45,227 bases of DNA from Chiloscyllium plagiosum (lineage: Eukaryota): assembly GCF_004010195.1 (NCBI RefSeq), contig NC_057718.1, positions 591,773-636,999 on the forward strand, given 5' to 3'. Below the pieces are notes generated by a model, which was not told where the DNA came from, searched no databases, and was given only the letters and a program-made list of their open reading frames with translations. The position numbers and the translations under genes were made by a program. Below are positions 1 through 45,227 of the stretch, in pieces. Within the stretch, counting starts at the first letter, position 1, and each line of letters opens with the position of its first letter.

Positions 1-377
1 TCCGAAACCTGCTGATCTTCCAGCTGAAGGAGTTGACCCCGACTGAGTATTGCAGACTGGCACATTCCAAGGTCCAGGACTACGTGTTGAGGGACACGCT
101 GAAGCCTGGGGCAGCTGCCGCCAAGGCGCGGTGGGGAAAGACCACTGTGTAACATCTGCCTGCCTAACGAAGAACAGGGGGCCCACGCAGAGTTTTGGGC
201 TCTGCTGACGCCTCAGCAGAAGAGCTGGATAGTAAATGTACAGACTTGTATATAGGAAAAATAAATTTTGATATCTGTTTGTAAAGCAATGTAATGTGTG
301 CACAAAAATGGCATGACCAATTGTACAGAGATCCAAATAATTTTATGAATAAAGTATATTTTTGAAATAAAAAAAAT
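1..377 (+). mobile_element. 3' end of a Tx1/L1-clade LINE (ORF2 C-terminus, 3' UTR, poly-A)
   Basis: Frame from nt 3 reads RNLLIFQLKELTPTEYCRLAHSKVQDYVLRD...ARWGKTTV* (stop 150-152), resembling Tx1 ORF2 ends; AATAAA near 348 and A-run ending ~377. Confidence 0.7.
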
Positions 378-738
378 GTAAAATTCCAACAGGACGAGAT
401 AGGTTAGATACAGGAAGGATGTTTCTGATTGTGGGTGAGTACAGAACCAGGGATCACAGGCTCAGGATATCGGGTGAACTGAGATGAGGTGAAATGTCTT
501 CATCCAGGGAGTGGGGAGCCTGTGACATTCACTGCCACAGAAGACAGTCAAGGCCAAAACATTAAATACTTTCAAGAAGGAGTGGGTATAGCACCTTGGG
601 CTAAATGGATCAAAGGATATGGGGGGGGAACAGAACTAGGCTATTGGGCATTAACCATGGTCATACCGAATGGCAGAGCAGAGTCGAAGGGCTGAATGGC
701 CTACTCCTGCTCCTATTCTCTATATTTCTCTATTTCTT
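378..738 (+). mobile_element. Decayed CR1-type LINE 3' fragment
   Basis: Degenerate DRLD..RMF..GE.RTRGH motifs and typical tail GGCAGAGCAGAGTCGAAGGGCTGAATGGCCTACTCCTGCTCCTATT. Confidence 0.7.
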
Positions 739-1227
739 TAGGTAATGTAGCAAGTTGGTTAGATTTAGATCTTGTAATTGAGTTAACAGTTCAGCTTTCA
801 AAATTGATGAGGAGGTTTGAGATATTAACTGCTGGAACTTTCTGTAATGATCAGGAAATACTTCATTAAGATATTTCTTCAACTGTGTTCTTTCAGGATT
901 ATATTGTTACTCATTGTGAGTGAGAGAATGAGAGATATCATAGTTTCATTGAAATCCTTTACTGTCTAGAATTAAAGTTGGGAACATCTTCATTTTTTTT
1001 AAAAGGTTTTCTTGCAAAGTCTCTATTTTTTGTAAACAGCAGACAATGCCCAATGTTTCCTACCTTTTGTCTTTTCCATATAAAAAAAGTCACATGGTTA
1101 AATGCTTTCCATCCCAGAAACTGTCCAAATCTTAATTTTCCCAATTCTTATAGAGCATAAATATACATGTGTTTCTAACATAATCCACTCAGCCCTTTGA
1201 ACATGAACTGCCATTTTAAAAAAAAAT

Positions 1228-1900
1228 TAATTCATAGGACATGGGCATTGCTGGCTGGTCAGCCTTTATTACCCGTCCCTAGTTGCCCCTTGTGAAGGTG
1301 GGGGTGAGCTGCCTTCTTGAACCACTGCAGTCCACCTGCTGTGGGTTGACCCACAATGCCCTTAGGGAGGGAACTCCAGAATTTTGACCCAGTGACACTG
1401 AAAGAACGCAAATATATTTGCAAATCAGAGTGGGGATAGGCTCGGAGCGGAACTTGCAGGGGGTAGTGTTCCCATGTATCTGCAGCCCTTGTCATTCTAG
1501 ATGGAAGTGGTCATGGGTTTGGAGGGTGTTGTCTGAGGATCTTTGGTGAGTTTCTGCACTGCATTTTGTAGATAGTACCCACTGTTGTTACCGAGCGTCG
1601 ATGGTGGAGGGAGGGGATGCTTGTAGATGTTGTACCAATGAAGCAGACTGCTTGGTCCTGGATGGTGTCAAGCTTCTTGAATGTTATTGGAGCTGCCCCC
1701 ATCCAGGCAAGTGGGGAATATTCCATCCCACTCCTGACTTGTCCCTTGGAGATGATGGATTGGCTCTGGGCAGTCAGGAGGGCTAGGATCTCTGACCTCT
1801 GACCTGCTGTCTAGCCAGAGTATTTCTATGATTAGTCCAGTTCTGTTTCTTGTGAATAGCAATCCCCAAGACATTGATGGAGGGGGATACCGTGATGGTA
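1228..1900 (-). mobile_element. L2/CR1-group LINE 3' fragment
   Basis: Minus ORF 1511-1726 MEYSPLAWMGAAPITFKKLDTIQDQAVCFIG...SLHHRRSV and 1259-1495 SFSVTGSKFWSSLP are post-RT motifs; same family at 17720-18440 and 32470-34510. Confidence 0.75.
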
Positions 1901-2204
1901 CAAACTCCTACTGAGATGACTGACCTTGAACAACCTCCTCCTTTAAGTTGTTCCTTAAACATTACCTTGTTGTTTTTTTTGTTCCAACCTTTGAAAATCT
2001 CGGCCTAATTTCTCCTTCAGAGGTTTGGTGTCAAGTTTTGTCTGAGGATGTTTCTTATCAAGTGATTTGGAAAGGTTGCTCCTATAAATGTACTAGTTAA
2101 TACAAATTGTTTCTTTATGCACCCTCACTCCATTTACCTGCTCTCACTAATTAAATACCATTTATCAGCATTTCATATGATTTAAGTCCATTCCATCTAG
2201 TCTG

Positions 2205-2219
<15 letters not shown>

Positions 2220-2238
<19 letters not shown>

Positions 2239-2527
2239 CAAATTACCAACAATTCTGTGGATTAGTTAGATGGCAGAGTAAAACATTGGGACTCAGTCAG
2301 AGAAACGAAGATAATATTCCAGTCGATCAAGTATTGTTCATTCCTCAAGACTGGATGAATGTTCTGGAGTAGCCATGTCTCTCTCTCTCTCTCTCTCCAA
2401 ATTACCAACAATTCTGTGGATTAGTTAGATGGCAGAGTAAAACATTGGGACTCAGTCAGAGAAACGAAGATAATATTCCAGTTGATCAAGTATTGTTCAT
2501 TCCTCGAGACTGGATGAATGTTCTGGA
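2220..2527. repeat. Near-perfect ~150 bp direct duplication starting in a (CT)n tract
   Basis: (CT)n-CCAAATTACCAAC...GAATGTTCTGGA at ~2220-2368 and ~2377-2527, two substitutions seen. Confidence 0.9.
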
Positions 2528-3022
2528 ACCCAAGTTCAAATCTGACCATGGCAACTGGAAAATTTAAATTCAATTAATTAAAAAGCAAGTCTTAGTAATA
2601 ATAACAATGAAAACAGATTGCCACAAATGTTGACAGAAGAAGAGAAACTGCTGGAGAAACTCAGCAGATTTTAGCAGCATCTGTGGAGAGAGAAATGAAG
2701 TTAATGTTTTGAATCCAGTGTGTCTTTTCTTCAGAACGGTCTGGTTCAGAAATGTTCTTTACAGGAGGAAATCTAGCATCTTGACCTGAAAGGTTTACAT
2801 CTGACTACAAGCTGATGGTGATGTGGTTAATCTTTACCTGCCTGAGTTGGCTGAACAAGCCATTCAGTTTCGTCAAACCCCTACAGAAATGTTAGACCAT
2901 AGAACAGTGTAGCTCAGGAACGGGCCTTTAGGCCTATGATGTTGGCCGACCTTGACGTCAAATTAAAGTAATCCCTTTCTGCCTGCCCTTGGTCCATATC
3001 CTTCCATTCCTTGCATATCCAT

Positions 3023-3260
3023 GAGCTGTTATACAGAGTGGTCAAGCAACAGCCTGACATAGTCGTACTCAATCATACCTTACAGACACCAGGATCACCA
3101 TTTCTGGTTATGTCCATTCTCAGAGCATGACAGACCCCAGCAGAGCTGGTGGCACAGTGGGATAGAGTTGGGACAGAATTGTCCAGAGAGTCTTTGTCCC
3201 AGAAAGGAGGCCTTGTCGTGGCATGAAGATCTTGTTCTGGGAATTCCAGCAGTCTCATCC
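3023..3260 (+). mobile_element. Decayed LINE APE-endonuclease fragment
   Basis: Frameshifted reading ELLYRVVKQQPDIVVL / SYLTDTRITISGYV / DRP-SRAGGTV matches the PDI..L.ES and DR...GGGV motifs of LINE endonucleases. Confidence 0.65.
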
Positions 3261-3269
3261 CAGTGTGGC

Positions 3270-6200
3270 AATCTTAGACTGGTGCAGTGACCACCTTGTC
3301 CTGAGGGGCGATCTCAGACTGGTGCAGTGACCACCTTGTCCTGAGGGGCGATCTCGAACTGGTGCAGTGACCACCTTGTCCTGAGGGGGGGCGATCTCGA
3401 ACTGGTGCAGTGACCACCTTGTCCTGAGGGGGGGCGATCTCGAACTGGTGCAGTGACCACCTTGTCCTGAGGGGTATTCTTAGACTAGTGCAGTGACCAC
3501 CTTGTCCTGTGGGGTGTTCTCAGACTAGTGCAGTGACCACCTTGTCCTGTGGGGTGTTCTCAGACTGGTGCAGTGACCACCTTGTCCTGAGGGGTATTCT
3601 TAGACTGGTGCAGTGACCACCTTGTCCTGAGGGGTATTCTCAGACTGGTGCAGTGACCACCTTGACCTGAGGGGGCGATCTCAAACTGGTGCAGTGACCA
3701 CCTTGTCCTGAGGGGTGTTTCGATTAGATTAGATTACATTACATTACAGCGTGGAAACAGTCCCTTCGGCCCAACAAGTCCACACCGACCCGCCGAAGCG
3801 CAACCCACCCTTTTCTCTACATTTACCCCTTACCTAACACTGTGAGCAATTTAGCATGGCTAATTCACCTGACCTGCACATCTTTTGGACTGTGGGAGGA
3901 AACCGGAGCACCCGGAGGAAACCCACGCAGACACGGGGAGAATGTGCAAACTCCACACAGTCAGTCACTTGAGGCGGGAATTGAACCCGGGTCTCAGGCG
4001 CTGTGAGGCAGCTGTGCTAACCACTGTGCCACCCACGTGTTCTCGGAGTGGTGCAGTGACCACATTGTCCTGGGGGAGGGGGCGATCCTGGACTAGTGCA
4101 GTGACCACCTTGTCCTCAGGAGGGCGATCTCGAACTGGTGCAGTGACCACCTTGTCCTGAGGGGTATTCTCGGACTGGTGCAGTGACCACCTTGTCTTGA
4201 GGGGGCGATCTTGGACTGGTGCAGTGACCACCTTGCCCTGAGGGGTGTTCTCGGACAGGTGTAGTGACCACCTTGTCCTGAGGGGTGTTCTCGGACAGGT
4301 GCAGTGACCACATTGTCCTGAGGGGTCTATCTCGGACTGGTGCAGTGACCACCTTGACTTGAGGGGGTGATCTCGGACTTGTCCTGAGGCGGGGTGTTCT
4401 CGGACTGGAGCCCAAGGGGCGATCTCGGACTGGTGCAGTGATCACCTTGTCCTGAAGGGGGGGGGAGCGATCTCGGACTGGTGCAGTGATCACCTTGTCC
4501 TGAAGGGGGTGAGCGATCTCGGGCTGGTGCAGTGACCACCTTGTTCTGAGGGGTCTTCTCGGACTGCTGCAGTGACCACATTGTCCTGAGGGGGGGGGGC
4601 GATCCGGACTGGTGCAGTGATCACCTTGTCCTGAGGGGCCGATCTCGGACTGGTGCATGACCACATTGTCCTGAGGGGGTCGATCTCGTACTGGTGCAGT
4701 GACCACTTTTCCTGAGGGGTCTTCTCGGACTGGTGCAGTGACAACATTGTCCTGAAGGGGCGATCTCAGACTGGTGCAGTGACCACCTTGTCCAGAGGGG
4801 TCTTCTCGGACTGGTGTAGTGACCACCTTGTCCTGAGGGGGAGCGATCTCGGACTGGTGCAGTGACCACCTTGTCCTGAGAGGGCGATCTCGGACTGGTG
4901 CAGTGACCACCTTGACCTGAGGGGTGTTCTCGGGCTGGTGCAGTGACCACATTGTCCTGAGGGGGCGATTTCGGATTGGTGCAGTGACCACCTTGTCCTG
5001 AGGGGTCTTCTCGGACTGGTGCAGTGACCACATCGTCCTGAGAGGTGTTCTTGGACTGGTGCAGTGACCACCTTGTCCTGAGGGGGGTATCACGGACTGG
5101 TGCAGTGACCACTTTGTCCTGAGGGGTGTTCTCGGACTGGTGCAGTGACCACCTCGTCCTGAGGGGTCGATCTCGGACTGGTGCAGTAACCACCTTGCCC
5201 TGAGGGGTGTTCTGGGACAGGTGCATCGACCACATTGACATGAGGGGGGCGATCTCGGACTGGTGCCGTGACCACTTTCTCCTGTGGGGTCTTCTCGGAT
5301 TTCTGCAGTGACCACCTTGTCCTGAGGGGTCGGTCTCGGACTGGTGCAGTGACCACCTTGTCCAGAGGGGTCGATTTCGGGACTGGTGCAGTGACCACCT
5401 TGTCCAGAAGGAGGCGATCTCGGAGTAGTGCAGTGACCACCTTGACCTGAGGGGTGTTCTCGGACCGTTGTAGTGACTACCTTGTCCTGAGAGGGCAATC
5501 TCAGACTGGTGCTGTGACCACCTTGTCCTGAGGGGGGCGGTTTCGGACTGGTGCAGTGACTACATTGTGCTGAGGGGGCGATGTCGGACTAGTGCAGTGA
5601 CCACCTTGTCCTGAGGAGGGCGATCTCGGACTGGTGCAGTGACCACCTTGTCTTGAGGGGGGATCTCGGACTGGTGCAGTGACCACCTTGTCTTGAGGGG
5701 GGATCTCAGACTGGTGCAGTGATCACCTTGTCCTGAGGGGGCGATCTCGGACTGGTGCCGTGACCACCTTGTCCTGAGGGAGGCAATCTCGGACTGGTGC
5801 AGTGACCACCTTGTCATGAGGGAGGCGATCTCGGACTGGCGCAGTGACGACATTGTCCTGAGGGGTCGATCTCGGACTGGTGCAATGACCACCTTGTCCT
5901 GAGGGGGGGCGATCTCGGCCTGGCGCAGTGACCACCTTGTCTAGAGGGTGGCGATTTTGGGACTTGTGCAGTGACCACCTTGTCCTGAAGGAGGCAATCT
6001 CGGACTAGTGCAGTGACCACCTTGACCTGAGGGGTGTTCTCGGACTGGTGCAGTGACCACCTTATCCTGAGAGGGCAATCTCAGACTGGTGCAGTGACCA
6101 CCTTGTCCAGAAGGAGGCAATCTCGGACTAGTGCAGTGACCACCTTGACCTGAGGGGTGTTCTCGGACTGGTGCAGTGACCACATTGTCCTGAGGGCTGT

Positions 6201-8209
6201 TCTCTCGGACTGGCGCAGTGACGACATTGTCCTGAGGGGTCGATCTCGGACTGGTGCAATGACCACCTTGTCCTGAGGGGGGGCGATCTCGGCCTGGCGC
6301 AGTGACCACCTTGTCTAGAGGGTGGCGATTTTGGGACTTGTGCAGTGACCACCTTGTCCTGAAGGAGGCAATCTCGGACTAGTGCAGTGACCACCTTGAC
6401 CTGAGGGGTGTTCTCGGACTGGTGCAGTGACCACCTTGTCCTTAGTGGGGTGCAATCTCAGACTGTTGCAGTGACCACCTTGTCCTGAGGGGGGGGGGCG
6501 ATCTCGGACTGGTGCAGTGACCAGCTTGTCCCGAGGGGGGGCGATCTCGGACTGGTGCAGTGACCACATTGTCCTGAGGAGGTGTGTTCTTGGACTGGTG
6601 CCGTGACCACCTTCTCCTGAGGGGTCTTCTCGGACTGGTGCAGTGACCACCTTGTCATGAGTGGGGCAATCTCAGACTGGTGCAGTGACCACCTTTTCCT
6701 GAGGGGTGTTCTCAGACTGGTGCAGTGACCACATTGTCCTGAGGAGGGCGATTTCGGACTGGTACAGTGACCACCTTGTCCTGAAGGAGGCGATCTCGGA
6801 CTGGTGCAGTCACCACCTTGTCCTGAGGGGTGCGATTTCGGACGGTTGCAGTGACCACATTGTGCTGAGGGGGCGATGTCGGATGAGTGCAGTGACCACC
6901 TTGTCCTGAGGTGACGTTCATGGACTGATGCAGTGACCACCTTGTCCTGAGTGGGAGGCGATCTCGGACTGGTGCAGTGACCAGCTTGTCCTGGGGGGGG
7001 GGTGTTCTTGGACTGGTACAATGACCACCCTGTCCCAAGGGGGTGAGATCTCGGACTGGTGCATTGACCACCTTGTCCTGAGGGGGCATTCTCGGACTGG
7101 TGCAGTGACCACCTTGTCCTGAGGGGTGATCGCAGACTGGTGCAGTGACCACCTTGTCCTGAGGGGGACGATCTTGGACTGGTGCAGTGACCACCTTGTC
7201 CTGAGGGGTCTTCTCGGACTGGTGTAGGGGGGGCGATCTCGGACTGGTGTAGTGACCACCTTGTCCTCTCGTGGGGTGATCACGGACTGGTGCAGTGACC
7301 ACCTTGTCCTGAGGGGGCCGATCCTATACTGGTGCAGTGACCACCTTGACCTGAGGGGTGTTCTCGGGCTGGTGCAGTGACCACATCGTCCTGAGAGGTG
7401 TTCTTGGACTGGTGCAGTGACCACCTTGTCCAGAGGGGTTGATTTCGGGACTGGTGCAGTGACCACCTTGTCCTGAGGGGGTTGTGCTCGAACTGGTGCA
7501 GTGACCACCTTGTCCTGAGGGGGGTGATTATGGACTGGTGCAGTGACCACATTGTGCTGAGGGGTCGATGTCGCACTAGTGCAGTGACCACCCTGTCCTG
7601 AGGAGGGCGATCTTGGACTGGTGCAGTAACCACCTTGTCCTGAGGGGTGTCCTGGGCCTGGTGCAGCGAGCACCTTGTCATGAGGGAGGCGATCTCGGAC
7701 TGGTGCAGTGACCACCTTCTCCTGTGGGGTCTTCTCGGATTACTGCAGTTACCACCTTGTCCTGAGGGGTCGATCTCGGACTGGTGCAGTGACCATCCTG
7801 TCCAGAAGGAGGCGATCTCGGACTAGTGCAGTGACCACCTTGACCTGAGAGGGCAATCTCAGACTGGTGCTGTGACCATCTTGTCCTGAGGGGGGTGGTT
7901 TCGGACTGGTGCAGTGACTACATTGTGCTGAGGGGGCGATGTCGGACTAGTGCAGTGACCACCTTGTCCTGAGGAGGGCGATCTTGGACTGGTGCAGTGA
8001 CCACCTTGTCCTGAGGGGCGATCTCGGACTGGTGCAGTGACCACCTTGTCCTGAGGGGCGTTCTCGGAATACTGCAGTGACCATATTGTCTTGAGGGGGG
8101 GGATCTCGGACTGGTGCAGTGACCACCTTGTCCTTAGTGGGGTGCAATCTCAGACGCAGTGACCACCTTGTCCTGAGGGGCGATCTCGGACTGGTGCAGT
8201 GACCACCTT
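3270..8209. repeat. GC-rich minisatellite, ~38-42 bp unit GACTGGTGCAGTGACCACCTTGTCCTGAGGGG(n)CGATCTCG, >100 copies
   Basis: Directly visible; unit length varies through a G-run; source of all QDKVVTAPVRDRP-type ORFs. Confidence 0.97.
3722..4036 (-). mobile_element. HE1-like tRNA-derived V-SINE inserted in the minisatellite
   Basis: Reverse complement has Pol III box A (TGGCACAGTGG), box B (GGTTCAATTCC), V-domain TGTGGAGTTTGCACATTCTCCCCGTGTCTGCGTGGG and (TAATC)n tail. Confidence 0.92.
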
Positions 8210-8210
8210 N

Positions 8211-11200
8211 ACACAGTTCTATAGTTGAGGAAACACAGTTCTATAACTGAGGAAACACTGTTCTATAGTTGAGGAAACACAGTTCTATAGTTGAGAAAAC
8301 ACAGTTCTATAGATGAGAAAACACAGTCCTATAACTGAGAAAACACAGTTCTATAGTTGAGAAAACACAGTCCTATAGTTGAGAAAACACTGTTCTATAG
8401 TTGAGAAAACACAGTTCTATAACTGAGAAAACACAGTCCTATAATTGAGAAAACACAGTCCTTTAACTGAGAAAACACAGTTCTATAGTTGAGAAAACAC
8501 AGTTCTATAACTGAGAAAACACAGTTCTATAGTTGAGAAAACACATTTCTATAACTGAGAAAACACAGTTCTATAGTTGAGAAAACACAGTCCTATAACT
8601 GAGAAAACACAGTTCTGTAGTTGAGAAAACACTGTTCTATAGTTTAGAAAACACAGTCCTATAACTGAGAAAACACAGTTCTATAGTTGAGAAAACACAG
8701 TCCTATAACTGAGAAAACACAGTTCTATAGTTGAGAAAACACAGTTCTAGAGCTGAGAAAACACAGTTCTATAGTTGAGAAAACACAGTTCTATAGCTGA
8801 GAAAACACAGTTCTATAACTGAGGGAACACTGTTCGATAGCTGAGAAAACACTGTTCTATAGTTGAGAAAACACTGTTCTATAGTTTAGAAAACACAGTC
8901 CGATAACTGAGAAAACACAGTTCTATAACTGAGATAACACAGTTCTATAACTGAGAAAACACAGTTCTATAGCTGAGAAAACAAAGTTCTATAGTTGAGG
9001 AAACACAGTTCTATAGCTGAGAAAACACAGCTCTATAGCTGAGAAAACACAGTTCTATAGCTGAGAAAACACAGTTCTATAGTTGAGGAAACACAGTTCT
9101 ATAGCTGAGAAAACACAGTTCTATAGCTGAGAAAACACAGTTCCATAGTTGAGGAAACACAGTTCTATAGCTGAGAAAACACAGTTCTATAGCTGAGAAA
9201 ACACAGTTCCATAGTTGAGGAAACACAGTTCTATAGCTGAGAAAACACTGTTCTATAGCTGAGAACACACTGTTCTATAGCTGAGAAAACACAGTTCTAT
9301 AGTTGAGGAAACACAGTTCTATAGCTGAGAAAACACAGTTCTATAGCTGAGAAAACACTGTTCTTTAGCTGAGAAAACACAGTTCTATAGCTGAGAAAAC
9401 ACTGTTCTATAGCTGAGAACACACTGTTCTATAGCTGAGAAAACACTGTTCTATAACTGAGAAAACACAGTCCTATAACTGAGAAAACACAGTTCTATAA
9501 CTGAGAAAACACAGTTCTATAGCTGAGAAAACACAGTTCTATAGCTGAGAAAACACTGTTCTATAGCTGAGAAAACAAGTTCTATAGTTGAGGAAACACA
9601 GTTCTATAGCTGAGAAAACACTGTTCTATAACTTAGAAAACACAGTTCTATAGCTGAGAAAACACAGTTCTATAGCTGAGAAAACACTGTTCTATAACTG
9701 AGAAAGCACAGTTCTATAGCTGAGAAAACACTGTTCTATAACTTAGAAAACACAGTTCTATAGCTGAGAAAACACAGTTCTATAGCTGAGAAAACATTGT
9801 TCTATAGCTGAGAAAACACTGCTCTATAGCTGAGAAAACACTGCTCTATAGCTGAGAAAACACAGTTCTATAGTTGAGGAAACACAGTTCTATAGCTGAG
9901 AAAACACTGTTCTATAGCTGAGAAAACACTGTTCTATAGCTGAGAAAACACAGTTCTATAGCTGAGAAAACACAGTTCTATAGTTGAGGAAACACAGTTC
10001 TGTAACTGAGGAAACACAGTTCTGTAGCTGAGAAAACACTTCTATAACTTAGGAAACACTGTTCGAGAGTTGAGGAAACACAGTTCTATAACTGAGAAAA
10101 CACTGTTCTATAGTTGAGAAAACACTGTTCTATAGTTGAGGAAACAATGTTCTATAGTTGAGGAAACACTGTTCTATAGTTGAGGAAACACTGTTCTATA
10201 GTTGAGGAAACACTGTTCTATAGTTGAGAAAACACTGTTCTATAGTTGAGAAAACACAGTTGTATAACTGAGGGAACACTGTTCGATAACTGGGGAAACA
10301 CAGTTCTATAACTGAGGAATCACAGAGCTATAGCTGCGGATGCACAGTTCTATAACTGAGGAAAGAGAGTTCAATAGCTGAGGAAATACAGTTTTATAAC
10401 TGAGGAAACTCAGTTCTATAGCTGAGGAAACAGGTGTATAACTGAGGAAACACTGTTCTATAACAGAGGAAACACAGTTCTATAACAGAGGAAACACAGT
10501 CAGAGGAAACACAGTTCTATAACAGAGGAAACACAGTTCTATAACAGAGGAAACACAGTTCTATATCTGAGGAAACACAGTTCTATAACAGAGGAAATAC
10601 TATTCTATAGTTGAGGAAACACAGTTCTATAACTGAGCAAACACTGTTCTATAGCTGAGGAAACACTGTTCTTTGGCTGAGGAAACACAGGTCTGTAGCT
10701 AAGGAAACAGTTATGTAACTGAGGAAATACTGTTCTGTAGCTGAGGAAACTCTGTTCAAAAGCTGAGGAAACACTGTTCTGGTAGCTGAGGAAACATTGT
10801 TCTATAGCTGAGGAAACACTGTTCTGTAACTGAGGAAACACAGATCTATAGTTGAGGAAATACTATTCTCTAGCGGAGGAAACACTTTTCTTTAGCTGAG
10901 GAAACACAGGTCGGTAGCTAAGGAAACACAGTTCTGTAACTGAGGAAACACAGTTCTATAGTTGAGGAAATACTGTTCTGTAGCTGAGGAAACACTGTTC
11001 AAAAGCTGAGGAAACACTGTTCTGGTAGCTGAGGAAACATTGTTCTATAGCTAAGGAAACACAGTTCTGTAACTGAGGAAACAGTTCTATAGTTGAGGAT
11101 ACATAGTTATGTAACTGAGGTAACACAGTTCTGTAGCTGTGGAAATACTGTTCTATAGCTGAGGAAACACAGGTCGGTAGCTAAGGAAACACAGGTCTGT

Positions 11201-12516
11201 AACTGAGGAAACACAGATCTATAGTTGAGGAAATACTGTTCTGTAGCTGAGGAAATTCTGTTCTACAGTTGAGGAAACACAGGTCGGTAGCTGAGGAAAC
11301 ACAGGTCTGTAACTGAGGAAACACAGTTCTATAGTTGAGGAAATACTGTTCTGTAGCTGAGGAACCTCTGCTCTATAGCTGAGGAAACAGAGTTCTGTAG
11401 CTGAGGAAATACTGTTCTCTAGCGGAGGAAACACAGGTCTGTAGCTGAGGAAACACATTTCTTTAGCTGAGGAAACACAGTTCTGTAGCTAAGGAAACAC
11501 AGTTCTATAACTGAGGAAACCCTGTTCTATAGCTGAGGAAACACAGTTCTGTAGCTGAGGGAACACAGTTCTATAACTAAGGAAGTAGTGTTCGATAGAT
11601 GAGGAAACACAGTTCTATAACTGAGGGAACACTGTTCGATAACTGGGTAAACACAGTTCTATAGCTGAGGAAACACAGTTCTATAACAGAGGAAACTCAG
11701 TTCTATATCTGAGGAAACACAGTTCTATAACAGAGGAAATACTATTCTATAGTTGAGGAAACACAGTTCTATAACTGAGCAAACACTGTTCTATAGCTGA
11801 GGAAACACTGTTCTTTAGCTGAGGAAACACTGTTCTTTAGCTGAGAAAACACAGTTCTTTAGCTGAGGGAACACTGTTCTGTGGCTGAGGGAACACTGTT
11901 CTGTGGCTGAGGGAACACAGTTCTGTAGCTGAGGAAACACTTTTCTTTAGCTGAGGAAACACAGTTCTATAGCTGGAAATGTGTTGCTGGAAAAGCGCAG
12001 CAGGTCAGGCAGCATCCAGGGAACAGGAGNNNNNNNNNNNNNNNNNNNNNNNNNNNNNNNNNNNNNNNNNNNNNNNNNNNNNNNNNNNNNNNNNNNNNNN
12101 NNNNNTTCTCCTCAAAGACAGTTCTATAGTTGAGGAAACACAGTTATGTAACTGAGAAAACACAGTTCTGTAGCTGTGGAAACACAGGTCTGTAACTGAG
12201 GAAACACAGATCTATAGTTGAGGAAATACTATTCTCTAGCGGAGGAAACACTTTTCTTTAGCTGAGGAAACACAGGTCGGTAGCTAAGGAAACACAGTTA
12301 TGTAACTGAGGAAACACAGTTCTATAACTGAGGAAACCCTGTTCTATAGTTGAGGAAACACAGTTCTATAACTGAGGAAACACTGGTCTGTAGCTGTGGA
12401 AACTCTGTTCAACAGTTGAGGAAACACACTTCTGGTAGCTGAGGAAACACTGTTCTCTAGCTGAGGAAACACAGCTCTATAGCTGAGAAAACACAGTTCT
12501 ATAGCTGAGGAAACAG
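8211..12516. repeat. 22-bp minisatellite ACACAGTTCTATAGCTGAG(G/A)AA, roughly 190 visible copies, runs into an N gap
   Basis: Directly visible; 22-aa periodicity in minus ORFs (3 x 22 bp) agrees. Confidence 0.97.
11975..12115. mobile_element. Penelope-derived terminal-repeat element in the 22-bp array, centre lost in N gap
   Basis: ATGTGTTGCTGGAAAAGCGCAGCAGGTCAGGCAGCATCCAGGGAACAGGAG identical to the arm at 37012-37062; TTCTCCTCA after the gap matches the element end at 42681-42689. Confidence 0.75.
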
Positions 12517-13023
12517 NNNNNNNNNNNNNNNNNNNNNNNNNNNNNNNNNNNNNNNNNNNNNNNNNNNNNNNNNNNNNNNNNNNNNNNNNNNNNNNNNNNN
12601 NNNNNNNNNNNNNNNNNNNNNNNNNNNNNNNNNNNNNNNNNNNNNNNNNNNNNNNNNNNNNNNNNNNNNNNNNNNNNNNNNNNNNNNNNNNNNNNNNNNN
12701 NNNNNNNNNNNNNNNNNNNNNNNNNNNNNNNNNNNNNNNNNNNNNNNNNNNNNNNNNNNNNNNNNNNNNNNNNNNNNNNNNNNNNNNNNNNNNNNNNNNN
12801 NNNNNNNNNNNNNNNNNNNNNNNNNNNNNNNNNNNNNNNNNNNNNNNNNNNNNNNNNNNNNNNNNNNNNNNNNNNNNNNNNNNNNNNNNNNNNNNNNNNN
12901 NNNNNNNNNNNNNNNNNNNNNNNNNNNNNNNNNNNNNNNNNNNNNNNNNNNNNNNNNNNNNNNNNNNNNNNNNNNNNNNNNNNNNNNNNNNNNNNNNNNN
13001 NNNNNNNNNNNNNNNNACTCTAT

Positions 13024-13385
13024 GAAACAGAGTGAAAGAAAAAACAGAGTGAAAGAGAAACAGTGTGAAAGGAATTCATACTGAAACAGAAACCGATTGC
13101 TAGAGAAACCTAGTGCCAGAGAAACCGAATGAAAGAGAAACTAAGTGCCAGAGAAACAGACTGAAACAGAAACAGACTGAAAGAGAAAGAGCGTGCCAGA
13201 GAAACCGAGTCAAAGAGAAACCGAGTGCCAGAGAAACCGAGCAAAAGGGAAACTGAGTGTAGGAGAAACTGAGTGAAAGAGAAACTAAGTGAAAGAGAAA
13301 CAGTTTGAAACAGAAAGAGAGTTATTCAGAAATGGTGTGAAAGAAAGAGAGTGAAAGAGAAACAGAATGCTGGGGAAACAGAGTG
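13024..13385. repeat. Purine-rich degenerate ~16-17 bp repeat (GAAACAGAGTGAAAGA)
   Basis: Directly visible. Confidence 0.85.
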
Positions 13386-13499
13386 AGGTACGGCATCATT
13401 CAGTCTTTGATGTTGAGGGATGAGGAGATACCTAACTCAAGGACTATCGCCCAAAACCTTGCTGCTCTGTGGAATCCATAGTCGGACAAAAAGTGTTCC

Positions 13500-13770
13500 A
13501 TTCTGTAGAGTGAGGTTGGAGTGTCCAGTGAAAAGTCGAGAAACCCTTCATCAGGAATAGGTTGGGGGTGGGGGAAGGGGCCTAACAAATAAAGAGGAGG
13601 GGGTGGGGCTGAGGGAAAGTAGGTGGGAAGGTGATAGGTAGATGCAGGTGGGGGGATTCAGAGGGGAGGGTGGAGTGGATAGGTCACAAGGGCAGTACTG
13701 TGTTGGAGGGTTGCATCTGGGATGGGGTGAGGCGAGATGAGGAAACTGGTGAAATCAACATCGATTTGGA
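13500..13770 (-). mobile_element. Penelope-like element 3' end with decayed hammerhead box
   Basis: Minus strand reads IDVDFTSF-like ORF end, C-rich tract, then TTCCTGATGAAGGG. Confidence 0.6.
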
Positions 13771-14133
13771 AATGATTTATCTTTGAGCAGTTTTCCTGAC
13801 GTTATGCATATTACATAGAGTACTTGCATTGCAACTGTGTCCAAGCACCTCAGAGTGAACTGTTTTGAAAGGAGATGTGGTGAATTTTATTGCAATTTCT
13901 AATGTTTTGTAACACTCTCTCAGTTTCCAAGTGAGAAACGAATTGAAAAGTGGAGGGTGTGAGACTTTCACTGGGTTTGTTCATCTGCTTCTGCTTATGT
14001 GTCAGGGGCAATATTGATTGGCAAAAACTGCTTTGTGTCTCCAAAGATATTGCTTGAAAACGGAAACAATTGTGCAACCTGAGAGATTTGCAAACTTTGC
14101 TGCTTACTCCAAGAAAAGAAAATCTGTCACGTG

Positions 14134-14175
14134 TGTAGTGACGTGGGGAGGCCACCAGAGGCTGGCATTGAATCA
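14134..14175 (+). promoter_or_regulatory. CTCF-like site (forward), left arm of 42-bp inverted pair
   Basis: TGTAGT-N12-CCACCAGAGGCTGG; 12/14 match to CCASYAGRKGGCRS plus upstream-motif-like element. Confidence 0.35.
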
Positions 14176-14488
14176 CTGTAAACAGAAGAGGGAGCGAGAC
14201 TCTGACTCAGAGACAAAAAAACTGCAGATGCTGGAATCCAAAGTAGACAGGCTGGAGGCTGATGCTGCCTGGCTTGCTATGTTCATCACTTTTTAATTCA
14301 TTCATTTATTCATTGAAACTTCCCTCCAGCTGAGTCCCAGAGCAGCCAGAGATAAACCCACAGATACAAAACACATAGAAAAAGGGAGTTAAACACATCT
14401 CAATGGATTCACCACTAATAGAACAGAGACCCCAGGAAAGACACACAAACATAGAAACACACACTAGTGCATACACTTGTATACATTA

Positions 14489-14657
14489 TGATTTGGAGAT
14501 GCCGGTGTTGGAGTGGAGTGTACAAAGTTAAAAATCACACAACACCAGGTTATAGTCCAGCAGGGACTATCACCTGATGAAGGAGCGTCGCTCCGAAAGC
14601 TAGTGTGCTTCCAATTAAACCTGTTGGATTATAACCTGGTGTTGTGTGATTTTTAAC
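14489..14657 (+). mobile_element. Hairpin-shaped Penelope-derived insertion with 13-bp flanking direct repeat
   Basis: ~45-bp inverted arms (14520-14564 / ~14620-14665); CTTGTATACATTA at 14476-14488 and 14658-14670. Confidence 0.8.
14571..14605 (+). ncRNA. Minimal type I hammerhead ribozyme motif
   Basis: CAC-CTGATGA-A-GGAGC-gtc-GCTCC-GAAA-GCTA-GTG: both catalytic boxes, 5-bp stem II, 3-bp stem I, palindromic AGCT in place of stem III. Confidence 0.8.
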
Positions 14658-15065
14658 CTTGTATACATTAGCACACAAACACAGCTATAAACACATAGTG
14701 ATGGTTCTACAGAGATAGACACACTCATAAAAACAGAGACAGAAACACACACAAATACAGAGGAACACACACATGCAGACACACACAGAAACACACAAAC
14801 AAATACAAACACACGGTCACAGGCTCGCACTGAGACACAGACACTTACATACAGAGAAACATAGAAACATACAATCACAGACATACACACACATAGGGAT
14901 AGACACACTGACGGAATCAGAGAGAAACACATATAGAAACAGAGACAAATACAGGAACACAGAGGCACTCAGAGAAACATACAGATATACTGACACAGAG
15001 AGACATGGAGAGAGAGAGAGAAGGTTTCTGGGTCTCTCTCCCAAATGCTGCTGTCTGTGTTTAAT

Positions 15066-15107
15066 TGATGCAATGCCACCCTCTGCTGGCCTCCACACGC
15101 CATTGCA
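15066..15107 (-). promoter_or_regulatory. CTCF-like site (reverse), right arm of 42-bp inverted pair
   Basis: Minus strand TGCAAT-N12-CCAGCAGAGGGTGG; 13/14 match to CCASYAGRKGGCRS. Confidence 0.4.
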
Positions 15108-15456
15108 AAGGAGCAAGTGAGGCTGAAAATCATCAACCAGAGAGAGAGAGAGAGCTCTCAGCAGTGTCGATGGAGACAGATACACTGTACACACACACTG
15201 CTGATGTAGAGAGGATTGCCATTATACTGAGCCTCCTCAGAGTGAAACATGCCCAAGTTCAGAAATGCATGTGTTGCCTCTGCAATGTGGAAATGATTTG
15301 TCTTTGGGTAATTTTCCTGATATTATGCACATTAAATAGAGTATTCCCATCGCAAATGTGTACAGGCACCTCTGATTGTGAAAGGAGACACGATGAATTT
15401 TTTTGCACTCACTTTCTTTTCCATATTTCTCTACCAGGTCCCCCTCAACCTTTCAC

Positions 15457-15770
15457 AGAATCTTAGAATCCCTACAGTGTGAAAACAGGCCATTTGGCCC
15501 ATCGAGTCCACACCGACTCTCCAAAGAGCATCCCAATCACAGCCACCATCCCATCCTATCCTTATAACCTGACATTTCCCATGGCTAATCCACCGAGACA
15601 CTTCAGCATAACCAATCCCTGCATATCTTTGGACTGTGGGAGAAAGCCGGGGCACACACAGGAAACCCACGCAGACACAGGGAGAGCGTGCAAACTCCAC
15701 ACAGACAGATGCCTGGGTCCCTGGCACTGTGAGGCAGTGGTGCTAACCACTAAGCCACCATGTTCCCCCA
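15457..15770 (-). mobile_element. HE1-like SINE, older copy
   Basis: Same V-domain and tRNA-like head on the minus strand, AGAATC-type tail. Confidence 0.85.
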
Positions 15771-15814
15771 ACCTTTGTTGGGTATTTTCTTTAAAGAAAA
15801 TAAATAATGAGGAT

Positions 15815-16155
15815 AAAACAAAGATACTAGAGATCTAAAACAAAATACAAATTGCTGGAGAACCTCAGCAAGTCTGACAGCGTCTGTGAAACACTCCCAG
15901 AAATTTAAGATTCTGCCAGATCCAAATAGCCCAAAGATCGATGATGTCAGGAGAAGGCTGAAAGGAAATCAGATAGAGGGTTTTTAAATCCTGAGTGGGC
16001 TGGATGGAGTAGATAGGAATAAGAATGAGACGGGTTCTGGTCTGAAGAGTCATACTGGACTCAAAACATTAGCTGTTTTTCTCCACAGGTGCTGCCAGAC
16101 CTGCTGAGTTTTTCCAGTAATATCTGCTTCTTTTGTTTCAGATTTCCAGTATCTT
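15815..16155. mobile_element. Old Penelope-derived inverted-repeat element
   Basis: Arms TTGCTGGAGAACCTCAGCAAGTCTGACAGCG / TGCTGCCAGACCTGCTGAGTTTTTCCAGTAA; decayed CTGAAGA..GACTCAAAACATTA box at ~16042-16070. Confidence 0.6.
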
Positions 16156-16625
16156 TGTTTAATCATCATTATTTCAGATTTCCAGCACTGGGGGGCATTA
16201 TTTCACCCTTACAGGAGAGAGAGGGTGGAGAATAAAGGCAGTGTGTGAAAGAAGGAGAGAGGAATAATTCTTTCACTGAACGGGTGGTTAGAGTCCAGAA
16301 ATTCATTGCCTGGAAAAGGGGTAGGAGGCATTCAAAAGGGCAATGGATAGTTATTTGGATAGAAATGGTAAGTGTGGAGAATATGGGGAAAAGGCAGGAG
16401 ATTGACACAAGGTAAGGAAGGTCGTTTGAAGAGCTAATTCAGGTAAAGGGGCATCCATCTGCACTGTAACCATTCTGTCACATTGGTATGTCTTAAACAT
16501 TTTCTTTTTCATGGGAGGTGTAGAACTTAAACAAAAGAAAAATGGGTTTGCTTCCCGGGGAATTAACTGTGGTGTGGGATGGTGCCAAAATATTTCAAAG
16601 TGTCTCTGCTGTCATAATCGTTTGT

Positions 16626-16945
16626 GGGCGGCACGGTGGCACAGTGGTTAGCACTGCTGCCTCACAGCGCCAGAGACCTGGGTTCAATTCCCGCCTCAGG
16701 CGACTGACTGTGTGGAGTTTGCACGTTCTCTGCGTGGGTTTCCTCCGGGTGCTCCAGTTTCCTCCCACAGTCCAAAGGTGTGCAGGTCAGGTGAATTGGC
16801 CATACTAAATTGCCCGTAGTGTTAGGTAGGGGGTAAATGCAGGGGTATGGGTGGGTTGCGCTTCGGCGGGGCGGTGTGGACTTGTTGGGCCGAAGGGCCT
16901 GTTTTCACATTGTAAGTAATCTAATCTAATGTAATCTAATCTAAT
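16626..16945 (+). mobile_element. HE1-like tRNA-derived V-SINE
   Basis: Box A 16637-16647, box B 16681-16691, V-domain, LINE-like 3' end GGGCCGAAGGGCCTGTT, (TAATC)n tail. Confidence 0.93.
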
Positions 16946-17719
16946 GTGAGGCCCATTATGATTGCCCCAGAATGGAGGTACTTGCTGGGCTTCCTCAGAG
17001 GGCAACTCTGAGTCACTGCATTGCTGGCAGTCACATGCAAGTCAGACCAAAGGTAAAATCTACAGCTTTATAACTTCTCTGTATTTCTCACTGTTTAAAA
17101 ACCAAGGCCCGAGGAAGTAAATGTTGCATTTTGGGGGATAAAAAAGACGAGTAACTGGACCCCATTGTAATCTGTGTTTATACAGCTGCAGTAGAGAGAG
17201 AGAGAGAGAGAGAGATATGAGACCGGTTGGTGTGTGTGTGCAAGCATACAGTGGGATCATCCAGCACTGGCTGCCCATTGGTTTGTTGATTTGTGAATTC
17301 CAGCGATCACCAGCCTGATGCCACCTTGCCTGGGCAGTTGAACAGATCTCCTGGCTGGAATCTCTCTGCAGTTGAAGACCCCAAGCCTGGAGACAGTCTA
17401 TTCCACCATTTTTCTAACCTGAAGACTGTGAAACTAAAAATATGAAAGTGTAAAGGGACTGTGTCTTTGGCAAAGGATTGAACAAACCTGGAAGGACACA
17501 GAAGATCTTGGGATGACGAACAAATAAACCCACTTGTGAACTGGTGCTATTAAACAGTGGTCCCCCAGTCTGGTCTCTCCCCCTAAAACCAACAGCAGCT
17601 AGTGGAATTTAATCAAGCAGCAACAAACCTAGTCTCAGTAATGATGACCATGAAACAATCATCGATTACTGCACACATTCCTCAGGTTAATGTCCTAGGT
17701 CCCAACCATCTCCAGCTGC

Positions 17720-18440
17720 TTCATCTAGGACCTTCCCTCCATCGTAAGGTCAGGAATGGGGATGTTCACTGATCATTTCACAACATTCAGCTCCATTCGA
17801 TGTTCCTGAAGCAGTTCATATTCAAATGTGACAAGATCTCGACAATATCCAGGCTTAGGCTGACAAGGGGCAAGGAATGTTCATGCCACACAAATGTCAA
17901 GCTATGCCCATCATCAATATGAGATAATCTAACCATCACCCCCATTCAATGGTGTTACTGTCACTGAATCCTACCACCACGTCTCCCACTCCCCACACCC
18001 CCACTATCAACATCCTGAGAGTTACCACTGAGAGAGAATCGAACCATCGCCACCTTCACATTCAATGGTGTTATCGTCACTGATACTCCCCTACGCACAA
18101 TCAACATCTTGGGGTTTGATGGGGGGGGGAGCTTGTTGGGGGTTACCATTGAGCAGAAAGTGAACTGGACTTCATATCAATACAGCAGCTACAAGAGCAG
18201 GTCAGAGGCTTGCATCAAGTAACTCCCCTCCTGACTCTCTCCCAAAGCCTGTCCACCATCTACAAGGCACAAGTCAGGAGTGTGAAGGAATATCCCCCAC
18301 TTGCCTGGATATGTGTGACACTGCAACTCACTCCTTCCAGCACCCACACACAGCAGCAGCAGTACGTACCATCTACAAAACACACTACAGTGACTTGCCA
18401 AGGTTCCTCTGCCTGATAGCACCTGACAAACCCATCACCT
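17720..18440 (+). mobile_element. Decayed L2/CR1-group LINE RT 3' region
   Basis: LSTIYKAQVRSVKEYPPLAW and DLDNIQA motifs; internal duplication of the CATTCAATGGTGTTA segment. Confidence 0.7.
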
Positions 18441-18605
18441 CTGACCCTCACCCAGTCTGTGTCTGTCTGTCTGTCTCTCTCTCTCCTCTCACACCCAGTC
18501 TGTCTGTCTCGCTCTCTCTCCCCACCTCCAGCTCAGCCTGTGTGCCTCTGTGTCTGTTTTTGTGTCTGTCTCTCTGTCTCCCTCCGCTCCCCCTGTTCCT
18601 GATAC

Positions 18606-18698
18606 CTGTCGGCTGGTTGCAGCATCCTCAGGTTTCTGGTCATCTCAGACATAGAGGAACTGAGGGAACTGCAGCGAGATTCCCTTCTCTTTGTCCAC
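18606..18698 (-). pseudogene. LIG1: Orphan DNA ligase 1 exon (OB-fold, motif VI) with in-frame stop
   Basis: 93-bp phase-0 exon ctcag|GTG...CAG|gtatc translating VDKEKGISLQFPQFLYV*DDQKPEDAATSRQ, versus LIG1 [31 protein letters not shown] (human, from memory); TGA at 18647-18645. Confidence 0.85.
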
Positions 18699-18780
18699 CT
18701 GAGGATGAGGATCAGCAGTGAGACCATCAGCTCAGCGATGGCGGTGTGAGAGAGAGCGAGACAGATAGAGAGATATTAAT

Positions 18781-19604
18781 AGAACATAGAACACAGAAAA
18801 ATACAGCACAGATCAGGCCCTTCAGCCCACGATGTTGTGCTGAGGATTAATCCTAATCTAAAATAAAATAACCTAACCTACACACCCCTCAATTCACTGC
18901 TGTCCATGTGCATGCCCAGCAGTCGCTTAAATGTCCCTAATGTCTCTGCTTCCACCACCACCGCTGGCAACGCATTCCATGCATTCACAGATCTCTGCAT
19001 AAAGAACCTTCCTCTGACATCTCCTCTATACCTTTCTCCTAATAACTTAAAACTATGACCCCTCGTAACAGTCAATATTGCCCTGGGGAAAAGTCTCTGG
19101 CTATTGACTCTATCCATGTCTCTAATTATCTTGTATACCTTGATGAGGTCACCTCTCTCCCTGCTTCTCTCCAGAGAGAAAAGTCCGGGTTTAGTCAACC
19201 TTTCTTCAGAAGGCAACCCCTCCAGTCCAGGCAGCATCCTGGTAAACCTCCTTTGCACCCTCTCCAAAGCCTCTGTATCTTTCCTATAGTAGGGCGACCA
19301 GAACCGGACACAATATTCCAAGTGTGGTCTCACCAGGGACGTGTAGAGCTGCAGCAAAACCTCACGGCTCTTAAAGTCAATCCCCCTGTTAATGAAAGCC
19401 AACACCATATGCTTTCTCAACAACCCCATCCACTTGGGTGGCAACTTTGAAGGATCTATGAACTTGCACACTAAGATCCCTCTGTTCCTCCACACTGCCA
19501 ACAATCCTGTCTTTAATCCTATATTCAGCATTCAAGTTCGACCTTCCAAAATGCACCACTTCACATTTATCCAGGTTAAACTCCATCTGCCATTTCTCAG
19601 CCAT
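18781..19604 (-). mobile_element. 5'-truncated CR1/HER1-type LINE
   Basis: AEKWQMEFNLDKCEVVHFG and LYTSLVRPHLEYCVRFWSPY...RGHSFKL; (TGTTCTA)n tail. Confidence 0.92.
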
Positions 19605-22600
19605 GAGTAATTGTGCCTTAGTGTCCAGGGATGTGCAGGTTAGGGTGGATTGGCTATGCTAAATTACCCATAGTGCTTAGTAATGTGCAGGTTAAGGTGG
19701 ATTGATCGTGCTAAATTGTTCCAAAGTGCCCAAGGATGTGCAGGTTAAAGTGGATTGGTTATGCTAGATTGTCCATAATGTCCAGGATGTTCAGTTTAGG
19801 GTGGATTGGCCTTGCTGAATTGTCCTGTTTTGCCCCAGGTCTGCGCAGATTAGGGAGGATTGGCCATGTTTAATTTGTCCCATAGTCTTCAGGGATATAT
19901 CGGTTAGAGTGGATGGGCCATGTTAAATTACCCATAGTGCTCAGAGATGTGCAGTTTAGTCTGGATTGGCCATGCTAAATTGCCCCATAGTATCCAGGGA
20001 TGGGCAGGTTAGACTGAATTGCCCATAATAAATTGTCCCATAGTGCCTAATGACGTGCAGGTTAGGGTGGATTGGTAATGCTAAATTGCCCATTGTGTCC
20101 AGAGATGTGCAGGTTATTGTGGATTGACTGTGTTAAATTACCCATAGTGTCCAGAATGTGCAGGTTAGGGTGGATTGACCAGGCTAAATTACCCCGTAGC
20201 ATCCAGGGATTTGCAAGTTAGGGCGGATTGGCTATATTAAATTATCCAGGTAAAACAAGGGCTGCAGATGCTGGAAGCCAGATTCTAGATTAAAGTGGTG
20301 CTGGAAAAGCACAGCAGTTCAGGCAGCATCCGAGGAGCAGGAAAATCGACGTTTTGGGCAAAAGCCCTTCATCAGGAATGTGCCCTTCCTGATGAAGGGC
20401 TTTTGCCCAAAACGTCGATTTTCCAGCTCCTCGGATGCTGCCTGAACTGCTGTGCTTTTCCAGCACCACTTTAATCCATATTAAATTATCCATAATGCCC
20501 AGGGATATGCAGGTTAGGATAGATTTGTTGCGCTAAGTTGTCCCATAGTGCCCAGGGATGAGCAGGTTAGGGTGGATTGGCCATGCTAAATTACCCCCTG
20601 GTGTTCAGGGATGTGTAGGTTAGGGTGGATTGGCCATTCTAAATTATTCATAGTGACCAGGGATGTGTAGTTTAGGGTGGATTAGCCATGCTATATTACC
20701 CCATGGTGTTCAGGGATGTGTAGGTTAGGGTGGATTAGCCATGCTATATTACCCCATGGTGTTCAGGGATGTGTAGGCTAGGGTGGATTAGCCATGCTAT
20801 ATTACCCATAGTGCCCAGGGAAGTGCAGGTTAGTGTGAATTGGTCATGCTAAATTACCCGTAGTGCCCAGGGAAGTGCAGGTTAGGGTGGATTGACCATG
20901 CTAAATTACCCATAGAGCCCAGGGAAGTGCAGGTTAGGGTGGATTGACAATGCTAAATTACCCGTAGAGTCCAGGGAAGTGCAGGTTAGGGTGGATTGAC
21001 CATGCTAAATTACTCAGAGTGTCCAGCGAAGTGCAGGTTAGGGTGGATTGGTCATGCTAAATTATCCATAGTGCACAGGGAAGTGCAGGTTAGGGTGGAT
21101 TGACCATGCTAAATTACCCATAGAGCCCAGGGAAGTGCAGGTTAGGGTGGATTGACAATGCTAAATTACTCATAGAGTCCAAGAAAGTGCAGGTTAGGGT
21201 GGATTGACCATGCTAAATTACCCATAGTGCACAGGGAAGTGCAGGTTAGGTTGGATTGACCATGCTAAATTACTCATAGTGCACAGGGAAGTGCAGGTTA
21301 GGGTGGATTGACCATGCTAAATTACTCATAGTGTCCAGGATTTGCAGGTTAGGGTGGATTGACCATGCTAAATTACTCATACTGTCCAGGATTTGCAGGT
21401 TAGAGTGGATTGACCATGCTAAATTACTCATAGAGTCCAAGAAAGTGCAGGTTAGGGTGGATTGACCATGCTAAATTACCCATAGAGTCCAGGGAAGTGC
21501 AGGGTAGGGTGGATTGACCATGCTAAATTACCCATAGAGTCCAGGGAAGTGCAGGTTAGGGTGGATTGGTTATGCTAAGTAATCCATAATACCCAGGAAT
21601 GTGCAGGTTCGGGTGGGTTGGCCATGCTAAATCGTCCCGTTGTGTCAAGGGATATGTAGATTTAGCTGCATTGGTTATTCTAAGTTACCCATAGTGCCCG
21701 GGTATGTGAAGGCTAGGGTGGAATGTTCATGCTGAGTTGTCCCATAGTGCCCATGGATGTGCAGGTTAGGGTGGATTGACCATACTAAATTACCCATAGT
21801 GCCCATGGATGTGCAGGTTAGGGTGGATTGACCATGCTAAATTGTCTCCTAGTGTTCAGGGATAATTAGGTTAGGGTGGATTGACCATGCTAAATTACCC
21901 TATGGTTTTCAGCAAAGTGTAGGTTAGGGTGGATCGGCCATGCTAAATTACCCATAGTGCCTGGAAATGTGCAGTTTAGGGTGGGTTGGCCATGCTAAAT
22001 TCTCCCATAGTGTCCAGGGATGTGCAGGTTTAGTTGCATTGGCTATTCTAAATTACCCATAGTGCCCCAGTATGTGAAGGTTAGGGTGGATTATTCATAC
22101 TAAATTGTCCCATAGTGCCCAAGAAAATGCAGGTTAGAGTGGAGTGGCCATGTTAAATTACCCAGAGTCCAGGGAAGTGCAGATTATGGTGGATTGATTA
22201 TGCTAAATAATCCATAGTGCCCAGGATTGCGCACATTCAGGTGGGTTGGTCATGCTACATTGTCTTGTAATGTTCGGGGATATGTAGGTTAGGGTAGATT
22301 GACCATGCTAAATTCCCCTATGGTGTTCAAGCATGTGTAGGTTAGGGTGGATTAGCAATACTAAATTATTCATAGTGCCCAGGGATGTGTAGGTTAAACT
22401 GGATTGGCCTTGCTAAATTACCCCATGGTGTTCAGGGATGTGTAGGTTTGGGTAGACTGGCCACGCTAAATTGTCCCGTAGTGCCCAGGGATGTGTAATT
22501 TAGGAAGGATTGGCTGTGCTAAATTGTTCTGTAGCTTTCAGGGATATGTAGGTTAGGGTAGATTGACCATGCCAAATTACCCCATGGTGTTCAGACATGT

Positions 22601-22884
22601 ATAGGTTAGGGTGGATTGGCAATACTACATTACCCATAGTGCCCAGGGATGTGCAGGTTAGGCTGGATTAGCCATGCTAAATTATTCATAGTGACCAGGG
22701 AGGGTGGAGTCGCCAGGCTAAATTGTCCCATAATGTCCAGGGATATGCAGTTTAGACTGGATTGGCCACGATAAATTAACCCATGGTTTTCAGGGATGTG
22801 TAGGTTAGGGTGGATTAGCCATGCTAAATTAGCAATAGTGCCCAGGGAAGTGTAGGTTACGGTGGGTTGGCCATGCTCAATTGT
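19605..22884. repeat. 52-bp minisatellite derived from the HE1 SINE core, ~55-60 copies
   Basis: Unit CCATAGTGCCCAGGGATGTGCAGGTTAGGGTGGATTGGCCATGCTAAATTAC aligns to SINE segment 16765-16821. Confidence 0.95.
20249..20477. mobile_element. Palindromic Penelope-derived insertion with two back-to-back hammerhead-like boxes
   Basis: ~90-bp arms (one mismatch seen) around TGTGCCC; 15-bp duplication ATATTAAATTATCCA at 20234-20248 and 20478-20492. Confidence 0.88.
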
Positions 22885-23467
22885 CAAAATATATCAAGGA
22901 ATTATTTTATTTAAAGACAAGTGTAAGACAGATGTAATTCAATTAGTCCATGACTATGCTTTAAACAGAACACACTTTATTCTTACAACACAATTAAAAT
23001 ACAAACAAAACAAGAATTCGCATAACTTTAACTCTCTTGAAATATTTAACAAAATAATATACAATTTAAACTACTAATAAGCAACTGTTCCAGTATATCA
23101 GCATCCCATAAACATACCTATGGCAAAGGTAAATTCAGCAAAGCAGATTTTCCTCACGTGCTATCTCATTCCCAATACAGGTGGAAGGAACATCAAAAGA
23201 AACAATCTAGCAGCAGAGAGAGGACACTCGAGCTTTTTGGGAAGGATCTATCAGCTTCTACAGCCAGCTCCAAACCATCACTGAAAGCAAAACGAAAACC
23301 CTGGGTCTGTGTGAGCCTGACTCCGCCCACTCATGCTTCTTTTGTCTAATTCTAAAACCTCAGAGAGATTAAAGCTGTTTCCACACTGCTCCTGGCACCA
23401 CGATACCAACACCTCTCTGCAAGAGAAACAGCACTGAACAAATATCTTATAAGTACAGTACCATCAC
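22882..23467 (-). mobile_element. Possible solo LTR
   Basis: TG...CA termini, GC box and minus-strand AATAAA; no TSD found. Confidence 0.3.
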
Positions 23468-23543
23468 ATGATCTATTCCTCTTGATACTGTCACATCCCT
23501 ACCCTGATCACATCCATGAGATATTAATTAGTTACACTGATTC

Positions 23544-23632
23544 ATTCCTGATGAAGGGTTTTTGCCCGAAACATCAATCTCCTGCTCCTTGGATGCTGTC
23601 TGACCCACTGTGCTTTTCCAGCAACACTCTCC
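23544..23632 (+). mobile_element. Penelope-derived end with hammerhead core
   Basis: CTGATGA(23548-54)-A-GGGT-tttt-GCCC-GAAA-CATC; ACGT palindrome decayed to ACAT. Confidence 0.7.
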
Positions 23633-24599
23633 CGACTACAGAGTCAGAAACATTTGCAGCACAGAAGCCATAAGACTGAAATGGGCTCACAGTGGAGCTA
23701 TCTAGTCTTTTCTTACAGCCCTGACAGTTTATTTTCAGGTCCTCATCACATAATCTTGTAAACATCTAACAAACCTCCTCTCAATCTCATTTACGCCATG
23801 GAAAATGAATCCAATTTCACCAAACCTATATCTTAGATAAAATTTCAATCCTTGGGAATCACTCTGGTAAATCTCCACTGACCCGCTCAATGAACTTATC
23901 TTTCAGAAAGTGTGTTGCATATTGCGATTCCCTAAGAACGGAAATTTCTTAGTAGTGTGCTGTGTAGTATGAGATTTCATTTAACAGCTACTACAACAGT
24001 AATTAACTTTCCAAAACACGGAGGTCACAATGCCCACTAAACTAATGCTAACAGTTTATCGGGTGCCAAGTGCACCCTCATATCAGAGCATTGTTTCTGA
24101 AATGTTTTGTTCTTGGAAGGAATGAAAGCCACGCCTCAGATGATGTTGGGCAAGGGAACAACAATCACCTAACATCATGAATGGCTGTCCCATGGCCACT
24201 GACCAAAAGGATTCAGATAATTGATGGACACAGTGGAAGTTACCTGCCCTAGAAATAAGGTACAGTAAGTGCCCAGAGCAGAGGGGAGTTCTTTTCTGGG
24301 TAGTTCTCATCAAGCAGACCTTGGAAGCAGCAGTTCTCATTGGGTGGTCTCCAGGCAACAGTTTTCATTGAGCAGTCCCCACTAGGCAGATGAAAGATGG
24401 ACCAGAGGGGAAGAGGAAGACCAAGGGAAGGGCTCACTAACTCCTTGGCCAGAGAGCAGGATGCTGCCCCCATCACTTGTACAAGACCAAAGCATTCCAT
24501 GCCAGTAGTCTGTTTACCCTCTGCTATCATTGCACCATGCCCAATCGTCACAGTTGTATATTTTCTTTATCTAATTAAGTAATGGATCAAATCTAAACT

Positions 24600-25680
24600 G
24601 CTACTTCTTAACAAACTCAATAAACTCTGAAAATTACTTACAGCTTGGCAATCACCTATATTAGATAGCTTACATCACAGATACTCTAAAATCAACAGCT
24701 GGGCTTTATCATTACTACATCCATCTTCCAAGATCAATGCACATGCTCTCCAAGTCCCTCTTTCACAACTCACTTGTTAGAATAATGCCATTAAATTTAT
24801 ATTGTCCCTCTACAGTCATTTTGCCAAAATATATCATTTCACAGTTTCCTGTATTAAAGTCCATCTGACACCTGTCAACTCATTTTATTCGTCTATGACT
24901 TGCTGCAGTTGTTTGGCGCCCTAATTCTTTGTCCCTCCTCCAAATTTGCAATCATTGTCAAAGTTTGAAATTTAATCTGTATTCCAATATCCAAGAATAA
25001 ATCCATTTGTACATTATTGTAGCACTGATTCTGGAAATATCCAGCACCACTCTAATCTAGAATCTGGTTTCCAGCATCTGGGGATCTTGTTTTTACCTCC
25101 CTGAAAAACTGCAAGTCAATGATTGCTGTCCAAAAGCCAATTTTTATTCAAGCTGGCGATGATCCTTCTAACCCATGAACCACAATCTTATGAACCAATC
25201 TTTTTGTATGTTACCTTGTCAAATGCTTTCTTAAAATCTACTTGAACCACATTGATTGCTCTCTCGCTATCAAAATCCTAGATTTCAAAAAGATTCAAAA
25301 TAATTACTCAAATGAAATTTGACTTTTATAATCTGTGCTAGCTCTCTTTAATTAACTCAAACTTCTCTAAGTTGTCTGTTAATATTTCCTCTCGTTAATA
25401 TTTCAAAAACCTAACCCACCACTGATCTTAAACCAAAATAGAAACAGAAATTGCTGAAGAAACTCAGCAGGTCTAGCAATATCCACTGAGAGAGAAAGTT
25501 AATATTTTAAATTCAATATGACTTCAACAGACCACATTTTATTTCAGATTTCCAGCATCACAGTATTGTGCTTTCAACCGATATCAAACTAATTGGCCTT
25601 AAGTCACCAAACTGGGCTCACACTATTTCTTGAATAAGTGTGTCATATCTGCAACTCTCCAATCCTTTGGTAACTTCACA
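24600..25680 (-). mobile_element. Ancient CR1 RT fragments with small Penelope-derived pieces inserted
   Basis: Minus strand PKDWRVADMTHLFKK, DFKKAFDKV and FDNDCKFGG (FADD-like) remnants. Confidence 0.6.
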
Positions 25681-26574
25681 GTACTCATTATCGTTGGTAA
25701 CTGTATCACTCCAAAAGATCATGCATCCTAACAGTTGTGTTGCTGATGTGAGTCACATTAAGTTCTTCCTTGATCTATGTCCTTACTTTGTTAATCTATC
25801 TCCTCCTCATTCCCTAATATCCATCTTATGCAATAGATCAGCTACAAAGCAAAGTTGAACAGAATTGCTGACAACATTGTATTCCTCCCTGATGAGCTCA
25901 ATGATACTCTGCTCGTTTTGAACAGCAGGTCAGTGAAATGATGCCCCAGGTGCACGTGCACCCACAGACATCAGATCAGCCTTCTTGAGTATAAACCCAT
26001 GGAAAGCATCTGTCCCAAATGGAGTTCTCAGCTGTGTACTCAGATTTTGTGTGGATCAGCTGGTGGGAGTATTCACAGACATCTTGAACCTCTCCTTACT
26101 ACAATACAAAGTCCCTACCTGCTTCATGAAGACCACCATCATCTTGGTGCCAAAGTAAAATCAGGCAATGTGCATTAATGACTACAGTCCAGTGGCTCTG
26201 ACATACATCATTATGAAGTGCTTCAAGAGGTACATATCAAAGCCAGGCTCCCAGACTACCTTGATTCACTACAATTTTTCTACCATCACAACAGGTCTGT
26301 GGTAGACGCCACTTCCCTGGCCTACACTCATCCCTAGAACATCTGGATAACAAGGACATCTATGTCAGACTCTTACTTACTGACTGTCTCCACCGTCAAC
26401 ACTATAATTCCAATAAAGCCTATCTCCAAACCCAAAGACCGAGGAGTCTGCTCCATCCTCTGTAACTGGATCCTTGACTTCCTGACCCACAGACTCTAAC
26501 CAATAAGGATGGTGACAACACCTCCTCTGCAATAATCCTCAATACTGGTTACCTGGAAGGCTGTGTATTCAGCT

Positions 26575-27535
26575 GTGTACTATATACCTTATACTGTACA
26601 CCTTATACTGTACACCTTATACTGTACACCTTATACTATACACCTTATACTGTATACCTTATACTATACACCTTATACTTTACACCTTATACTATACAAC
26701 TTATACTGTGCACGTTATACTGTACACCTTATACTGTACACCTTATACTATACATCTTATACTATACACCTTATACTGTACACGTTATACTGTACACCTT
26801 ATACTGTACACCTTATACTATATATCTTATACTATACACCTTATACTGTACTCCTTATACTATACACCTTATACTGTATGCCTTATACTATACACCTTAT
26901 ACTATACACCTTATACTGTACACCTTATACTGTACACCTTATACTGTATACCTTTTACTGTACACCTTATACTGTACACCTTATACTATACACCTTATAC
27001 TGTATACCTTATACTATACACCTTATACTATACACCTTATACTGCACACCTTATACTGTACACCTTATACTATACACCTTATGCTGTATACCTTATACTA
27101 TACACCTTATACTATACAACTTATACTGTACACGTTATACTGTACACCTTATACTGTACATCTTATACTATACATCTTATACTATACACCTTATACTGTA
27201 CACGTTATACTGTACACCTTATACTATACGTCTTATACTGTACACCTTATACACCTTATACTATACACCTTATACTGTACACCTTATATTATACACCTTA
27301 TACTGTACATCTTATACTGTACACCTTATACTGTACACCTTATACTATGCATCTTATACTGTACACCTTATACCAAACACCTTATACTATACATCTTATA
27401 CTGTACACCTTATACTGTACACCTTATACTATACATCTTATACTATACACCTTATACTATACACCTTATACACCTTATACTATACAACTTATACTATACA
27501 ACTTATACTGTACACCTTATACTATATACCTTACA
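26575..27535. repeat. 14-bp minisatellite TATACT(G/A)TACACCT inside the Rex1 RT
   Basis: Directly visible; lies between EGCVFS and HDCVVKF of RT motif B. Confidence 0.96.
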
Positions 27536-28040
27536 CTTTCATGACTGTGTGGTCAAATTCAGCTCGAACTCCATTTACAAATTTGCTAATGACACCACTG
27601 TAGTGGGTCAGAACTCAAATGACGACAAGACAGAGTAGAAGAAGGGGACAGACAGCTTAGTGGCATGGTGTAAACACAACACGCTGTCCCTCAATGTCAG
27701 GAAGCAGAGTGAACACGCTCCTGCCTGTATAAATTGTGCTGAGGTGGAGCTGGTCGAGTGCTTTAAGCTCCAAGGAGTAAACATCACCAATGATCTACTT
27801 CCTCATTAGGCCAAGGAAATTTGGCATGTCCACAAGGACTCTTACTAATTTTACAGATGTACTATAGAAAGGAACCTATCCAGATGCATCACAGCTTGTT
27901 ATGCCAACAGCTCTGCCCAGGAACACAGGAAATTACAGAATGTTAAGATCACAACCCAGTCCATTTCAAAAACCAGACTTCGTTCCATTGACCCCACCTC
28001 CACATCCCACTGCCTCAGGGAAACAGCCAACATCATCAAT

Positions 28041-30364
28041 CAGGCAGGGTGGGAGTGGTTGAGCGCAGGAGCTGTGGTTTACTAAGGAAGTTGAACCTCT
28101 TGTCAAGAGGAAGAAGAGGCTTATTGTTAAGATGAGATGTGAAGGCTCAGTTCAGGCGCTTGACAATTGCAAGTTAGCCCGGAAGGACCTAAAGAGAGAA
28201 CTAAGACAAGTCGGGAGGAGACATGAGACATCGTTGGCATGTAGGATCGAGGAAACCCCTAAAGCTTTCTACAGGTATATCAGGAATAAAAGAGTGGTGA
28301 GAGAAAGATTAGGGCCAATCAAGGGGAGTATTGGGAAGTTGTGCATGGAATCTGAGGAGAAGTACTAAATGAATATTTTTCGTCAGTATTCACACTGGAA
28401 AAAACAGTGTTATCGAGGAGAATACTGAGATACAGGCTACTAGACTAGATGGGATTGAGGTTCACAAGGAGGTGGTGTTAGCAATTCTGGAAGGTGTAAA
28501 ATTAGTAAAGCCGCTGGGCCAGATGGGATTTATCCTGGGATTCTCTGGGAAGCCAGGAAGGAATTGCAGAGCCTTTGGCTTTGATCTGTATGTCGTCATT
28601 ATCTACAGGAATAGTACCAGAAGACTGGAGGTTAGTAAATGTTGTTCTCTTGTTCAAGAAGGGGAGTAGAGACAACCCTGGAAATTATAGATCTGTAAGC
28701 CTTACTTCAGTTGTAGGTAAAGTGTTGGAAAGGGTTATAAGTGATAGGATTTATAATCATCTAGAGAGGAATAAGCTGATTAGGGATAGTCAACACAGTT
28801 TTGTGAAGGGTAGGTCGTGCCTCACAAACCTTATTGAGTTCTTTGAGAAGGTGACCAAACAGGTGGATGAGGGTAAAGCGGTTGATGTGGTGTACATGGA
28901 TTTGAGCAAAGCGTTCGATAAGGTTCCCCACAGTAGGCTATTGTACAAAATACGGGGGCATGGGATTGAGAGTGATTTAGTGTTTTGGATCAGAAATTGG
29001 CTAGCTGAAAGAAGACAGGGTGGTGTTTGATGGGAAATTTCCTCCTGGAGTTCAGTTACAAGTGGTGTACTGCAAGGATCTCTTTTGGGTCCACTGCTGT
29101 TTGTCATTTTTATTAATGACCTGGATGTGGGCATAGAAGGATGGGTTTAGTAAATTTGCGGATGACACTAAAGTCAGTGGAGTTGTGTATAGTGACAAAG
29201 GATGTTGTAGGTTACAGAGAGACATCGATAAGCTGCAGAGCTGGGCTGAGAGGTGGCAAATGGAGTTTAATGTCAAAAAATGCGAGATGATTCATTTTGA
29301 AAGGAGCAACAGGAATAGAAAGTATTGGACTAATGGTAAGATTCTTGGTAGTATGGATGAGCAGAGAGATCTCAGTGCCCAGGTACATAGATTTCTGAAA
29401 GTTACCACCCAGGTTGATAGGGTTGTTAAGAAGGCATACGGTGTGTTAGCTTTTATTGGTGGTGGGATTGAGTTTCAGAGCCACGAGGTCATGCTGCAGT
29501 TGTACAAAACTCTAGTGCGGCCACACTCGGAGTATTGTGTACAGTTCTGGTCACCGCATTATAGGAAGAATGTGGAAACATCGGAAAGGGTGCAGCGGAG
29601 ATTTACCAGGATGTTGCCTGGTATGGAGGGAAGGTCTTATGAGGAAAGGCTGAGGGACTTGAGGCTGTTTTAATTAGAAGAAGATTAAGAGGTGACTTAA
29701 TTGAGACATACAATTTGGCGGCACGGTGGCACAGTGGTTAGCACTGCTGCCTCACAGCGCCAGAGACCCGGGTTCAATTCCCGCCTCAGGCGACTGACTG
29801 TGTGGAGTTTGCACGTTCTCCCCGTGTCTGCGTGGGTTTCCTCCGGGTGCTCCGGTTTCCTCCCACCATCCAAAGATGTGCAGGGTCAGGTGAATTGGCC
29901 ATACTAAGTTGCCTGTAGTGTTAGGTAAGGGGTAAATGTAGGGGTATGGGTGGGTTTCGCTTCGGCGGGTCGGTGTGGACTTGTTGGGCCGAAGGGCCTG
30001 TTTCTACACTCTAATCTAATCTAATCTAAAAATACAAGATGATCAGAGGATTAGATAGGGTGGACAGGGAGAGCCTTTTTCCTCGGATGGTGATGGCGAG
30101 CACGAGGGGACATAGCTTTAAATTGAGGGGTGATAGATATAGGGCAGATGTCAGAGGTAGTTTCTTTACTCAGAGAGTAGCAGGGGTGTGGGACACACTG
30201 CCTGCAACAGCAGTAGACTCACCAACTTTAAGGGCCTTTAAATGGTCATTGGATAGACATATGGACGAGAATGGAACAGTGTAGGATGGATAGGTTTCAG
30301 ATTGGTTCCACAGGTCGGCTGAAGGGCCTGTACTGCGCTGTAATGCTCTATGTTCTATGTTCTA
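28041..30364 (+). mobile_element. CR1/HER1-type LINE (RT region to tail), frameshifted, nested in Rex1
   Basis: PGNYRSVSLTS, YMDLSKAFDKVPH, KFADD, WQMEFNVKKC, RGHSFKL; (TGTTCTA)n tail. Confidence 0.95.
29717..30028 (+). mobile_element. HE1-like SINE nested in CR1
   Basis: Near-identical to 16626-16945; ATACAA duplicated at 29708-29713 and 30032-30037. Confidence 0.93.
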
Positions 30365-30548
30365 CCCCACCAACCCTGATTATACCCTCCTCCATCATCT
30401 TACATCGGGCAGAAGATACAAATGTTTGAAAGCACCCACCAACAGACTTAAGAATAGTTTCTTCCCTGCTGTTATCAGACTTATGAATGGACCTCTGATA
30501 TATTATATTTCTCTGCACCTTCTCTGTAGCTGTAACACTGCGGGGGCC

Positions 30549-30701
30549 GTTCTGTTATAACATATGTTTCATTACTGTGAATTTGTTGTAATGTGATTGA
30601 CAAATTGGGGATGCCCCATTAGTTTAGATGGTGCGGCTATTACTCAATTTTCTTATAACACAGGATTGTATGAGTGCAGAACTACAGCGTTATAGCAGAA
30701 C
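30549..30701. mobile_element. Small MITE-like element in the Rex1 3' UTR
   Basis: 13-bp inverted termini GTTCTGTTATAAC / GTTATAGCAGAAC (1 mismatch). Confidence 0.45.
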
Positions 30702-31090
30702 TGTATTCTGAATTCTGTCCTGTGACCCTGACGTATTCATATAAGGTATGATTTATCTGGTGAGCACGCAATACAATACTTTTCACTGTATCTCTGTACG
30801 TGACAATAATAAGTCAAATCAAAATCAGCTCCTTCTTTGAAATTAATGTTCTTCTTCCTCTCGAATCCCAGCCGCACAGTTAAAAACTCCTCCCCTCACT
30901 CGAACTGTTTTTAGCAGCTCTTCACTGTCAATGATTTTAATTTTCATTTTGATTCCTCTCTTGCTCTCTTTGACATCTGTACACTCTTATCTTTAATCAG
31001 CATTACCTTCCACAAAATATGTTCCAACTGTGCTCTGATTTACTTAAGGGCAAGATCTGGTCAGTTCCAGGATTCCTGCCTTCAACAATT

Positions 31091-31808
31091 AGAACATAGA
31101 ACATAGAACAATCCAGCGCAGAACAGGCCCTTCGGCCCTCGATGTTGCACCGACCTGTGAACTATTCTCAGCTTGTCCCCCCATATTGTCCCATCATCAT
31201 CCATGTGCTTATCTAAGGATTGTTTAAATCTCCCTAATGTGGCTGAGTTGACTACATTAGCAGGTAGGGCATTCCACGCCCTTACCACTCTCTGCGTAAA
31301 GAACCTGCCTCTAACATCTGTCTTAAATCTATCACCCCTCAATTTGTAGCTATGTCCCCTCGTACACACTGACGTCATCATCCTAGGAAAAAGACTTTCA
31401 CTGTCTACCCTATCTAATCTTCTGATCATCTTGTATGTCTCTATCAAATCCCCTCTTAGCCTTCTTCTCTCCAATGAGAACAGACCCAAGTCTCTCAGCC
31501 TTTCCTCATAAGACCTTCCCTCCAGACCAGCCAACATCCTGATAAATCTCCTCTGTACCTTTTCTAATGCCTCCACATCCTTCCTGAAATATGGGGACCA
31601 GCACTGTACACAATATTCCAAGTGTGGCTGCACCAGCGTTTTGTATAGTTGCAGCATGATATTGCAGCTCCGGAACTCAATCCCTCTACCAATGAAACCC
31701 AACACACCGTAAGCCTTCTTAACAGCACTATCCACCTGAGTGGCAACTTTCAGGGATCTATGTACATGGACACCAAGATCCCTCTGCACATCCACACTAC
31801 CAAGAATT
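31091..31808 (-). mobile_element. 5'-truncated, well preserved CR1/HER1-type LINE
   Basis: Open frame ILGSVDVQRDLGVHVHRSLK...HMDDDG; tail (TGTTCTA)n; AATT at both junctions. Confidence 0.93.
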
Positions 31809-31809
31809 A

Positions 31810-32460
31810 AGTTAATTTCTACAGACCAATTCACATTCTACAACATTTTTTCCTGTGTCTGATTGATAGCATTTCATAAAAAATTCATAAAAATTCTCTG
31901 CCCCAGAGTAAAGAATTTTGAATTCCTTGGCATGACCTTTAGTAATATCCATGCGGCAAGTTTTTCTTCTCTGGTCTTTCCCCATCTTGACAATTCTGTG
32001 ATAATTATGGCACATTTGTTATTTCTGGGTGAAATATTTGGACAGGAACTTGCAAAACTACTTGCAAACTTCAATTTCTCAAACGGGAATATTACTAAAG
32101 ATTAATCTTTTCATTGAGTCAACGAATCAAATAATGCAGTTGAAAAAAGATACAGCTTTGAGCAAAGTCTCTAAAACATTAAGGACATGTGCTTGTTTAT
32201 AAATCATCGGTCCAAGAATAATTTCACTACTAGTCACTGCATTATCCCAATAAACATTTAGAAATTCATGTTTAAGCAATGAATATTCACAGCATACATT
32301 GCAGTATTAACTAGCTCTGGATCAAAACTATTGCTTTTGCGTTTTATATCAAGGTATTGAAGGTATAATCGATTGAAAGAATTAATGATCTGATAAAAAG
32401 AATCATTAGAGTTTCTTGAAACATTTTCTGTTTAAACTTCTGATCTACAACATTTTTTTG
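31810..32460 (-). other. Decayed protein-like sequence of unknown origin
   Basis: Successive frameshifted segments SFYQIINSFNRLYLQYLDIKRKSNSFDPELVNTAMY / LLKHEFLNVYWDNAVTSSEIILGPMIYKQAHVLNVLETLLKAV / KEFKILYSGAENFYEFFMKCY; no family recognised. Confidence 0.4.
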
Positions 32461-32469
32461 TACATTTTG

Positions 32470-34510
32470 CTCATGGGATGTGGGTGTCACTGGTTGGCAT
32501 GGATTTATTACCCATCACTAAATGGCCTGTAGAAGGTGGGTACTGAGTTAACGCAGTCCTCAGCCCTACCCCCAATCCTCGGGGATAGGGCCACCCACAG
32601 TGCTTTCAGGAAGAGAGTTCCAGGATTTTGATTTGGTGGCAGTGAAGGAACAGTGACCTAGCTCCAAGCTAATCAACTGTTCAAAGATACAATTGCACAT
32701 CTCTGGAGCAGGTAGAATGGACTTAAATACGCATTGTGGTTGGATGGGAATGTACTGGTGGCAGGACTCCCAGGCATCTACTGCCCATGGCCTTGTTATT
32801 AATTCATTTATGTGGTCTATAGACATCAGCGGCTTGTCCAGCATTTATTGCCTGTTCCTACTTGTTCTTGAGAAGGTGGCAAGAGCTGGCTTCTTGAGCT
32901 GCTGTAGTTCATTTGTTGTAAGTGCACCCATAATGCTGTTAGGGAGGGAGTTCCAAGATCTTGGACTCAGTGACAGTGAAGGAACAAGTCAGGATGATAA
33001 GTGCCTTGGAAGAGAACTTGCACAGGGTCATGTTCCCATGTACTTTCTGCCTTTGTCCATCTCCAGGGAAGTCGTTGTGAGTTTGGAAGATGCTATAGAA
33101 CCTTGGGGAATTTCTGCAGTGCGTCTTGTGGTTGGTGCACGTGCTGTCACAGTGTGAACTGAATGAATCTTTGTGGATGTGGTGCCAATAAAGGGTTTGT
33201 TTTACCTGGACGGTGTCAAGCTTCCTGAGTGTTGTTGGGGCTGCACCCATCCAGACAAGTGGGGAGTATTCCATCGCACTCCTGACTTGTGCCTTGTAGA
33301 TGGTGGAGATGCTTTGGGGAAATCAGGAAGTGAATTACTTGCTGCAGGGCTCCTAGCCTCAGTCACTCTATTTACGTGGTGAGTCCAATTGAGATTCTGG
33401 TCACAGGATATTGCTCGTGAGGGATTCTCTCTTGTTTGAGATGGTCACTGTGTGGCACTTCTGTGGAATGAACGTTTCTTGTCCCTTGTCATGCCAAACC
33501 TGGATATTCTCTGGGTTTTGCTACTTTGGGAAATGGACTGTGTCTGTGTGAGGAGACGTAAATGTTGCTGAATATTGTGTAGTCAGAGAATCATAGAATG
33601 TCTACAGTGTGGAAACAGGCCATTCAGCCCATTGACTTAACGCTGTCCTTCCAAAGAGCATCCCACCCTGATCCATTCCCCCCTTCCCTATCCCGTAACC
33701 CTGCATTTCCCATGGCCAATTCACCGAACCTGCACTACTTTGGACTGTGGGAGGAAACTGGAGCACCCGGAGGAAACCCACGTAGGCACTGGGAGAATGT
33801 GCAAACTCCACACAGACAGTGACCCAAGGAATCAAACCTGGGTCCCTGGTGCTATGAGGCAGCACTGCGGACCACTGAGCCAAATCCCTTATGCAGGTCC
33901 ATCTATAGCATCCAGCAATAATCATCAGGGAATATCATTACCTCTGATCTGATGATGAAGTAGCTAAAGATGGTTGGGCCAAGGACACTCTCCGGAGGAG
34001 TTAATGCAAAGTGCTCTGGAGTTAAGATGATTGACTTCTAACAACCACAACTATTTTCCTTTGTACCAAGTGTGACTCCAACCAATGGAGAGAGTTTTTT
34101 CCCGATTCCCATTGAACCCAGTTTTGCTGAAGGTCCTTGATGCCACATTTGGTTAAATGGGGCCTTAATCAGGGCAATTTCTCTCCCCCTCCCCTCTGGA
34201 ATCCAGCTCCTATTGTCCATATTTGACCCAAGGCTGTAATGAGATCAGGAGCTGAGTGACCCCGGGGGAACCCAAACAGCATCACTGAGCAGGTTATAGC
34301 TGAGCAGGTGCTGCTTGATAGCTCTGTTACTGACACCGTCCATCACTTTACTGGGGATCGAGAGTAGACTGATGGAGTGGGAATTGATTGGCTTGGATAT
34401 GTTCTGATTTTTGTGCACAGGATTTATCTGGGCAATTTTCCACATTGTCAGGTAAATGCCAGTGTTGTAGCTGTACTGGAACAGCTTGACTAGGGGCATG
34501 GCAAATTCTG
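32470..34510 (-). mobile_element. L2/CR1-group LINE, decayed, interrupted by a SINE
   Basis: PLVKLFQYSYNTGIYLTMWKIAQINPVHK and MEYSPLVWMGAAPTTLRKLDTVQ; 3' region present twice (32470-32660, 32800-33000). Confidence 0.8.
33586..33880 (-). mobile_element. HE1-like SINE
   Basis: V-domain and AGAATC-type tail on the minus strand. Confidence 0.85.
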
Positions 34511-34599
34511 TAAAAATTAATTTTGTGTAAATTAAGGAGCGGAGCATGGATTTCAAAGGGGAAAATAATTTTCATTTATTTGTTGCATGCTGTCCGTGG

Positions 34600-36170
34600 A
34601 CTTACATTAGGAATTTGGTTAAGTGCCACACAACAGATTTGTAAGGGAAGTTATAGGTCTTCATATAAAAGAGACAGGAGCAACAAAACTGGCTGAGTGA
34701 TAGGAAACAGAGAGGAATAGTCAACGGATATGTTTCAGCTATTCAGGAAAGTTCTGCAGGGGTCAGTGTTGGGACATTTGCTTTTGCTGGATCTGTATGC
34801 CAAGATCCAACAATTTGGATCTTGGCATACAGAGTACAATGGTAAAGATTGCAGATGATACAAAACTTGGAAAGATTTCTGAGGAGGACAGTGCAGAACT
34901 CCAAAAGACATTGACAAACCATTGGAGTGGACATATAGATGGTGGATAAAGTTCAATACAGAGAAACTGAGTGATGCATTGTGGTGTAAAGCACAGACAG
35001 CAGCAGCAAAATCTGTGGAACAACCCCCCATCAAAGCAGCCTCAGTACCTGAGGCACTAACAGTTCTGCATATTCCTATGTGTCCCATCGAAAGACCAAT
35101 TAATGGACATATCGCCTTAAACTCAGAAAATGAAATGTCTGCTTGGTTTTGGAGTTATAGAAGTCTACTGCACAGGAAAAAGGCCCATCAGCCTATCAAC
35201 TCTGCACCAGGAAAGAGCCACCACCAAACTACATTAAAAACAGAGACTGCTGGAGTGCTGGTCACTGAAATCAAAATGTTAACTCTGTTTTCTCTTTACA
35301 CATGCTGCCAGACGGCCTGAGTTTCTCCAGCAATTTCTGTTTTTGTTTGTTTCAAATCCAGTACCTGCAGTTCTTTTCTCTTATTCATTTAACTATTCTA
35401 ATCCCACTTTCCATCACTTGACCCATAGCCCTGTGTGCCCTGGCATTGCAAGTGCACATCTAAATATTTCTTAAATGTCATCCTTACAGGAAGTGAGTTC
35501 CAGATTCTCAACATCCTCTGAGTTAAAAAAAAACTTCACTCACATCCCCCCAAATCTCCTGTCCCCTAACTTAAATCTATACTTCCAGCCATTTACCCCC
35601 CGCTTCCCCCCACCAAGGGGAAAAGTTTCTTGTGCCTCCCATAATATTATGCATCTCAGTCCTGGCCCCCAATTAGTACTATCTGCTCCAAGGAAAACAA
35701 AAGATGTGTGGGTTTGGTGGATTTGCTCAATTGCCCAAAAGTATCCAACGATGTTCAGACTAGGTGGATTAACAATTGGAAATGCAGGGTTACAGGGATG
35801 GGGAGGGGCAGGTCTAGGTGGGATGTTCTTCGGGGAGTCAGTGCAGACTCGATGGGTTGAACAGCCTGCTTCCACATCGTAGGGATTCTATGATTTCATT
35901 CACTCCGGTTTATTCGATGTCCCTTCATGATTAAAACCATGATAGCACCTTCTTCAGTGCTATCACATCCGTCTTATAATATGGAGTATAGAACCACATA
36001 CAACACTGCAGCTGTGGTCTAACCAATGTTAGTTACAGCATCATCTCCTTTCCCTTAGACTCTGTACCTCAGCTAATTAAGGCAAATATCCCATACACCT
36101 TTTTAATCACTTTATCTACCTGTTGCACTACCTTCAAAGGACCAGTGGACATTCACACCAAGGTTCACCA
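34600..36170. mobile_element. Patchwork of old CR1, SINE (35700-35895) and Penelope-end (35260-35375) fragments
   Basis: KIADDTKLG..LQKDIDK motifs on +; CR1 3' remnants on -; SINE 3' half. Confidence 0.55.
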
Positions 36171-36967
36171 GATTGTCAAAGCATCCCAGAGTCATACTGA
36201 TCATCATGTTTTGGGGATTTGTATTTGCTAAATAAATAAGAAAATGGAAAACTAGCTCTTCTGGACAGTCCCAATTCCCTGTGACAGGAACAGAAATCAC
36301 TGGCGAAACTCAGCAGATTGGCAGCATCTGATAAACAGTTGCCAGATTTGAAACGTTAACTCAACTTTCTTCCCATAGATGCTGCCAGACCTGCTGACTT
36401 CTGTTTTATTTCAGATCTCCAATATCTGCAGTTCTTTGTTTTATTTTAGTGCCCGGTTACCTGTGTTTCGTTGTTGGCTGCTCCTGGGTGATAATCCTGT
36501 CGACACATTTACCATCAGGGAGCCCGAAGCCAACTTGAAGTTGAAAGGGAAGAGCTGACTTCTCTTGAATTTCTGAAGAGGAAAGATAATTGAAATCCTG
36601 CAAATTCTAACATATTAGAAACATCTCATTGGCTTTTCTACGTTTCGTTTATTTAACTTAAAATTCAGACATTACTTGTTAATCAAATGATCTTAGATCA
36701 AACTGGGTTTAGTGGTTCAATTTGTTGCAAACTGTTTCTTGCTAAATGGTAAGATTTATTATTACTGAATAAGCTCAATGTTTTATCATTACACTTTGTT
36801 ATATGCAGTAATTTTACAGAAGTGTTACATGCCAGACGATCTTCTTAAACAGTACTGTTTGGTCTAATCTTAATTTTGCAAGCTGCATCAATTTCTTTTG
36901 GAGGGTTTTCTACTGTGAGCCCTAGCGAGATTTTTTGTTATCTCTTACCAAACACATCTCATTACCT

Positions 36968-37180
36968 GGGGAGAAAGTGAGGTCTGCAGATGCTGGAGAT
37001 CAGAGCCGGAGATGTGTTGCTGGAAAAGCGCAGCAGGTCAGGCAGCATCCAGGGAACAGGAGAATCGACGTTTCGGGCATAAGCCCTTCCTGAAGAAGGG
37101 CTTATGCCCAAAACGTCGATTCTCCTGTTCCCTGGATGCTGCCTGACCTGCTGCGCTTTTCCAGCAACACATCTCCGGCC
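36968..37180. mobile_element. Palindromic Penelope-derived insertion with 15-bp TSD
   Basis: Inverted arms meeting at ~37090; CACATCTCATTACCT at 36953-36967 and 37181-37195; CTGAAGA-A-GGGC-ttat-GCCC-AAAA-CGTC. Confidence 0.9.
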
Positions 37181-37349
37181 CACATCTCATTACCTACTTG
37201 CCTGACCTCATGGTGTCCCACACATTCAATGCTAGAGCATTCTTACCATGCACCATTCCCAAAACAACCTACCACTCACCAGGTATCCACCAACAGGCCA
37301 ACATCCCTGACACCCAGACAAGCACCTGCATTCCAGAGCTGCCCTTCTT

Positions 37350-37577
37350 GTTCACAGGAGAAGAGGAAGATGGTGCCGCAATTCTCTGACAGGGACCTGG
37401 AGATCCTGGGGAATGGGATGTTGCAAATGAGGGGCGCCCTCTTCCCGGAGGACTGGCAGAGGAGGCCATGACACTGGGTCCTGGTCTAGTCTGAGTTCAC
37501 CACTCAGATCCGTGCCACCTCAATTGTGCCAAGGAATGGCCTGCAGAGGCACAAGGTCAATGAACTTCTCTGTCAGG
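37350..37577 (+). mobile_element. Myb/SANT-like domain remnant, probably PIF/Harbinger
   Basis: VPQFSDRDLEILGNGMLQMRGALFPEDWQRRP...KVNELL resembles the Myb/SANT-like pattern F(S/T)..(D/E)LE.L......LF...W...R...K..NDL; stops and frameshifts present. Confidence 0.55.
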
Positions 37578-37599
37578 TTAACTGCCATATTTCCACTGA

Positions 37600-38325
37600 G
37601 CAGATGAACTGCACCCCAGAGTTCTGAAGGAGATAGCAGAGGGGGTTACAAAGGCATTGGTGGTGGTCATTCAGGTAGGGTCAAAGAGGATTTTAGAATT
37701 ACTAATGTAACACCCCTGTTTAAGAAAGGAAGGAGGCAGAATACAGGAAATTATATGGCGGTTGGCCTGATTGCGGCCATTGTTAAGATTTTAGAGTTAA
37801 CTTTTTAAAGGGTAAGATTGCAGAGTACTTGGAAGTGTGATGTAAAATAGGGCTGAAACAGCACAGCTTCATAATAGGAGATCATGCTTGACAAATCTGA
37901 AGAAGTAATGAGCAAGTTAGACAAAGGAGAACCAGAGGACATGATCTAATTGGATATCGAGAAGGTCTCTGACAAGGTGCCGCACAGGAAGCTGCAAAAT
38001 AAGGTAAGAGCCCATGGTGTTAGCGGCAAGGCACTGGTATAAATAGAGGATGGGTGATTGGCAAAAAGCAGAGAGTGGACATAAAGGGATCTTTTTCAAG
38101 GTGGCAACTGGTAACTAGTTGAGTTCTGCAGGAGTCAGTGTTGGGAAACAACTATTCATGTTATACATTAACAATCTCGAAGAAGAAGAAATTGAGGGTC
38201 TTGTTGCTAAGATTTCAGGTGACACAGAGATTGGTGGAAGGACAGGTGGTGTTGAAGAAGGAGGGAAGACTATAATGAACTTGGACAGGAAGTGGCAGAT
38301 GGAATACAGTGTTGGAAAGTGGCCA
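37600..38325 (+). mobile_element. Decayed CR1 RT fragment
   Basis: LHPRVLKEIA, NVTPLFKKG, DKVPHRKL, KWQMEYSVGK remnants. Confidence 0.8.
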
Positions 38326-38629
38326 TTCGAGGTCCAGAGTATCTTCTCAATTCTGCTCTATTTTTGTCAAAGCAAAAGAGGTCAACAAGGAAATTGTCCC
38401 TGTACATGATGAATAAAACAATGACAAGGCATCATTACAACTTACAGGATGTCATGAACAATGAAGATGTGGGTGACATTTGTATCAATTACTTCATCTT
38501 CTTCAATTAGCTGAAATTCCAAAATTGGCTGGGTTGATGATGTTCACTTGAGAATGAGAAAATAGCAAAAAAAAAATAACCTACCTCTCAATTTTAAAAA
38601 ATCGTTTCTTTTTTTCCCTTTCCATTATA

Positions 38630-39470
38630 ACACTTCAGGACACACAACAATGCAGAGCTGCCAGAGACTCATCACCATGTTCAGTACCCATGAGGATGGC
38701 CTCAACCGGGGTATTGGGTTCATGTCACACTACAGATGACTCCGCCACACTACACACTCAGACGCATACTCATACACATGGACACACACGCGCACACTCA
38801 CACAAACACACTCACACAGGCCTTCTCTCATACACACACACACTCACTCACTCTCTCATAGGCATATAATCTCTGATACTGGTGCACAGTGTCTCTCAAA
38901 CACAGGCTCTCACACACATATACAGTACTCCCTCACACACACCCTCCCTCCTTCTCCCACACATACATACACACCTACATCCTCTGACACACAATGCACT
39001 CTCTCCCTTGCAAATCTATGGGGTGAAATTGCAGTTTTGAATTTGCAGGTACATTTAATTTTATTCAAAAAGTACACAATCTGCAGACAGTCAACGTGTC
39101 ATTTTATAAATTCCTACTTTGAAAATAACATCAGTCTAGCTCCAGGATGAGATACGAACAGACTTGAAACGTGGTCTCACCTAAAATGCTTTGTCTGACG
39201 TGACCTTTATTCTGATAAAACCTGATATTATATTGGGGCAGGGGTTTATCTATTAATGCACCTCCATTCTAACTCATTAAAGACTTAATAGCTATCTAGG
39301 TTAATTCAATACATTTGCATAAGTTCTATGACCCTTTGATCTTTCACTATAAATTCTGTGTGCGATGTATTCTCTCTCAGTAGCTGCATGGGGAAGGAGA
39401 AGGCGCTCCGCAATCTTACGGTTTCACATTAAACCGGTGTGGGACTTTTCACTTTGTCAAGTCTAACACC
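38630..39470 (+). mobile_element. Penelope-like element 3' end (GIY-YIG C-terminus, CA-rich tract, decayed terminal repeat)
   Basis: QRLITMFSTHEDGLNRGIGFMSHYR* with the GLN motif; GAAGGAGAAGGCGCTCCGCAATCTT at ~39392 is a decayed version of the 14578-14602 box. Confidence 0.65.
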
Positions 39471-39482
39471 TCCACAGCATAT

Positions 39483-39496
39483 CCAGTAGAGGGCAG
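39483..39496 (+). promoter_or_regulatory. CTCF core motif upstream of RPL7L1
   Basis: CCAGTAGAGGGCAG, full match to CCASYAGRKGGCRS. Confidence 0.5.
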
Positions 39497-39596
39497 AGCT
39501 GAGGCAGAGCTTGTTGTAATCACACTCCTGTCCAGGCGGGGACAGCAGAGCGGCAACACTGAGACATGGACCATCTTGTCGCTCGTGACATCGTTG

Positions 39597-39861
39597 TTCA
39601 CGCATGTGTGTGAGCCGGGGAGGACCGTGATAGCGCATGCGTGTGAGCAGGGGAACCGTGCTGGCGCATGCGTATAGGCAGGAGGGGCGCAGGTCCGTGA
39701 TAGCGCATGCGTATTAGCAGGGGATGACCGTGACGGCGCATGCGTGTGAGCGGGAGTGGGGGCAGGACCGTGATGGCGCATGCGTGTGAGCGGGAGTGGG
39801 GCAGGACCGTGATAGCGCATGCGTGTGAGCAGAGGGCAAGGACCGTGATGGCGGAGAGCGG
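39597..39861 (+). promoter_or_regulatory. CpG-rich promoter tandem repeat (31-40 bp unit) with six NRF1-like GCGCATGCG sites
   Basis: GCGCATGCG at 39633, 39664, 39703, 39736, 39776, 39815; CpGs retained in an otherwise CpG-poor unique background. Confidence 0.8.
39848..39861 (+). CDS. RPL7L1: RPL7L1 coding exon 1 (MAES-G, phase 2)
   Basis: GTGATGG Kozak context, ATG GCG GAG AGC GG|gtgagt strong donor; phase matches exon 2. Confidence 0.8.
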
Positions 39862-39999
39862 GTGAGTGAGAAACGGGTTAGAGTGATTACAATCCGCCGC
39901 CATCCGCAGCTGGGACAGGCCACGTGGCCGGGCAGGCGGCGGCAACTGAAGATGCAAGGGCTGTTATTGGCATTAATCCGAAAGAAAATAATGTTGAAA

Positions 40000-40155
40000 G
40001 TCTCGGGCGGTTAGATTCCCGGATATTAGAGAACTATCAGTGGGTCGGTGCTGAGGGAGTGCCGCACTGTCGGAGGGTCAGTGCTGAGGGAGTGCCGCAC
40101 TGTCAGAGGGTGAGTGCCGAGGGGCTGTTAGCCCGTGATCTCTGTCTGCTCTCCG
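40000..40155 (+). mobile_element. Deu-domain SINE fragment with 33-bp internal tandem repeat
   Basis: GTGCTGAGGGAGTGCCGCACTGTCGGAGG repeated ~2.5x, resembling DeuSINE core. Confidence 0.55.
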
Positions 40156-40750
40156 TTACATTAAAGAAATTTTATGAGGCTTGAATGACAGTGACAATCT
40201 TCGTGAATTCTATGTACGTGTTGATTATTCTCAAGTCTCTCTGTCTTTGCACTCTTTGATCTTTTTATGTCTTTCAGCTCGTTATTGGCGCTGTCTTTCT
40301 GTGACTCAGACCAGACACTTTGGAAACCTGTCTCATAATATTCCAGAGTTACTGTCCACCTCCTTAACCAAACTCTTCATCACGCAATGTTACCTCCTTT
40401 GATTTGATTGGACTTATTATTGTTGTGTGTACCTAAGTACAGTGAAAAGTTTGGTTTTGCATACAGTACAGCAGATTATAACAAAAAATAATAGGGTTAT
40501 TGCACAGTCTAAAGAATACCAAGTTATATGCTGCAAAGAAAGTGTACAAAAAGTTAGATCAACATTAGATTTGAAATTTGAAGTCCATTCAGAAGTCTAA
40601 TAAAACGGAAGAACCTGTTGGTGTTTTGCTGGTCCTTTGGCTCAGCATCATCTATTTTCCCTTTACATTACCTTTTAAGTGGCTTGCACTTTTTAAAATA
40701 ATTAAACAGGCTGTTTTAGTGAAAATTATTGATAAGACACTGCTTTCTCT

Positions 40751-40873
40751 AAGAGAAAGTGAGGACTGCAGATGCAGGAATTCTTGATGAAGGGCTTATG
40801 CCCAAAAGGTCGATTCTCCTGGTCCTCGGATGCTGCCTGAACTGCTGTACTTTTCCAGCACCACACTACCAAT
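40751..40873 (+). mobile_element. Short Penelope-derived insertion with 12-bp TSD in RPL7L1 intron 1
   Basis: ACTGCTTTCTCT at 40739-40750 and 40874-40885; decayed TTGATGA-A-GGGC-ttat-GCCC-AAAA. Confidence 0.8.
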
Positions 40874-41197
40874 ACTGCTTTCTCTCCCATTATCTAATTG
40901 TCTATACATTCAAGAACTCATATCGCATAGTGAGTCCCAGGCAGTGTGGAGATCAAATAGAAGTTGGGAAGCTAACAATGTGTGCAGTGTTGAGGAAACT
41001 GAAACTGCACAACCATTTGCAGAAAGAGAAACCGTATCCTAGATACCCTTTAGGATCCCAAAGTGTAAAGGACCAATGCAGCCTCTCAAACTTTGAGGCA
41101 TCCTTTGCTTTTTCTTTGTTTTGAATGTGCTTTAATCTGAAGTCTGCAGATTTGATAATAAACTTGCTGTGTGTAATAAACATGTTTATTTTGTCAG

Positions 41198-41306
41198 GGA
41201 GAGGAGGAAGCTTCCACTTGTTCCAGAGAACCTACTGAAGAGGAGGAAGGTTTACCAGGCGATTAAAGCCACCCAGGCCAAGCAAGCTTTGCAGCAAAAG
41301 AGAAAG
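41198..41306 (+). CDS. RPL7L1: RPL7L1 (uL30-like) coding exon 2
   Basis: ttgtcag|[37 protein letters not shown]|gtcgga; matches RPL7L1 [29 protein letters not shown] (human, from memory). Confidence 0.92.
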
Positions 41307-41854
41307 GTCGGAATTATTTTCAGGGCACAGCTCGTCTGGCTTTACTTTGCCCACTCTCCCTGACTTGGTTGCTTTCTGTCTATCTCTCGCTCACATTCTG
41401 ACATACAGATACACACACTTTCTCCTCTTCAAGTTGTATTTGGACACTTACACAGCTGGGAACAAGTCCTTTTGTCCCCAAGTTGTTGTTTCTAATCCAA
41501 CTCTGGAATGCTGCACGTGATCCACCTGGACCAACCTTCCAGCCTAAGATATATGTTGCATAGATTTTATTTTCCTCTAATGTTAGATTTTCATGCAATT
41601 CTGTAATTTCAGATGAGAGGACTGTTCAGTGCATCATCTGGAATTCTCTCTTATTAAAGAAAATCTCTTCATTTTCCCATTGCTGCTCAGTTTCTGCTCT
41701 AACAGAACTCTAGATGTATTCACTTAACACACTTCGTTTTCCAGAACTGAATCATGCAATGCATCTTACCTCCTTTGACTAGAAACAGACTGATGTGAAA
41801 TTGTTGTCCATGTTCCTGTCCAATACGATTTTCCCCAACTCCATTAAATACTTA

Positions 41855-43190
41855 AGCATGATTTCCTTTTAACAAAACCATATTGGCTCTGCTTGATTAT
41901 CTTAAACTTATCCAAGTGCCCTATTATAATATCTTTAATCACAGCTTCTAACATTTTCCTATGAATGGATTACTGTGTGCAGTTCTGGTTATCACACTGT
42001 TGGAAGGATTGGAGTGCAGAGGAGATTAACCGTAGTGTTGCCTGGGATGGAAAGCCTCAGTTATGAGGAGAGACTGGATTTGTTGTTGTCTCCAAGCAGT
42101 GAACTAATCGAGTGGTTTGACCCAGTGTTACATTGTTACCGTTTCTGAGTACACTTGGTGCTGGTAATTATCCTGCTTTTGACTCTTAAAGGTATACCCA
42201 CATCTTCATAACATAAGCCAGTACTCTGTCTTCACTTTGGAAAAGAAGGGTGTAGGTACAGAATTTGGGAAGATGGGCTGTGAGGTTCTTCATGTTGACA
42301 TTGACAGTAAGGAGATATCGGTGGTTTTGGCAGGCTTGAAAGTGGTCAGGTCCCTAGATCGGGATCAGCTGTCAGAGGTGTAGAAGGAAATGACAGGGAT
42401 TCTGATTCAAGTTTTTAATTCCTCTTTGGCTACAGAGGGGGTGCCAGAGGACTCGAGGGCAGCTAATGTAGTTCTACTTTTCTGGTAGGGTTAAACCAGG
42501 GAACTACGGGTAGGGAAACTAATTCATTTTTGCAATAGTCTCTACTTGGAGAGGCAAATGGCTGAAGAAGGGCTTATGCCCGAAACGTCGATTCTCCTGT
42601 TCCCTGGATGCTGCCTGACCTGCTGCGCCTTTCCAGCAACACATTTTCAGCTCTGATCTCCAGCATCTGCAGACCTCACTTTCTCCTCAATGTGGAGTTC
42701 ATCCAAGCCTTTGGCCAGTCCCATATGGGCGCCTCATAAAGAAGGTAAAAGCACATGGGATCCAGGGGACTTGTCAAGATGAATGCATCATTGGTTTATG
42801 GTAGGAGATGGAATATGGGGGTGGGGGAAAACATGAGTTTGGCCACATGGTTAATTGAACAAAGAAGAACAGTATGTCACAGGAACGGGCGCTTCGGCCC
42901 TCCAATTATGTGCCAACACATTCTCCCCTTCTGTACTAAAACTGTCTTCACTTACAGGATCTGTCTACCTTGATTCCCTTCCTATCCATGTATTTGTTCA
43001 GGTGCTTCTTGAAGGCTGCTATTGTGTCTGGTTTCACCACCTCCTCTGGCAACATGTTCCAGAAACTTGCCACCCTTTGTGTGAAAAACTTGTCTCATAA
43101 ATCTGTTTTAAACCTCTGCCATCCGCACCTTGAACCTGTATTCCTGAGTAATTGACCCCTCCAACTGGGAAAAAGCCTTCTACCGTTTCT
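41855..43190. mobile_element. Old CR1 fragments in both orientations
   Basis: YCVQFWLSH..LPGMESLSYEERLD, GVPEDSRAANVVLLF and tail remnants. Confidence 0.6.
42562..42689 (+). mobile_element. Penelope-derived end starting at an intact hammerhead core
   Basis: CTGAAGA-A-GGGC-ttat-GCCC-GAAA-CGTC (42562-42589) followed by the full family 3' sequence; stem I partner appears truncated. Confidence 0.85.
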
Positions 43191-43808
43191 TCCTCTTCCA
43201 CCAATCCAACCAGTACCCTTCCACTGACACACTCAGTCCATTGGCTGAACTGCTCCTCACCCGCAACAATTTCTCCTTTGAATCCTCCCACTTCCTTCAG
43301 ACCACAGGGGTGGCCATGGGCCCCAGCTATGCCTGCTTCTTCATCAGCTACATCAGCACCATTTCCCCCCATCCCTTTCCTCCGCTACATCGATGTCTGT
43401 GTAGCTCCCACGAGGACATTGAATAGTTCATCAACTTCACAAACACCTTCCACCCTGACCACAAGTTCACCTGGACTATCTCGGTCACTTCCCTTCCTGG
43501 ACTTCTCTATCTCCATCTCCATCTATTTCTAACTCCATCTCCATTTCTGGCGATTGATTCAACACGGACGACTACTTCAATCCCACCGACTCCCACAGCT
43601 GCCTGAACTACAGCTCCTCCCACCCTGCCTCCGGTAAAAAAGCTATCCCTTATTCCTAATTCCTCTGCCTTTGTCGCATCAGCTCCCAGGAGGACCATTT
43701 CCACTCCAGAACATCCCAAATGGCCTCCTACTTCAAGGACTACAATTTCCCCTCGCATGTGGTCAACAGTGCCCTCCAGTGCATCTCCATCTCCTCCATC
43801 TCCACCCT
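43190..43808 (+). mobile_element. Penelope-like RT fragment
   Basis: AELLLTRNNFSFESSHFLQTTGVAMGPSYAC, FLRYID, LPFLD motifs; frameshifted. Confidence 0.85.
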
Positions 43809-43809
43809 T

Positions 43810-44895
43810 AAGACCATAAGATATAGGAGTGGAAGTAAGGCCATTCAGCCCATCGAGTCCACTCTGCCATTTAATCATGGCTAATGGGCATTTCAACTCC
43901 ACTTACCAGCATTCTCCCCGTAGCCCTTAATTCCTTGTGACATCAAGAATATATCAATCTCTGCCTTGAAGCCATTTAGTGTCCCGGCCTCCACCACTCC
44001 GCGGCAATGAATTCCACAGGCCCACCACTCTCTGGCTGAAGAAATGTCTCCGCATTTCTGTTCTGAATTTACCCCCTCTAATTCTAAGGCTGTGCCCATG
44101 GGTCNNNNNNNNNNNNNNNNNNNNNNNNNNNNNNNNNNNNNNNNNNNNNNNNNNNNNNNNNNNNNNNNNNNNNNNNNNNNNNNNNNNNNNNNNNNNNNNN
44201 NNNNNNNNNNNNNNNNNNNNNNNNNNNNNNNNNNNNNNNNNNNNNNNNNNNNNNNNNNNNNNNNNNNNNNNNNNNNNNNNNNNNNNNNNNNNNNNNNNNN
44301 NNNNNNNNNNNNNNNNNNNNNNNNNNNNNNNNNNNNNNNNNNNNNNNNNNNNNNCATTTGCTCACATTGAATTCCATCAGCCATTTCCTGGACCACTCTC
44401 CCAAACTGTCTAGATCCTTCTGCAGCCTCCCCCTTTCCTCAGTACTACCTGCCTGTCCACCTAACTTCATATCATCGGCAAACTTCGCTAGAATGCCCCC
44501 AGTCCCTTCATCCAGATCATTAATATATAACGTGAACACCTGCGGCCCCAACACTGATCCCTGTGGGACACCGCTTGTCACTGACTGCCATTCCGAAAAA
44601 GAACCTTTTATCCCAACTCTCTGCCTTCTGTCAGACAACCAATCCTCAATCCATGCCAGTAACTTACTTCGAACACCATGGGCCCTCACCTTACCCAGCA
44701 ACCTCCCATGTGGCACCTTATCAAAGGCCTTTTGGAAGTCGAGATAGACCACATCCACTGGGTTTCCCTGGTCTAACCTACTTGTCACCTCTTCAAAGAA
44801 TTCTAACAGGTTTGTCAGGCACGACATTCCCTTACTAAATCCATGTTGACTTGTTCTAATCTGACCCTGCTCTTCGAAGAATTTAGAAACCTCAT
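43810..44895 (-). mobile_element. CR1 LINE RT to tail (gap inside)
   Basis: SQHGFSKGMSCLTNLLEFFE, YLDFQKAFDKVPH, GVPQGSVLGP, KFADD. Confidence 0.93.
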
Positions 44896-45227
44896 TTGAC
44901 CACAATTCGGTGACTTTTACTCTAGTGATGCAGAGGGGTAAGTGTGCACTACAGGGCAAGGGTTATAGCTGGGGGCAGGGAAATTATGATGCGGTGAGGC
45001 ACGACTTAGGATGTGTGGCTTGGAAAAGTAGGCTTCAAGGGAAGGGCGTAATTGATATATGGAGCTTGTTCAAGGAGCAACTATTGAGTGTCCTTGATAA
45101 GTATGTACCGTCAGGCAGAGAGGAAAGGGTCGTGTGAGGGAGCCGTGGTTTAATAAGGAATTGGAATCCCTTGTTAAATGGAAGAGGGCGGCCTATGTAA
45201 AGATGAGGCGTGAAGGTTCAATTGGGG
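44896..45227 (+). mobile_element. CR1 ORF2 fragment (end of endonuclease/linker), runs off window
   Basis: DHNSVTFTLVMQ...GNYDAVRHDL...WSLFKEQLLSVLDKYVP, EPWFNKE. Confidence 0.8.

Follow-up and report, generated by a model that had tools for sequence, protein, structure and literature searches.

The hammerhead-bearing insert found at positions 14489-14657 of the window, by which we mean the whole 45,227-nt stretch of Chiloscyllium plagiosum DNA that was analysed, was very probably left behind, as a non-coding by-product, when an endonuclease-bearing Penelope-like element (PLE) of a shark-type genome retrotransposed. Two partial copies of a unit of ~130 nt make up the insert, placed head to head, one on each strand. 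Both the hallmarks of PLE insertions and the minimal hammerhead ribozymes (min-HHRs) are already published. What may be new is the position of the 5' ends of the arms, which pile up ~8 nt before the ribozyme and 30 nt after a TATAAA, with 1 of 67 ends at the predicted cleavage site.

Structure and surroundings of the insert

The insert is 169 nt long and hairpin-shaped, and it lies within 14476-14670 of the window. We numbered the unit V1-V130 on the hammerhead strand, with V1 at 14566. On this numbering the CUGAUGA box starts at V9 (14574, + strand), the predicted cut falls at V37/V38 (14602/14603, +) and the sense arm ends at V92 (14657, +). Reading from the left, a 13-bp target-site duplication (14476-14488) is followed by the antisense arm, V130-V55 (14489-14564, - strand). 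This arm begins with a 38-nt tail, V130-V93 (14489-14526, -), that is present at the left end of the insert only, and its remainder, V92-V55 (14527-14564, -), forms the left arm of the inverted repeat. A single G between the arms (14565, +), at a position where the long copies have C, is followed by the sense arm, V1-V92 (14566-14657, +), which lacks the tail and has the family's common 5' end as its start. The right copy of the target-site duplication (14658-14670, 13 bp) closes the structure.

A repeat search of the window confirmed the outline given by an earlier reading of the sequence only, namely a ~170-bp hairpin insertion with ~45-bp arms and a flanking 13-bp direct repeat. The direct repeat, CTTGTATACATTA, is present at 14476-88 and 14658-70 in two copies that are 100% identical and 182 nt apart from start to start, and the inverted arms (14518-14564 and 14620-14666) are 47 nt long, 91% complementary and 55 nt apart. 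The first 9 nt of the right duplication agree with V93-V101 at 7 of 9 positions, and the BLAST alignment of the insert to the unit extends past the sense arm, to 14666. The RNA of the 169-nt insert is predicted to form a single long hairpin (-80.5 kcal/mol, z = -11.1), in the loop of which helix II is paired.

A natural 217-bp copy (L027) was compared with the insert by BLAST. Of the 92 nt of the sense arm 1 was mismatched, and of the 76 nt of the antisense arm 3, which makes 4 in 168 nt over both arms; within its family the insertion is accordingly a young one. That the motif sits in the hairpin loop is due solely to the end of the antisense arm at V55; in the longest short forms, of 217 bp, the motif is found on both strands. 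The idea of a small element with a ribozyme built into its hairpin loop was consequently given up, since the arm junction varies from copy to copy and the hairpin is made of two inverted partial copies.

The surroundings of the insert, ~0.6 Mb from the start of the contig, are satellite-rich and AC-rich. Minisatellite arrays occupy 3267-8209 (unit 40 bp), 8211-11975 (22 bp), 12114-12515 (22 bp), 13024-13386 (16 bp), 19609-22882 (units of 52/105 bp) and 26578-27537 (14 bp) of the window. A weak match on the + strand at 38685-38818 (73% over 139 nt) to the region 538-670 nt upstream of the unit in a long copy, L035, is possibly an internal PLE fragment.

The hammerhead motif in the window

The minimal type I hammerhead motif extends over 14571-14605 on the + strand, with predicted cleavage between 14602 and 14603. 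By sequence reading, all its parts are present on this strand: a helix I of 3 bp (14571-73 pairing with 14603-05), the CUGAUGA box (14574-80), a single unpaired A (14581), a helix II of 5 bp (GGAGC at 14582-86 and GCUCC at 14590-94, around a 3-nt loop at 14587-89), GAA at 14595-97 (GAAA box 14595-98), the AGCU palindrome (14598-14601) and A17 (14602), the position before the predicted cut. The completeness of the motif that had been reported earlier thus holds, and the predicted cut after 14602 is correctly placed, A17 being 14602. With up to 3 mismatches allowed, the window contains a single occurrence of the 32-nt motif, against 0.00 expected from 100 shuffles.

The min-HHRs of PLEs, in those parts of PMC4209133 that define them, have an unpaired base between positions 9 and 10.1, a G10.1-C11.1 pair, a palindromic 15.2-16.2 and a short helix I. 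The window motif has the CUGANGA and GAAA boxes of the core with H (not G) at position 17 (A, 14602). A 14581 is unpaired while GGAGC and GCUCC pair, and helix II is part of the predicted fold. The place of helix III is taken by A15.1-U16.1 and the palindromic 15.2-16.2, that is, AGCU at 14598-14601. Within the published rules as given there, its assignment to the PLE minimal type, with helix III replaced by an AGCU palindrome, is therefore upheld. The Rfam hammerhead models gave no match at gathering score in the whole window and none at E <= 10 in 14400-14750, so the motif is not recognized by the canonical type I model; this silence would be explained by the real helix III that the models expect.

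An AGCU monomer cannot close a loop of 2 nt, and helix III can therefore be built only by a dimer. No second AGCU-type motif was found in the window in a search at up to 3 mismatches. Of the earlier reading, the PLE link stands, given the reverse transcriptase (RT)/endonuclease frame described below; for a dimer, the window offers no second motif of this type. A predicted dimer fold of the loop RNA was uninformative on dimer cleavage, as the self-complementary strands of helix II paired between the molecules and a hammerhead dimer was not formed. For a lone motif with no helix III and no AGCU-type partner in the window, cleavage at 14602/14603 is not to be expected, and the motif, complete but solitary, is most likely inert. 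The min-HHRs of PLEs are described as having low activity in vitro (PMC4209133, in part), and PLE hammerheads as working as dimers, and slowly (PMC6765202, in part).

Two further minimal hammerheads, of a different repeat family, are present in the window at 23548-23590 (+) and 42562-42600 (+). Their helix II is GGGY/GCCC and their helix III dinucleotide is CG or a decayed CA. They have ~100 nt of similar downstream sequence in common, and no inverted arm of at least 20 nt was found near them.

Copies of the unit in the genome

The genome searched was the C. plagiosum assembly (3.56 Gb in 101,977 contigs). A pattern search for the exact 32-nt motif gave 3457 + 3334 = 6,791 occurrences, with 0 + 0 for the reversed control, and the exact 3' anchor V61-V92 gave 13,658 + 13,606 = 27,264, with 0 for its reversed control. 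The genome-wide search that had been suggested earlier thus confirmed the motif in 6,791 exact copies.

Three samples of copies were read. For the similarity sample the insert was used as query, and 854 first-look candidates yielded 97 scored matches, the best of which was 94% identical to the insert; 30 copies were read with their flanks. Each of the 30 had flanks and a flanking duplication of its own and contained the unit twice, head to head, and the arm junction was different in almost every one. The motif-anchored sample comprised 60 loci and took in 66 of the 76 places that head the list for the exact motif; the 10 places left out make up five long-range pairs (L032-L036, L038). The 3'-anchored sample comprised 40 loci, covering 46 of the first 48 places of V61-V92, two places in L032 being omitted. 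Both anchored samples were drawn from the beginning of a single contig and admit only exact 32-mer matches, and are therefore biased to young copies. Arm ends were taken from BLAST and are accurate to a few nt.

For the fold-back statistics, 130 short loci gave 91 fold-back pairs, 86 of them with sufficient flank. An exact duplication of at least 8 bp was present in 60 of the 86, compared to 1 of 86 in the control with mismatched flanks. Duplication lengths ranged from 3 to 24 bp with the mode at 11-13 bp, and the duplications listed were AT-rich by eye. The 38-nt tail V93-V130 was confined to one end in 80 of the 86 pairs, as often on the left as on the right (40 each); 6 pairs lacked it, and no pair had it at both ends. 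We also considered that the arm bearing the tail might be the truncated arm, and dropped this idea after a hand tally of ~15 for and 9 against.

Among the motif-reaching arms of the 3'-anchored sample, 15 of 50 passed all the motif rules, which places the window copy in an intact minority. Helix II varies in a way that looks like decay rather than covariation. Some motif pairs lie on opposite strands, 1-5 kb apart in the pattern search, and L035 is one of these. Among the matches listed, 0 of 100 motif places had a partner on the same strand within 1 kb, and all 7 close pairs were arranged minus then plus. With these figures, and with one motif in the window, head-to-tail tandem units of the retrozyme type were seen neither at the locus nor in the places listed.

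L012 (small contig C30420) and L013 (C3) are a single insertion that appears on two contigs with the same flanks, which probably reflects a haplotig or a duplicate in the assembly. In L124 (C1:3864000-3868200) several fold-back copies are clustered within 2.6 kb, two neighbours having the same arm coordinates and one apparent flank repeat being 24 bp long, which suggests local duplication.

A long copy with a reverse transcriptase frame

The unit was linked to coding sequence through L035, the sole coding long copy that was read. The inverted arms of L035 measure 630 bp, and its sense frame contains a reverse transcriptase with the motif YIDD. Pfam RVT_1 matched at L035 3067-4122 (E 1.9e-8, 34.7 bits versus a cut-off of 29.6), which identifies an RT domain. 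The RT is followed by a CxxC...H...H stretch, a GIY-YIG-like stretch, ~580 bp and then the unit with its tail; the frame upstream of these ~580 bp is decayed, being broken by one stop and by frame shifts. The GIY-YIG signal on L035 itself is weak and below the Pfam cut-off (E 0.045, 14.5 bits, in the inverted fragment), and the Pfam GIY-YIG search of the sense fragment gave no hit. Sequence searches against PDB were marginal, both for the endonuclease piece (best match T4 endonuclease II, E 0.31) and for the RT piece (E 0.65).

The relatives of the frame are more informative. Shark proteins with RVT_1, DUF8422 and HTH_animal were retrieved, 15 of them at E <= 1e-5 among 812 candidates, and a language-model atlas placed the RT piece of L035 with RT/HTH_animal clusters. 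The endonuclease piece aligns with residues 620-693 of the protein P0015 (E 1e-10), almost wholly inside the Pfam GIY-YIG domain of this protein at residues 630-714 (28.4 bits versus a cut-off of 22.6); the RVT_1 of P0015 itself is below the cut-off (24.7 versus 29.6). The same piece aligns with the C-terminus of the 881-aa protein P0008 (60% identity, E 2e-36), downstream of its RVT_1 domain. PLEs have this architecture, an RT with a GIY-YIG endonuclease C-terminal to it (PMC8557442, in part; PMC11167929). The RVT_1 match of L035 and the homology of its endonuclease piece thus support the proposed tie of the ribozyme family to a PLE-type RT/endonuclease frame, as judged from protein comparisons. 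When the whole genome was searched for Pfam GIY-YIG, 14,403 first-look candidates, of which 150 were scored, gave one short match on a small contig and no parent element.

Long copies run on upstream of the unit into the pseudo-LTR (pLTR) and coding sequence; a partial tandem of the form pLTR-ORF-pLTR is absent at the window locus. Between the inverted arms of L035, a tandem array at 2050-2715 gives long repetitive open frames in all six frames. One further protein, P0011, a whale-shark 'probable G-protein coupled receptor 139', matched the PLE linker with 63% identity over 54% of the query, and its gene model has probably absorbed a PLE fragment.

The 5' ends of the arms

In the 3'-anchored sample, 34 of 67 arm 5' ends fell at V-4..V10, a density of 2.27 per nt; 16 fell at V11-34, 12 upstream of V-4, and 1 at V35-41, around the predicted cleavage site. 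The pile-up is ~8 nt upstream of the ribozyme and 30 nt downstream of a conserved TATAAA, which was present in 31 of the 40 arms that continue upstream, 24 times at -30 and 7 times at -32. In the long copies this TATAAA precedes V1; from the short copies it is missing. In some single insertions, such as L040, L049 and L098, the border with foreign DNA falls exactly at V1. Because of the TATAAA 30 nt upstream in the long copies, V1 is probably a transcription start, as far as DNA alone can indicate. The Penelope element of D. virilis is described as having a TATA-less internal promoter (PMC2377424, in part), and so the TATA arrangement is not general.

A G before V1, as in the window copy, was found in 25 of the 26 copies most like it, and in 13/30 and 4/15 in the other two samples. 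This extra G is ambiguous between a cap-derived nucleotide and a remnant of the hairpin turn. A turn at V2, which is C, would likewise give G, and the extra G is therefore only a hint of cap copying; we had considered it as proof, and downgraded it in view of the proportions in the wider samples.

Comparison with known elements

The closest published likeness is to the min-HHRs of metazoan PLE pseudo-LTRs (Cervera and de la Pena 2014, PMC4209133). As they are presented in the sections of that paper used here, they are alike in the type I topology and the CUGANGA/GAAA boxes, in the unpaired base 9/10.1, the G10.1-C11.1 pair, the reduced helix III and the short helix I. They are reported as dispersed, solitary copies, with opposite-strand pairs 100-700 bp apart, and the shark motifs resemble them in this too, with thousands of dispersed, mostly solitary copies and some opposite-strand neighbours. 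Helix II has 5 bp here and 7-8 bp in the Schistosoma families of the same sections.

The insertions themselves can be compared with those of endonuclease-positive PLEs (Craig et al. 2021, PMC8557442, in part; Frangieh et al. 2024, PMC11167929). The former describes a neighbouring copy that is inverted and 5'-truncated, together with a tail of 30-40 bp, often at one end only (PMC8557442). The window insert is like these insertions in its head-to-head inverted partial copy, in the one-sided 30-40-bp tail and variable target duplications of the family, and in its repeat-rich, AC-rich site; its arms, in contrast, are extremely short (76 + 92 nt) and without pLTR or ORF. In the anole PLE, both target strands are cut and extended, and reverse transcription starts from two adjacent internal sites, which define the tail (PMC11167929). 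The two start points ~35 nt apart proposed here match these two sites. Initiation in the anole system is not homologous to the cut DNA, whereas at the window locus target and template match at 7 of 9 nt, a microhomology at the tail-less end. The anole element has an ORF starting at helix II; here the ATG in the CUGAUGA box runs into a stop 8 codons later. Self-cleavage of the anole hammerhead is protein-assisted, ribozyme mutants leave insertion unaffected, and no RNA-seq reads starting at the cleavage site were found (PMC11167929).

Non-LTR retrozymes (Cervera and de la Pena 2020; Li et al. 2026, preprint), in the portions of these accounts considered, are likewise short, non-coding, hammerhead-bearing and related to PLE pLTRs. 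They differ in their head-to-tail repeats of the hammerhead, which give circular RNAs. Such repeats were found neither at the window locus nor at the sampled places, so that a dimeric ribozyme in cis is lacking and it is not obvious how a circular RNA could arise. The word 'shark' has no occurrence in the available text of PMC8557442 or of the 2026 preprint (one chondrichthyan sampled), supplements aside, and our literature searches found no paper on this shark hammerhead family, again supplements aside.

Alternative explanations

Perhaps the ~130-nt unit is itself a propagating non-autonomous element, SINE-like or retrozyme-like, with its own transcription, mobilised in trans by PLE enzymes and having the hairpin as its normal form. 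Such a unit would account for the discrete 5' end at V1 (34/67 arms), for the very high copy numbers (6,791 motifs and 27,264 anchors) and for the G before V1 in 25/26 of the copies most like the window copy. We nevertheless regard it as unlikely. The junctions differ in nearly every copy, so the hairpins arise anew with each insertion and are not inherited. The TATAAA is upstream of V1 and is not carried by the short copies, which also speaks against the tiny non-autonomous element of the sequence-only reading. There are no head-to-tail arrays (0/100 listed motif places with a same-strand partner within 1 kb), and the long copies extend upstream into pLTR and coding sequence.

The inverted arms of 47 nt and the flanking direct repeat are also what a MITE moved by a transposase would have, in which case the hammerhead-like string would be a coincidence. 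The left inverted repeat is not terminal, however, as 29 nt of tail lie outside it; the length of the duplication is not fixed (3 to 24 bp, mode 11-13), the arm lengths vary among copies, and in L035 the unit is contiguous with the RT/endonuclease frame. A MITE is therefore very improbable. A further alternative is a self-cleaving ribozyme that was recruited by the host and functions locally at the window locus. The motif is complete here, whereas only 15/50 arms of the 3'-anchored sample pass all the rules, but it is intact because the insert is young, with 4 mismatches in 168 nt versus the natural copy L027. It is identical to 6,790 other copies, the insert sits among satellite arrays, and the window has no partner motif for helix III; recruitment by the host is thus extremely unlikely.

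Proposed origin and significance

For a by-product of PLE retrotransposition, which remains the reading that we favour, the following course of events can be proposed. Both nicked strands of the target would prime reverse transcription of the element RNA, at two internal start sites on the template, one at ~V92-V100 and one at V130. At the window locus one cDNA would begin near V92, where the target equals V93-V101 at 7/9 nt, and overlaps of this kind are found in several other copies; the second would begin flush at V130. One of the cDNAs would reach the 5' end of the RNA (V1, 14566) and the other would halt at V55, after which the two cDNA 3' ends would be joined and then filled in. The short units would accordingly be run-off copies of a capped leader, made on RNA that the ribozyme had left uncut.

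Extended to the whole family, this leads to a tentative proposal, to which we give somewhat less than an even chance: that the short end fragments of PLEs, which number tens of thousands in this genome, are run-off cDNAs of the capped 5' leader and not random 5' truncations. The leader would start at V1, 30 nt past the TATAAA and 8 nt before the hammerhead, and RT would begin internally at ~+92-100 or +130 and run off the 5' end of the RNA. If this is true, every unit-length transcript would give a dead copy of 92 or 130 nt, often as a fold-back, and the hammerhead would have been uncut in the copied RNAs, given the 1/67 arm ends at the cleavage site. The strict rule that the tail is found at one end and never at both is still without a mechanism.

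The motif in the window is one of thousands of identical copies scattered by a known class of retroelement, and is probably inert. The copy ends give no sign that ribozyme-cut RNA served as template, in keeping with what was found in vitro for the anole element (PMC11167929), and they suggest that the RNA has a defined 5' end shortly before the ribozyme. What the finding adds is modest and methodological, in that the ends of dead copies, in their thousands, show which RNA was the template of reverse transcription.

Follow-up and report, generated by a model that had tools for sequence, protein, structure and literature searches.

The analysed window, a stretch of 45,227 nucleotides from the shark Chiloscyllium plagiosum (contig NC_057718.1, positions 591,773 to 636,999), contains four small foldback insertions. 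Each is flanked by an exact target-site duplication of variable length (13, 15, 15 and 12 bp), and the coordinates (14489–14657, 20249–20477, 36968–37180 and 40751–40873) and duplication lengths given in the initial annotation proved exact. At 36.9 kb, two identical 15-bp copies on the forward strand (36953–36967 and 37181–37195) enclose an inverted arm on the reverse strand (36968–37089) and a direct arm on the forward strand (37090–37180). The inverted arm consists of a 37-nt tail (36968–37004) and the body, stops 5 nt inside the hammerhead box, and matches the solo copy at 42567–42689 at 96% (blastn); the direct arm runs from hammerhead position C3 to the inner end (90 nt), is followed by one extra base, and carries a G12>A exchange at 37110. 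The 14.5 kb foldback (14476–14670, with 13-bp duplications at 14476–14488 and 14658–14670) comprises an inverted arm at 14489–14564 with a 38-nt tail, a 9-nt spacer, and a direct arm at 14574–14657 in which the minimal hammerhead core is intact. The 20.2 kb foldback (20234–20492, with 15-bp duplications at 20234–20248 and 20478–20492) has an inverted arm at 20249–20380 with a 39-nt tail, a 5-nt filler (20381–20385) and a direct arm at 20386–20476, with G12>A in both arms. It is hosted by a tandem array of approximately 52-bp units that extends over more than 3 kb (19609–22882). The 40.7 kb insertion (40739–40885, with 12-bp duplications at 40739–40750 and 40874–40885) contains an inverted piece consisting of tail only (40751–40779) and a direct arm with a decayed hammerhead (40780–40873).

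The insertions at 36.9, 20.2 and 40.7 kb form one group, with 68–78 of 80 nt alike, and the 14.5 kb insertion did not match the other three in blastn searches with default or permissive scoring, in agreement with the two unrelated sequence families distinguished initially. At three of the four sites (14.5, 20.2 and 36.9 kb) the inverted arm spans the stretch covered by the direct arm plus 38, 39 and 37 nt further out, respectively, and thus carries a one-sided tail of 30–40 nt. The direct arms end 84, 88, 90 and 90 nt after C3. A layout common to all four, an inverted 3′ end followed by a sense copy starting at the hammerhead box, had been proposed; it holds overall, except that the start of the direct arms lies between 0 and about 9 nt upstream of the minimal box (in element orientation) and that the inverted part at 40.7 kb comprises only the outer ~27–29 nt of the tail and is barely a foldback. 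Within a site the arms differ little (1 mismatch in 85 nt at 36.9 kb, 1 in 91 nt at 20.2 kb and 2 in 38 nt at 14.5 kb). The terminal repeat contains a predicted ribozyme, a minimal type I hammerhead recognized by its sequence pattern. According to a pattern scan and inspection, the predicted core is intact only at 14574 and 42562, and damaged or missing in every other arm. A search against Rfam yielded no hammerhead match, only sub-threshold matches to miRNA hairpins, and the predicted folding stability of single arms was not unusual (z from −0.07 to −1.53). Since the direct arms continue beyond the predicted cut site by at least about 28 nt, the template was uncut there. Motif and architecture make these ends candidate termini of full-length Penelope elements.

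The flanking repeats are unlikely to be fortuitous: exact flanking repeats of at least 12 nt occurred around 30 of 10,000 random segments of 120–230 nt (masked arrays excluded), and 29 of these lay in two unmasked tandem clusters (2.3–2.5 and 3.3–3.7 kb) and the last was the site at 36.9 kb. The best proof of a true duplication is the arithmetic of the array at 20.2 kb. The interrupted array unit measures 296 nt (52 + 229 + 15), and removal of the insert and one duplicate leaves exactly one 52-bp unit, which agrees with another array unit in 43 of 52 positions. The duplications have an A + T content of 58–87% compared to 55% for the window.

Further Penelope-like element (PLE) pieces are scattered over the window. 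A probable fifth foldback of opposite orientation, belonging to a young subfamily, lies inside a 22-bp satellite (11961–12129). It consists of a tail-less arm (11971–12029), a tail end (12106–12113) and a candidate 12-bp duplication, the host being satellite sequence, and its centre coincides with an assembly gap of 76 Ns. Long stretches of this satellite, interrupted by assembly gaps, occupy 8080–13100, and at 26578–27537 a 14-bp unit is repeated in tandem about 69 times. Three single copies in forward orientation were found: one extending from the hammerhead to the tail end with an intact core (42562–42688), one from the hammerhead to the inner end (23542–23639), and a short one covering the tail region only (25040–25098). 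A duplication was sought at all three and found at none. In comparison with another CR1 copy, the copy at 42562 replaced approximately 158 nt of a CR1-like LINE (left flank score 103 versus a shuffle maximum of 77; the right flank is significant only at the protein level), and a contig of organism C has 98 other letters in its place. At least one further PLE-like family has left older, decayed ends at 36286–36450, 25425–25574, 2633–2729, 15822–16163 and 35264–35385; two of them resemble inverted pairs, with no convincing duplication (one 10-nt near-match at 2.7 kb). The region 14180–14290 resembles an inverted tail-bearing PLE end followed by a few direct-arm bases, and is possibly another decayed small foldback.

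A broken internal PLE reverse transcriptase (RT) gene fragment lies on the forward strand at 43184–43806 (tblastn E 2e-54 to protein P0001). It contains frameshifts and stops and is attached to no terminal repeat or hammerhead end. P0001 showed weak matches to RVT_1 and GIY-YIG below the Pfam cut-offs, the RT fragments of the window themselves matched no Pfam family, and the sole match to the PLE fragment of the window was a Chiloscyllium punctatum protein with 70% identity. No read-through from the ends into an attached RT/GIY-YIG open reading frame was detected among 155 PLE-like proteins or by direct search, and metagenome contigs and prokaryote genomes yielded no matches to further loci. 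Just after the RT fragment, at 43809–43885, is the start of a very abundant repeat with deep polyA RNA coverage that piles up at 43832–43834.

Four of 24 listed public runs were aligned to the segment 36000–43900 of the window, which covers the 36.9 and 40.7 kb sites. Contigs stopping at 42687, the tail end, numbered 639, 907 and 1029 in three runs, with AT-rich sequence of low agreement beyond; the outer end of the family is discrete. Past 40867 the consensus fades after about 7–10 letters, which fits an inner end. Before 42562, among the loose ends listed, 244 and 222 contigs in two runs carried loose sequence whose consensus fades about 8 letters on; this is only suggestive, because the alignment of any longer copy must stop at this position. 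The end family is very abundant and is represented in polyA RNA reads on both strands. In a polyA single-cell run the depth followed the repeat family, the unique bins next to 36.9 kb having none, so that these reads indicate transcription of the family only. RNA reads upstream of the end gave a 30-letter consensus (agreement 0.49–0.61), and transcripts longer than the end unit therefore exist. Among the RNA starts listed, none pile up at the hammerhead, a weak test given the fragmented polyA library.

The same runs bear on the age of the insertions. Contigs of organisms B and C show the direct arm at 40.7 kb continuous with its right flank; as this junction is common to both, the insertion is older than their split. 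On the other side the B and C contigs diverge from the window just ahead of the left duplication, their alignments ending at 40737 and leaving 76 and 78 letters unaligned, and another sample of organism A matches the window up to 40804. An organism C contig stopping at 36964 with 15 letters unaligned may hint at an empty 36.9 kb site. Among the 15 contig joints listed for the four runs, none skips the 36.9 or the 40.7 kb insertion.

Whether the head-to-head junctions are shared or unique had been named among the checks; within the window they are unique, since the centres differ at all four sites (n = 4, with the second family contributing one centre). At 36.9 kb, a 3-nt microhomology (37087–37089) is common to the inverted arm and the native upstream letters, which were taken from loose contig ends in the public runs. 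The 20.2 kb centre has the whole hammerhead box in both arms, and 4 of the 5 filler nucleotides represent a templated snap-back. In the 14.5 kb insertion, the inverted arm does not reach the box but ends roughly 45 nt downstream of it; a 7-nt inverted match may tentatively be read as a further snap-back. At 40.7 kb the tail stub is joined directly to the direct arm; an early-aborted cDNA is a simpler explanation of its short arm than a later deletion.

Taken together, each foldback is probably an independent, dead-on-arrival insertion of an EN-bearing PLE for which both target strands were primed. An RT/GIY-YIG protein would nick the two strands 12–15 nt apart. Judging from the anatomy of the arms and published in vitro data, one nick would prime cDNA synthesis at an outer start, yielding the tail-bearing inverted arm, and the other at an inner start 37–39 nt upstream, yielding the tail-less direct arm. 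Neither cDNA would extend beyond the 5′ edge of the uncut hammerhead, as the observed end positions indicate. Their ends would then be joined head to head via the 1–3 nt of microhomology seen in the sequence, sometimes after a short snap-back, and fill-in would yield the duplication. Priming of one strand only could result in a single copy without a duplication. The junctions and end positions are observed, and the order of events is inferred from them. Several observations agree with priming on both strands: the exact duplications and the restored array period at 20.2 kb, the one-sided tail of 38, 39 and 37 nt, the discrete outer end, four distinct centres, the lack of duplications in all three single copies, and the removal of target DNA by the copy at 42562. 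In a lizard PLE studied in vitro, both strands were cleaved and extended, two start sites bound the tail, and uncut RNA was the main template (PMC11167929). Neither twin priming in PLEs nor foldback stumps of shark PLEs were described in the literature searched, outside of which most subscription papers lie.

Counting against priming on both strands, a snap-back accounts for the 36.9 kb centre just as well. The second arm could have been produced by a single cDNA folding back to copy itself, with the tail trimmed by the endonuclease or by repair. Published PLE insertions with an inverted pLTR, a one-sided 31-bp tail and an 8–10 bp duplication (PMC3846280, PMC8557442) have been interpreted along these lines, the junction palindromes being attributed to self-priming (PMC3846280) and the tail to endonuclease resolution (PMC8557442). 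Short stems with 5-nt loops are readable at 36.9 and 20.2 kb and perhaps at 14.5 kb, and the near-identity of the arms within a site, including the G12>A common to both at 20.2 kb, fits self-copying. We nevertheless regard it as unlikely. The snap-back at 20.2 kb breaks off after 4 nt, where it is joined to an arm reaching further upstream, and the whole box in both arms together with a templated filler is not given by a plain self-copied hairpin; the inverted part at 40.7 kb is tail only; and the two tail-bounding RT start sites were demonstrated in vitro (PMC11167929). A different question is the nature of the template, which might be a short non-coding RNA of about 130 nt from the hammerhead edge to the tail, that is, a SINE-like PLE derivative, with the foldbacks as double-primed insertions. 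This is compatible with both-strand priming and differs in the template alone. In the 14.5 kb and the 36.9 kb family alike, the direct ends that bear a hammerhead (six of six) begin no more than about 9 nt upstream of C3, and the DNA-contig consensus upstream of 42562 fades after about 8 letters. However, a pause at the ribozyme accounts for these ends as well, longer transcripts are indicated by the upstream RNA consensus, and the RNA starts listed form no pile at the hammerhead, so that a short template deserves consideration but appears rather improbable.

The initial annotation had also considered that the foldback itself is a replicating non-autonomous unit, a MITE-like retrozyme moved by PLE enzymes. 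The comparable lengths of two of the insertions (213 and 229 nt), the use of one layout by two unrelated families, and the abundance of the end family with RNA on both strands would be in line with such a unit. A replicating palindrome should keep its centre, however, and with four different centres it is not supported. Its ends are asymmetric and its duplications variable, its hammerheads are opposed and mostly damaged with no copy containing direct tandem ones, single copies with the same ends exist, and RNA depth tracks the repeat family rather than the unique bins beside 36.9 kb. This interpretation is therefore very improbable, and the other option of the annotation, a stereotyped abortive insertion, is supported.

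That abortive insertion had been proposed to be primed by microhomology, and here the sites disagree. The 10-nt match between target and arm at 36.9 kb and the overlap of the duplication with the arm end at 14.66 kb reported earlier are both present. In an in-register comparison of the target with the continuation of the element, applied to three sites, agreement was found at 14.5 kb (7/10, p 0.006 versus window positions), partially at 36.9 kb (6/10, p 0.02) and not at 20.2 kb (3/10, p 0.5). The longest word common to the target and the last 60 nt measures 10 letters for the 36.9 kb site (p 0.011) and 7 for the 40.7 kb site (p 0.14); at both 14.5 and 20.2 kb it measures 6 (p ~0.4). Given that these tests were chosen post hoc with n = 4, the resemblance of the target to the element near the inner start at two of four sites is weak and a lead only. 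The 10-nt match at 36.9 kb is repeated, not shared across the junction, and thus is not simply an annealed primer. It is conceivable, if quite unlikely, that a dimeric enzyme primes both strands at the two RNA start sites and that pairing of nicked DNA with RNA near the inner start aids target choice or priming. Such pairing-assisted priming would contradict the “no homology” conclusion drawn for the in vitro lizard system, and the stumps would then record a PLE integration step that is still unsolved.

As elements, the foldbacks are ordinary: they are a form of a known PLE insertion and apparently not a new self-copying element. The steps by which PLE inverted copies, tails and duplications originate are described as not yet validated in the literature consulted. 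Because arms, centre and duplication fit within about 250 bp, insertions of this kind offer a large natural sample for studying this origin; the junction counts given here refer to this window only. The remaining interest is mechanistic and concerns both-strand priming versus self-priming as well as pairing-assisted priming. On the practical side, foldback stumps can pass for MITEs or miRNA hairpins, and they are a possible cause of assembly gaps such as the one beside the copy at 11971.

Among known systems, MITEs possess symmetric terminal inverted repeats at both ends, a fixed duplication length and uniform copies. The insertions described here differ in their asymmetric ends, one arm being 37–39 nt longer at the outer end, in their 12–15 bp duplications and in their four different centres. 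In L1 twin priming, cDNA synthesis is primed from each of the two target strands, microhomology serves to join the products, and the second primer anneals at variable internal sites. The proposed model shares with it the priming of cDNA from both strands and the microhomology joins; unlike in L1, the arms begin at two fixed sites 37–39 nt apart, and the product is therefore a palindrome.

Non-LTR retrozymes (PMC7229834; bioRxiv 10.64898/2026.07.22.740005) are likewise non-coding, hammerhead-bearing and related to PLE ends. They consist of direct tandem units with a complete type I hammerhead in each and are expressed as small circular RNA. This assignment was rejected since the shark stumps are inverted pairs with mostly damaged hammerheads. 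With the hammerheads of metazoan PLE pseudo-LTRs (Cervera and de la Pena, 2014, PMC4209133) the stumps share the core boxes, an extra base before stem II and a palindromic two-base helix III. That paper describes hammerheads paired on opposite strands at distances of 100–700 bp, as well as numerous single motifs that derive from truncated PLEs; a term search of it found no sharks, and most copies in the shark window are damaged. The Poseidon element of Anolis carolinensis, PAc (Frangieh et al., 2024, PMC11167929), resembles the stumps in having a hammerhead about 100 nt upstream of two tail-bounding RT starts and AT-rich targets, and in the cleavage and extension of both strands and a template uncut at the hammerhead, the strand and template steps being inferred for the stumps. 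Inverted copies and duplications are not treated in the main text of that study, according to which target and start site share no homology, unlike the two of four shark targets that resemble the element near the inner start.

The closest correspondence is with the insertion units of EN+ PLEs (Penelope/Poseidon, Neptune and Naiad; Arkhipova et al., 2013, PMC3846280; Craig et al., 2021, PMC8557442), which are reported to consist of an inverted, 5′-truncated copy head to head with a direct copy, with a 30–40 nt tail at one end only, a variable duplication, and a short overlap or palindrome at the inverted junction. An inverted 5′-truncated copy adjoins a direct copy at all four shark sites (with only ~27–29 nt of it at 40.7 kb), and the one-sided tail (three sites, the fourth retaining tail only), the variable duplication and a minimal hammerhead were found as well. 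The shark stumps differ from these units in having no open reading frame between the ends and in both copies being cut to about 30–130 nt, and from rotifer PLEs, with duplications of 8–10 bp, in their 12–15 bp duplications. The four insertions apparently represent the minimum-size form of the published EN+ PLE insertion unit, rebuilt at each landing.
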